The translations under genes were made by a program, and so were the position numbers. The notes under the pieces were generated by a model. The model was not told where the DNA came from, did no database searches, and saw only the letters and a list, made by a program, of their open reading frames with translations. Positions 1-64,000 of a stretch of DNA of 64,000 bases are shown here, in pieces. The stretch comes from Calcarisporiella thermophila CBS 279.70 (Eukaryota; Fungi; Calcarisporiellomycota): NCBI RefSeq assembly GCF_041956535.1, contig NW_027192192.1, positions 245,051 through 309,050 on the forward strand, given 5' to 3'. Position 1 is the first letter of the stretch, and each line of letters begins with the position of its first letter.

Positions 1-1345
1 AGGACTTGAGGTGGGGGCTAGGCTCTCGACCATGGTCATACTATAGGAGGGGTTCGAGATGGGCGTACTGCGCCCCAGCAGATGGTTCAACAGCCCGGTG
101 ATGGTATAGATGCGACCGCTGTAAGGGACGAACCGGGTGGTCTCGATCACGAGCTGGGAGACGACGGTCAGCTTTTCGCTCACGTTCCGCGTGATATCCG
201 TCGACCCCAAAGGCACGATTCCGAAGAGGCGAGGCTCGATGGCCAGCTGAGGGAGAGTGAGAGAGTGGACGCGCGGCATCGAAATGCGAGACTGAGAGCT
301 GAGCGGGGAGGTTGCTGACCAGGTCCAATCAAACACGATCTGGAGGGTGAAGCGGGTGTTGTCTTCGCAGCATGCTAGGGGGAATAGGCAAGGAAAAGTT
401 AAAACAAGTCGCAATCTATAGGCACAATGAAGGCGGAAGCATACTGTTTACGGCGGTGAATATTGGCGTGCACAGGTTGAAGATGACGCACACTGTGAAG
501 TGGTAATCGGCAGAGAGCATCTGCGTGACGCCATGAATCTCGAGCCCAAGCTGGGTTTCATCGCTCGAGAGATACCAGGAAGCCGATTTAACGAGAACTA
601 GCATCGTAGAAACATCTCTTCATTAGTAACATATAAAATAATGCTCGTTCCTGTATCCATCAACACGATAAAGTTGCGCAGGAGCGCACACCCGCAGGTA
701 CACAACTCTAGACACTATGACCCCCGCTTAGTTTAAGGAACACTTACTTGTGTTGACACCCGCGGCCCAACGCGCCCACATTTGATATAACCATCCGCGC
801 GCGTCATAGTACAAATAGCTACAATTGCTGTCGATGCACATACAGGGCATGGGCGGGATCGGCCTGGGCTGCATGGAGCAGTTTCCAACGCTGGCCGGCA
901 TCGACGCCTGTATTTTGGCATTGACATCCGGCAGAATCGATGCGCTGATATTGTTGAGGAGCTGCACAAAGGCCCTGCTTTGATCACGCGTGAACTCTGG
1001 AAGTGTGCAGTTGGCACATGTGTCGGGCGGTGCTTCTGGCAGCATGGGGGGCGGGGGAATGACGCTGGGCTTATAGATAGTGACCGGGACTGAATTGGAG
1101 GGGCTTGAGGAGGGGCTGGCGGGTTCGCTGGTCGAGAGACCAAAACTGGACATGGGAGACGCCGAAACTGTGGGTGCCGAATGCAGGGACAAGGGCTTGT
1201 CATAGTGTGGCTGTTCGTTGAAAAGGGTGGGCACGGAGGGCTGTGGGCTGAGAGCTGGTGAGGCAGACGCAAGGGTTGAAAACAATAATAATAATAGCAG
1301 CGACGCAGCGGTGACGATAAGCACCCGGTATAAGTGCGTCTGCAT
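1..1345 (-). CDS. Secreted hypothetical protein (signal peptide, Ser/Pro-rich linker, Cys-containing globular domain); 3' end lies outside the window
   Basis: ATG at 1345 gives MQTHLYRVLIVTAASLLLLLLFSTLASA (signal peptide). Two GT-AG introns join the frames ...ARWAAGVNT/ILVKSASWY...FTAVN/TCCEDNTRFTLQIVFDW..., which stay open to position 1. Confidence 0.7.
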
Positions 1346-2546
1346 TTCCCTCTTCGCTTGGAGAGTTTTGTGTGGGTTGGGATAGGATTCATTTCCTCCC
1401 TCAGCTATCAGAGAGAAGAAGCGAAGAATATAACCACCAAGGACCAGGGCAGCAAACAACAACGCAGAAACAAGGAAAAAGAAAAAAGGAGCCAGGCGGA
1501 GCCAAGGGAGGCGAACACTTCGTGCTATGTATAAACAAGGGAAGCAGCAAACATGAATATATTCATCCCCAACGGTTTGGAGGGCCGGTTGACAAACAAA
1601 CAAAAATCCTTATTTTATCGAACGAATTTAGTAACGTCTGGTTTGAAATAATTATTAACAACGAAAAAAATAATTCTCATGGTTGTAATTGAAACTAGTG
1701 GTGTCATTTCTAAAAATACGCATGTATACAGGGGAGGTTACGAAATGCTTGGCAGGACCACTTTCCATTAAGCATAAAAGGCACATTGAAATTATAAGGG
1801 ATTTCCGCATGGTGGCAAAGGATGTCATCAGTTCGATACCAGACCGCCTCGAATACATAAACTGTAGCGGTTCCATAGAACTAAATGAATGAAAGGCCTA
1901 CGTGCTGCGTAACATACTGTAGTGAACATGAAGGTCTTACTAATGAACCATAGGGTCTGCAATAAAGGAGTCCACCCCCTTGGGTCTATTCCCCCTCGGG
2001 TTACTTGTCGGTAGATAGCAAAACGAAATGAGATAATGGTTCTGTGACGTCAGCTAGCAAAGATCCCCTCCTTTTAACATGCCTCCATGGTGTGGGTAGA
2101 TCTTAAGGGTGTACGAGTCAATGTGTACTATTAGCCTGAACTTTGAACTTGTATGTAAGCATATAATTTATATATTTCATTATAGGCTGATAAAGTCTCG
2201 GAACTCTAATCGATTTCTGGGCAAATTCAATGGAAACAAAGTATTAATAAAGAGTATATTTTACAGAAAAATCAACAGATAGGCTAGAACTAAATAAAAA
2301 ATTCCAGTATCTACACTCTCAGCCCCTAACGGTGTGTCTCGTTTTTCAAACACAAACAAAAAGTTCATACTAGAGTAAATCAGAGAGGAGGGAATAGGGA
2401 GTCAAAAAAAAGAACAGAACAGATTACAATATAAAAATCTTCAGTAAATAAACCAAACAGTATATATAATATTTTTTCTTGGCTTCGAATAACATAAACG
2501 CAGTTTTACGGAGGGGTTCCAATAGCACCTATATATCACTACTGTA

Positions 2547-4868
2547 TTACATGACAAACGCCCCAAACGACCTCGCACCAAAGGTGAGCTTGGGAACTGG
2601 AGGCGGATTGTCCTTTTCTTTGTTGCCCGATGATTTGAAGGACTTGACCGATGCGGCCTTTCCGCTGGAGGATTTGATGGACACCGCGTCCGAATCTAAG
2701 CTCGAGCTAGCGAGCGGCTCCTCCTTCTCTCTCCGGTCTCCCTCCTTCCCTTCTAGAGATTCACCATTTGCCACGGGGGGAATAAACATATTCCCGGATC
2801 CGGCCATGAAGTTGAATGCACTTCCTCCCGACATCGACGTTGGCAGCGGTGGCGGAGAGGATCCATTCGCCCCTCCTACCTCACCCGAAGAGCCACTGCT
2901 GGTCGATTCGGCGCGAGATGGCTTGACATTGGCAGTATTTTCTCGACGAATTGGAATGTTGTTGCCGGGCTGATTGAGATATCGCACTGCCTCCATGAGC
3001 CGCATCACCCACTCACGCTGCTCTGTATCGGAATTGGCGCGGATATAGTGCGGCTTCTCTGTATTTTTTTCGCGGATTTCAAAGCAGTTCGGCTGACCGA
3101 CGGCGCGCTGGTCCACATGAGAAACGATTGCCTGGTAGAGCTCAATTTGCGTCTGTGATATGTGACATGAGAACCAAAAAAGCCATTAACAGGGGGGAAA
3201 GAACAGAAGGGGTGGCGGAATGCATTCAACTCAAGCTGGGATCATTTACCTTGAACAGATACATATTCTTCTCCTTCGGCTTACAGATGATCAATCGATC
3301 TGTAAACAGGAAGTAGGCTCGCGGCTCGACCGAGGATGCATGGTTCGGGTTCACTTTGAACATGTTCCCTTGCAGAAGCAATTTGCGGTGAGGAGCAACG
3401 ATAGGCTGGGGGAGATTGATGATGTTGTTCTGGAGCTCATGGATACGTCGCTGATTTTCTGCTTCCCGGATACTGGTAGAGGAGAAGTTGCGCCAAACCA
3501 GGTCAGCACAAAGGCAATTTCAGATTCAACTCAGTGTATTAACATACTTGTCATTGACATCCTCGGCAATTCTGGCGATTTGGCTCACGCATTTGGTCAA
3601 GTTGCGGTAGTCGGGGTGGAGTGGATCGGTGCGATTAAGCAGCGCCTCGATAAGAAGCTTGTAACGTGGAATGCGCTGAATCGGCAAGAGGAGATGCGCC
3701 TCCAAATTCATCTTTTGTAGCCGTGGATCCTCATGGCATTGCTAAAGTTGAAAGTATCCCATTTAGCATCTAAATAAAGCGACGAAGCTAGTAAAATACG
3801 CACATCTAAAAATTTTTTGAAGTTGGTGTTGGTTTTAAGTAGTTTCTCTATTGTCATGATGGCAACGGGGTAGCTAGAATAAATGGAAACTCGGTTAACC
3901 CCATCTTCCAAACACGTTCCCCAACCCTCAACACTCACTTCTTCAAGTAATGGCTATACATTTTAAGATATGGATTCTAGGTAGAGGCAAAGTAAATGAC
4001 GAGATTTAGCACGTTGGAGAATGCAATGTGAATGGAGCGTCAAAGAAGCCCACCGTTTTCAAAAATATGTCGCCCACAATCTGCGTTGGGCCCCATATCC
4101 GCTCCCGCTCTTCCAGATCGCTGAGAAGCTGCTCGTGGAACTCGAGGATTTGCTCCACATTGCAAAATATAAAGGACAGCTCCTCCTGCGTAATGATCGG
4201 TTTGGTATGGCTGAAGAGCGACGAGGAAGCGGGGGCGGCGGAAAGTTTCTCTAAGAGGGGGCGTAGGAAGATGTCGCGGATCTTGCGGAGCCCCTGGATA
4301 TAAGACCGTTCCGAGGAAAAAATCTCTCGAGCGGCCAATTCGCGCTTTCGAAAATTCATCTCAGCATCTGTGCAAGGGGGGGTGTAGAGGATACAGAAGA
4401 GAGCAAGTCAGCAACATCCTTCTCACCCTAAGCTCATTTGCATGGATGATCACCTATATATTCATTATGGTCGTCATCGGCGTAGAACTCGTAGAGCTCG
4501 TCGATAATCGAAAAATGGTCCACGTAACTGTTAGTCATTGGCGGGTCGACGGCCATTCGCTGGCTGGGAGCCTCCGACACCACTGAGGGTGCCGCCACTT
4601 TAGCTTGGGGGACATGGTAGCTGGATATGGAGTGTAGGCTCATAGAGGGGCTTAAGGGGGTTGGGGGAATTGCCTGGGAGTAGTAAGAGTCCGAAGCGTT
4701 GCGATACCGCCCTCCGCCAAACTCCTCAAAGGCAAGGTGCGAGTCACCGGGATAATTCATGCGAGGGGATTGCCGAGCAGGAAGCATATCGAGTCGAGCG
4801 GGTCTACGCTGGGTGTCGTGGGGCATATACCCTACGCGGTCGGTATGTATATTTTCATATGTCTGCAT
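2547..4868 (-). CDS. Rho guanine-nucleotide exchange factor (DH + PH domains), multi-exon
   Basis: DH motifs REIFSSERSYIQGL and LLLPIQRIPRYKLLIEALL. PH segment KLLLQGNMFKV...YFLFTDRLIICK...YIRANSDTEQREWV. Exons linked by GT-AG introns. Confidence 0.88.
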
Positions 4869-7638
4869 TTTTCTGTTTCGCTTATTATTGTCACGCTAGT
4901 GCTAATTAGTAACAACTCAACATTAAATTCAGAATGATTCTTTTGCGAAGGCGAGGGATGTCGAAGGGGGGGGGGGAGCGGCGGCGTGAATTCGAAGCTT
5001 CTATTAGGATTCGGGGCTGGGGGAGCAGAGGAGAGGCTAGCAAGAGGGGGGGGCAGCGCGAGATGAGGAGGGACAGGAGAGAAGAGAAGAGAAGAGAACT
5101 TGGAGTCAACTAGAACGGAAAAAAAAGTGTAAAGCAGCCGTTTCCGTGGCATGTTGCACAGCTACAAGGACGCAAAGCTCGAGGCCCCTCCCTCTCCTCT
5201 CAGAGAGATCTTCTATTTTCTCGTTCCAAAGCGTGAAAGCCACGCAATTTTGAGTTAACATAAGCTTAAATTTGGAGTTTTTCATCGCTGGCTTACTGCG
5301 CGTTTATACGGGCATGCAGCCAGTGGCCCTGGCCGGAAAAGCCGAGGAACAGCGGCCCTCCTCCCTCGAGGGCATTTGATTGTTTGAGGGTCGAACTCGG
5401 GAGAAAAGAGTTGCATAGCTGGAGTCTGGCGTGAAAATCATTTTCGACATAGGCTTTGCGTCCAGCGCCCTCGCCCTCGCCCTGCCAGCCCCTGGAGCGT
5501 CGGCGCCGTGCGGAGCCGTGCGGAATGCGGTCGCAACCCCGCATTTTGGCGGCGAGGAGAGATAGGAACGGGAGCCCCACAGCTGGCAGGCCGAGATTTC
5601 GTGATTAGGAGGGAAGGACTCGTCGTTATCAGCAATCAACCCAGCCGTCGTGAGTGTTTTGGCCTGAGACTTTGTGCTCGTGTAGCTTAATCTTGTGTGG
5701 CCGGCAGAAGAAATGCGGCCAGATGACACAACCAAAAGCGGCTACTCCGCTTCAATTCACACGACGAAGTTTATTAAAAATTTCTCCCGAGCGATGATTA
5801 ACGCTACGCGCCTACTGATGCCCTCCCTCCACTCCGAGACTGCAGAGAAAGATAGCCTCATGCTTGAGCTGCGGTGGCCCATGAAGCTTGCCAGCACCTT
5901 AAGTGTAAGTTATTAACCGCCTGGAGGTTGAAGGCATCCGCGAGAGAAGAAACGGCCCCCGGCACCGACCAGGTCCTTACAGGAACCGTGTAAACAACGT
6001 TGAAGGGCGGGGCCGCACGGCACGCCTTGCCCGGCAGCACTGGCCACAATGGAACCCGCGAGTCCCATTAGAGTGCTCGGGTTTCGGCCATGGTTGGTGT
6101 CAGAATCATCCCCTGAGGTGGAGTGACCAGTATTGCAACCGAGCGGCGATATTGGATCTTTCTACTGAATGACCTGCGCCCCACCTGGATTTCTTCGTGC
6201 CTGAAACACCTCGCCGGCCGGTGATTCGTGCGAGCTAGTGTGGCTTTCTACATCGGGCAAACCGTAAATTGGTGGCTTGTATTTCCTAACCAGGATTGGA
6301 GGAGGAGGGTGGGGCAAACAATTAAATCTTATTGACGGCACAGTAGAATACACTGTAACGGATGCGTAAGGAGGCCGCTGTATTTTGCTAAGATGCACCC
6401 TTGAATGCCTGTGCAGCCCTCCTCCAACCCTCCTCGCCAGGTTAGTGAAGGGTCACGAGGATCTCCAAATGCTTGAATAATCGCAACAGCTGTCCCTCCG
6501 CTTTAAGGTTGCTGATAAAGCCTGCTGTATTAAGCAGAGAAAATCAGAGAAAAACGGATGGGAATAGATGGGGCCAGCTCTGAGCTTACTGGCCTCTGAA
6601 CGCTGCAGAATTTTACACGTCGGATGCAGAATCTCGGAATCGTGGGATGGGGCATGGTTTCGTGTGTGTGGGAGATAATGAAACGGCCAAGGGTGAGCAG
6701 CCCTAAGGGGCCGTAAGCGGAGGATTAGCATTCAATAGAGAACCGAGGTCGAAATGCATTGGCGTCGATCGGCCCAGCTTTTTGTGTCGATATACTTGTT
6801 GCATAATAATTCTTTCCACACACACCCGAACTGATAGGTTAATGCTAGGTTTTCCGCCCTGAGTTTGCCAACAAACCGAATCTCGTCTATCATCGCATTA
6901 TAAGAGGCAGGCTTAGCATGAATTTATGTATGTATAAAATCGCCAAGCCTGTTTATGTGTGAGCAGCATACTCCATAGTATTCTAAAAGTTATAAAGAGA
7001 TTTGGGCTTATTCATCCTCACGGTGGCTAACCCCTCGAAGCCGTTGAGATGGGTAAGCAAGAATAAATATGGAGCTATTGCTGAATGGCTCTCGAGTATT
7101 TCTGTATATGAAACTAAGTTTTAAAGGCCCAACATGTTTGTATCTAAAATTAGCTTAAGGAGAAATGGGCGGCAACAAAACTTTCACGTTGCCTGAAAAG
7201 CTGCTTCTCTTGCCGTCTATTGTGCTCTATTCCTCCAGCGGCAGACCGTGGCAATTTGCCACATACGAATGGAAAGACCTCTGGGAACCTAAAAAACAGG
7301 GGCCAATCCCAAACTTATTCAAAAGTAGGCGCTGAATATCCATTGTATCGGATTTGAATAATAGTAAGGAATCAAAACATTCGATGGGGGAGAGGGAGGG
7401 AGTAGTAGTAACCGCGATGTTGAAGAGGAAATGGCTATCCAATGCCGAACAAAAATCTTTCCAAAAATTATCAATGAAATTTGTATAAAGATTCTCTACT
7501 CTAGCCCTCTCAGTAACTTCATGAGAGTAAAATAGCCAAGCATCTATTCTTAAATTAGAGTTTCTAAGAAGAATCTCAAATAATTTTATTTTAGAAATGC
7601 TTGTTATGAACCCAACAAGGCAACTTTATACACAACGT

Positions 7639-8242
7639 TTAGCGTTGATAGCTCCACACACTATAATAGGAAAAGAGAGGGAGTAAGTATATGTGAGTTG
7701 AATAGACAATAGGGGCGGGTATTTACTTCTTGAGGACTAGAGAGATGAGGGGAATAACCAGTCGGTGAAAGACAGATAGAACCACAGAGTTAGCACACAG
7801 TCTCAGCGAATGCTTTTCAATCTTTCAATACTCACGTCCATCGTTGGTGGCCAAGCGATTCAGGCAGTCATCAGACTCTCCTTGGGCACGAACGAAGCCG
7901 CACAACGCGTAAGTGGTGGAGGAGCCAGTGAGGCGGCCAGAGGCATCGACATCGCCAATGTTGATCTGGACGGAAGCGTGGTCCTTAGCTGTGATGAGGC
8001 GACCAGTGGCCGAGCTGATTATAGCAAGAGTAAATCATGTCAGTGATTCGAATATCAGAAATGGCAAACAAAAATGCAGTAAGAGGATGAAGCAGAAGGG
8101 CCGGGATTGGGGGGATATAAATTAGGGGGTAAGAAGGATAATAAGGGGAGGAAAAGCAGGTCATAGGGATCCATCTCTATCCAGATACTCACCACTTGCG
8201 CGGGATGTAGAGGTCAACAAGTTTGTGCTGCTCGTTCTCCAT
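7639..8242 (-). CDS. RPS21: 40S ribosomal protein S21 (eS21), 4 exons including a 10-nt microexon
   Basis: Spliced translation [40 protein letters not shown]...[35 protein letters not shown]. Not represented in the ORF track. Confidence 0.96.
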
Positions 8243-8744
8243 CGCTAGAATATAACGTTTTTCTTTCCCAAATATACAAAATTGAGATGGAAAAAAGAAA
8301 GGGAAGGTTCTATTGTTGTTGTCGCTCGAGATATTTGTTTATTCTTTTTCCACGAAAAATTTTTGATGACGTATGACTTAGCCACCCACTGCAAGAGCAA
8401 GTCACGCTAATCTCGTTTCTTTGAATGAATGAATTTGACCGCGTAAAATATGTCGTCCGACGAGCATGCAGAGAGCCCCAATTCGGTGGAGAACAGGGAA
8501 GAAAAAGCACCATCCCGCGACCTGTTAGATCCTCACTATGATGCCTCTGTAATATGGCTACCAGTCTAACCGGCATTCCGCTTTCTCTTCTCTCTTAGCA
8601 ACGCGACGGTGCAGCTTCTCCAACAGAGTATACAAGGCATCCAGCAGTCTTTCGGCGTGCTCTTCTCTGTAAGCTGCCCCCATATTTACAGTGCATTATA
8701 TACGCGCCCGCTCATCTCTACCCATCCTTGCTTTTACAAAGTCC

Positions 8745-9823
8745 ATGGCCAGCAACTTGAAGCAGAGCATGGAGATCACGGGAACCATGAATTCAGTGAT
8801 GGAGCAATTCCTGAAGTCGAGTGTTCGGATAAGTATGCCTCAGCTCTTCTAAGTCTTTTGTTTGTTTACGGCATCATCTAATCGCAATTCGCCCACTCCT
8901 CAATAGGCACCAAGATATCCGGGAGCAGGCTTGTCCTCAGCATAACCAACCAGTGTCAGATCCCTGTTCCAACCCCGAAATGTCAGTTAGAAACTTGGGT
9001 TCGAGGAAGTGAAGAAGTACGTGACCTGCATAGCATTTATCTTATGTATATAGGGGGAATCATTAACGGATTCATCCTCGCTTAGAAGGTGGAGATACCC
9101 ATTGTACCGCTTTCAAGCAAACTTGTCAAGCTCGGATCATCGGTGCAACCGATAGATGCACCGTAAGTTTTCCGTCTGTCTTCGTTGATATGTATCAAAG
9201 ATGGTTTACTAAGATCGCGGATGTTGGAATAGATCATTTACAACGGAGAATTTTGCATTGCCAGCAATGGCTCAGCACGTCGAAACCATCGAACTTAAAC
9301 CGCCACGACTAGATCAAGTATATTGCGGCTTGTTCTCTTAAGTCCTTGCGTACTTTGAAGTCTAACCCTTCTTTTGAAGTATAATGCCAAGTGTACGCTC
9401 TCATTCCCAAGCCCCGGAACTGGGCAGACACTCACCATTACTCACGAGTTTGGAATTTATTTAATTGATCAGGTAAAACCTAAATTGAGGGTGGAGGAGA
9501 GCCAAATTTGAGCTTTATTTCGAAATTTTCCTTAGCTACAAACTTGCATATCCGAAACTGAACCATCTCTGCCAGAGGTTGGGACGATCAAGCTTCAAAT
9601 TGCATTCTTACGTGAGATCTGTCGTATCCCTCCTGCTATGGGAGTTTCGTCCGACTTGCGGGTTGATCTCTCCACCCCTGGCGAGAGCAACGGGGTCGTG
9701 GTTGCCCAGATTCATATCCTATCCATCGAGGATGATGGTTTAATTGCACAGTGCAAGGTGTCAGGTGTCGAGACGGCCGGGGTCCTGTTAAAAGAGTTAG
9801 AAAGGCTCAGTCCGAGCAACTAG
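8745..9823 (+). CDS. Hypothetical protein, 6 exons, divergent from RPS21
   Basis: Five GT-AG introns give one open frame: MASNLKQSMEITGTMNSVMEQFLKSSVRISTKISGSRLVLSITNQCQIPV...YNAKCTLSFPSPGTGQTLTITHEFGIYLIDQ...LLKELERLSPSN*. Confidence 0.75.
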
Positions 9824-9952
9824 CCAACTTTGATGTAGATACACGATGAATAATAAGTCTGAATCCTCTACTGTTAACATAAAATCTTCCATAACTACTC
9901 GATGGAATTGAAATACTCATTCTTGACTCTGGGAATACGTTGATATGAAGCC

Positions 9953-10008
9953 CGATTCGTTCCGTATTTTGCATCCAACCTTGGAAACTTGAAGTATTAA
10001 GCTAATAC
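9953..10008. repeat. 56-bp identical direct repeat (second copy at 12265-12320), part of the LTR
   Basis: CGATTCGTTCCGTATTTTGCATCCAACCTTGGAAACTTGAAGTATTAAGCTAATAC occurs at both positions. Confidence 0.95.
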
Positions 10009-10197
10009 TGAGTATAACTAAAATAAGAGAAGAATTACATTAAAGAGAAACATTCATAAACTTCTGAGATTACGAATATCTTATCCTTATTCTATATACT
10101 ATCTTATATTCTACGTAACAGATCCCCCCTCTTAAAAGGCCAACGTCCCCGTGGCCACAGTTACATCCGAAAATACACAACTCCCAGGTTCACCAGA

Positions 10198-12264
10198 TCA
10201 GTACTCCTTTCCCCACAAGAGGTGGATATTATTGTCGTTATAAACCCACGTTCCGTTTTCAGCAGTTGTGGAAGAGTTTGCGACTACCTCCGGTATGAGT
10301 GATTGAGAATTCGAATAAGGCCGCAAGTTATCTCCATTGACTGGTGTTGATAAATCTACACCCGATGCGTCACGAATAACGTATGCGCCTTTCCCCAGGA
10401 CTTTGGAGACCGTATAGGGCCCCACCCAACGAGGATCAAATTTGAAACGATCATGTTGATAAACCAGCACTTCATCTCCGACAGAATAGCACCTTTTTGT
10501 CACTCCACTGTCATATCTCTCCTTCATCTTACGCTTCTCCCGTCGATCTCTATCTTCTACCTCAGCTCTCACTTCCGGTAAAGTTTCCTCGATTTTCTTG
10601 GTCCTCCATTCGAGCTCGTCTTCAAAAGCGCCTTCGACAAACTGACCACTTCTTGGTGTCCATACGCTCGGGGTAAGTGCAAGCTGACCAATAAGTAATT
10701 CCATCGGTGTCTTGCCAGTAGCAGCATTGGGCATGGTTCGAAAGGCTAACAAGGCTGCCTCCAGCTTATCATCCCAATCGATATGCTTCTCACCGATCTT
10801 CGCCAAGGTTTGCACCAGGGTTTGTTTAGCTCTCTCAACCATCCCATTACTCTGAGGCCTGTAAGATGTCGTTGGAGAGGCGCGGATTCCGAGACGTCGT
10901 AAATATGCTGTAGTAAGCTCGCTCACAAAATTCGCTCCTCTATCCGAAATCAGCTGTCGCGGGCATCCAAAATGGGAAATTACCTCCTGGAATAGGAAAT
11001 CAATAGTATCCTCCATTCTGATGCTGGGTACCGCGCGTGCCATTGGGTACCTGCTAAGATAATCGATTGCCACCAATATATAACGGTTTCCACGTCGAGT
11101 AGTCGGAAGAGGACCGATTGCATCGATGCCCACTATTTCGAACACCCTTCCGCTTTCGATCGGTCGCAGTTCTTCGGATCTCTCCCTGTTTTTCCGCTCT
11201 TGACAGCGAACGCACGTCTGAACAACCTTTTTGACCACTTCGAACAACTGTGGACCGGTGAATCGTTCTTTCAACTTGCGCCAAGTGTTGTTGATACCAA
11301 GGTGACTCTCTTCGTGGACCCTCTGAACCGTCGCTTCCGCGTTGCCAGTGTGAAGTACTTCAATAGGGTATTCCCCTCGGGGCCTGCGTAAAAACAGTTT
11401 CCCATTTTCCGCACGGAATTTTGCCGACCATCTCCGTATTTTTCGTCGCATTCTTTCGTCGCAATCATTCAGATAACGAAGTTCAGTCAGGTATTGATAA
11501 ATCGTAATCCATTTCGCAAGATCCATAGCTTGTCTTATTCTCCTTCTCTGACCATCGTCGATATCCACCGCCGCTTCACCATCCACACCATCACCCTCTC
11601 CGGATCCGTCCTCGTCCTCGCCAATTATGTTGACAGGGAGTCTGGAAAGAGCATCAGCAGGATTCAGAGAAACCTTACGATGACGAACGACATAATCATA
11701 TTCACGTAGATACATAGACCATCTAGCAATCCGCCCCACGGGATTTTCCGAATTAAAGATGTTGAGAAGGGCAGAGTGATCAGTAACTAAGATAAATTGA
11801 ACACCAACTAGGTAATGACGAAAATGTTGAATTGCCCAAACCACCGCTAAACCTTCGAGATGAGTTATAGAGTAATTCTTCTCCGCTCCCCTCAACCCTC
11901 TGCTCGCGTAGGCGATTACTTCCTCGTTCTGTATTCTTTTTCCACCATCGTTAACATCGTTGCTATCCGCCTGAGAGAAAATAGCACCCAATCCTTTCCC
12001 GGATGCATCGGTCGTCAGTATTAACACTTCACTTTCATCGCGGTACGCCAATATCGGTGTGTTCGTTAGTGCATTCTTCAAATCCGTTACCGCCTCACTG
12101 TGTTGCTCCGTCCAATTCCACTTAACATCTCTCTTAAGCAAATCATTAAGTGGCCATGCGCGTTCAGAAAAATTCCTTATGAATCTTCTGTAATATGACG
12201 CCAGACCTAAAAATGCTCGAAGCTCTCCAATATTAGCTGGATTCGGCATATCACGCAGCTTTCT
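10198..12264 (-). CDS. Ty3/gypsy Pol fragment: RT thumb/connection, RNase H, integrase (HHCC, DDE, GPY/F)
   Basis: LRAFLGLASYYRRFI; TDASGKGLGA; NYSITHLEGLAVVWA; H-H-C-C zinc finger; VGIDAIGP / ISDRGANF / NGMVER; RWVGPY. gag, protease and the RT YxDD core are absent. Confidence 0.92.
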   Translation of the reverse strand, partial: RKLRDMPNPANIGELRAFLGLASYYRRFIRNFSERAWPLNDLLKRDVKWNWTEQHSEAVTDLKNALTNTPILAYRDESEVLILTTDASGKGLGAIFSQADSNDVNDGGKRIQNEEVIAYASRGLRGAEKNYSITHLEGLAVVWAIQHFRHYLVGVQFILVTDHSALLNIFNSENPVGRIARWSMYLREYDYVVRHRKVSLNPADALSRLPVNIIGEDEDGSGEGDGVDGEAAVDIDDGQRRRIRQAMDLAKWITIYQYLTELRYLNDCDERMRRKIRRWSAKFRAENGKLFLRRPRGEYPIEVLHTGNAEATVQRVHEESHLGINNTWRKLKERFTGPQLFEVVKKVVQTCVRCQERKNRERSEELRPIESGRVFEIVGIDAIGPLPTTRRGNRYILVAIDYLSRYPMARAVPSIRMEDTIDFLFQEVISHFGCPRQLISDRGANFVSELTTAYLRRLGIRASPTTSYRPQSNGMVERAKQTLVQTLAKIGEKHIDWDDKLEAALLAFRTMPNAATGKTPMELLIGQLALTPSVWTPRSGQFVEGAFEDELEWRTKKIEETLPEVRAEVEDRDRREKRKMKERYDSGVTKRCYSVGDEVLVYQHDRFKFDPRWVGPYTVSKVLGKGAYVIRDASGVDLSTPVNGDNLRPYSNSQSLIPEVVANSSTTAENGTWVYNDNNIHLLWGKEY

Positions 12265-12600
12265 CGATTCGTTCCGTATTTTGCATCCAACCTTGGAAAC
12301 TTGAAGTATTAAGCTAATACATCGCATTGAAATACTTCCCGCTCATTTTTCTCCCAAAGAGGCTAGACAACGTGGGCTTAACCTGTCTATTGCTTTCACA
12401 TTCGGGCTTAACCACTGCCCAATAACGTTTTTTTTTTTTTTTGGAAAACAAAAGCGTCCTCTGTATTTGTTTTGGAAGATATCATCATATTGTACAGTAA
12501 TTGGATTGGAAGATAGCAAAATCACGGTGAAAAAATATGGGGTGATAGCATAAATAATTGTGGTTTTATAAACAATTTTTTTAAAAAAAAAAACGGCTCT

Positions 12601-15600
12601 TCACATCTCTTGCTGAACCCACTCCACCACTTCACTCAAGAGCTCTAGCTTGTGAAACCGCGCAATGTTCCGGAGGATGCCTATCCGTCGTGCGAACTCG
12701 CCCCGAGACTGAGTGGTCTGATAGGGGCCGGAGCAAGCACAATGTAGGTTCAAATTCGCCATTTTGACCGCGTGGCACTTCCCACATCGCAGGTCCTGCA
12801 GCTGATAGGCCATCATCCAGCGCTGCACCTCCGCGACAATGGCCTCCTCGATCTCTCCGCGGTCATATTCGGTCCCGCAGCCGGCACATATCCACACGCT
12901 CTCCCTCTCTCGGCAGAAATCGAGATCGCGGCAGAGGTTGCAGTAGTGGCAAATCACTTGCTCGAGCCGGAAGCTGGCGCAGGGATTGCGGAACTTGGCC
13001 TCTTCACTAAACTCTCGCACCCCAATCTGGCCAAGCAGGTTGCGTCGGAGGATGCGCACCGCCTCCGAGACCTGGGAGTCGAGCGACAGCACCATGCAAA
13101 CGAACTTGACAAACTCGAGCGCGGGATCCTTCATCTCCAGGTGGGATCCGGGCAGCTGGGGGAAGGAGAGCGCGGCGTGTGCCTCCGGGTTCTCCCCCAT
13201 CTCCGCCTGCCGCTTGCGAATCTCCGGGATAATGTTCAGGATTTTCCGGGTGAAGTGCTCTCGGATCAGGCGCCGAGTGTAGTGCATCTCGTCGGCCTTC
13301 TCGTCCTCGGCCTGCTCTTTCTCCAGCCGTTTCAACAGCTTCTTCCGCTTAGCAAGTTGCTCCGCGTCCTCCCCCCCATTCTCCCCCCCAACCTCGCCGC
13401 CATCCCCCTCCTCTCTCTCCTCCAGGTCGGCGCCCGCCTCAAGTGCCAGTCGAGCCTGGTAAACGTGCTGGCTGCCAAACGACCGTATCCGCTCCATCCG
13501 ATGCTTATGAACGCTGAAGATAAACTCCGCCACAATCAGCTGAAAGCTCTGCTGCAGCCCCGGAGGCAAATACTCCTTGATGTCCCAGCGCATGACCACA
13601 GTTGGTTGCGTCCCCTCCTCCCGCTTCGCACCCCCCTCCTCTCCCCCCCCCCCATTTCCGTTCGGCATCCCCTCCAGGAATCGGGCATCGTTGCACACGA
13701 TCCCGCCGTAGTTGGCCGCATCCATCCACAGCAGCTGCTCCCAGTACTGCACAAAATCCAGCTTCAGCTCCCGGAACGGCGCCTTGGTTTTGATGGCTTT
13801 GATGATGTAGCGGCTGTAGGCGTGTGCGCTCTCCACCGTGGGCTTGGTGGTGGCAAAGATGAGCCGGTTGAAGTTGGCGTAGACGGCGCGGGCCCCCAGC
13901 CGTTTGAACTCGGCCACCAGCTGGACAAAGACTTTTTTCATCAGCCCGTGCACGAGGCTGTAGAGGGCCGGGTCCCGCATGTTGGCCGAGGTGCTTGTGA
14001 GCCAGCGCTGAAGATGGGCCAAAAGCATCGCCGAATACCGGTTCCCCGCCTCCGCCTCCGAGTGCCATCCCCGCACGAGGGAGCGCAGCACGCCGAACAT
14101 CTGCGCGGACACGAGGCTGTCTCCGAGGTTGGCGCGCGGCTTCATGGGGTTGCCGTTCCCCTCGGAGATCCCGTAGGCCTCGAGGGTCTGGGAGGCCGAT
14201 GCATCAAACCCAACCATGCCCTCGGTGCCCTCAAGCTCGTTGAGGGCCGGGGCCTCGAGAATGGCGTTGACGCACAGCTTTCCAACCTCCACTTCGAGAC
14301 ACACCGTGCCGTAGGAGCCCGCGGAGTTGAGCTCCGGGTTGACAAGCTCTTCAAGGATGTGCAGGTTCTCGTCCTCCTCGCGCCCGCCCAAATCGGGCCG
14401 CGCCGAAGGTGACCACCACAGGATCATCTCCTGCTGCGCGAGCCGACGGGCAAACATGATGTCCGACAGGAACACGGGCGAATCGCCGAGGATGTTGCAC
14501 ATCGGCACCCGAGCGTGGCGGGCGAGCGCAATTCTCTCCGTGATCCAGCCGGCCAGGTGCAGGTAGTGGGTCATCATCCGTCGGGCAACATGCCGTTGCC
14601 AGTCGAGAGCCGGGAACACATTGTCCGCCTTGCGGGAGGGAATGAGAACAGCGGGGAACTCGCGCAGGATGCCGCACTGCTCGGCAACGACATCGAAGCG
14701 CTTGGCAGAGTGGAACACAAGCACCGTGGGGCCCCGGTGTTCTTCCTGGTACTGCGAGAGCGCTCGCTGCATCACCCGCAGCGCCTCCTTCTCCGTTGTA
14801 TGGGACCCCACCTGGAACTCGAGCTCGTCGCTGTAGGCGAACGCCTCGGCGGCCCTCTTCTTTCGCGGTTGGGAGGCGTCCGCAAGCCGGTCCCGATATA
14901 TCTTTGCGAAGTTGGGCAGCGAGTCGAGCGCGGTGGCCGCCCGGTCCACAAAAGCAACGTTCACCCGGCTGGTCGCGGTGGAAAAGAGCGCGAAGCAGTG
15001 CCGCGAGTCCGAGCCGACGTGGTAGAGGTACAGGTAGTTCAGGGGGTAGTCGCTGAGATAGGATGAGCTCGGGTCCGCCCCGGAGGCCGAGGCCGCGGAT
15101 TTGCTCGCGGGCTCCACCGCGGTCAGGTCGTCCAGCTCGTACGAGTCATCCATCACGAGCCGTCGCAGGTTTCGCGCCCCTCGATCCACGGTGCACACAC
15201 ACCCCAGCCTCAGCAGGGCGCGGTCCAGGAGAGAGACCTGCGACTCATACACGCCGCCGGTCGACGGGTGGTTGAAAAAGCTTGAGAGGCGCTTCTGCTC
15301 CTGCTGGTACACCGCCTCCGACATGGTGACCTTGAAGAGGTTCATGCAGGGGTGGGAGCGCGGAAGCGTCCGCACCATGCGCTCCACGCGAAACGCGGGA
15401 TTCACCTGCAGACAATCCGGGAGCCGCTCCTCGCGGCTGTTGACGTAGAACACCCGCGGCACTGTGAGGCGGATCGAGTGCAGGTGGCGCTTAAGCAGCA
15501 CCCATGCCCTTAACTCCCCGGGCGTATCCGTCTCCGCAATGTGGATGATCTGCCAGTGCTTGGTGTACAGCGACTCGGCCTGTTTTCGGAAAAAGGAGGT

Positions 15601-18600
15601 GACTCCTCCGCCGGCCCCACTGGCAAACGTGTTCAGGTGGGGCTTGGTGCCAAATATCTTGCGGCGATGCTCACGGAGTTTGCGTTGGCGATGCCACTTG
15701 CGCTTCTGGAAGGCGAGCCAAGCGGGGTAGTCCTCGTACATACTCGGCATGTTTTCCGGCTTGTCCGCCTCTTCTAGCGGTTCCTCGCGTGGATCGGGGA
15801 CCGCCTCCGTCTCTTTGGTCCCCCCCTCCAGGGATTTGTGTCGGGTGACGGTGGGTTTCTGGGGATAAAACCCGTTCAAGGTCACCCGCCCGAAATCCTC
15901 AATGTCGCCCATCGCTTCTCCCCCGCCGCCCAGCGCCTCGTCCCCATCTGCCCCGTCGCCCGAGCCTGGCGCTGACTGCTTCACGGCAGTGACCTTGACA
16001 AAGCTCTTGATGTTTTGCTGTTTCAACTTGTCATCGCGCGCGGCGATACGCTTGAACAGCCAGTCAGGGTGCTTGACCCGGGGCACAGGGTTGCGCACGC
16101 GCTGCATGGCGGCGGGGATAGTGATCAGCTTTTGGATCACGGAGCCGAGACGCTCCATGTAGTACGGCCAGTCGAGAATCTCCCGGATGTCGAAGCTCGC
16201 GAGGGCATTGTCCTTCAGCCACTTGCGAAGGTAGAATTTCTTCACCGAAGGCTCCGCGGAGAAGATGGCCGTCGGAATGGCGCGCTCGGCCACTGGCGCT
16301 CCCGCGGGTTTCGCCGAGATAATGAATTTGCAGGCAAGGCCCTTGTCCTTGACCATCTGGTCGCCCAGAAACTCGGCCAGGCGGCGGGCCGTGCTGATTG
16401 ACGTGGACTTTTGCGAGCCGTATTCCTCGAGGGTCTTACTCATGCTTCGATTCTCGGAAATGAGGTCGAACACCTCCTCGTCCGGCAGGTTTGCCGCCTT
16501 CGACTCGAGCACGTCCAGCCACTGGTTCGCCACCTTGGCGACGGCCGCATAGCACTCCTCAAGGGTCGAGCCCTGCAGGAAGATTTTGAAGATCTGCGAC
16601 TGGAAGATCTTGATCAGCTTCAGCTCCCCACGGCGCTTCACCTCGAACCCCTTGAGCTCCGCCAGCGATCCGTCGTCGTTGAACACGGCGTATCGCTTTT
16701 TCAACAGCTTGTCCTCGTCCTTCGACGAGGGCAGAATCATGGCGCGGTATGGGCCATCCACCTCGAAGAAGATGGAGTTCTCCGTGCGGGTCTCATAGGT
16801 GAAGGTGGCGGGGTCCACCAGCAGCTGGTATTGGTTGTTGGTGAAGCGTGCGTGGACCCGGTGGTTTAACACCGTGCAGGGGTACGAGATGCTGACGGCC
16901 CTGCCCGAGTGGAGTTTGAAGGTGAAATTCTCGGGGAAAGTGCGCGGCAGAATGCACCAGATCCCGTCGGTGTCCAGCTCAAGCGGTCGGCCCACCTGGT
17001 CAACCAACTGTCGCGCCATTTGGATGATTTTCGCCCCGGTAAGACACACGACTCCCGCCATCTCCATGGAGAACCAGCGGGAGCCCTTCCGCATCACGTA
17101 GCCGTAGAAGGAGTTGAGAATGCACTTGTGTGCCCTAGAGGCGTGGATAGAGGAATGTGTAAGTATACCAAGAATGAATCCGTCCCCGCAGAGTCGGGAC
17201 TTACAGTTGAAGGGAGTCGTAGAGCACGATCATCTTCTTGGCCTCGTCCACTGCCGGCAGATCCCCGTTTGCGACCGCCTTGTCCACATTTTTCTTCCAC
17301 GTTTTCAGCAAGCCCTTGTACTCATATCTGCGGTCACGGAACGCGCGCACCGTGTCGACGTAGAATGGATTTTCTCGCTGACAAATGATCGCCTCCTTCT
17401 CAATCACCTGGACCTCGTGCATCTTCTTGTATGCCTTTCGGCTGTATTCCCCCAAGCGCTTGTGCAGAAGCGTGGCCTGATCCGATGCCGACAGCTGGTT
17501 GAACATTCGCGGTACATCGTTTGGCCGCTTACCAGGAAACTTCTCCGTCTCCAGCTGACTGCGTATCATGTTGAATTCACTGCGTTTGGCGGGAAAGAAC
17601 TCGCCCCTCCAGGACCATGTGAGCCGGCGGTCACAGGTTTTCCCCGGCCGGTTGAAGTCGCAGGTAGCGCACACCGCTTCATTAACAATCGCGTCTGGTT
17701 GAAGACGGTTTGTGAGGATGATATTGGGATACATAGCGGCAACGTCCAAGTGGTAAATGAGGGGACACTCCTCGCGATCCGGTTTGTCACGTAGGTCCTC
17801 AAGCTTCTTGACAATTTCAGCCCGCACCTAAAGAAATAATAAAGATGGCCGTGTGAATGCGATTCTAGCCATGGCCATGGGAGATGTTCGTACCTCATTG
17901 TAATCAGCAATATCCTCTAGCTTCACTTTTAATTCTTCCTCAAAACTAAATTTAAGCGCCGCGTCGACCTCTTCGATCAACTGCAAATTGTAAAAGGAAA
18001 TTAGATGCCGGGTGCACACTACGAGCAGATGCCCATCAGAAGCTGCAACTGACCTGCTGGCAAGCCTCCGGGACAATTTTAAACTTGCAAGGAATATCGC
18101 TCCGAAACACGCCTGCTTCCAAAGCCTCTACGTGGCCACCGACATAGGTTTCTCCCGAGAGTAGATGTCCCTCATGAAATTTAATGAGCTCGTCTGTATG
18201 CTTGTTTGGCATGATAATATGCGCTTTGTATGCTTCCACCTAGCACCCAATAAAAATTAGCCTTCGGCAATAAAAAAAAAAGGAGGGTAGGGTGGGGGGG
18301 GGGAAGGCATGCACTCAGGTGCAGCTTACCATTAGCAGCATCTCACATAGGGTCCCCGATCCTTTCCGCAAAACTTCGTCCGGATTCAACGGGATAATGT
18401 TACATAAGGAGAAGATAAATGGGTGCACGTATTTCATGTACAAGTAGTAGGTCGCCACCGCATCGGAAACTGAGTATTGCGCGAGCGTCTGTGGCCGCTC
18501 TGAAGCAAATCTAGATGAGGAAAATTAAATCAGTCTCTCCGGTAGCGTTTGTGATGGGGATTGAATGCAATCGCACACCTTGTCATATCTTCTGGATCCA

Positions 18601-20385
18601 ATTCCATTGGGTTATATCCGAGCTTCGACGTGGTCACCGCTTTCAAACCATGACTTCCTGCTGGCAAATAACTATCACGCTTCACCCATCTTAGACAATC
18701 CATATGAATGGTGTGTTTGCACTTGTATTCATCCTGGTCATCCTTATAGAACCCAATTTCCTAAAATGAAGCGAAAAGGCATAAGAGGCTTTGGCGACTA
18801 CTACTGCTACTACCACTACTACAGTATTGGACCAGTTCGACTTACATGATACATATCTATCCCGTGTACTCGTGCTCTTGCCTCGACAAAAGGCCAATCA
18901 AACATGTCTCCGTTATAGGACACAACCACGGTGGGTTTTAACTCTTGAATATGCTCGAAGAACCGTCTTATCACCGCAGACTATCCAGCAAAAGCTACCG
19001 GGTTACTTTTCGCTATCTCAATATTTCTTCGATGAAAACACAAGAATACCTCGTCGGGCTCATTGAAAATCGTAAAAGGCCCCTCAAACTCGGGCTTTGG
19101 AGTATACTCGAAGTCGTCAATATCCTGCGAAACAATATCACGGTTTGTGATCAAGTACCCCTACAGGCGCCAATATTAGCTGGGATATCATCATCATGTT
19201 AGAAATAAACAAAGCTTACTTGGCCATCCACCATGTAAGAAATCATCATAATTGAGTCGATGGATGCGTCAGGAAACTTGAGAGGCAATTTTGTCGTTTC
19301 AATATCAAATGCCAACACTACAGGCTCTGCACGCTTAACTAGATCTTCTCGCCTTTTTAGCGTGATCTGACCTTCTTCGGCTTTGCAGTTGTACCAATAG
19401 CCGACACGGATGTCTAAAAAATAAAGATCACTCTTTATCATCCCACCCTTTGTAATTAGCCACCGAGGAAATATTTTTTACCATTATCAATAGCGACACG
19501 CAAATAATAAGGTACATCATACTCTCTAATGTCAATTATATTGTCTAATGCATCATGTAGTCCCTTGCGCAAACTCTGCACCGTGTCCCTTTCGTACTCA
19601 ATCCCAGTCGTAGCGCTGTGTCGACAAATTTTTAAAAATCAACCACAGCTCCACTTTCCAATGGAATAGTATGGGGTCTAACCTGATCACATCTGCATAA
19701 GCATCTACCGCATCAAATCGCTCCTCGTTCTTCTTGGCCACAGGCATGATGATTTTTCGCACGGAAAGCAAGTCTTGCACGTTACGAAAGGAAAGCTTTA
19801 TGAAGGTGCGGCGGTAGCCAAGCAAGTGATTCGGCTAATAGTGGGAGAATAGAGAGAATAAATAAAAATCAAACCAGCGTGTGAGGTATTACGGTACCAT
19901 TTTTAAATCCTCTTTAAGAACTCGCGTCATTTTTTCTATTGTGCGATCGAAGCGCTTTCGTAAGTATTCTTCAACATCGTTTTCTGTTCCTTGCTAATGA
20001 AGAAAAAAAGGAACGCCTTAAAATAGTGCGATGCATTGCCTTCAAAGAGGTGGACACATACCCTACATGCGATCAGAAAGTAAGGGCTATAAATTAATGT
20101 ACATTTAAATGCACTCCCGTCCTCCTCCAGGAAGTAGTAATCTACTCCCGCGCGCCCACCCGGCCATTCGGGATCCTTTCTTAGCGTCTGGAGATATATT
20201 TGTGCTACATGAGAAAGGGCAATGAAGCAATCCATACACAAACCGAAGCTTACCGCATGCATATTGATTAACCATCCTAGCTTCTCCGGGCCTTCTAAAT
20301 ATCGATAAAATCCAAACCGTTCAGTGATCTCGTCCAGAATTTGAACGTCTTCAAAGCGCTGGTCGGTTAGTGATGATGCCTCCAT
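12601..20385 (-). CDS. POL2: DNA polymerase epsilon catalytic subunit, multi-exon
   Basis: Exonuclease [16 protein letters not shown]; polymerase [32 protein letters not shown]; Cys[14 protein letters not shown]; C-terminal CysA/CysB (CHYC...CAGC; CGKC...CAC). Confidence 0.98.
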
Positions 20386-20501
20386 TCTGCGATTGATTCA
20401 TATACTGATTTTAGGGAGGGCTTAAAATCGGGGGCTCGAGGGGATCAGCGAGAACATAGAAAAACACAACACGACCACAACCTTTTTTTTAATTTAATAT
20501 T

Positions 20502-20516
20502 CTACGCGACGCGTAG
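20502..20516. promoter_or_regulatory. Palindromic MCB-like (ACGCG) element in the POL2/PPT1 divergent promoter
   Basis: CTACGCG-A-CGCGTAG contains ACGCGT and ACGCGA, ~120 bp upstream of the POL2 ATG. Confidence 0.5.
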
Positions 20517-20621
20517 TGTATGTTTTGCCACGGAAAGTAAACTACCACAGCCAATTTTTAATTTTACTTTGTGACCAAAGTCTCTTCTCGGCTTTCTAGT
20601 AAGTCAAGAAAGAGAGGCACT

Positions 20622-21859
20622 ATGCTGAAGCAACTCTGGATCCTTCTCTTACTTTTAATTGCACAAGCGCAAGGCAAGTAAACTTCCTGCTTCTGGCTCG
20701 CTATATCCCCTGTTCCATCCTTACTCATTTTGCGCTGGTGCTTTTTAGCCACCGAGTACTATCCCATTGTACTCTGGCACGGCATGGGGGATTCTTGCTG
20801 TAATCCTAAGAGTATGGGAGCCGTTAAGGCAATATTTGAAGAGCACCTCCCGGGGGTCTTTGTGCATAGCGTGAGCATTGCCGGTAATGAGGATGACGAT
20901 CAGAGGGCCGGATTCTTTGGAAATGTGAATGAGCAAGTCGACAAAGTATGCACCCAATTGAGAGAAGAGCCGAGATTAAGAGGCGGATTTAATGCCGTTG
21001 GATTCTCCCAAGGGGGTCTATTTTTGCGAGCCTACATGGAAAGATGCAATGATCCAAAGGTACATCACTTGATAACCTTTGGGTCCCCCCATGGAGGTAG
21101 GTATTTGGAAAGTGATATATATTGATACTCACGATTATTAAGAAGTTTCTCTCGCCCCTCCTCTCTCCAAGGTGTCTCCGACATTCCTGGGTGTGCCACT
21201 GGAGGATTAATGTGCCAAATTATGCGATCGATAGCAAAGCGTGGAGCGTACTCCGGTTATGTGAGAGATCATGTTGTACAAGCACAGTATTATAAGGTGA
21301 AGAACACTCACATAGACAATTTTATGTTCTTAGAGCCATGCTTATCTCCTCTTCCTTCTCCCTGCTCCAACAGGATCCAAATAATCTCGATGCTTACCTG
21401 GAGTATAACATTTTCCTTCCCGATATTAACAACGAGCTCCCGGAGAAGAACGCCAGCTACAATCTTGCCGACCTCACGGGCAAATTTGTGATGGTGCGTT
21501 TCTCGAACGATACCATGTTGAAGCCGAAAGAGACGGCTTGGTTCTGGTTTTATGACTCGGAGATGAACGTTGTACCGCTCCGCGCCCAGCCCCTCTACAG
21601 AGAAGATTGGCTTGGCCTACGGACACTGGATCAACAGGGCCGCTTGGTGTTCAAGGATTTGGAGGAAGACCATGTAACTGAACGCTTCCTTTCGTAGAAT
21701 GGACAGCAATCTAGAGCTAACTCTTATGTGTGATGTCTGTTGTAGATGCGGGTTTCCAAGGAATACTTGGTTGAAGAGATAGTGCCCTTCTTGGCTGAAC
21801 CGAAGCGTACACGCAGCCGGCTGCTGGTCGACCAACATTTGGCAGCTTTCAACAATTAA
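20622..21859 (+). CDS. PPT1: Palmitoyl-protein thioesterase 1 (signal peptide), 5 exons, first intron GC-AG
   Basis: PIVLWHGMGDSCC; nucleophile motif GFSQGG; LITFGSPHGG; VVQAQYY; LYREDWLGLRTLD. Confidence 0.95.
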
Positions 21860-22375
21860 ATTGCGTGTGTACTTGTTCCCTTTCTATTTTTCTTCTTGTT
21901 ATTTACTGTAGTGTTCTGTTTTCAATGTATTTCGAAAGCCTGTGGTTTTGCCCACTCATAATATAGGATTCGCTTCATGATTTATTTCTATGCTGGCCTT
22001 GATTTTTACTCTCTAAGTAAAAGCGCACACTGCACCCGATCTGACCTGTTGAGATGAGGTATTCGTTCATCCCCATAGCATTTTAACGATGAGGCTCACT
22101 GAGCCATCCACCAGATCGCTCCTTGTAGCGAGGCCTCCAACTTGCACGCATTGTTTCTCTGGAGGTTTTTCTCATTCACTTCTGATATGGTCAAACATAT
22201 CGTGTTGAAAGGGAAAAATACACCGCTTAAATTAACTACTGTTTTGATTAATATTATTAAAAAGCGTCTAATAACAAACATTGGCGAATATAGAAACAAG
22301 ATTCGATCCATGAAAAGAATCTCCCGATAGGTTGCACTTTTATATTAAAAAAAACTGGGGGCTGCTGCTTGAGCT

Positions 22376-24149
22376 TCATCTCCTCTTTGATAGAACCTTT
22401 TGTACAGCGGATTTCACTACCCCGGCAGCCCGATCATTTTCCTTGCGCGTCAGTGCTGCGCAGACACAAATACGGATGGAAGGTCGCGGCGCATCACGCT
22501 CCTGGTCCACGACGTATTTGGCGCGGGTCAGAAGGACCCCGTTCTGCGAGGCCTCGTCCACGATATCTTGTAGAATGCGCTCCTCCTCCTCACGGCCGAT
22601 GCGTTCGCCGTAACGATGGAGTAGTGTCTCGCGGATGCGCATGTGGATCATCGGGCTCGAGGGGTCGGAGCTTAGGGTGACAAGGCGCTCCAACGAGCCT
22701 GAGGTTAACGTCTTGTAGAACGCTCGGGTATGGGCCTGGAGCTCGGTCATGAGCGAGGGCGTCTTGGAGAGGATGCTCAGGGCTTCGGACGTGCTCACAG
22801 CAAGCATGGCCGGGAGCGCGGCCGAGAAAACGTATGCATTTCCGGAGAGCCGCTGATGATCCACAATCTCGGTGTTGCCCGCGCAGAAACCACCGCTCGA
22901 TCCGAAGGCGTTGCACATCGAGCCCACAATCATGTCCACTTCGCTGGGCGACACGTCGAAATGATCCGTCAATCCGGCCCCGCGCTTACCAAGCACTCCG
23001 ATGGAGAACGATTCGTCGAGAATCAAACGGTAACGATACTTCTTCTTCAGCTCGATGAGCTTCGGAAGCGGCGTGATATCACCATAGTTGGCGAAAAGGC
23101 CTTCCGTGACGATGAAGCGGCGGGTGAGGGGCTTCTTTTTGCGAAGCTGGTCGACCCGGATCTCTTCCAGCACGCGCTCGAGATCCTCCATGTCATTGTG
23201 TTTGTACCAGCGCACAATCGAGCGGGAGATCTGGCAGCCTTTCTGAATTCCGAAATTGACCCCCTCATCCCTATAGGAAAACAAAGTCGTGAAAAAATGG
23301 GTGGGGTCATTAGCTCTACCATCCTGTTGTGATTTCTGTTCACGACTACTCACACAACAATGATATCTCCACGCTTGGAGAACGCTGCAATGGTGGATGA
23401 GATTGTCGCGAATCCTTGAGCATAGATGATGGCTTCAGTGGTTCCCAAGAATTGGGCCAGATCCTTCTCGAGTTGCATGTGTACATCTAGGGTTCCGTAG
23501 AATCCAGGGGGTCCACAAGCACCAACACCGTATGAGCGCAGAATCTTGATGGCCTTTTCCTTAATTTCCTCATTGGCCACCAAGCCCAGGAAATTGTAGC
23601 TTGCAAGATTGAGCAGTTGAGTTTTGCCATTGACCAGTTTGACCTTGTGGCCATGTCCTCTACATGAATCTTGTGTAAGAGCGGGGGGGAGGGGTGAGAG
23701 GGAAGAATGGGACATACCCTGAAATAATCGGCACTTTGGTCAGCTCCCATTTTTGCTGTTCGGTCAATTGGGGAACGAGTGGCTCAGGTTGCCATTCTTC
23801 GACCAGCTCATCTACCTCCTGTATCGCGAATGATGAATCTCATTAGTCCAATGCATTACTCCTCTTCTCTTTCTCCCCATCATCGGCGGCTTAAATACCC
23901 TACCCTCTCAGTCAGCTTGATGCTATTGTCGCCGATCCGGTATTTCTTGGCTAATAAATATCGAAGGGCAAAAAACACCAGAAATAGCTCCAGAACGACG
24001 CGGAAAGGATCATCACGGTAGCGATCTTTGATGTAGCGGAATACAATGGCCGAGCCTGGGATGGTATAGATGTAGGTCGTGATGGATGCGATGGCTGAGT
24101 TGAGCAAATAGATACTCTCCTCCAGCTCCAGGATATTAGTGTTATTCAT
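22376..24149 (-). CDS. LCB1: Serine palmitoyltransferase subunit 1 (non-catalytic)
   Basis: [10 protein letters not shown]; [18 protein letters not shown]; [13 protein letters not shown]; [10 protein letters not shown] with Asn at the PLP-lysine position, typical of LCB1. Confidence 0.95.
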
Positions 24150-24413
24150 GTTAGCGGGGGATGTAGGGAATAAATTAAGGTAGAATAGTTAATGGTGGAG
24201 CAAAAGAGGGGGTAAAGGGGGGTGCGAATGATGATGAGCTAGAGCGGGACCATGGAACCTCAAGAGATAAGACCAATTTATAAATAGGAAATATAATTTA
24301 TTACGAATGACTAAGAAGCTGCGACACAAATAAAAGTTCGGGTAAAATCCAATGAAGCGACCGATCTGTATCGGGCTCCAATCCCTCATCCCCCCCCCTC
24401 TAGGATTCAATGA

Positions 24414-26546
24414 TTAAATAACGCTGGATCCGCTCCCGACCTTGCGAGGATCAGCCGCCGCATCAAATCCGGCACGATTCTCCTGCGTGGTCGGAACGCG
24501 AAGCACCGCATGCACGGCAGAAAGGGGTGGGGTAAAGGTGATATTATGGCCAAGCGAAGCTAAGCATAATTGACATCAGCCATGGATAGAGCGCAATCCT
24601 TGGGAGGAAAAAAATCTGCACAAGTTACCCAAATATTCAGCAGTGCCTTTGTCGAACTTTTCTTCGAGGAACGTGTTATTGGGGCTGATTTGATCATGCA
24701 CACGGGGATTTGCCACCGCCTCGGCTAAGGGAGAGTGTATTAAGGTTAGTGAGGAAAGACGACGGCTGACATAGAAGAAAGGCTCAAGCTATACCCAGAG
24801 TCATATTCAAATCCACCACGTTGATGATGTTTTGCAGTGTCTATTCCCACAGAGACCAAATACAAAAGTTGGGTTAGTTCTCAGTTAGCTTCAGCACTAA
24901 CACAACTCCTCCCCCTCTATCCCCCTCATATCCTCATGCATACCGCGGTGATAATTCTGGACCCTCCCGCTGCACCCGTAACCATGAGCAGCTCACCGTC
25001 CCGCTCCACCAACGCCGTCGAGATGCTAGAGAGAGGCCGCTTACCGGGCGCAATATAATTAGCCGGTGTGTCGACCAGGCCGAACGCGTTAGATTTTCCG
25101 GGCGTGCTGAAATCATCCATCTGATCATTCAAAATCTAGAGGGGGCAAAAAACAAGGGTAAGTCTCCCTCGTCGCCTGCCGATCTCCAAAAGCATCATTT
25201 ACAATCCCCGTGTCCGTCATGACTCGCGACCCCCATAACAAGTTGATGGTGGTGGTCATCGAGGCGGCCCACCCAATGGAATCCGCGGCGGACAACTGCG
25301 ATGTTCCGGTGTCGCTCGCTATCTCAAACTTCTTGGGGTTATACCAGTCGGATCCATGCGTCGCATTGTCCGTGATGTGCTCTCTGATCTTCCTTGCGAC
25401 GTCTTTATCGAGGAATTGGTGCACTATTTCCGTGACGTTGGCGACAAAGTCGGGGTCCCCGAGGGCGGTGCGTTGCCCGAAGCCAAACTTCATGGCCTCC
25501 ACTACCCGATGCATGGTTAGATGGTTGCGTTCCAGCTTGTAGCCCTCCAAGATGTTCAGGTCGGAGAGGAGGATCGCTCCACTGGACGGCGGACTCCCCG
25601 CCCACACCCCCATCCCACGATAGGTTGTTTGCAATGGCTCGCGCCTCTTTGGTGTGTATTTCCTCAGATCTTCCAACGTCAACACCCCCCCTGAGGCTTG
25701 AACCGCATCCACGATTGATTTCGCAATGTCCCCGCTGTAGAAGGCCTCCGCGCCCTCCTCTGCGATGCGCTGAAGGGTGTTCGCAAGCGAGGGGAAGGTG
25801 GTGGTCTCGTTCTCGCGAAGAAACACGCCTTTGGGCGCATATACGCTCTTCCAGCGAGTGTCGTTGAGCATGAATGCACTACTGGGGCCCGCAAGGGTGG
25901 TGGCTACCTCTCCAGTGATTCGGAAGCCTTCACGAGCAAGGCGAATAGTGGGGGCGAAGAGGTCCGCCCAGGGAAGCTTCCCGTGTTCACGGTGAATTTC
26001 TTCGAACCCGCGGAGCTGGCCTAACAACGAAGGATAAAAGAATGGGATCCATGCATCCCCAAGCTAGCTGAGCTACATGGTTTTTGGGGACTCATAAGAG
26101 ATTAGTCATCCATACCAGGAATCCCTACGGACAGGCCTCCAATGGTGGAGGCCGTGGGGCTTTTCCCTACGAACATGGTTTCATTGGATGCCGCGGGGGC
26201 CATTTCCCGAAAGTCATAGAACAGCTTTTCTCCTCCTGGTTTCCGCAACAACAAAAAGCCTAGCGTACACATATAACGTGTCAACGCGTATCCTATACCA
26301 AGCCGAAGTCGCGCATCTCTCATTACCTCCTCCGCCAATCCCGCAATGGTGTCCGCCCATCAGCCCAACGCAGATAGCACTCGCCAACACGCTGTCCACC
26401 GCATTGCCGCCCTTTTGGAGCATCTGGGTTCCTATCTCTGAACACTCCGCGGTCTCTGATGCCACAGCACCATGGATCGTGTCCCTGTGCACCAAAGGCG
26501 CTGCGCTCACCAGGGGAAGGAGAAAGACAATGCCCAAGAGTCTCAT
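24414..26546 (-). CDS. Gamma-glutamyltranspeptidase / glutathione hydrolase, multi-exon, signal peptide
   Basis: GGNAVDS; GIGGGG; DFREMAP; nucleophile Thr in GTSQLSAAD...TTTINLLWGS; NDQMDDFS; PGKRPLSS; GAAGGSRI; C-terminal AADPRK. Confidence 0.95.
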
Positions 26547-26993
26547 TGTGAAGAGGCTATAGGCTTGGAGAGGGGGAGTGGGAGATGGAGAGTGAGGGAT
26601 TATGAAGAAGTGGTGGAAGAGGTTAAAAGCGAGCCAAAACTAATAAGGAAGCATCAACAGAATTCTCCGGCTGGAGATCTCCCGCCTCCTATTCTACTGC
26701 CGATTCACCCATTGGCCAGGGGGGGAATAAACTGTTTGATTCCCAGACTGCGGCAGGCTCTGTTGCCACCCATTTTCACGGGATCCTGTCCATCGCTTTA
26801 CTAACACGCGAGCAAGAGCGTCATATTAAATACACGAGGTACACCGAAAAGAGAAATAAAAGAAGATTGACCGGCAGGATGCTGACCGCCCAAAGAGTAG
26901 CATGTATACAAGGTAAATGAAAAGGGCTAATTACATAAAGAGAAGATGATATTTCCGAGCATGGCCGTTCCCATTGAAGTATTCTCCAGTGCG

Positions 26994-27778
26994 TCAAGTA
27001 TCCTTGTCCACTTTCTCGTGGACCGAGTCCCTGACGGTAATCACCGTGCAGCGCGCCTTCTTTTGGACATAGCTCGAGAAACTTCCCCAGAACAATCTAT
27101 TCATCGATGGGTCAGTATTAGCCGACAGCCCTAACAACCTGGATTTACCGGTTCCATGATCCCTTTAAATGAGATCCCATGACCAGCACGTCCGACTTCA
27201 CACATTTCTCCACATATTCGACGATCATGTTGCCGCTGTCCATGCGCGATCCGATGACATGGACCACGGTTGGGATCTTCACAAGGGGTTAAATTGGGGC
27301 GTATAATTAATCATGGATGCAACATTGAAGAAACTCAAATGCATACATTAGCATCTCGGAGCCTCTTCGCGTACTGTTCCATGTTCTCTTTGGCTTCCGA
27401 TTCGATCTAAATGCTCCGGACATTAATTCAAAAGAGCAAGCGAAAAATGTCCCGGAGGCATCATTACCTGCTGATCAAGATCGCAGATCCAAGACGACAT
27501 GTAAAACGAGGTTGTCCCTACATGAGGATAGAGGGTGCTTCCTGTTGTTAGCATCCAATCCTCGAGGCCCATTGTTTAATTTCCCGGAAGGCGCAACTCT
27601 CATCCTTACCAAGCTCTTCGGCGTCAAGCCCCGTGTCCAGCGTCAAGGCACACACAATGTCCACCTTGTCCCTGCCTGGCCGCAAGAAGTTCTCAAGCAG
27701 CCAGGTGATGACATAGTCCTCCGGACCGGCAGGACTAAGGGCTACGACCACGTAGCGCGAGGCGGGTTGGCTTGTCAT
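26994..27778 (-). CDS. Universal stress protein (USP) family protein, multi-exon
   Basis: N-terminal RYVVVAL. C-terminal DVLVMGSH...GSFSSYVQKKARCTVITVR, the USP GS-x-S / C-x-V signature. Confidence 0.8.
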
Positions 27779-28636
27779 GGTTCGATTTAAGACGGGGTGG
27801 GAAAGAGGGGCTGCGGGCGCCTCTTCTCATCACCCTGCATGCAGAATTTCGAGATCATCTTGTGACGTCGAATTCGATGTCGACACGCCTGGAGAACAAG
27901 GCCATGAGATGGGAGAAATTGGGCCATCCAAGCCCAATCACGCTCAAAGAAGGCGCTTTTTTTTCCCATCTAGCATGTTGCAGCTTGTTCCTGTGACCAT
28001 GGTGGCATTCTCTTCGGATGCCTTCCCCTCCCATCTCGAGGCGACTGCCGCGCGGCCGAGCGTCGCCCGCCAGCCCAGCGGCCCTCCGCTCCACGGCCAA
28101 GAGCGGCGCAGAGCGGTCCCAAGGCCCCGGGTTTGGGGAACCTGCGCTCCGACACCCTCGTCTGCACGGCTGCCGATTCTGGCTGCGGGGTCCGCGGTTT
28201 AGGGTGTTTTGTGTTTATTCAAAATTACAAATTTTGACTGACACTTCTGCCATAGGAGAATGCAATTGGAATGCGTCTGACAGGGCAACAACTCCGGATT
28301 CTCCCGCCCGCGTACGGTTGAAATTGGTGCAACGGGGAAACAACCACCACATTTTCCCTTTCCTTTTTGTCGCCTCCAACCCTGCTATATAAAACACATG
28401 GCCCTCGTCTCCCGTGCCTCTCTAACCGATTCCTTCCCCTCGCTGTGATTCCTCGTTTGTTTTAGGCCCGTCGCCGCCTCCCTCCTTCCAGCCTGCACGC
28501 TTGTCTTATCTCTGTGTGCCGCACACCGCGACTTCGGACTTTCTTTTTTTCTTTGTTTTGGTTTCTCTGCTGCTTATTTTTGCGGCTCTTTTCTCCGGGC
28601 TCCTACTCCCGCCTCGACTGTGTCTTCTCCCCCCCC

Positions 28637-29293
28637 ATGAAGGTTCATCTTACCCCGCCACCCATATCCTCCTACAATTCTCTCCCGGCCCACCTCCAGC
28701 TCCCCAATCAGCGGCTTGGCAAGCACATTCGCCGGCTGGGCCGCATCTTCCTCCGGCATCCTGACTCCCACCGATACGCGCTCTGTTTGCTGCATCGGCA
28801 TTACGACCTGCGTTCCGGGGAGATCATCGTACAGTATCCAACCAATGGCGGCGTGGTAAGCATAGCGGAACCCCATCTGGCGCCGCACCAGTGGAGCATG
28901 CTGGGGGTCATTCCGGTGGCATGGCATTTGGGGATTGGCCAAGAGGAGGAGGAGGAGGAGGAGGAGGAGGGCAATGTCGGCAAAATTGAAGGCCTAGTAC
29001 CGTACGAATTCCAATTCGGGCGTGGAAAGATCAAAGATCTAGACATGGGCTTTCTGCAGGAGCTGGGCGAATTCCTCGAGAGAAAGCGGCTCGGAGGCCT
29101 GTTTGGGGTGTGCCTTGCGGAGGAGCACACCGAGAATACGGACATTGAGATAGAGCGCATGGAGGGCCGCGGCAGAAGAATCGTCATTGAGAAGAGCAGC
29201 CAGCCGGTTGCCAATGGAGTGCCCGTTAAATGGAAATTCTATGAGGGCAGGGATACTTCCATGATCATTCGGTGCATCAGGATGTGTGTATAG
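28637..29293 (+). CDS. Intronless hypothetical protein with an LLHRH motif and poly-Glu tract
   Basis: 218-aa open frame from ATG 28637: YALCLLHRHYDLRSGEIIV...FLQELGEFLERKRLGGLFGV. Confidence 0.7.
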   Translation: MKVHLTPPPISSYNSLPAHLQLPNQRLGKHIRRLGRIFLRHPDSHRYALCLLHRHYDLRSGEIIVQYPTNGGVVSIAEPHLAPHQWSMLGVIPVAWHLGIGQEEEEEEEEEGNVGKIEGLVPYEFQFGRGKIKDLDMGFLQELGEFLERKRLGGLFGVCLAEEHTENTDIEIERMEGRGRRIVIEKSSQPVANGVPVKWKFYEGRDTSMIIRCIRMCV

Positions 29294-30044
29294 TGATATC
29301 CCTTCTTTATACCTTTATTTTCATATTATCATCTCCATTCCCCTGTTTTACTCGCTATCTATAATAATAATACTAATTCATATACTCGATGCCATCATGA
29401 GACTGAAGGATTCCTCTCATGGCAAGCAGAGGAGAGCTTCGAGCCGTCGAGATACTGGTCTTTGCTTTTACTAGAATAAAGCAGACGATAGGCGGGGTTC
29501 TACCCGAGCTGAAATTTCGTCATGCACCAGAATTAAAGGGAAGAGGATCGATTAGAAGAGACAGGGAGGGCTGGTCAATGCGCAACAGCAGGTTGCGTGC
29601 GGATGGCGATGCTGGTCGCTAGGGATGAGCGGAGAGGTTGGCAGCATTTCAGCGCCATGAGGGGGAGGCGATGGAGAAACGCTTTTGAGGAACACACCAT
29701 GACGGATAGGGTTAAAAATAGGCCAGGGACAACGGAGCCAAATTAGAACATAATGAAGCGCTGTTGAGGGTCGGCAATAGATCGAAAACATTAAGGGGGT
29801 ATTGGCCCGTGGCCAATCGAAATCGAAAGGCTTAATGTGGCCCTCGAAGCTCATAGTAGAAAGGGGAGAAAAATTATCGTCCTCAATGTAACTCTGAATT
29901 CAACCACATTTTTGTTTCATTGCTTCTCAACCACTCCCCATCTCGTCCTACTGTGATCGCCTGAACCTCTCTCCCACATCGCTCCTTCATTCCCCATCCC
30001 CCCTCGCCCCTAGCTCATCCACAAGAGGAGCCAGGAAGGCGACT

Positions 30045-32107
30045 ATGGATCGGTCATCGATAGATCGCTCCTATTCCAGAAAAGTAAGCGGCATCTTGGG
30101 CCAATGCTCCCTTGGATTCGCCTTGCTTCCATGCTAATCGCTCATGGAATACACTTCATTCCTCTACTTTCTTTTCTCTCCAGGACTACCAGTCGCTCAA
30201 TGGCAAACGCCGATTCCTTTCTATTGGAAGTCACCGCAAGGCATCAATAGACAGCCCACTGGGCATCTCTTCTTTTACCTCCCCCCTGCGACCCGCATCG
30301 ATGTTCTCGGCGCCACCCCCTGTCGATTATCGCCCCTCCCATCTCACCGACCAATCCTCCATTTGCCCCGATCCTCGTCCGCTCTCCGGCATTTTCGAAT
30401 GGGGGAAGGGCAAGGAGAACGGAAAGCGAATGAATTCGTACGGCAGTCTCATGAGTGATTCCCCCCTAAAAACAGAAAAGGTACAGATCAACGCCAGCAG
30501 AACATGGCCCCCTCTTTTGCCCTTATTTTACCCCTAACCTCTCGGTTTGCTGTCCACTTAGCCCTATAGGCTCAACTCCACCCATTCCTTTCACGACGCT
30601 AGCTCTGTCGATAGTCAGAGTATACCCGAAGGAGAGAGCGAGGAGGATGAAGCGGCACGGACCAATGGCACTGCTGGCAGCTATCGGATCGCCGGGTCGG
30701 AGAGGACGATATCGGAAGACACGGAGGGAGAAGAGGATCTCCGGTCGACCGTGGAACGAGCCGTCGAGGAAGAGGAGGACGCCGCGGACCTCGTCGATTT
30801 TGATTTGATGAAGCCACGCGAGCATCGCCGTCCCCCCATTTATATCCCCCCCGCCCACTTCCCCTCGCCTCACTTCCCCTCCCCGCCACTCATTCCCAAA
30901 CCCCCGCCATTTCAGCCAAAAGAGCCCCCCGGCGCCCCGCCCCTACATCCGCACAGTGGCCAGGATGCCACCCGAATCCGCCAGCTCGAGCAGCATATCG
31001 AGCAGCTGACCCTCCAGAACGTCCGCCTCCAACGCACCAACCGCCTGCTAAAGGCCGACGCCGACACCGCCATCGCGGCGACCCAACACGCCATGGAGGA
31101 AGAGCAGGATAGGCTGCGGCTGCAAATTGTGCGGCTCCAGCGATCCAACCGTCTGCTATCACAAGAACTCGATGAAAATGTCCATGAAATCCGCCGACTG
31201 AAAAAGGAAGAGGACGTAGGACTGGCGAAAGAATACCAATTTTTGGCAGAGAAAGTGGAGTTTTTGCATCGACAAGTAAGTACCCCTCCCCTAAGCGCAA
31301 CGTAATAGTCACGCAGATACATGCATACATACATAGATGCATACATATTTGTATGTGCGTGTGGGTGTGTTTGTGTCTGAATGTGCGTGCGTGTGTTTAT
31401 TTATTCACTAGCCTCTTTGGGGTGACCGGGGATTCAACGGATTCTTTTTTTCTTAGTTGGTAGGAGAAAATTTGAGGGCAAAGCCCCCAGCCGAATGCAA
31501 GACGGAGAAGAGAGACTCCCGTGCAAGAGAACTGGAGAAAAACCACGAGCAAGCATCGGAATGGGAGGAGAAGTATGAAAAGGTGAGTCTTCGAGTGAAC
31601 GCTTGACGCTGCGCATACGCTCCCTCCCCCCCCCCCCACCTCCCCAGTGCACTAACCCAAACTCTCGTTTGACGCTAGCTGCTGCAAAAGTATCAAGAGC
31701 TCGAACAGCGCCATCTCTGCCTCCAGAACTCACTCGCCGAAGCTGAGCAAAGGTTTCAGGACAAGCTCTCGGAGGAGGAGTATCTGCGAAAAGAGTTGGA
31801 GATCAAAGACCAGGTGGTGGCGCAGATGGAGGCGAGCTTCACGGAAATGGAGGAGGAGTACGAGCTGCTGAAGGCGGCCGAGGCCAAGCGTGGCCGGCGG
31901 TTGGAAAATGGGTTCGGCGCGGAGAGCGAGGAGGAGGACGAGGCGGCCAAGGGTTCCGTGGAGGGCGGCGACTATGATTTCCCGATGCCTCCCTTGTCGC
32001 CGGACGCTCTGCAAAACGGACGGCGTGAACTGAGTCATGGTGGATACCCAAAACATGGGGATTATTTGTCGCTGCATACGAAAAAAATCATCCACCCATC
32101 CGGGTGA
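30045..32107 (+). CDS. Coiled-coil hypothetical protein, multi-exon
   Basis: GT-AG-linked exons. Two related heptad segments, IEQLTLQNVRLQRTNRLL and LRLQIVRLQRSNRLL. Pro-rich N-terminal half. Confidence 0.7.
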
Positions 32108-34779
32108 ACTGCACCATTTGCATTCGTTCTTGGTTATAGGCACGCATGGTAGTTGAATGGATCTAATTCTGGCATTTTTTTTTCCCTCCTGACTCTATCC
32201 TACACTCTATTTTTGTTTCTTCCCTCTTCCTATGTTTATCATGACGAGAGGTGGGCTTAGCACCACCCTTGCTTGTTGTTTACCCCCCCCCCCCCTTGTG
32301 TGTTGTTTCCGGCATCTACCCTTGTGTGTATTTTTAGGATGCTTAGCGAGAATTGTTATTTTACATTAGTATTGTTATATTTTTTTTTCATACTTTCCTC
32401 TCATGTTTATAAAGCCTACTGCCATTTTATCTGCCCAACTCGTGAGATGCATTAGGCGAAACGAACTGACCCACGCCGCAAGATGGTTGTGCAGAAAATG
32501 AATCCTGTCCTACTCTGCAGACGGAGGGGGGGGACGGGAGAGAGTAGCAACCTGCGGGCGGCGTAAAAATAACAAAACCGATAGGCCATCTTCCCTCTTT
32601 GAGACGAATTATCCGGGGAAGGGAAAAAGGGGGAGATACTGCAGAGCCGAGAAATGAAGCCGTTGCTCATCCCCAGCCTCCTTCGTAGCAGGGATACATA
32701 ACCTCTCATAAAACTGGAAACAGCAGCAGATAAAAAGATTATTTAGACCGAAAGCAAAAAAATCCATAAGCCGCTTCCTCCCCCCCCCCCCTTCGGTCCT
32801 ACGATTTTGCCTCGGAATTTTACTCGCATCTGCCTAACAATGGGTACATGCTCTTGCAGTAGTTGGCGCAGCAGCGTCCAAACAACGCTGTAATAAACGG
32901 TGCATGGAGAGGAAGAAGGAGAAAAATAGAGAAAAACACGGATAGAGTTTCAAGCAGGGGCGAGGCCAATGACCCGGCTTATGATGCGACGTGCCCTTAG
33001 TGTATGACGTGGACTGGGTCGCAAAAGAAGGGCAGCTTTGGGTAGCTTCGGGGCTCTTTTGGCACAAGAGCACAAACTCTTTTATTGCTTTCCAACCGAA
33101 AACGATAATCGACTGAAAATGCAGTGCAAAACAAAAGCCCCTTCCATCGTTCCCCTTTCCTCCCTTTGCGATGGCGGGACGCGGCTACTTCAAACGCTTG
33201 AGTAGATCCCGGCCCCACTTTGACTTTCCAAACCTAATATTCTATTTGGGAGGCCGCATCGTAAACTTCTTCACACAATCTTAATTCGATTAGAGTCCAT
33301 CCCAAGCGCACGAGTGCATTTTGGGCCCAAACCGGGTTTTCTCCTCCCTCTCTTTGCGGCTTAGTAATAGCTTTAGCTTTACATGGGATTGCTTCGGACG
33401 CAACCCTATTCTCCCTCTCCCCTTCCCCCTCCCCCTCCTCCTCTTGGAGACGTTTGCCAGTCGTGGCCACTCATGTTGGCCTCTGGACCCTTTCATCTCT
33501 ATTCTCTTGCCGCTTCTCTGTGCAGCTGTTGATATTCCTCGCACATCAATTAATTTAGCAGCCCATATTTGCAGCGAGATTGCTGCAGATTTATTTACGC
33601 GAGCCGTGGCAAGCAAGGTTTGATGCTGACGTTGTATCTAGCTCGACCATGGGGATGGATCTAGGAAAAAGCGGTGTTTGAGCTTAGAAGCCGTGGCAAA
33701 GCCCGCAATCCCTTTTTTTTTCCCATCTGGTTCCACACACATCGTCTCTACCAATAAACAAGTTTTTCGATGCCATTTCGACCCATGGAACGATGTATCT
33801 ATGCAAATGAACCCACTTCTAATTCCGGTGTGGGTTGACGTGCTTGCTGGAAAGAATTCCCCCGCAGTCAGGTTGGTTGGCGGCGCAATAGCAGTAACAA
33901 GAATTCGCACGCGCGCGGTATCCGAATCCCTTCCCTCCCCCCCTTTGAGCCAATTCCCACTGCTGAGGCAACCACGGTGTTAATCGCTCATTGACGTGGG
34001 ACAGAAACCACCCCGCTTTCGGCTTGTCATTCAATAATTCGACGCTCCAAGAGAAGAAGAGCTAGCTTTTTTCTTTGCCCTCTGGCCTTGGAAAAAAGCG
34101 GTCGCCCTACCAACAGAACCAACTTCCTACCCCCTCCCCTCCGGGTCATTGAGCAAAGGTGGCCCCCGCTTTGTTTTTTTCCCCCCTACGTTTCCAGTCG
34201 GCCCTCGACGCTCTTATTCGAACTAGAGCACCGCGGAGGGATGCTCTTCATCTTGAAAACTCGCTTATGAACCGGTGTGTTTTGTTCCTATTTATTTTTT
34301 CTCTTTGGGTCAGGATCGGTGACAGGATTGATAGCACAGGCTCTGGGCTATTCGCGCTATGCAAGCGTGCAAATTAGCAAATAAAAACCTTGTGTCCACT
34401 AGCTTTTGTGATCCCGGCCCCTATTAGGAAGGCCTTTCAATTAGAAAACAAAAAACACGCTATCTAAAACAAACATCCTTTTTTTTAATTTATGGCTATG
34501 CCGCACCGCCATATTCCGATGCGTCCTTACTTGATCAGGATGTGCGAATATATATATATAAATATTCATTAACTTCGCAGGTTCTGTGCATATTTCTTTT
34601 CTCTCGCGGTGCCGCTGGTGCTTTTATTTCTCGTTCACCTTCCCCCCACCCCCTTCATCTTTTCCCCCTATTGCCCCCCCCCCCTACCTTCCTCAACTTT
34701 CCTCGCAATATACAACACTGTATTCATAGCATTTTGTATTCAATCCCCCAAAACAGCCTTCCGTTTGTTAAAAAAAATC

Positions 34780-36314
34780 ATGGCTACTGCTACCCGCTGG
34801 CCTCCAGTGTATGTCCCGTTGCACGATGCCCTCTGTGACTCGCAGCCCCGCGCTCAGGCCCGCGCCCACACCCACCCCATGCCTCCTCAGTACGGGGCTC
34901 TGTCCCACACCTATGCACAACTGGACCCCAGCGGTCTTCTCTCCACTTGCGCTTTCAAGCCCCCCTATCCCATCCACGACACCCTCTCCAACTCGACCAT
35001 CACCTTCGAGCCGCCGCAGAAGCTGCACCTGCTCAACGACGTGTTCTTCACCCCTCCCCCGGCCACCACCACCCCCGAGTACGTGTTGCCCTCCGTGACG
35101 CAGGAGGAGGAGGAGGAGGTGGGGCTGGAGAGCGATGCGAGCACCCCCGTGCTCTCTCCGCTGATGCCCTCCTCCGCCTCGGAGCTGTTTGAGATGTGGG
35201 GGGAGGAAGCTGAGGCGGAGTCCGGCAAGCGTGTGGCGCCCAACCATTTAGAGACCAGCATTAAAAGGAGACGAGTGGAGCCTGATGAGGCAAAGACCGA
35301 CCTGGAAAATGGCTGGGCACTGAGCGAGAGCGAGGATGAGTATGGGTGAGTACGATTGACTGGTACAACTCTATCTCTTGTCTCGAGTGGCTAATTGTCT
35401 CTCTCTCTATTTCTCTCCCGCTTCTTCGGTCCTTTAGCTTCGAACTAGGGCTGTCCAATCTCGAAGACCAAACCGCGTTCTCCTTGCTCGACTCGGATCC
35501 GGAGGAAGAACAAGTGGTGGAGGAGCAGGATGAGGAGGCCAATGGAGACAACGAAGATAGAGAGGGAGAAGAGGAGGAGGAAGAGGAGGAAGTGGATGAG
35601 GAAGAAGAGGAAGACGTGGATGAGGAAGAAGAGGAGGCGGAGGAGATGGACGGGCCTGAAGGACAAAAGAGGGAGGAGTCAAAAGAGGGGTCGGCCGAAG
35701 CCGAGTTCAATCAAGGCGAGAAGACTCCACTGCCTTCGGATGCAAAGACTTTGGCGGATGACCGACCCCAGGTCCCTCCCCGCCCCACTAAGCTCCCTGG
35801 ACTCTACGCCGAACTCACCGTTTCGGGCGCCGACTGGTGCCGGTATTGCGGCACCACGGAAGGCGTGAATTGGCGGCCCGGGCCTTGGGGCAAGCGCACC
35901 CTCTGCAACAAACACGGGTGCGATTACCGGGGCTACGGCTTTGTGTGCAAGCTGCCGCGGCTGGACCTGACCGCCTTTGCGCATGAGAACGTGAAAGAAA
36001 GGGAGCGGCCGGTGCTACAGCTGTTCTGCTACATCTGCCATAGACGGGAGTCGTGGGAGGGCAATGTCCTGGTCCGATGCGAAGGGTGCCCGAAATCCTT
36101 CCATCAGGCCTGCTGCCCCTCGGGCCGGATCACCGACGAGGTAGTGGCCGGCGACGACCCATGGTTCTGCGACCACGTGTGCCAAGAGAATCTGAAGCAG
36201 CGGCGGGTTATTGTTGAGGTGCCGCGGCGCCGGCTACCGTTGATGGCGTCCCCCAAGTCCACCCCCGCCACCACCCTCGTCCTGGAGCCGCGAAGGAGAC
36301 GATCGCTTCGATAG
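34780..36314 (+). CDS. Variant GATA-type zinc finger + PHD finger protein with a long acidic tract, 2 exons
   Basis: CRYC-x18-CNKHGC with WRPGPWG...LCN. PHD CYIC...CEGC...HQAC...WFCDHVC. Intron 35346-35438. Confidence 0.85.
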
Positions 36315-37699
36315 AGGCTTTGCATATTGTTGTCTTTTCACTTCAAGAAAACATCCTTGTCTATACTCACTCCGCACTAATCATTGCCATTCTCATTTTT
36401 CTGTGATTTGTACATATACACTAGCGGTTCCTGTTTGCCCCTTAATAGTAAGATATGTGAATAGTGTTCCCCCCCCCCTTTTTTTTCTTGTGTGGCTTCC
36501 TTTATTGGATCATGTAAAGGCGCTGGAGGAAAAATGAAAAAAAAAAATAAAGGTTGACTTGGTAAAAACGAGTTTGACCCACCCAGGCTCCTAACAGGTG
36601 CTCTCTTGTTTTCTTTTCTTGAAACGAGAGAGAGCAGTGCGGAATGCAGAGGAAAAGATTGTTAGAGATGGCAACGAAAAAGAAGCCAGATGTGGATGAG
36701 GATAAAGCAGCGGTGGATTATGCCGGTCGTTTCCAGTGTCCCTTTCTTCTACGTCGTAGCAATCGATGACGGCCGCGCTCTGGCGGGAAAAGTGGAGAGA
36801 TGAGATGGCAGGCGCGTGTTTGTAGCCTAGCATGAGTGGAGTGCTCGTGAACTTGCCTGACGCAAGGCCAGTGTAATACCAAGCTGCGCCCAAGTAGTCG
36901 CTCTCAAACTCCAAATACCACGGTATGTCCCTGGCGCTGTCACCCATTGCAGCAGGCATCCAACCGCCACTCCCTGGCAACAAGAGAAGGAGCCCCGGAT
37001 CAAACAACACCAACGGGCCAAACCCAATCATCCGCAGAGTGGCTGTGGTGAGCGTACCATAGGGGGTGCCGAGTAAGCTAAACTCTTTTCGTTTTCGCTA
37101 TGACTATTCCTGAAGAAAAATCCGATTCCGGCAGGCGTGAAGAGCAACGCAACAAGGCACCGACCTCAGTTAGCTCCGTCTTCAGTCGTAGGGCGTGGTC
37201 GGTCAGTCTGATGCTATGCTGTGCATTGTCTCTGAGGGTTCTTGATTGGCGCGCCGTTGCAATAGACTGCACTCCTGACCGCGGCCGGACATGAGGAGCA
37301 GGGCGACAGGAAGATATAGAGGCCCGGCGACTGCAACGCTTGGCCGCAGCTGGGGAGCTGCAAGGAGACGGCGCTGGGCGGTTCAGAGGACTCCAGTGGG
37401 AAAAGGAGAGCGTCGATGAAGGAGCTCGGAGCTTAGGGTCGGATCCGCTCTCCCAGAGAATGTGGCGCAACGGCCGAGGATTGGCCCGGGGCTCGCGGTA
37501 ACACCGCATTTAGATTCTCGATTTTAGCTCTAACTTTCTGCTGACTTCAGGGGCAAAAAGCCGGCGGTAATATTGTTTCTTCTCGTTATACTCGGCTCCC
37601 TGCCCCGCACGCGACCCTCCCTCCTCCCGCCTGCTTGCTCCTTTCTCCTTCGCGTACGCTTGGCCTCTCTCCTTGCTCCCTCGATCCCGCTCAACTCCC

Positions 37700-38483
37700 A
37701 TGACCAGGTGCGTGCTCCATTGCATGGTCATGTCCTAATGGCATCTCCATCGCCACAGCTCGCCGGCTCCATTCACTGACCCTCTCTTCCAATCTTCTAG
37801 GTATTCGCTCGAAATCTCCCAGCGACCAACCCGGGGCTCTGCCTTATACGACAACGACCACTGGTCCGCAATCCGCATGGTACGCTTCCTTCCTATCCAT
37901 ATTCAAAACATCCACGGCGGGAACTGACTCCCGTTGCTATATGAATCGTAGTTAAGAGAACCGCTTATTGTGAAGTGCTACCCTCTGGACTCGCAAGGAG
38001 GCGTCATTAAAAGGTTCCGCTTCTCCCCCCCTCCCTTCTCTCCTCTCCTCTTCTCCCGTTTCTCACCCCCCCCCCCCATCCTCTTCTAACGCTAACTCTG
38101 CGCAATCCCTGTGGAAAATAATTAAACCAGGCATATCGTGGAGCATGTTCGCACACTGTGCGCCCACGTGTTCGCCACCACGACCGACGGGACTATTGTG
38201 GACCACCAGCTGGTGGGCAACCGCCGTGTCTGTGCCGACATCGTTCAGGAGCTCGATGAGAGCGAGAGCGCCTACTTCTACTTTGCGAATCTATCCATGC
38301 GTCGGAGCGGCTATTATCACCTCCTCGTGAGAGTGTACAAGGGGAATGAGTGAGAATCCTTGAATCCATCACTGCATGAGCTCTCCCAATATCCCAACCC
38401 CGACTGATCCCTCTCCATCTATTGATAGCTGCGCCCAGTCCGTGGCGTCGATATGCACCGAGACCGTGTACATTGATCCTTAG
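37700..38483 (+). CDS. Small (140 aa) velvet-domain-like protein, 5 exons
   Basis: Spliced MTRYSLEISQRPTRGSA...LREPLIVK...LVGNRRV...YFYFANLSMRRSGYYHLLVRV...VASICTETVYIDP* matches the velvet motif order YxLxxxQQP / PPIVxL / LxG / FxFxDLSVRxxGxYxL. Confidence 0.7.
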
Positions 38484-39138
38484 CGCGGAAACGACAACGC
38501 GCGAGCCACGGAGCATTCATGAGAAACCTGTACACTTATTGACATTACTCTGACCGAGTTCTTATCCTTAGCATTTTTTTCTTTACTCTACAGTGATTCT
38601 GCCCTTATTTTTCTATTTATTTATTTATTACCTCTTTATTCTTTTTTGCACGTCCGCACCAGCGATCGACTGGACGTGTTTCATATTGTAAGTAATAAGT
38701 GCATCCCAGGGGAGGACCCTCAAATTCAGCTTGTGAATCGAAGCAAATGGCTTAAAGAGAGCCATTTATCTTTCACACTTTGATTGTATCCTGCAAGTGC
38801 ATAAATTTCTCGACCGCATATGGCTTCGCCTTTCCATCCTATGTGCCTCAGTGGTGAAAAATTTGGGTGTTAAAAAATATCATCAAATAGCATATATTCA
38901 TTTGATGGCTGGCTATCGCCATTGTCAAGGTCGAATATTCCATTTTATCACTCAGGAAAAACGCTGCGGCCATCAAAGTGGTTTATCACTTTTATATTGC
39001 TGTTCGTCACGAGGGGCTTGGGGATGAGAGCTGAGACCAGTTGAGTTAGAGGGGTAGAATACATCAGTGAGAAACAAGAGAGGCATTATAAATACAATAT
39101 CAAATAAGAGCTTAGAGGGTCTATTGAAGCATGCAAAA

Positions 39139-40546
39139 TTAAGACAGTATATTCTCTTTCAAAAACCTTGCAATTCTCTCTGCTCCTTGGTCGATGGTGG
39201 CATTATGCTGGAGAGAGAAATCCGGCAAAAGGGGGAAGATGTGGATCCTCGGCTCCTCCCACATACTGACCACGACTCCTTCTTCCTTCAAGCGCTTCTC
39301 AAGCTCCTTTATCTCGTCATACAGCACCTCAAGTCCACCCAAGCAAATAAAGCAAGGGGGAAAGCCGCGCAGAGATTTAGCATAGAGGGGTGAAGCCCTC
39401 GGATCCTCGAGGGAAATGGCCGGATTCTTGCCGAGATAACGGTTACTACACCTTATCGATGCATCACGGTTCAAGTAATCGTATCTGGCGAACCGATTGG
39501 ACCACAGGTCGGGTGGAGTCATTCTACACCAAGGGGAGATGAGAATGGAGCCTCCCGGCAGAGGGAGACTGCCCTGCTCCTGATCATCCTTCGCTTTCAA
39601 GAGTTGCGTTCCTAAGACGAGGGCCATATTGCCTCCCGCACTGTCGCCAGCTATGCGTAATGCAGGCCCGTTAGAACCAGAGGAGATCAATGCAATCATC
39701 TTCCCCCATCGAAAATAACGGCACGGATTATTTACCGAGAACAATGCTCTTGGCTGGGATGCCTCTCTCCTTCAGCAGGTACCGGTAGGAGGCTAAGGCC
39801 TCCTCTGGCTGGGTGGGGAACTTGTTCTCGGGGGCCAACGAGTATTCTGGACAGAAAATTGCGACCCGCTTTCCCGTTAGCTTGCTTATTTTGTTGATCC
39901 ACCTAACGTGCGTAGGCAGATACATGAGCGCATACCCGAAAAAATAGCCACCCCCTAAATTACAAAGAGAAGTCAATTATCGAGATGCTGCTCCTCACCC
40001 CCTCCCCCTCCTCCTCCCATGAAGTCTTACCATGGAAATAGAGAATAACGAGGTCGGGCTCCTCACCCTTCTCCTCAGGCTTCTGGATCCAGTATCCTTT
40101 GAACCCAGGTTTGATATTCACACTTTGCACCCACTGACTCTGGTCCACGCCGGACAGCAGATTGCCGCCAGCAGAAGAAATGTTCAGCAAAAAGCGTGAG
40201 ACATGGTGGGGTGCGTAGAAAAGGTTTCTTAGGAACGCGGCCAAAAATGCATCGCCGAAAGTCTGTCGGCCGTCATGAAGTCGAAGCGCGTATTTTACGA
40301 TCGTGAGCGTCATTTCAAATGCTGTAGGTGAATGAGAGCTCTTCCGTATTAACAATAACATTACTAGCAAAAGTCAAGCAGCCATTCATTACCCGACCAA
40401 GCAAGACATTTCAACCCAATAGCGAGATCCTATTATTGCGCATGTTAGTAGTATTCTACCCAATGTCCGCTAATTCGCGGGTGTATTTCTTAAAAAAATG
40501 AAACAATAATGAGTTTTGTAGTACAACTCACAATCAAACTATTCAT
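39139..40546 (-). CDS. HSL-family alpha/beta hydrolase (Say1/steryl-acetyl-hydrolase-like), copy 1
   Basis: YFHG/GGY oxyanion motif; EYSLAPENKFP; GDSAGGN; ISPW; GGLEVLYD; IHIF. 5' exons MNSLI / DLAIGLKCLAWS. Confidence 0.88.
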
Positions 40547-40663
40547 GGTAGTTGGTTCAATATACTATACAATTCAGCTTAGGATGTGATGGACAACATG
40601 CTGAATGTTTCCCCGCTTTTATTTCAATTGCAGAGATTCCTCGGGAAGCATATGAAATCCCTG

Positions 40664-40694
40664 GGTGTTTCGGTCAATTATTGACCGAAACACC
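40664..40694. repeat. Perfect palindrome (15-bp arms, 1-nt spacer)
   Basis: GGTGTTTCGGTCAAT-T-ATTGACCGAAACACC. Confidence 0.95.
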
Positions 40695-40712
40695 TCGGGA
40701 TGACGTAAATTA

Positions 40713-42343
40713 CAGCCGACAGCAAAAGCATAATCACAAATCATGGATTCATATAACTTTTCATATAATTTTTGTGTAATTATTTATTAATAGTGGTGTA
40801 GCTGTCTAATTGGAAAAAAAAGGTAGAAAAAAAAAGATAAGTGACAGCCGTGACTGGGGACGCGGTGAACACACTGACTGTTGTTACTTCCTGTAAACAG
40901 TACAGTGTTTCTTGCCTAGTTTTCCACCGTGTTCTATGCAGCATGCAGTGAAAGCGCCTAGCTCATCGCTCTGATTCCTGATGCCGTCACACGTGTTCCC
41001 AAAAGATGACCATCTTACGCCGATCCGGTTACAGCAGGCATTGCTTAAGTTTCTGCTCTTACTTTTGTCGCACGCCACCGCGCAACATCCAAGTGAGTTA
41101 TCTGCGCACCAGCCGTCACCACGTTTGGCCAACTGGTTTTTCGCATGCTCGCTTACAGATCTCTTGACCTTACGTGCGTCACAACTGTTCATACAGTTGT
41201 TGAATAAATCACGCACTGTCTCCACGCAGAACGCAGCGGCCATAGCGGCTTTAGCTTCACAATACCCAGGTACGAAGCATGCTACACACCCCGCGGCTAC
41301 GACACCAGATCCTACGCACTTATTCGAGACCTTCGCGTGCGGTGGTGCATATTTGCTGGCTATGCACCCCGCCTGCTGACGTTGCTCGGGAGTCAGTTGA
41401 CGTGCTGGAACATGCTGTGTCCACACACAGACTGCAAGATTCAAAAGTATCGCTGCGATCGTGAGTGTCTTACTGTATAGGTTCGTATTGTGGTAAGGGT
41501 CTATATAAACGGCGAATTATAATAGCTAATCCTATTATTATAATGTAAAGCTGTATGATCACTACTGTAAGCAGCTGCTCTGCTTTAAGCATATGTGAAA
41601 AACAATGGGTATTCGCATGTTTTTGTTGACTTTCTCGACAATTTTTTGTGCTTTTTATATCAAGTTCTTTTTATGTTTCCGACCATTTTTTTGTACGCCT
41701 GTGAAATAAGCTTTGAACCTGGATAAGCGACCGGCCGGTGAAATCGTAATCTAGTTTACGGCCATCTTTAGTGGAAAGTGTTAGATCCCGTATTGTCTCG
41801 CTTTTCTTGTCGAAAGATAGATACCTAATAAGACTTGGTTTTTTGCTTGCGCCTATTTTTGTTTAACCTATTTGACCTTCCACTACCCCTTTGGTATTTC
41901 GTAATTATTGCCCCCGTAACACCTGCGATTTCATCCTTAAAACGGATTTTACACTCAATTTTGCAGCAAAACTTCACAAAGAATTCCAGATAGAATTCTG
42001 CGTTTTCAGTCTGCAAAAAGTAAACGACAAAAAAAGTTGTCTCGAATATGGAGAGTAATCAAAACTCTGCTAAGAAAATGAACTAAGAGCATTCAATCAT
42101 CAAAATGGTATCTTAATCCAAAAAAAAAAAACCAGCAAAATATAGATATGCACTTTTTCCAAATTCAGTACCCCGGTGAACCAGGTTTCTTTCTTTAAGT
42201 CAGGGTGATATATACCTCTGAAAATAGTGTAGGAGCTGTAGATTTTTCTCAGCATATTTTCAGTGTTCCCTAGAAAGGAGCTACTGAAATATTTAATTTT
42301 AACAAAGGATATTCATCTGTGACTATGTTTTTGCGGTCGGCTG
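40713..42343. mobile_element. Non-autonomous TIR element (Tc1/mariner-like, TA flanks) carrying a cargo gene
   Basis: Left end TA|CAGCCGACAGCAAAAGCATAATCACAAAT. Right end, reverse-complemented, TA|CAGCCGACCGCAAAAACATAGTCACAGAT (25/29 identical). Absent from the paralogous position upstream of hydrolase copy 2. Confidence 0.8.
40884..41486 (-). CDS. Secreted Cys-rich preproprotein with Kex2-type sites; C-terminal KP6 killer-toxin-like module; start codon uncertain (ACG)
   Basis: Open frame (T)NLYSKTLTIAAILLNLAVCVWT, then an 8-Cys module, KVKR, a spacer, LAKR and a 78-aa 10-Cys module GDGWCADNSLGCC...SNACC...TC...FTACC...HC. Confidence 0.7.
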   Translation of the reverse strand, partial: TNLYSKTLTIAAILLNLAVCVWTQHVPARQLTPEQRQQAGCIASKYAPPHAKVSNKCVGSGVVAAGCVACFVPGYCEAKAAMAAAFCVETVRDLFNNCMNSCDARKVKRSVSEHAKNQLAKRGDGWCADNSLGCCAVACDKSKSRNLSNACCNRIGVRWSSFGNTCDGIRNQSDELGAFTACCIEHGGKLGKKHCTVYRK

Positions 42344-42997
42344 TATTTCCGTCAGCCACCAATCTAAATCTAGAGGCCATCTTTAGGAAAATGGAGCCGA
42401 AATATCCCAGTATAGGAATATTCAAGCGAGAGGTGGCCATAGATTAGTTATGAAGTTATTTTTCGTTGCGGTTTTTACAGCCAACTGTGAGGTCATGACC
42501 GCTAAGTGATATCCTTCAATGAGACAGCAATGCTAATCTAACCCTGCAGAAGAAAGGGGCTGATATGTTGAGATAAAACTTCAGCACTCGCATTATTTTA
42601 AGGATGCATTCTACCCTGGCGTCGTCATTCTATCGTATATACCACGATGATGGACAAACTTGGATGTTAAGACATAGCCATAAGTATACACTCATTGGAT
42701 AGCTGCCTATCACAACAGCCACAGTGACCGCTGTAAAAGTTGGGCACACTCATTCTTGGACCTCCTAGTGATATAGCCTCTTTTTCATTTTATCCCTCGG
42801 GAAAAAAAACTCTGCTGCCATCAAAGCAGCTTACTCTCTTCGATGACTTTTTATTATTTTTCTTTTTGAGGGGTTTGGGGATGAAAATCGAGAGTGGGGC
42901 GGTTAGAAGCATATAAATAGAAGGCAGCAGTGAATAGGGGAAAACACGAGGATAAAACACCAATAAGAACTTGAAGGGTATACTGGAGCAGGCAAAA

Positions 42998-44406
42998 TTA
43001 AGATAGTACATTCTCTCTCAAAAACCGTGCAATTTTCTCCGCTCCTTGGTCGATGGTGGCATAGTGGTGGAGAGAGAGATCCGGCAAAATAGCGAAGATA
43101 TGGATCCTTGGTTCTTCCCACATACTGAAAACGACCCCGTCTTCCTTCATTCGCTTCTCAAGGTCCTTTATCTCGTCGTACATCACCTCAAGTCCACCAC
43201 AGGAAATAAAACAGGGGGGGAAACCGCGCAGGGATTTGGCAAAAACGGGTGAAACTCTCGGATCCTCGAGGGAAATGGCCGGATTCTCACCAAGATATCG
43301 GACACGACACACTTTCGCCGCTCTGATGTCCAAATAGTCATACTTGGCGAACCGATTGGACCACAGGTCGGGTGGAGTCATTCTACACCAAGGGGAGATG
43401 AGAATGGAGCCTCCCGGTAGAGGGAGACTGCCCGGCTCCTGATCATCCTTCGCTTTCAAGAGTTGCGTTCCTAAGACGAGGGCCATATTGCCTCCCGCAC
43501 TGTCGCCAGCTATGCGTTATGCAGGCCCGTTAGAACCAGAGGAGATCAATGCAATCATCTTCCCCCATCGAAAATAACGGCACGGATTATTTACCGAGAA
43601 CAATACTCTTGGCCGGGATGCCTCTCTCCTTCAGCAGGTACCGGTAGGAGGCTAAGGCCTCCTCTGGCTGGGTGGGGAACTTGTTCTCGGGGGCCAACGA
43701 GTATTCTGGACAGAAAATTGCGACTCGCTTTCCCGTTAGCTTGCTTATTTTGTTGATCCACCTAACGTGCGTAGGCAGATACATGAGCGCATACCCGAAA
43801 AAATAGCCACCCCCTAAATTACAAAGAGAAGTCAATTATCGAGATGCTTCTCCTCACCCCCCCCCCTCCTCCTCCCATGAAGTCTTACCATGGAAATAGA
43901 GAATAACGAGGTCGGGCTCCTCACCCTTCTCCTCAGGCTTCTGGATCCAGTATCCTTTGAACCCAGGTTTGATATTCACACTTTGCACCCACTGACTCTG
44001 GTCCACGCCGGACAGCAAATTGCAGCAAGCGGAAGAAGTGTTTAGCAAAAAGCGTGAAACATTGCGCGGTGCATAGAAAAAATTTCTTAGGAACGCGGCC
44101 ACAAATGCATCGCCGAAAGTCTGTCGGCCGTCATGAAGTCGGAGCGCATATTTTACGACCGTGATGGACATTTCATATACTGTGGATTAATGAGAGCTCT
44201 TCCGTATTAACAATAACATTGCTAGCAAAAGCCAAGCAGTTAATATTTACCCGACCAAGCAAGGCATCGCAGCCCAAGAACGAGATCCTATGGTTCATTA
44301 TGGCGCATTTTAGTACCCAATATCAGTGGAATCAAACGAGTCATTTTTGGAAAAAAAAACATACTAGAAACAATTCTGTAGTGCAACTCGCAATCACACT
44401 TTTCAT
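42998..44406 (-). CDS. HSL-family alpha/beta hydrolase, copy 2 (tandem duplicate)
   Basis: Same exon structure and motifs as copy 1, with central exons nearly identical. The first donor reads GCGAGT. Confidence 0.86.
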
Positions 44407-44603
44407 GGCAGCGGGTTCAATGCACTATCCAATTCAGCTAAGGAGGCAATGGGCAACAAGATGGGAGTATATACCGCTTTTATTACAGTAGCGGAGATTC
44501 CCCAGGAAGCATATGAAATCCCAAAGTTTATCAGCTAGGGACCTCCAGCCACCAATCTAATTCAGGGACCGTTTCTAGGAAGAAGGTACGGAAGCTTCCC
44601 AGT

Positions 44604-44839
44604 GCAAGGCTTTTTTCCCATTGTCCCCCGCGGGGGCTGCTGTCTCTCTCCTTGGCGATCCGATTTACCCCGCGGCCCATATGACCCCATTTTCCACGTT
44701 GGCGTATCTGTATCTATGTCTGTATACAAAATGGCAAATAGAGACGCGATAATAATATTATCGCGTCTCTATTTGCCATTTTGTATAGGGCCAATTCACT
44801 CCCTTCATATTATGAATATATATATAATTGGCCTTATAC
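44604..44839. mobile_element. 236-bp MITE-like insertion with a 9-bp target-site duplication
   Basis: CTTCCCAGT at 44595-44603 and 44840-44848. The paralogous site near 42404-42411 has a single ATCCCAGT and no insert. Confidence 0.7.
44723..44787. repeat. Perfect palindrome (32-bp arms, 1-nt spacer)
   Basis: TATACAAAATGGCAAATAGAGACGCGATAATA-A-TATTATCGCGTCTCTATTTGCCATTTTGTATA. Confidence 0.97.
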
Positions 44840-45747
44840 CTTCCCAGTTCAGCAATATTCAGTCAGGAGGTGGTCATGAACTAGTCATGCTGGTTATTTT
44901 TCATGGCGGATTTTACAGCCAGCAGTGGAGTCGTGGCCACAAGTTGGTATCCTTTATCGAAACAGTAATGCTTCAATAACTCTCTGCAGACGATCGGCGG
45001 GAATAGGTCGACGCGAAACCCCAATCCCTACATGCTTTTAAGGGATATATTCTACTCTGGCTCCTAAGAATAGCTTGACCAATTTGGAATTGATCTTGAA
45101 AATGAGTATAACTTCATGGTGCAAGCTAATACCCTCAGTGGATGGTTGTGTGACAAGAAAAGTTTAGAAGGGACTACACCAAAATATGGTTAATAAACCG
45201 AGACTTTGATTTGAAAGCAGCTCAGCGATGACCAAGTGCTCTCTAACATGTTGTATCCTAAGGGGGAGCATTTTGCCGATATCTCGTTTGATTTTGGGAT
45301 CAATTAAATTGCCTTTTTGCTCTTGGGAACTTGAATCATTAAGAGTCTTATAATGTAAAAGGTCGAACTTAAAAAATCATAACCACACTTGCACTAAATG
45401 CGGTAAGCGACGGTAAAGAGCTTCACACAAGTCCACCGTTGAGGGTCGGGACTATCACAGAATGTCTTTGTGCTAGATATTCGGCTTCATCTCTGCCTTT
45501 CTTGAAGGTCAAACCAATCTCTGTTCTATCGATTTGGAAAGTTGTTTTGTTGGTGTTACACAATCTCCAATTGGCCTGCCGCAAAAGGTTATCAACATAT
45601 AAATGGACAAGCCACCTTGCGGGCTACACCCTCGGAAGTTTCACGTGTTGCTTGTTCAATTTTATTTCATTTTTCTTTCTTCTCCACATTTTTTCACTTT
45701 CTCTTTGATATAGCCGTATTTGCTATAATCCAACCGGAGTGGACACC

Positions 45748-47139
45748 ATGGCTCGTTCAAAGCTCAGCTTGATCAATTACATCTTGGTTCGTGGCATAGT
45801 CCTATCGAAGCTTATTCCATTATGTCTATACTGATTTCGAATACTTCTCTCCACAGAGGATCTTCTCCGAAATCAAAGGGGTGACAGAAGCAGGTGATAT
45901 ACCCACATGTTCAACCTCGTTACCCGCGGTGGCCGCCTCTCCGCGGTGCTAACTCTATTACCTCCTTTCACAGCTCTAAGGGGGGCCATCGTCTCGCTGC
46001 AATACATGGTCGGGATTCACGATGGAAAGCGCATGTACATCGACGCCCTTATTGTAACCCTATTCAAAGTCTTCTTCAAGCACTATCTCCCTAACATGCG
46101 GGGGCTCTTTAAGGTGTTCAAAACCTGCGTTAATGCGCTTACCGGCGTCCGAGGGAAGAATAGAATCGAGCCCGTGGTAGAGAAGGGCTTTAAGGGATAC
46201 TGGGTGAAGGAGAAGCACGACACGAGGGATCCAGAGCTGGTGGTTCTCTTTTTCCATGGTAATTTCCGGATTGGAGCTCGAGGCCTCGCCTCCCATATAT
46301 ATGTATTGATATGTAGAGCTAACCTGAATCTCGGAGACAGGTGGCGGTTACGTGTTTGGGTATCCCCTCATGTGGCTACCCGCATATCATAAGTGGATTG
46401 AGAAAATACGCCAAGTAACGGGGAAGCGGACGGCCGTGCTCTGCCCAGAATATTCACTGGCCCCCGAAAAGAAATTCCCCACTCAATTGAACCAGGCTCT
46501 AGCCGCCTACCGATATCTACTAGTGGATAAAGGCATCTCGGCACGGCATATTGTTCCAGGTACGTCCTTATTTGGTTTCTGAATGGGTGACCTTGTCCAG
46601 GTGAATTTATTGTTTTCGCATCGATAGCGGGTGACAGCGCAGGTGGAAATCTTGCCCTCTCCCTCTGTCTCAAACTCAATGAGGATATTAACAATGGAAC
46701 GCCCGGCTCCCTTCCCATGCCCGGAGGTTTAATCACCGTCTCTCCTTGGTGCAGCATGGCACTTGAAGGGCCTTCACTTAAACACAACGATCGCTATGAC
46801 TATATCACCTACTCCAAGATTTCCGAATGTCGAGATCTGATCTTAGAGAGCAAGGCGCTGTATACCGATCCAAGAGTATCCCCATTACATGCCAAATCCA
46901 CTCGAGGACTGCCTCCTAATTTTGTCATTGCGGGTGAACTCGAAGGACTTTACGACGATATTCAGGCATTGGTTGAGAAATTTAAGCGAGATGGAGTTGA
47001 GGTTGAATTTTGGCATGAGCCACGAATCCACGACTTTCCCCTCATGGAAGATTTTCCTCCATGGAAATTTACCACCATCAATCGTGGGGCGGAGAAGGTG
47101 GCCCAATTCATCAACAGAAATGTGTTAGGGCAAGAGTAG
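45748..47139 (+). CDS. HSL-family alpha/beta hydrolase, copy 3 (older, inverted paralogue)
   Basis: FFHG/GGY; EYSLAPEKKFP; GDSAGGN; VSPW; IHDF. Intron positions equivalent to copies 1 and 2. Confidence 0.88.
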
Positions 47140-48123
47140 CATACTGGTCTTCTAGTAGCTTTTTTTTACCAAGCTTTTTTTAATTATCTCTAGCTCGTTA
47201 TGGCTCTTAATACATCTGAATTCGTGTATATTTATATATATATATAAACTCCAATACATAAGCGCAAAAATTATGGCAGTAGAATGTAGTCTCACAAATA
47301 TCCATGGCCACAGGCTAGAAGACTATGGCCTAGCCTAGATGGTGGTTGGGATCAAGCTGCACTACAGGTATTTCGAGGAAATTCCAGTGGTTAACTCAGA
47401 CGATCAGCCCTGGCTATTACCAGTCTGCTCTACAGAAGGTCCTTTTATTAGAGTCAATCGAACAAGCCAAACAAAGTCGTGCATTTTTCTATATTGTGAT
47501 ATTCGGCAAAAGAATAAGCCATTGCACCGCTCGCTTGGGTTCCAAGGGGATTCCGTGTGGGAAACATCTGGTTAAGCTCTCGACTTAAAATTTACAGGCC
47601 AGAATCGGACGAGACTTGCAGAAGGTAAATTTTATACAGTTTGTATCCAAAACGTAAGTTCCAGATTCTCATACTAGTTTCTAGCGTCAGCCTGATTCAA
47701 CGGTAAATAAAAGCGCTGAAAAAGAGGCTGTCATCCAGCAAGCATGACAGTTCAAATAATAAGTTGGAGAATGATTGGTATTTGAATCGCATTGGGTGTT
47801 CAAACAGATCAGTGAGGCGTGGAGAATAATGGGCCACATTCGGGAGTATTAGCAGGCCAGGTGGGAATCATTGAATTTATATATTAGGCTTTAAGGTATG
47901 GAAGCTTCTGAGTTGGCGAAGCTACAATCTAGTCGCTGCTGCAAGCACCGATCAGCTTTTCGCTGTGCAAGCATCGAAATGAATTTCAGAATCATTAAGA
48001 TGAGAGAACGTGGTCTGGTGGCTTAATTTTTTTCCCGATATTTCCCATGCTCGCTCCTTACTTTGTCGCGTGTTTCTCTTCAAAGCAATCCTTCTCTTCC
48101 AGCTCAAGCGTTCATATTCAGTC

Positions 48124-49396
<1,273 letters not shown>

Positions 49397-49596
49397 GCGG
49401 AACTTTTGTGCAATAGAAATGTGTGTTTAATAGAAGGAAAGCTTTTATATATATCTTTTATCAATGCTTAAAATTAACCAACCAGAAAAATCAAAAGGAA
49501 AAGAAAAAGAAAATGTAAAGGCGAAAAGAAAATATATAAAAAAAAAAGAAAATACACACTGTACTTGTCCAATCCAAACCATCCACCTTCTCATTC

Positions 49597-50259
49597 TCAG
49601 AGCTGCACTTCCTTGATCCCCTCCGCATCTACCAGTTTTACGGAGAAGGCTGGGAGATTAATAATGAAACGTCGTCGCAGCTCCTCAACACATTTGCGCA
49701 AGATCGCTTTGCCCTCCTCCAAAGTGATATCTGGGCGATGATACCGATCCATTAGCGAGAGCAGATAGTATGCGCCGTATCCGTGTGCAGCGAAAGGAAC
49801 TTTGGCGGATGAAGCGAGGTAATCAAGCCAGTAGAGATGGGCTGTCTGGTCGCGGGGATCGTAGCCGCCAATAAGAAGATTGACATGGTAGGCGTTCTGT
49901 AATATAATTGGAGGGAAAAGAAAATTAGTTTTCTATCCAACCCCATCGCCGCACGCCATTTTTATTATTATTACCCGACTACGTAAGCTGTCTGCCATTT
50001 CGCGTCGTGTGTAGGAGGCCACTGCTTTAGGATTGGGCTCGATGCCATTGCGAAGCGCATAGAGTTTAAGATTCTTCTGAACATACTCGGCAAATTGGAC
50101 AGCATCTCCTGGCTCCCCTGCAAATGCCATGATCGCATGATCGGTTAATGGGCGAGTTTTATCCTCATTGGACTTCATCACAGTAATGCTGCGGGCTGCC
50201 GAAGTATCGGAGGCGACAAGGACGAAATCTTTGCCTGTGAGAGCGAAGAGACACTCCAT
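49597..50259 (-). CDS. PRE1: 20S proteasome subunit beta4 (beta type-2)
   Basis: MECLFALTGKDFVLVASD...GEPGDAVQFAEYVQKN...SLRSR; second exon PYHVNLLIGGYD...AHGYGAYY. Confidence 0.95.
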
Positions 50260-50551
50260 ATTGAGTTGAGAATTTGTTGTTCGGGGACGAAGTGAAAACG
50301 AGAAAATAAATGATCGCTTTAATCGCGCTTCTCTATTCTTTTTCTTTTATTTCGTGCGTACGTGTACTCGAGGGTGACGACTGATTTCATTGAAATAATA
50401 ACAGTCCCACGTATACAAGGCCGCCCTCAACTTGATCTTTTAAAACAACACTTTTTTTATTATCTTGCAGTAATACTAGGACTTTTCATCGTTTTTAGAT
50501 CACTGCATTTGCATACGCTAATTTCCCGATTGCACTTCACGAAGATCGATA

Positions 50552-52215
50552 ATGCCTCGCCGCACGAACGGCGCCGCTACACTCTCTTCTGCCTCCTACC
50601 CGGATGATCCTCTTGCCACTTTTACCACCGATCGAAAAGGAAAGTTCACCACCCGAATATATTCGCCCTCTGACATAAAATCGGTTGGATCGCATTCCAA
50701 ATCAAGAGTAGCCTATTTCCATGAAGAAGAAGTGGGAAATTATCATTATGGGGTGAGCATTCTGAGCTATCCACTTTCTGATCTTCTTTTTCGCTCACCG
50801 ATCGGCTCTCCATTTAGGAAAAGCATCCTATGAAACCTCATCGTCTCACTCTCACCAATCACCTAGTGATGAGCTATGGACTGCACAAACGAATGGAAAT
50901 CTATCAACCTCGGAAAGCGACGGAGGATGAAATCCTTGAATTCCATGCGGTAACCAATGTTTAGTCGGTTTTTTTCCTTCTCGGCGTATCAATAACATTG
51001 GATATAGGAAGACTACGTGGACTTTCTCAAGCGTGTCACCCCCGAAAATGCCCCCTCGTTCACAAAGCTATTTTCTCGCTTCAACATCGGAGATGATTGC
51101 CCTATATTCGATGGGATGTACGAATTTTGCCAGATATATGCTGGTTCGTCCATTGAAGCTGCCCGCAGGCTTGCTCACGGAGGAGCCGATATTTGTATGA
51201 ACTGGTCCGGAGGGCTGCATCATGCTAAGCGGGTTGAAGCCTCAGGATTTTGTTATGTAAACGATATCGTTCTTGCCATTTTTGCATTGCTGCGGTAGGC
51301 ATCTTAATTGCTTGGAAGTTTCCATTTGGGGTCGGAATAACTCACTCTCTGGATTTTTTATTATGGATATTCAGGCTGCACCCGCGTGTGCTCTATGTGG
51401 ACATTGACATCCACCATGGCGATGGAGTGCAGGAGGCATTTTACGGGACGGATCGAGTCATGACTGTCTCCTTCCACAAGTACAATGGTGACTTCTTTCC
51501 GGGCACGGGGAGTATCGACGAGATTGGGAGTGGGCTTGGCAAGCATTACTCCCTCAACGTCCCGCTCAAGGACGGAATCGACGACGAATCCTACCTCGTG
51601 CTATTCAAGTCGGTGATGGAGGCGGTCATTGATGCTTTCCGACCCAGCGCCATTGTGCTACAGTGTGGAGCCGACTCCCTTGGATGCGACCGGTTGGGGT
51701 GCTTTAATCTGAGCATCAGGGCGCACGGAGAGTGCGTGCGCTTCATGAAGAACTTTGGATTGCCACTGCTTGTGCTTGGAGGGGGGGGCTATACCGTCCG
51801 GAATGTGGCTCGATGCTGGACATACGAAACCGCCATCCTTGTGGATGCTGAGATTTCCGACGAGCTGCCCCCCACCGTTTACCGCGAGCACTTTGCCCCC
51901 GATTACCGACTGCATCCGGACATCTCTGGCCGGGTGGAAAACCAGAACACACGCGCCTACCTGCATCAGCTACGGGTGAAGATCCTGGAGCAATTGCGGT
52001 ATCTACAAGGGGCTCCCAGCGTGCAGATGCAGGAGATCCCCCCCGATATCCAGGGCTTTCTGGATGATACCGATGGCGCCCGGGGGGATTCGCTCGCCGA
52101 CTCGATGTCTGGGAAGGACTCGCGGGAAAATGAGCGAGTGAACGTGGTCAGCGAGTTTTATGCGGGGGATGAGGACCAGGACGGCGATTTAGAAGGGATG
52201 GATATCGACGTTTAG
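50552..52215 (+). CDS. HOS2: Class I histone deacetylase, Hos2-like
   Basis: HPMKPHRL; GDDCPIFDG; [10 protein letters not shown]; [12 protein letters not shown]; [13 protein letters not shown]; GGGGYT. Confidence 0.9.
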
Positions 52216-52874
52216 CTTTTATACTACTATTAATTCTCTCTCCACTGTATTTACTATTTTCCGGATGTTAGGGTTATATTTGCTTTCTTTCTTTTTCTCG
52301 TTCCTTTTGCCTTCTTTTTTCTTCTATAATATATTTCGTTGTAATACCTTGTTATTTCTTGATCTCATCTATCTCTTTGTCCTCCCCTTTCATTCTATTC
52401 TCTCCAACTCAAAGTAGAATGTAAATAAAATTGAGTGATGTTCTCCAAGTAGGGATCTCCGCCCAATGCATCCGTGCTAAAATTCCGTTATGTCATGGTA
52501 GCACAAAAAGACTAAAAACGCGACAATGGATAGTTGGAATTTAACGGAGATTGGAATGTAATAATCTAGTTCGATATATACTCGAAAATTTAAGATGAGT
52601 ATGCAAAGAAGAGTCAAACCTTTTTTTTTTTACTAGTTACTATTACCCTCTTTAATACTCTCTTTTTTTTTTTTTAGTCGACACTCCTTTAATACTATAT
52701 TCCATTTCTCGTGTATTATTTAAACGCATTTCTTTCTTAACTTCTTGTTTTCTCAAACATAATATTGCAAGTTTCTTTGGCATAAAAATTCTTCGTATAT
52801 TTTCTCTCTACCACTTGTACTACCCCCCATTCATACCATCCTAATTCACCATTGTTGCATTCCACACCCATCTC

Positions 52875-54337
52875 ATGATAAGTCACTCGCTACTCCTGAT
52901 TTTCTCCGTTACCTTTGCGTCTCTCTCCTTCGTGTCCTATGGGGTGACTGCCCAGCCCCCCTACTACACACATAGGCAGTACACTGGCCCCCCCACTGGA
53001 GACGGGTGGATACGAGTCTACGGCCAATCGACTCCTCCTCCTCCAGCGCACGCGCACAAGCACAGGCATGGGTTGTCCAAGGGCGCGGCGAGTTCTAGGG
53101 CCAGGAAAGGCAGGACATCAAGGCTAGCCAAGGGACGAGTCCTAATGGCTTCCGACGACTCCCCCTCGGACCACAAGTACTATCACGGGATGAAGTATCG
53201 GGGACTGAGCTATGATGATGACGATTATAGTAGCCCCTTTGAGAGAGAGGTCAACATGGACGATATGACCGACGACATCTTCTCTTTCATCAGGGATGAC
53301 CAAGACGACTATGAAAGAGAGTGGGAGAGAGAGGAAAGAGCCCGGCAGAAGCGGCTGGAGCTAAAGAAGTTGAGAAAGAAGCAAAAGAAGTCGTCGGACA
53401 CCCCCGAGCAGCTCGCCCACCTTCAGCCGGTTCGGACACCGGCTATGACGAATGTAACGACAACCAACACGACCCTTGCGCAGCCCCTCTACCCGGTAGT
53501 ACTTCCCATCCAAGTGCAGCTCCCGACTGGAGTAGAGGCAAAATTGCAGTCATCGGTGTTGCCGGCACAGACATCCCAAGTCCAACCGCAAAGCCTAAAC
53601 ACGACCCTCCCTGCCCCACCTCTACAGCCAACACTAGTGAGTAAGATGCCGGAGCCAACGCAGGACACAGCAAAATTGCCACTGTCCCAAATGCCGCCGA
53701 TGCCGGCGGTTCAAACGCCCTCTCTTCAATCAAATTCTTCCACCTATCCCCAGAAAACCACACTTCCAGTGTCTGTAATTCAAGTCGAAACCTCCACAAC
53801 ACCCCATCCCATTACCTCGGCCATCCCTCCCCCACCCATTAATAGCGCTCAGGCCAAACCTGCTGTACCCGTCAATCCTGTTGTATCCGCGAAACCAGCT
53901 GAACCCGCCAAACCAGCTCTACCCGCCAAACCTGCAAAGATCGACAAGCCCATTAAACCCGATAAACCCCCAAAGCCCGCCAAACCTGTCCCTGCTAAGA
54001 ACCTCAAACATGTAGCCTCAAAGCCGAAAGTGAATCATACCAAGGTGAACAAACCTCATAAGCCTAAACAGAGCAAGCAAGTAAAGCCAAATAAACAAAA
54101 TAAGGCCACCAAACAAGTGAAAGCCAAGCACCATCCAAAGGAGCAGCAGCAGCCAAAGGAAGAGGAGGAGCCGGTTGAAAAAGCTGAGCCGGAACCGGAA
54201 CCCGAGTAAGTATTGAGTCTCCATATTTTAAATCCATTGGCTATATAGCCCACTCTTTCTTGTACTTTTCATTTTTTAGACCTGAAGAGGAATCTTCATC
54301 TGATTCGGAGCCGCCACCGAACTTCAATCATTATTAG
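52875..54337 (+). CDS. Secreted low-complexity Pro/Thr/Lys-rich protein, 2 exons
   Basis: Signal peptide MISHSLLLIFSVTFASLSFVSYGVTA; PAKP/KP repeats; EP repeats; intron GTAAGT...TTTAG near 54206-54278. Confidence 0.75.
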
Positions 54338-54635
54338 GCGTATATCAGACGGCTGCTTTGGTCCGAAAACTTTCTTATCTTTTTATCTTCATCCTTTTCC
54401 TGCTTGTGAAATATGCCAGAGTTTTTCTTGGTGTAAAATAGGAATGGATCATTCCTCTATAGACGAAGTCATGCAACATGACGAGAGTAAAATTTTGTAA
54501 ATGTTAGAAAATAGCCATGTTAAGCTCCATAGCCCCAAAAAAAAAAAAATAGAAACAGAGGACAAAGAAGAAGAGGAGCGGGGGGTGAGGGTGAAGTAAA
54601 ATGACACATCTATTCCTAAAAGATGGGCTTAGCTT

Positions 54636-56202
54636 TCACTTTAGCCCAAACATTTTCTTGATTTCCACCGTGCTAGTGGATTTCGGGCGCTCTATGGGGA
54701 ATCCAAGCGCGCGATCAATGATCAACTGTGAGAGCACTCCAAGAGAGCGGCTCACCCCGAAGAGCACAGTGTAGAAGTTCTGTTCGACAAGGCCATAGTG
54801 CTGGAGCAATACGCCGGAGTGAGCGTCAACGTTGGGCCAAGGGTTTTTCACCTTTCCAGTATCTGTCAAGATCGGAGGAACCAGATCGTACAGCTGCTTC
54901 ACAATCTTAAATAAGGGATCATCTGGGAGATGATTGAGCGCGAATTCACGTTGTGCAGTATAGCGTGGATCTGTCTTGCGCAAAACGGCATGACCGTATC
55001 CGGGGACCACCTGCCCTGATGCGAGAGTTTGTCTAACATATTTGCGCACTTGCTCATCCGTAGGCTGTAAACCAATTTCCTCGGTCATTTTATGGATCCA
55101 ACGTAGGTGTTCTTGGTTTGCCAGCCCATGGAGAGGGCCTGCAAGGCTGTTCATTGCAGCTGCAAAAGAAAGATACGGGTCAGACAGGGCACTTGAGACG
55201 ACGCGTGTCGTGTGAGCGCTGGCATTGCCACCCTCGTGGTCAGCGTGTAGAGAAAGGTACAAGCGCATTAGCTCCACAAACCCTTCGTCCTCATAGCCAA
55301 GTAAGCGGGAGAAGTTCTTTGAATAATCTGCATTGGGTTGGATAGCCAGCAGTTTCCCGTCTTTGAAGACATTACGGTATATTCTGGCCGCCACTAAGGG
55401 GAGTTTTGCGATTAGATCCATTGAATCTTCATAAGCGTACTCCCAGTATTTCGACTTTGGGATGCCCTCCTGGTAAGCCTTCGCAAAGGCACTGTCATGC
55501 TGCAGTGCTGTTACAGCAAGAGATAGCTGCGACATCGGGTGCAGAGTATTGGGGCAACGATCTAGAAGCTCTTCCACAAACTGGGGGAGGGAGGCTCTCG
55601 CAGCCAAATCCAAGGAAACGGAATCGACTTGCGGTTTTGTTGGAATTTCGCCTGTCAAGAGCAACCATAAGAGACCTTCTGGCAACATTTCCTTTCCGCC
55701 ATCCGCAGATGGAAGTTTTTTCTGGCATTCCGAAACCGTATATCCACGAAACCGAATGCCTTCCTCGGGATCCAATACTGAACATTCCCAAATCATACCC
55801 TTTACAATGCACAGACAGACAGTTAATGCTTCATTTTTTTAAAAAGTGGCAACCATCTACACCTCACTTCAATATTTACCTTGATACCCCGCATTCCTCC
55901 ATAGGCCATTTCGACGGTAACATCTCCGAGTTTCTTGGAGCCAAGCTCGCTTTTAATAATCTTCAATTCTTCTTGTTTCTGCGGGATGATCTCTGCAAGA
56001 CGTTCCTTAAGACCTTGACGTTGTGTAGAGTAGAAGCGTGGTAGTGTAGCTACTGGTGCGATTAGACGACCAACCGCGGTCTATGAAACACCAATAGTGA
56101 TTCATTGAGAAATAAAAATTGAAAATTGAAAAGAGAATTCTAATAAGAGGAGAAACGAACCTTGGTAGGGGTTTTTAGCCATAGGCTGTAGCGAAGTGCC
56201 AT
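54636..56202 (-). CDS. CIT1: Citrate synthase, mitochondrial type, multi-exon
   Basis: GIRFRG; DHEGGN; GPLHGLANQ; [15 protein letters not shown]; WPNVDAHSG; PIERPKS. N-terminal targeting-like exon [14 protein letters not shown]. Confidence 0.93.
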
Positions 56203-57951
56203 TACGTCCAGCGAAGCAAAAGTGGTTATTAAGAGAGTCCGTTAAGCGAGGTCAGGATTTTTTCGACACTCGATTCTTACTCCATTTCATATATATACTA
56301 AAATGGAATATATCTTGAATCGCGTGACGTATTGCAAATGGTCCGATTAATGGGGTTACATTCTCCCGAAAGTGACTCATCTCACATGAATATTAACTAT
56401 GGCTACGTGCACTACGAGTCACTTCATCCATGGCTCTTTAAGTCTCATATGAGATTCCATGATCCGTGAAAAAGACACCAGGTACTTCAGCTTCAATCCT
56501 CCTCTAAAGTCCGATGCTCAAAGGGAGCATTATTGACTCCAAGGTGGAAAGATAAAACCGAGCAAAAGTGGAGAAGTTGCTGAGCATAACATTTGAGTAT
56601 ACTGAATTCCAATGTTCTTATTATTCTGAGGGGGGCTCTAAAAAACGCGCAGTAAATGCGGATTGAATTGTAATCGGTTAGGGAGTTCAAAGCTTTTCAA
56701 GAGATCTAAAAGAGATTACTAAGTTCGGCCAGACGCTGGATTGGAGTCAGGACCATATACTTTCCTGATATACGGTCTCCAATCGTAAGCGTTAGACTCT
56801 TAAAAAGTGTCAACGATGCACACTCGGGTGTATTGGTGACATGGGGATATTCTCACATGCATGGCCAAATAGGTCAGGGATGAAGCAATGGTCGCCGAAC
56901 TTGCAAACTTTAATGTTGATACATATGAAGATACACTATGGCTTTCGACCACATGCCCTTCTCTGTTTCATTGTTTGAAATGACCAGTTACTCAACTTGA
57001 TTCCGTGCTTTAAGAAGTACTCTCATTGAACAATAAGCTTTGCTGAGCCGCGGCATGATCTATATAAATAGATAACTTTTTGTATTATTCACGAACGGAG
57101 AATAGAGCTCAGGAATCATATATGCAAGCCCCGGTCGCTGAGCCCGAGGCTGCCAAGTTGGACAAGAGCTGGCAGGATAAGGCTAATTCTACCTCTGCTT
57201 ATTTTAGCCAGTTTCCTTGCAGCTTCGATATATGATTGACAACCCCCATAGGAATCAATGCACCTTGCCTGTTTTCGCCCTCCACGCAGCTTTCCCGCCA
57301 TATATATATGCTGGGCTCAAACATTTGCTGTATCCGGATACCCATCTCCATCTTCGATTCAGCACGAGGCTACTGGCGAATTAATTAATGATTTGATTTC
57401 TATTTCCAAACAGAGAAGCCTGCTTCATTTTAATATCCCAGTTCCTGGTTTTTTATGAAACCCAGTTCCCCTTAGAACAATCCATGGTTGCGTCACAAAG
57501 AGCCTAATATATTGCCCCACCGCCCTCTGCCTTCTGCCAGACGCTTCGCTCTTGGTGAGGCGACGAAGAAGAGCGCAGAGGCTAGCCGCTGTGTCGCTAA
57601 GCAGCGACGGATTGGCCGCGAATCGATATTTTGGCGGTCACGGGAAAAGCTCTCCTGCGTTATTAAAATAGCATTGCATTTTTAGCCATCCATAATTTTA
57701 GAAAATTTTTTCAATGCGAGTGAGTTTCACACCTTTTTCCCATATGTCCTAATAGAGTTCCACGACGCGTGCGATCCCGTTCTTTAATATGTTTATCAAA
57801 TATTCCTTGCTTTCCTCAATTTCCCTTTATTTTAATAGCTTTGTTTTACCGCATCCCTAATCCTCTACTTTCTTAATCGCCCATCATCGCATGCTATCCA
57901 ATTCTTCCTACTAGCTTGACAATTTAGACTTACCCTATACATATCGACGCT

Positions 57952-60900
57952 ATGGGTGGAGACGATTCCGCCGCAGCTGACCTAGTTCAACTCCATAACT
58001 TTAGTTCCTCATCCGGCGCGCCTACAGATGATCAAGTTTGCTCTCTTCTGCAGTCTCGCCTCCGTCGCGATATACCCTACACGCGTGTTGGCGCCAACAC
58101 GCTTGTTGTCGTCAACCCTTACAAGCCTTTGGAGCTGATGAACAATGCATATGCCCAGCAGTATGCGGAGGTGTTTTATCGGAATTTCAATGAGAATGAT
58201 GGTGAGAAAGAGCTGCCGCCCCATATATACGAGCTCGCAACCAGGACATACTACTATATGCGGAGAACTGGGAACGACCAAGGTGTAATCTTTAGGTGAG
58301 TACTCGCTCCATCCATTGACCGGCGATGGTGGAATGATTAATGCTTTCCATTTCAATGATAGCGGGATTACCGGCTCAGGGAAAACCATGTCCTTTCGTC
58401 ATTTTGTAAAACAATTACTTGTCCTCGCCTCGCGCCTCAACTCTAAGGAGCCGAAATCGCATATCCGCCTCGCCAATGCTCAAACCGTGCTCGAATGCTT
58501 TGGCAACTCCCGAACCGCCCTCAATCGAACCGCGTCACGGTTTGGTCTGTACCAGGAGATCCAGTTCAACGACAGAGGACGGGTTATGGGTGCAAAACTG
58601 CTTACTTATTTCCTTGACAAGTCTCGTGTGACGAATGTTCCAAAAGAGGAAGGCAACTTTCATGTATTCTACGCGCTGATGGCTGGGGCGACCGCCGGAG
58701 AGCGCCTACAATGGCATCTGCCACAGGAGGCCAACCAATTTACCTACCTAGCGCACAGCGCCACTCATCGCCCTTCAAAACAGCAGTTGGCTGAGGATGC
58801 CTTGCTCTTCGATGACATCCGTGCTGCGCTTCGGGCTTGCGGCCTAAAGTCGAAATCAATCGCCCAAATTTTCCAGCTCCTCAGTGCAGTATTGCACCTG
58901 GGCAATCTCACGTTCTATGACGACTCTAGGTCGCAGCAGGCAAGCCAGGACGCATGTCGGGTGAGAAATAGAGACGTGCTGGATTTGGTCAGCAATTTGC
59001 TTGGGGTGTCGGCGTCAAAGCTCGAAACCGCCCTGACCCTGAAGCTGCAGTTTATCCACAAAGAAATGTGCACCGCATTCCTTAATGCTCAGGCGGCCAC
59101 CGAACAGCGTGACGTCTTGGCGCAGACCATCTACTCGTTGCTCTTTTCGTGGATTGTCGAGTCGATGAATGCCAAGCTCTGCAGCTCGGCCGAGCCCTCC
59201 AGCATTGTTGCTTTGCTGGATCAATTCGGCATCCAACAGAACGGCTCGAAAATAGGCTCATTTGAAGCATTTTGCGCTAACATGGCATACGAACGGGTGC
59301 AGTATTACCTGCAGCAGCTCGAATTCCGCGACACGACGGGGGCGGGCAGAGATGGTGTTAGCTTACCCCGCGTTACAGTGCAGGACAACACGCCCCTCAT
59401 GGACCTGCTCCACCTCGGGGTTGGCGGCGGTCTCTCCGGTGTCCTAGACCGCGAAACGGCACGTATGGTTGCGGGCCATTCCGAGGCCACCGACGCGAAC
59501 CTTCTCGTGACTTACCAAAAGCAGTTCGGCTCCCACTCTGATTTCACCGCTAAATCCCACAGCTACACCTTCGCAATCAATCACTCTACCGGCCAACCTG
59601 CCACATCCTATACCGTCGATGGTTTCCTCAATCGCAATCTGGATTCAATTCCCCCGGATTTCGTCAACTTGTTCCGCGGTAGCACGAATTCCCTGGTAGT
59701 CGGCCTCTTCTCAGGAAAGGTGCTGACCACACAGGCTCATCCCAAGGACGAGCGTACCATAGTCAAGGCCCAACTCTCGTGCATGCCAGTGCGTGCTCCA
59801 CTACGGCGGTCAGAGGCCACCCCTCCGGTCGGGAACTTGGACGGCAGTAAGCGCAAGACCGAGACCGTGATGCAGCAGCTCCACTCCACCCTAGATGATC
59901 TCTTCGGGGCCCTCAATCAGATGAACCTCTGGCGCATCTATCATATCCGCCCAAATGACGCACAACTTCCGGATCAATTCGATATGAAGCGAGTAAAAAT
60001 GCAAGTAAAGGCCTTGTTCCTACCGGAGCTAGCTGTCCGCAATAGAACGCAGTTCCTAGTCGGCTATACCTATGGGGAATTCTGGGAACGGTATGACGAG
60101 GTGTTGAATGTGCCCCGGAGAGGCGACGAGCGTGCAAGGCTCGGCGTGCTCGCGCGGTCGCTCGGATGGGGGGAGACCGAGTATTCGTTTGGAAGGGAGC
60201 GAGTGTGGCTGTCAGATAGAGCATGGAAGCAGATAGAGGATAAGGTACGAGCTTCGGAGAAGGGAGATCGTCCCCCAAACAAACCCGGGGAAAGGGTCGG
60301 AAAAGGGGGCGAGGCCCTAGCTGCGGAAGGAGAATTCTATCAGGGAGGATACGTGGAGGAGGGATCGTACGTTGCCAGTGAAGACGAATTCTCACCCATG
60401 CACTATCGCGATGAATACGATGATGGAAGCATGTATGGGGAGAGTGAGTGGGGTGGACAGAGCTTTATGGTCGACCGTGAGAAAAATGAGGCCGATGCAG
60501 CTGGGGGCGGCGAGCAGCACGTAGAGGAAGTGCCGATTACGCCTGCACGCCGCTGGTGGGTTCGTTTCGTGTGGTTCATGACTTGGTGGATCCCGTCCAT
60601 CTTCTTGCGTTGGTTTGGGCGCATGCGCCGCGAAGATGTACAGATGGCGTGGCGCGAAAAAGTGACGCTTTGCATGTTGATAGCGCTCTTTTCATTTGTG
60701 ATCATTTTCTACATCATTCCCTTCAACGAGCTTATCTGTCCAAATACGAAGACCATGTTTAGCCAGCGTGAGGTAAGCGTTCACGCGGCCGAAGACGACT
60801 TCTTCGTAAGTATACGCGGCACGGTGTACGACATCACCAGATTTGCGCATCTGGACCATGGAACGCTGACCCATCCCGCGTCGATTGGCCAAATGAAGGA

Positions 60901-63878
60901 TCTGGCGGGCCAGGACGTCTCCGAGCTGTTCCCTGTCCCCTTGATCGAGGCCTGCCCCGGGATCGTGACCGAGGCGAATGCACAACTCGGCACAAACAAA
61001 ACCTTCGACGCCGGCTTTGTTCATCTCTCCGGCCAGTTTCAGAACGACCCCAGCCTAGGTCGCCTGCGCGATCCCAACTGGTACCTGGGTGAGTTCCTGC
61101 CCAAGATGTCCGTGTTCAAGCGCGGAGGGGTCGTGTGGTTATGGTCGAAGATCAACAACGAGACTCTTACGAACCAACGCATCTGGGGAGTGATCAATGA
61201 CGTCGTCTATGATCTTTCGCAATACTTTTCGGACGCGCAAAAAGGCGACTTTCAGCCACAGGTGCCTGGAGTCGCCAGCAAACATTGGCTCGATCCGCAA
61301 ATCGAGGAGATGTTCCGCACGTTCCCCGGCACGGACCTGACAGATCTGTGGAACAACCGAGTGAAGCTGCCGAGCGATATGAAGAAGGCCTATATTCAGT
61401 GCTTCGATAAAGTGTTCCGTGCGGGCACCGTCGACCACCGCCAGGATTTCCGTTGCCAGTTTAACGTGTACTTGCTACTGGTCATCTCATTACTACTCGT
61501 TTCGGTCATTCTCGTCAAGTTTTTGGCAGCGTTGCAATTTGGTGGCAAACCGCGTCCAGGAAACCATGACAAATTCGTCATTTGCCAAGGTAAGTTATCA
61601 CACGCTGTTGAACTGGCCTACTTGCTGGAGGAGAGGTGGGGGGGGGGGGAGGGAGGGAGGAAAGGCAGCCCTAGAGATGTGAGCTTAGTCTAACCCCGTC
61701 TCTTCTTAGTTCCATGTTACACGGAGGGAGAAGAATCCTTGCGCAAGACAATCGATTCGCTGACGATGCTTGAATACGATGATAAGCGTAAGCTGCTCTT
61801 TATCATTGCGGATGGGATGATTGTCGGATCAGGGAACGAGCGCCCGACCCCACGAATCGTGCTCGACATATTGGGGGTGGATGCCAAAATTGATCCCGAG
61901 CCACTCATGTTCCGCTCCATTGGTGAGGGTTCACGACAGCTCAACTATGGAAAGGTGTATTCTGGACTCTACGAGTGTGAAGGGCACGTTGTTCCGTATA
62001 TCGTGGTGGTGAAGGTCGGAAAGCCTAGCGAGCGCTCTCGTCCGGGCAACCGAGGAAAGCGTGACTCGCAAGTCATCTTGATGAGGTTCCTAAACAAGGT
62101 GCATTTTGACGCGGAAATGACGCCTCTTGAACTCGAGATTTACCACCAAATGAAGAATGTCATTGGGGTCAATCCGAGCTTTTATGAGTTTATCTTCATG
62201 GTTGATGCCGACACAGAGGTACTCCCAGACTCGCTGAGTAGGCTCATCTCCTGCATGAGCCACGATGCTCGCACCATCGGCATTTGCGGCGAAACCCAGC
62301 TTGCAAATGAGAACAACTCGTGGATTACCATGATCCAGGTTTGTATGCAGACGCCTTCTTTGGCTGCTGACCCAAACCCAAATCTAACGCACCGCTCCTC
62401 TTTCCCCTTGGATGCTCTTAGGTGTACGAGTACTTCATCTCGCATCACATGGCTAAGGCTTTCGAATCCCTCTTCGGTTCTGTGACGTGTCTTCCCGGAT
62501 GCTTCTGTATGTATCGCGTGCGCACCTCTGTAAAAAACATACCGCTTATCATCTCTAGCAAGGTAAAGAACACTACCCCTTCACTTCTCACCCATGGTTG
62601 TGGGTGGCTCATCTCTACCATTGCTTGCCACAGGTTATCAACGACTACTCTGACAACCACGTGGACACCCTGCACAAGAAGAACTTGCTCTCTCTCGGAG
62701 AAGATCGATATCTCACCACCCTTATGATGAAGTATTTCCCCCAATATAAGATGACGTTCACCCCGCACGCCAAATGTAAGACGACCGCTCCGGACCGGTG
62801 GAACATTCTGCTGTCTCAGCGCCGGCGCTGGATCAACTCGACCATCCACAATCTTTTCGAGCTGATTTTCCTCCCGGAGATGTGCGGCTTCTGCTGCTTC
62901 TCGATGCGATTCGTGGTGTTCGTGGACCTCCTTAGCACGTTCATCCTGCCGGTGACCGTGATCTACCTTGGGTACCTCCTTTATATCCTGATCACCGCCC
63001 GCGACACCCTTCCCAAGGTCGCGTTTATCATGCTGGCGGCCGTGTACGGGCTGCAAGCGGTGATCTTCATCCTGCGAAGGCAGTGGCAGCATGTGGGGTG
63101 GATGGTCATCTACCTGATTGCCCTCCCGATCTTTGCCTTCTTTATCCCTCTCTATGCATTTTGGCACTTTGATGATTTCTCGTGGGGGAACACGCGTGTC
63201 GTGGTGGGGGAGGGGAAGAAGCAGATTATTGTGGAGGATGACGAGCAATTCGACGAGAAGATGATCCCCATGAAGAAGTGGAGCACCTACGAGCAAGAGC
63301 TGTGGGAGGGCGGGTCCATGAGTGGAAGGAGCGGATCGGAGACGGTGAGCGGCGGGTCGTTCCGCGGGATCGCCAGATCGTTTGTGGAGTCCCCTGGCAG
63401 CGTGATTGGGGGGGTTGGACCAGAGCCCGATATGGATTACTACAGGGACACCCACTTGACCCGCGGGAGCGGCTTCAGCTGGAACGAGCGGGATGAGGTC
63501 GACTACGATGGAGGCAGGCGGGTATCCCGGGGCATCTCCCAGGATTATGGGGGGAGCGGGGCCGGGTGGGAAACGGCGACCAACCCCGGACGTCGCAAGC
63601 ATGGGAGCAGCGCCTCAATCCACACCACCTCCCGGGGCGCGCGCCCCACCTCTGGCTCCAGCTACCTTCAGCAGCCTCAGCAGCCAAGGCGCCGGGACCG
63701 TGACGAAGACGAGGAAATCATTGCAGAGGTGCGCAAGATCCTTGCGGATGCGGACCTCATGAGCACGACAAAGAAACAAGTGCGCGAGAGTGTTGGGGCG
63801 AGGTTGGGCTTGGATTTGAGTGGACGAAAGGAGTACATCAACTCGATAATAGATGCAGTGCTGCAAGGAAGAATCTAA
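57952..63878 (+). CDS. Chitin synthase with myosin motor-like domain (class V-like): MMD, cytochrome b5-like, GT2 core, DEK_C
   Basis: P-loop GITGSGKT; AWREKVTL; VDADT; TCLPGCF; LGEDRYL; QRRRW; WHFDDFSWG; C-terminal [15 protein letters not shown]. Confidence 0.97.
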
Positions 63879-64000
63879 AGAACTCGACATACGCTATATG
63901 CTGGGCAATCCTGACATGAAAATGGAAGACAGCCGGTGTCCCACGCGGCCGATACTTTTCTTTACTATCTGTTTTTTTACTCTTCATTTATTCAATCACA

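Follow-up and report, generated by a model that had tools for sequence, protein, structure and literature searches.

A Tc1-family transposon with a foreign, mosaic interior and a plausible secreted cysteine-rich gene unit in Calcarisporiella thermophila

Does the block of DNA that separates one of two tandem esterase paralogues from its upstream flank in the fungus Calcarisporiella thermophila CBS 279.70 represent a transposon, and has that transposon taken up a gene for a secreted protein? The window analyzed here is the whole stretch of 64,000 nucleotides from contig NW_027192192.1 (positions 245,051 to 309,050), and all coordinates below refer to it unless a contig is named. A preliminary description of the window had proposed a mobile "pack" element whose cargo is a killer-toxin-like gene.

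Alignment of the two esterase units matched 39103-40661 to 42962-44522 (88% over 1,570 columns), and homology restarted to the right of the intervening block, where 42353-42411 corresponds to 44546-44603. The points of break (40661/44522) and restart (42353/44546) were thus as previously described. Between them, copy 1 contains a 1,631-bp insert at 40713-42343 with TA on both sides, and the tandem paralogue has no such insert. The proposal of an insertion in copy 1 holds insofar as the block is missing from copy 2, but the difference is not clean, as further indels flank it. Copy 1 has a surplus of ~49 bp, including a palindrome, to the left of the element and 7 bp to its right, and copy 2 carries 23 bp at the corresponding site that are hard to align. 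A base-precise empty site was not found in the tandem paralogue, the extra bases differing on either side of the element. Reading the paralogue as a Tc1-type excision footprint (CAG/CAGC/CTG between two TAs) gave an alignment no better than that of a plain empty site and was set aside. The palindrome (40657-40701) was ruled out as a repeated mini-element, being unique in the genome. The element is inserted at a TA within the esterase paralogue 1 promoter region, and its immediate borders are as follows.

40711-40712, unstranded: left TA, one half of the TA target-site duplication, read from the sequence
42344-42345, unstranded: right TA, the other half of the duplication, read from the sequence
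40701-40709, unstranded: outer 9-mer, an inverted match to 42346-42354 (8/9 with a 1-nt offset), lying beyond the family terminal inverted repeat

The outer TGACG match had been pointed out before. It is present, but it is not a family feature: four other paired copies are asymmetric beyond the TA, which rules out the 9-mers as part of the terminal inverted repeat. In the best alignment, the outer 9-mer is also absent from the paralogue.

A repeat search recovered inverted arms at 40708-40741 and 42315-42348 (34 nt, 85% complementary), with runner-up pairs in the same 2.5 kb reaching 22-24 nt at 75-91%. The first letters of the element are CAG (from 40713) and its last are CTG (up to 42343), in agreement with the TA-flanked, CAG-initiated inverted repeats first noticed there. 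Comparison with the transposon family resolved the two ends into different types.

40713-40742, plus strand: left terminal inverted repeat, the last 30 bp of the family 3' end, 87% to the autonomous 3' end
42043-42343, minus strand: right arm, corresponding to the family 5' arm; 42078-42343 is 88% to the autonomous copy, with weaker similarity to ~42043

The inner part of the left end has the 3'-type ending (CACAAATC), and its similarity to the family ends after 30 bp. The right arm matches the autonomous 5' arm at 88% versus 79% for the 3' arm. With the right arm being the 5' arm, the lost transposase would have been encoded on the minus strand, the same strand as the open frame described below. 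The ends are therefore unequal, with ~270-300 bp of family sequence on the right versus 30 bp on the left; such a short left end in a long-armed family was counted against the explanation favored below. A family member on another contig (C6, L026) is similarly end-shortened, with a 5' part joined to no more of the 3' end than its final 27 bp, and this was counted for it. At least five other copies match the right arm at 85-90% identity. The ~12% divergence of the arm from its relatives indicates that the event is old, which was counted against the same explanation. Repeat-induced point mutation (RIP) was ruled out as the source of this divergence by a mixed substitution spectrum. Inner direct repeats of the IR-DR layout were looked for in the arms and not found.

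Family membership is evident from the rest of the 28-Mb genome. The TA-plus-terminal motif occurs 15 times, versus 0 for a reversed control, so the terminal repeats belong to a repeated family and are not confined to this locus. Of 15 family ends elsewhere, about 12 are preceded by TA. Matches to the element were found at 22 places, almost all to its last 270 bp. An autonomous copy with the same ends, as the preliminary description had suggested might exist, is present on contig C26 (79627-81256; L004:1503-3128). It spans 1,626 bp with arms of ~235 bp and contains an intact ORF for a 341-aa transposase (DDE_3, 2.2e-17; HTH_Tnp_Tc3_2, 2.6e-8) with catalytic residues D151, D243, and E278, a spacing of 34. 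The ends of the window element are 87-88% identical to this copy. No transposase remnant was detected in the window copy: when the autonomous copy and its transposase were compared with it by blastn and tblastn, only the ends matched, and the transposase as tblastn query gave no hit below E 0.17, bearing out the earlier reading that no transposase lies inside. Together, the TA flanks, CAG termini, and ends shared with a DD34E autonomous copy support the assignment of 40713-42343 as a non-autonomous Tc1/mariner-superfamily element of the Tc1 (DD34E) family, as the superfamily had been named before. Given the intact DD34E transposase on C26, movement in trans is conceivable. A further family copy on contig C47 was considered as a second cargo carrier, but its extra 1 kb is a nested, multi-copy repeat.

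The interior of ~1.3 kb is foreign to the transposon family and mosaic in nature. Except for an 80-bp piece of 5S rDNA, none of it recurs in the genome.

41720-41799, plus strand: 5S rDNA fragment, 34 nt of spacer and the first 46 nt of 5S rRNA, 76-80% to the C31 genes
41514-42042, unstranded: AT-rich interior upstream of the open frame, unique in a genome search except for the 5S piece
40743-40883, minus strand: AT-rich 3' flank of the open frame, with an AATAAA-like motif near 40785 and no family or genome match

Contig C31 has two genuine 5S genes (96-97 bits with RF00001), to which the fragment is 76-80% identical. A second possible match to 5S spacer (28 bp) lies at 41841-41868. A search of the element against Rfam gave no match, the 5S fragment itself falling below Rfam detection. 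No parent locus for the open frame and the rest of the interior was found in the genome, leaving 41720-41799 as the traceable part. The 28-Mb assembly contains no second copy of either the composite or the cargo; the composite is single-copy.

The cargo of the element is an open frame on the minus strand, with associated features that make a secreted Cys-rich gene unit plausible.

40884-41513, minus strand: cargo open frame of 209 codons and a stop; the ORF listing gives 40884-41444 from a TTG
41501-41507, minus strand: TATA-box-like motif ~40 nt upstream of an ACG codon, read as a putative promoter
41418-41462, minus strand: signal-peptide-like hydrophobic segment, judged by eye from the frame translation
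41160-41417, minus strand: N-terminal module in translation, 86 aa, 8 Cys, Lys-Arg at its end
41121-41159, minus strand: 13-aa spacer between two Lys-Arg sites, where a Kex2-type excision is suggested by motif
40887-41120, minus strand: C-terminal module in translation, 78 aa containing 10 Cys, weakly predicted to form a KP6-like alpha/beta sandwich

Judging from this arrangement, the product would be secreted and cleaved. The place expected for the first codon is occupied by ACG (41462-41460). No in-frame ATG precedes the signal-peptide-like segment, and past the TATA box the first ATGs lie in frames other than that of the cargo ORF. With no in-frame AUG, the gene is today most likely decaying or poorly translated. 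By eye, a candidate upstream exon could be drawn with an ATG at 41618-41616, GT at 41565, and AG at 41474-41473, giving a 93-nt in-frame intron. Searches for relatives covered several resources. Pfam gave no match up to E 10 for the whole ORF or its halves. Neither a word-indexed search of 5.8 billion proteins nor an exhaustive HMMER search of 1.84 billion representatives returned a homologue, both leaving room for close kin. The ESM Atlas searched by features with the whole ORF and the C module yielded no homologue, PDB sequences did not match the protein (N module included), and six-frame translation of its own genome contained no paralogue. The absence of a homologue anywhere searched means that no gene tree is possible. 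No similarity was found between the N and C modules that would indicate internal duplication. An ORF on the opposite strand (40981-41379) was set aside, having no family and no paralogue.

The KP6 fold is an alpha/beta sandwich in which a four-stranded sheet packs with two helices and disulfides provide stability. An AlphaFold2 single-sequence model of the C module (pLDDT 57, pTM 0.49) was compared with known structures. Foldseek against the PDB placed Zt-KP6-1 at ranks 1-3 (E 0.07, TM 0.55). In a VIA-align comparison with 48,161 chains, the top match was Zt-KP6-1, at an rmsd of 2.9 across 60 residues (Z 6.4); KP6 alpha came next at Z 5.5 and KP6 beta in fourth place at Z 4.8, values to be read with the caution that a Z under 8 may reflect a common arrangement. 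The top ranking of KP6-fold proteins in two different structure searches was counted in favor of a captured secreted unit. A structure search of the Atlas with the C module returned generic ferredoxin-like folds only, and the model of the whole protein (pLDDT 35) was unusable, giving no fold for the N module. The C module may adopt a KP6-like fold. The best-matching structures are KP6-fold proteins such as Zt-KP6-1 (PMC12382754; PDB 6qpk, 1kp6, 4gvb), a fold family that includes non-toxic effectors, so even a KP6 fold would not prove toxicity. The layout of the cargo recalls the UmV-KP6 preprotoxin, which likewise has a leader, a Cys-rich module of ~80 aa, a dibasic-bounded spacer, and a second Cys-rich module of ~80 aa. 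Unlike members of the KP6 family, however, the cargo has no sequence similarity to them, its fold match (Z 5.5-6.4) comes from a low-confidence model, and its spacer is 13 aa. The label "killer-toxin-like" thus has weak support, from the best matches of the low-confidence C module model (pLDDT 57) to the KP6 fold (Z 6.4, 5.5), and none from sequence homologues. Any toxin role of the cargo is conjecture.

How the element came by this interior can be explained in several ways. We consider it probable that 40713-42343 is a non-autonomous, internally substituted, long-armed Tc1-family (DD34E) transposon that captured a mosaic with a secreted Cys-rich unit. The transposase gene and nearly all of the 3' arm would have been replaced by ~1.3 kb of unrelated DNA made up of a 5S rDNA fragment, AT-rich DNA, and a compact transcription unit. 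The latter would consist of a TATA box, the 209-codon frame, and an A/T-rich tail and would specify a secreted, Lys-Arg-processed two-module Cys-rich protein. The foreign DNA may have been acquired through template switching while a gap was repaired, or through two neighboring insertions whose outer ends were used. An autonomous copy, such as the intact C26:79627-81256, would then supply a transposase that binds the ~30-bp terminal repeats, excises the unit, and pastes it into another TA; the unit would have reached its present site already loaded. Counted against this explanation are the single copy and the lack of a second insertion, donor, or source locus of the cargo in the genome, and as a consequence transposition of the unit is not demonstrated; the imprecise empty site in the paralogue was also counted against it. 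More doubtful, though still to be reckoned with, is the alternative that the filler was gained in place: a full element entered the TA after the esterase duplication, repair from ectopic templates overwrote its transposase, and the unit never moved. A later excision attempt or a break would have been the trigger, and the supposed cassette would be a scar rather than a vehicle. Such a history fits a composite that exists in one copy only, a total length near that of the autonomous copy (1,631 versus 1,626 bp), a patchwork interior with a 5S rDNA piece as template switching predicts, and the internally deleted relatives at other sites. A copied template should nevertheless persist in the genome, where the ORF and its flanks have no second copy, unless the source was lost over the time implied by the 12% arm divergence. 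Far less credible is a resident Cys-rich gene upstream of the esterase that was deleted from copy 2, the inverted ends being remnants of separate insertions. The very unequal ends (30 bp versus about 270-300 bp) and the imprecise paralogue gap would suit it, but paralogue homology breaks within ~50 bp (left) and 8 bp (right) of the outer ends of the repeats, which a random deletion would rarely produce. The ends are moreover correctly oriented to each other, one of 5' type and one of 3' type, each abutting a TA.

A separate question is whether the open frame is a working gene. The frame could also be a chance or relic ORF within the filler, or a recently dead gene, and the element a junk-filled transposon; we regard this as quite possible, if short of likely. 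The missing in-frame ATG, the out-of-frame ATGs past the TATA box, and the lack of any homologue or paralogue in the searches are compatible with it, as are the whole-protein pLDDT of 35 and the fact that 9% of shuffles reach 19 Cys in some frame, making the Cys count alone unexceptional for the base composition. Markov shuffles reach 200 open codons in just 0.28% of cases, however, and the ORF forms a coding-like GC island (51% versus 36% in the rest of the interior). Equally at odds with a non-gene are the hydrophobic leader followed by even-Cys modules (8 and 10) parted by two Lys-Arg sites, the KP6-fold proteins ranked at the top for the C module in both independent searches, and the by-eye upstream ATG exon, which could supply a start. 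The cargo ORF without in-frame ATG or homologue, its low-confidence model (pLDDT 57), and the generic folds from the Atlas were also counted against the captured transposon with a secreted unit. At the other extreme, it seems improbable that this is a fungal Pack-type Tc1 element holding between its ends an entire KP6-like preprotoxin gene of two modules, translated from a non-AUG or spliced start, and still mobilizable by the intact C26 transposase. If true, the element would be a self-contained mobile cassette of 1.6 kb for antagonism or an effector, and no smaller toxin vehicle borne by a transposon would have been described in a eukaryote. The mobile pack toxin element originally proposed is accordingly retained in part: the element is non-autonomous and its interior foreign, but it exists in one copy, its start codon is doubtful, and the toxin role is unproven, as is a "mobile toxin system."

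Fungal small secreted Cys-rich proteins are often lineage-specific and adjoin transposons, and how they arrive there is debated. In this case, a single Tc1-type element encloses such a candidate gene between its two ends, in a genome that also encodes an intact transposase of its family. Rice has documented Pack-type elements that belong to the Mariner superfamily (PMC8903248; for Pack-CACTA, PMC6379663). Like the present element, rice Pack-Mariner elements are non-autonomous, with terminal inverted repeats, a TA duplication, and no transposase, and rice Pack-TYPE elements resemble it in their low copy number and in an interior assembled from several sources of chromosomal, non-transposon DNA, as the interior described here may also be. 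These Pack-TYPE elements belong to plants and hold mostly gene fragments with identifiable parents, whereas the element described here has a fungal host, a seemingly whole small gene with its own putative promoter, a source traceable for the 5S piece only, and one copy. In fungi, a TIR transposon bearing an effector gene is documented in ToxhAT (PMC6737239), a 14-kb class II element of wheat pathogens whose inverted repeats likewise enclose a small secreted protein gene, that of the ToxA effector. ToxhAT itself is hAT-associated, has 74-bp terminal inverted repeats and several genes, shows no target-site duplication, and has documented horizontal transfer among species; the present element, in contrast, is Tc1-type, 1.6 kb, and TA-flanked, with one ORF that lacks a start codon and no evidence of transfer. 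The mimp/impala elements of Fusarium oxysporum (PMC3599309) are comparable as non-autonomous Tc1/mariner derivatives that lie beside genes for small secreted Cys-rich proteins and need an autonomous relative in their genome, but mimps measure a few hundred bp and sit in effector promoters, the gene not being enclosed between their ends. Should the unit be shown to move, it would offer a simple, testable route to relocate or spread effector-like genes, far smaller than ToxhAT or Starships. At present, it is a well-defined internally substituted Tc1 element, of use in annotating the transposons of this genome, and belongs to a family that takes up foreign DNA, rDNA pieces included.

The copy 1 unit of the tandem esterase pair carries an insertion with inverted-repeat, CAG-type, TA-flanked ends, as the preliminary description had proposed; paralogue alignment, an inverted-repeat search, and reading of the bases all confirm it. 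The esterase units align at 88% identity (39103-40661 of copy 1 with 42962-44522 of copy 2), and homology restarts at 42353-42411, equivalent to 44546-44603. This break leaves ~1.69 kb in copy 1 that are absent from copy 2. A single inverted pair stands out in that stretch (40708-40741 versus 42315-42348, 34 nt, 85%). The features concerned are as follows.

40713-42343: the element, 1,631 bp, with CAG first at 40713 and CTG last at 42343 (bases read)
40711-40712 and 42344-42345: TA flanks of the element (bases read)
40657-40701: palindrome directly left of the element, 22-nt arms, 91% complementary, 1-nt centre
41513 to 40887, stop ending 40884, minus strand: cargo open reading frame (ORF), 209 open codons
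41507-41501, minus strand: TATA-like motif upstream of the cargo leader
41720-41799: 5S rDNA piece, 34 nt of upstream spacer plus the first 46 nt of 5S (comparison with contig C31)
G000:C26:79627-81256 (host genome; excerpted locus L004:1503-3128): autonomous copy, 1,626 bp, arms of ~235 bp, paired ends

The boundary relative to copy 2 is imprecise at the base level: copy 1 has ~49 extra bp on the left, which include the palindrome, and 7 extra bp on the right, and at the corresponding site 23 bases of copy 2 align poorly. The palindrome has no second occurrence in the genome and is missing from the paralogue.

A genome-wide search for the terminal repeats, as earlier proposed, uncovered a family of such ends as well as a DDE-transposase element sharing them. 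In the 28-Mb genome, the element matched 22 places, and almost all of these align with the final 270 bp (42076-42345), at 73-92% identity. The motif of TA plus terminus occurred 15 times, compared with 0 for a reversed control, and TA precedes about 12 of the 15 family ends. The autonomous copy on C26 encodes an uninterrupted 341-aa ORF matching DDE_3 and HTH_Tnp_Tc3_2, with catalytic residues D151, D243, and E278; D243 and E278 are spaced by 34, the DD34E arrangement that marks the Tc1 family. Stretches resembling Tc1/mariner transposases number at least 125 in the genome; they are 29-100% identical to the C26 protein, and most carry TAA, TAG, or TGA stops. One intact copy belongs to the element's own subfamily; several diverged Tc1/mariner subfamilies also retain open frames. 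A family copy with a stop-ridden transposase on contig C47 (G000:C47:14815-17084, L024) has 1 kb of another repeat nested in it; that other repeat has at least 30 genome matches. The last ~60 bp of that repeat recur most often and are presumably the terminal repeat of a different element.

The assignment as a non-autonomous Tc1/mariner-type element is thus supported, and the autonomous partner also gives its orientation. The right arm matches the 5' arm of the autonomous copy at 88% identity over 267 columns and its 3' arm at 79%, with weaker similarity continuing to about 42043, ~35 bp short of the expected position of the transposase ATG. The left end, which is of 3' type, retains just the terminal 30 bp. 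The element is therefore reversed in the window, and the lost transposase would have been encoded on the minus strand. Searching the element by tblastn revealed no transposase remnant, in agreement with the initial reading of the interior. A relative on contig C6 (G000:C6:67123-67658, L026) shares this architecture of a long 5' part and a minimal 3' end, indicating that such copies recur in the family. That relative is a 536-bp deletion derivative joining the first 523 bp to the last 27 bp, with a junction overlap of ~9 bp and flanks of TA on one side and GA/TC on the other. Compared with its closest relatives, the right arm differs by ~12%, and the substitutions are of mixed type; the event is not recent.

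The interior (40745-42070) occurs nowhere else in the genome, except for 41720-41799. That 80-bp segment shows 76-80% identity to two loci on C31, both genuine 5S rRNA genes (96-97 bits with RF00001), so at least part of the filler descends from chromosomal rDNA. An additional 28-bp match to 5S spacer is possible at 41841-41868. This origin fits a patchwork picked up through template switching. The C31 genes are full-length, on the same strand, and in tandem (G000:C31:280129-280655; L020, L032, L033), 408 bp start to start, within the last 2 kb of the stretch examined; the pair may belong to a 5S array. At least four 5S genes were scored genome-wide.

The cargo frame forms a 51% GC island in an interior of 36% GC, and when its bases were shuffled under a Markov model, just 0.28% of the shuffles yielded 200 or more open codons. 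Its product comprises a hydrophobic leader, an 86-aa N module (8 Cys, Lys-Arg end), a 13-aa spacer (Lys-Arg end), and a 78-aa C module (10 Cys). The frame as read has no in-frame ATG before the leader; an ACG codon (41462-41460) immediately precedes the hydrophobic core, and the first ATGs 3' of the TATA-like motif are out of frame. Hypothetically, an upstream exon might supply the start (ATG at 41618-41616, GT at 41565, AG at 41474-41473, in-frame 93-nt intron); the TATA motif would then fall within the intron, and the donor site is weak.

The cargo ORF had no Pfam match, Atlas neighbour, PDB sequence match, or paralogue in the genome, and two very large protein sets also yielded no homologue; these collections perhaps do not include records of the window's own genome or of one very near it. 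The whole-protein model was useless (pLDDT 35). Modeled alone, the C module reached pLDDT 57 (pTM 0.49), its predicted elements running beta-alpha-beta-beta-alpha-beta. Foldseek against the PDB ranked Zt-KP6-1 at positions 1-3 (E 0.07, probability 0.97, TM 0.55), KP6 beta 9th, and KP6 alpha 31st. A Foldseek-independent aligner run on 48,161 representative chains put Zt-KP6-1 at the top (Z 6.4; rmsd 2.9 across 60 residues), followed by KP6 alpha in second place (Z 5.5), with KP6 beta in fourth (Z 4.8); such Z values are middling on the scale of this aligner. The Atlas structure search returned generic ferredoxin-like domains only. Taken together, the models weakly suggest a KP6-like fold for the C module. 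This weak fold match of one module is what supports the earlier label of a killer-toxin-like gene. KP6-fold proteins are common across fungi; some inhibit growth and others are plain effectors (PMC12382754), so the fold would not prove a toxin.

We consider it slightly better than an even chance that the loaded unit moved as a whole. Homology to copy 2 breaks at the outer ends of both repeats, the two ends are complementary in type (5' and 3'), and TA adjoins each. No further copy of the cargo was found in the genome, so the proposed search for same-cargo copies came out negative; cut-and-paste of a moved rather than copied gene would leave this outcome. However, the composite is present only once, the empty site in copy 2 is imprecise, and the element has nearly the same length as the autonomous copy (1,631 versus 1,626 bp), with which overwriting of the transposase in place would also agree. 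Elements of this kind are already known. Mariner-superfamily Pack-type elements of rice are low-copy and sometimes carry DNA of several loci (PMC8903248), ToxhAT is a fungal transposon enclosing an effector gene (PMC6737239), and mimp MITEs are a mark of Fusarium effector promoters (PMC3599309). Unlike these, the window element is a 1.6-kb Tc1-type unit around one seemingly whole small gene. The toxin-cassette reading is unproven, and a functional cassette is currently unlikely.

The outer inverted match noted just beyond the TAs is present (40701-40709 and 42346-42354, 8/9 with a 1-nt offset), yet four other paired family copies lack comparable symmetry. In the best alignment, these 9-mers are missing from the paralogue as well. 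The element may have inserted into the middle of a 21-bp palindrome not present in copy 2, or else the bases came in together with it. Copy 2 carries its own ~238-bp insertion (44604-44841; homology skips from 44603 to 44842); a long perfect palindrome lies within it, at about 44725-44790. The stretch 38900-47139 holds a run of three Abhydrolase_3 (esterase/lipase-like) genes. Two form a minus-strand tandem pair, 88% identical at the DNA level, and the third (45907-47139) is encoded on the plus strand.
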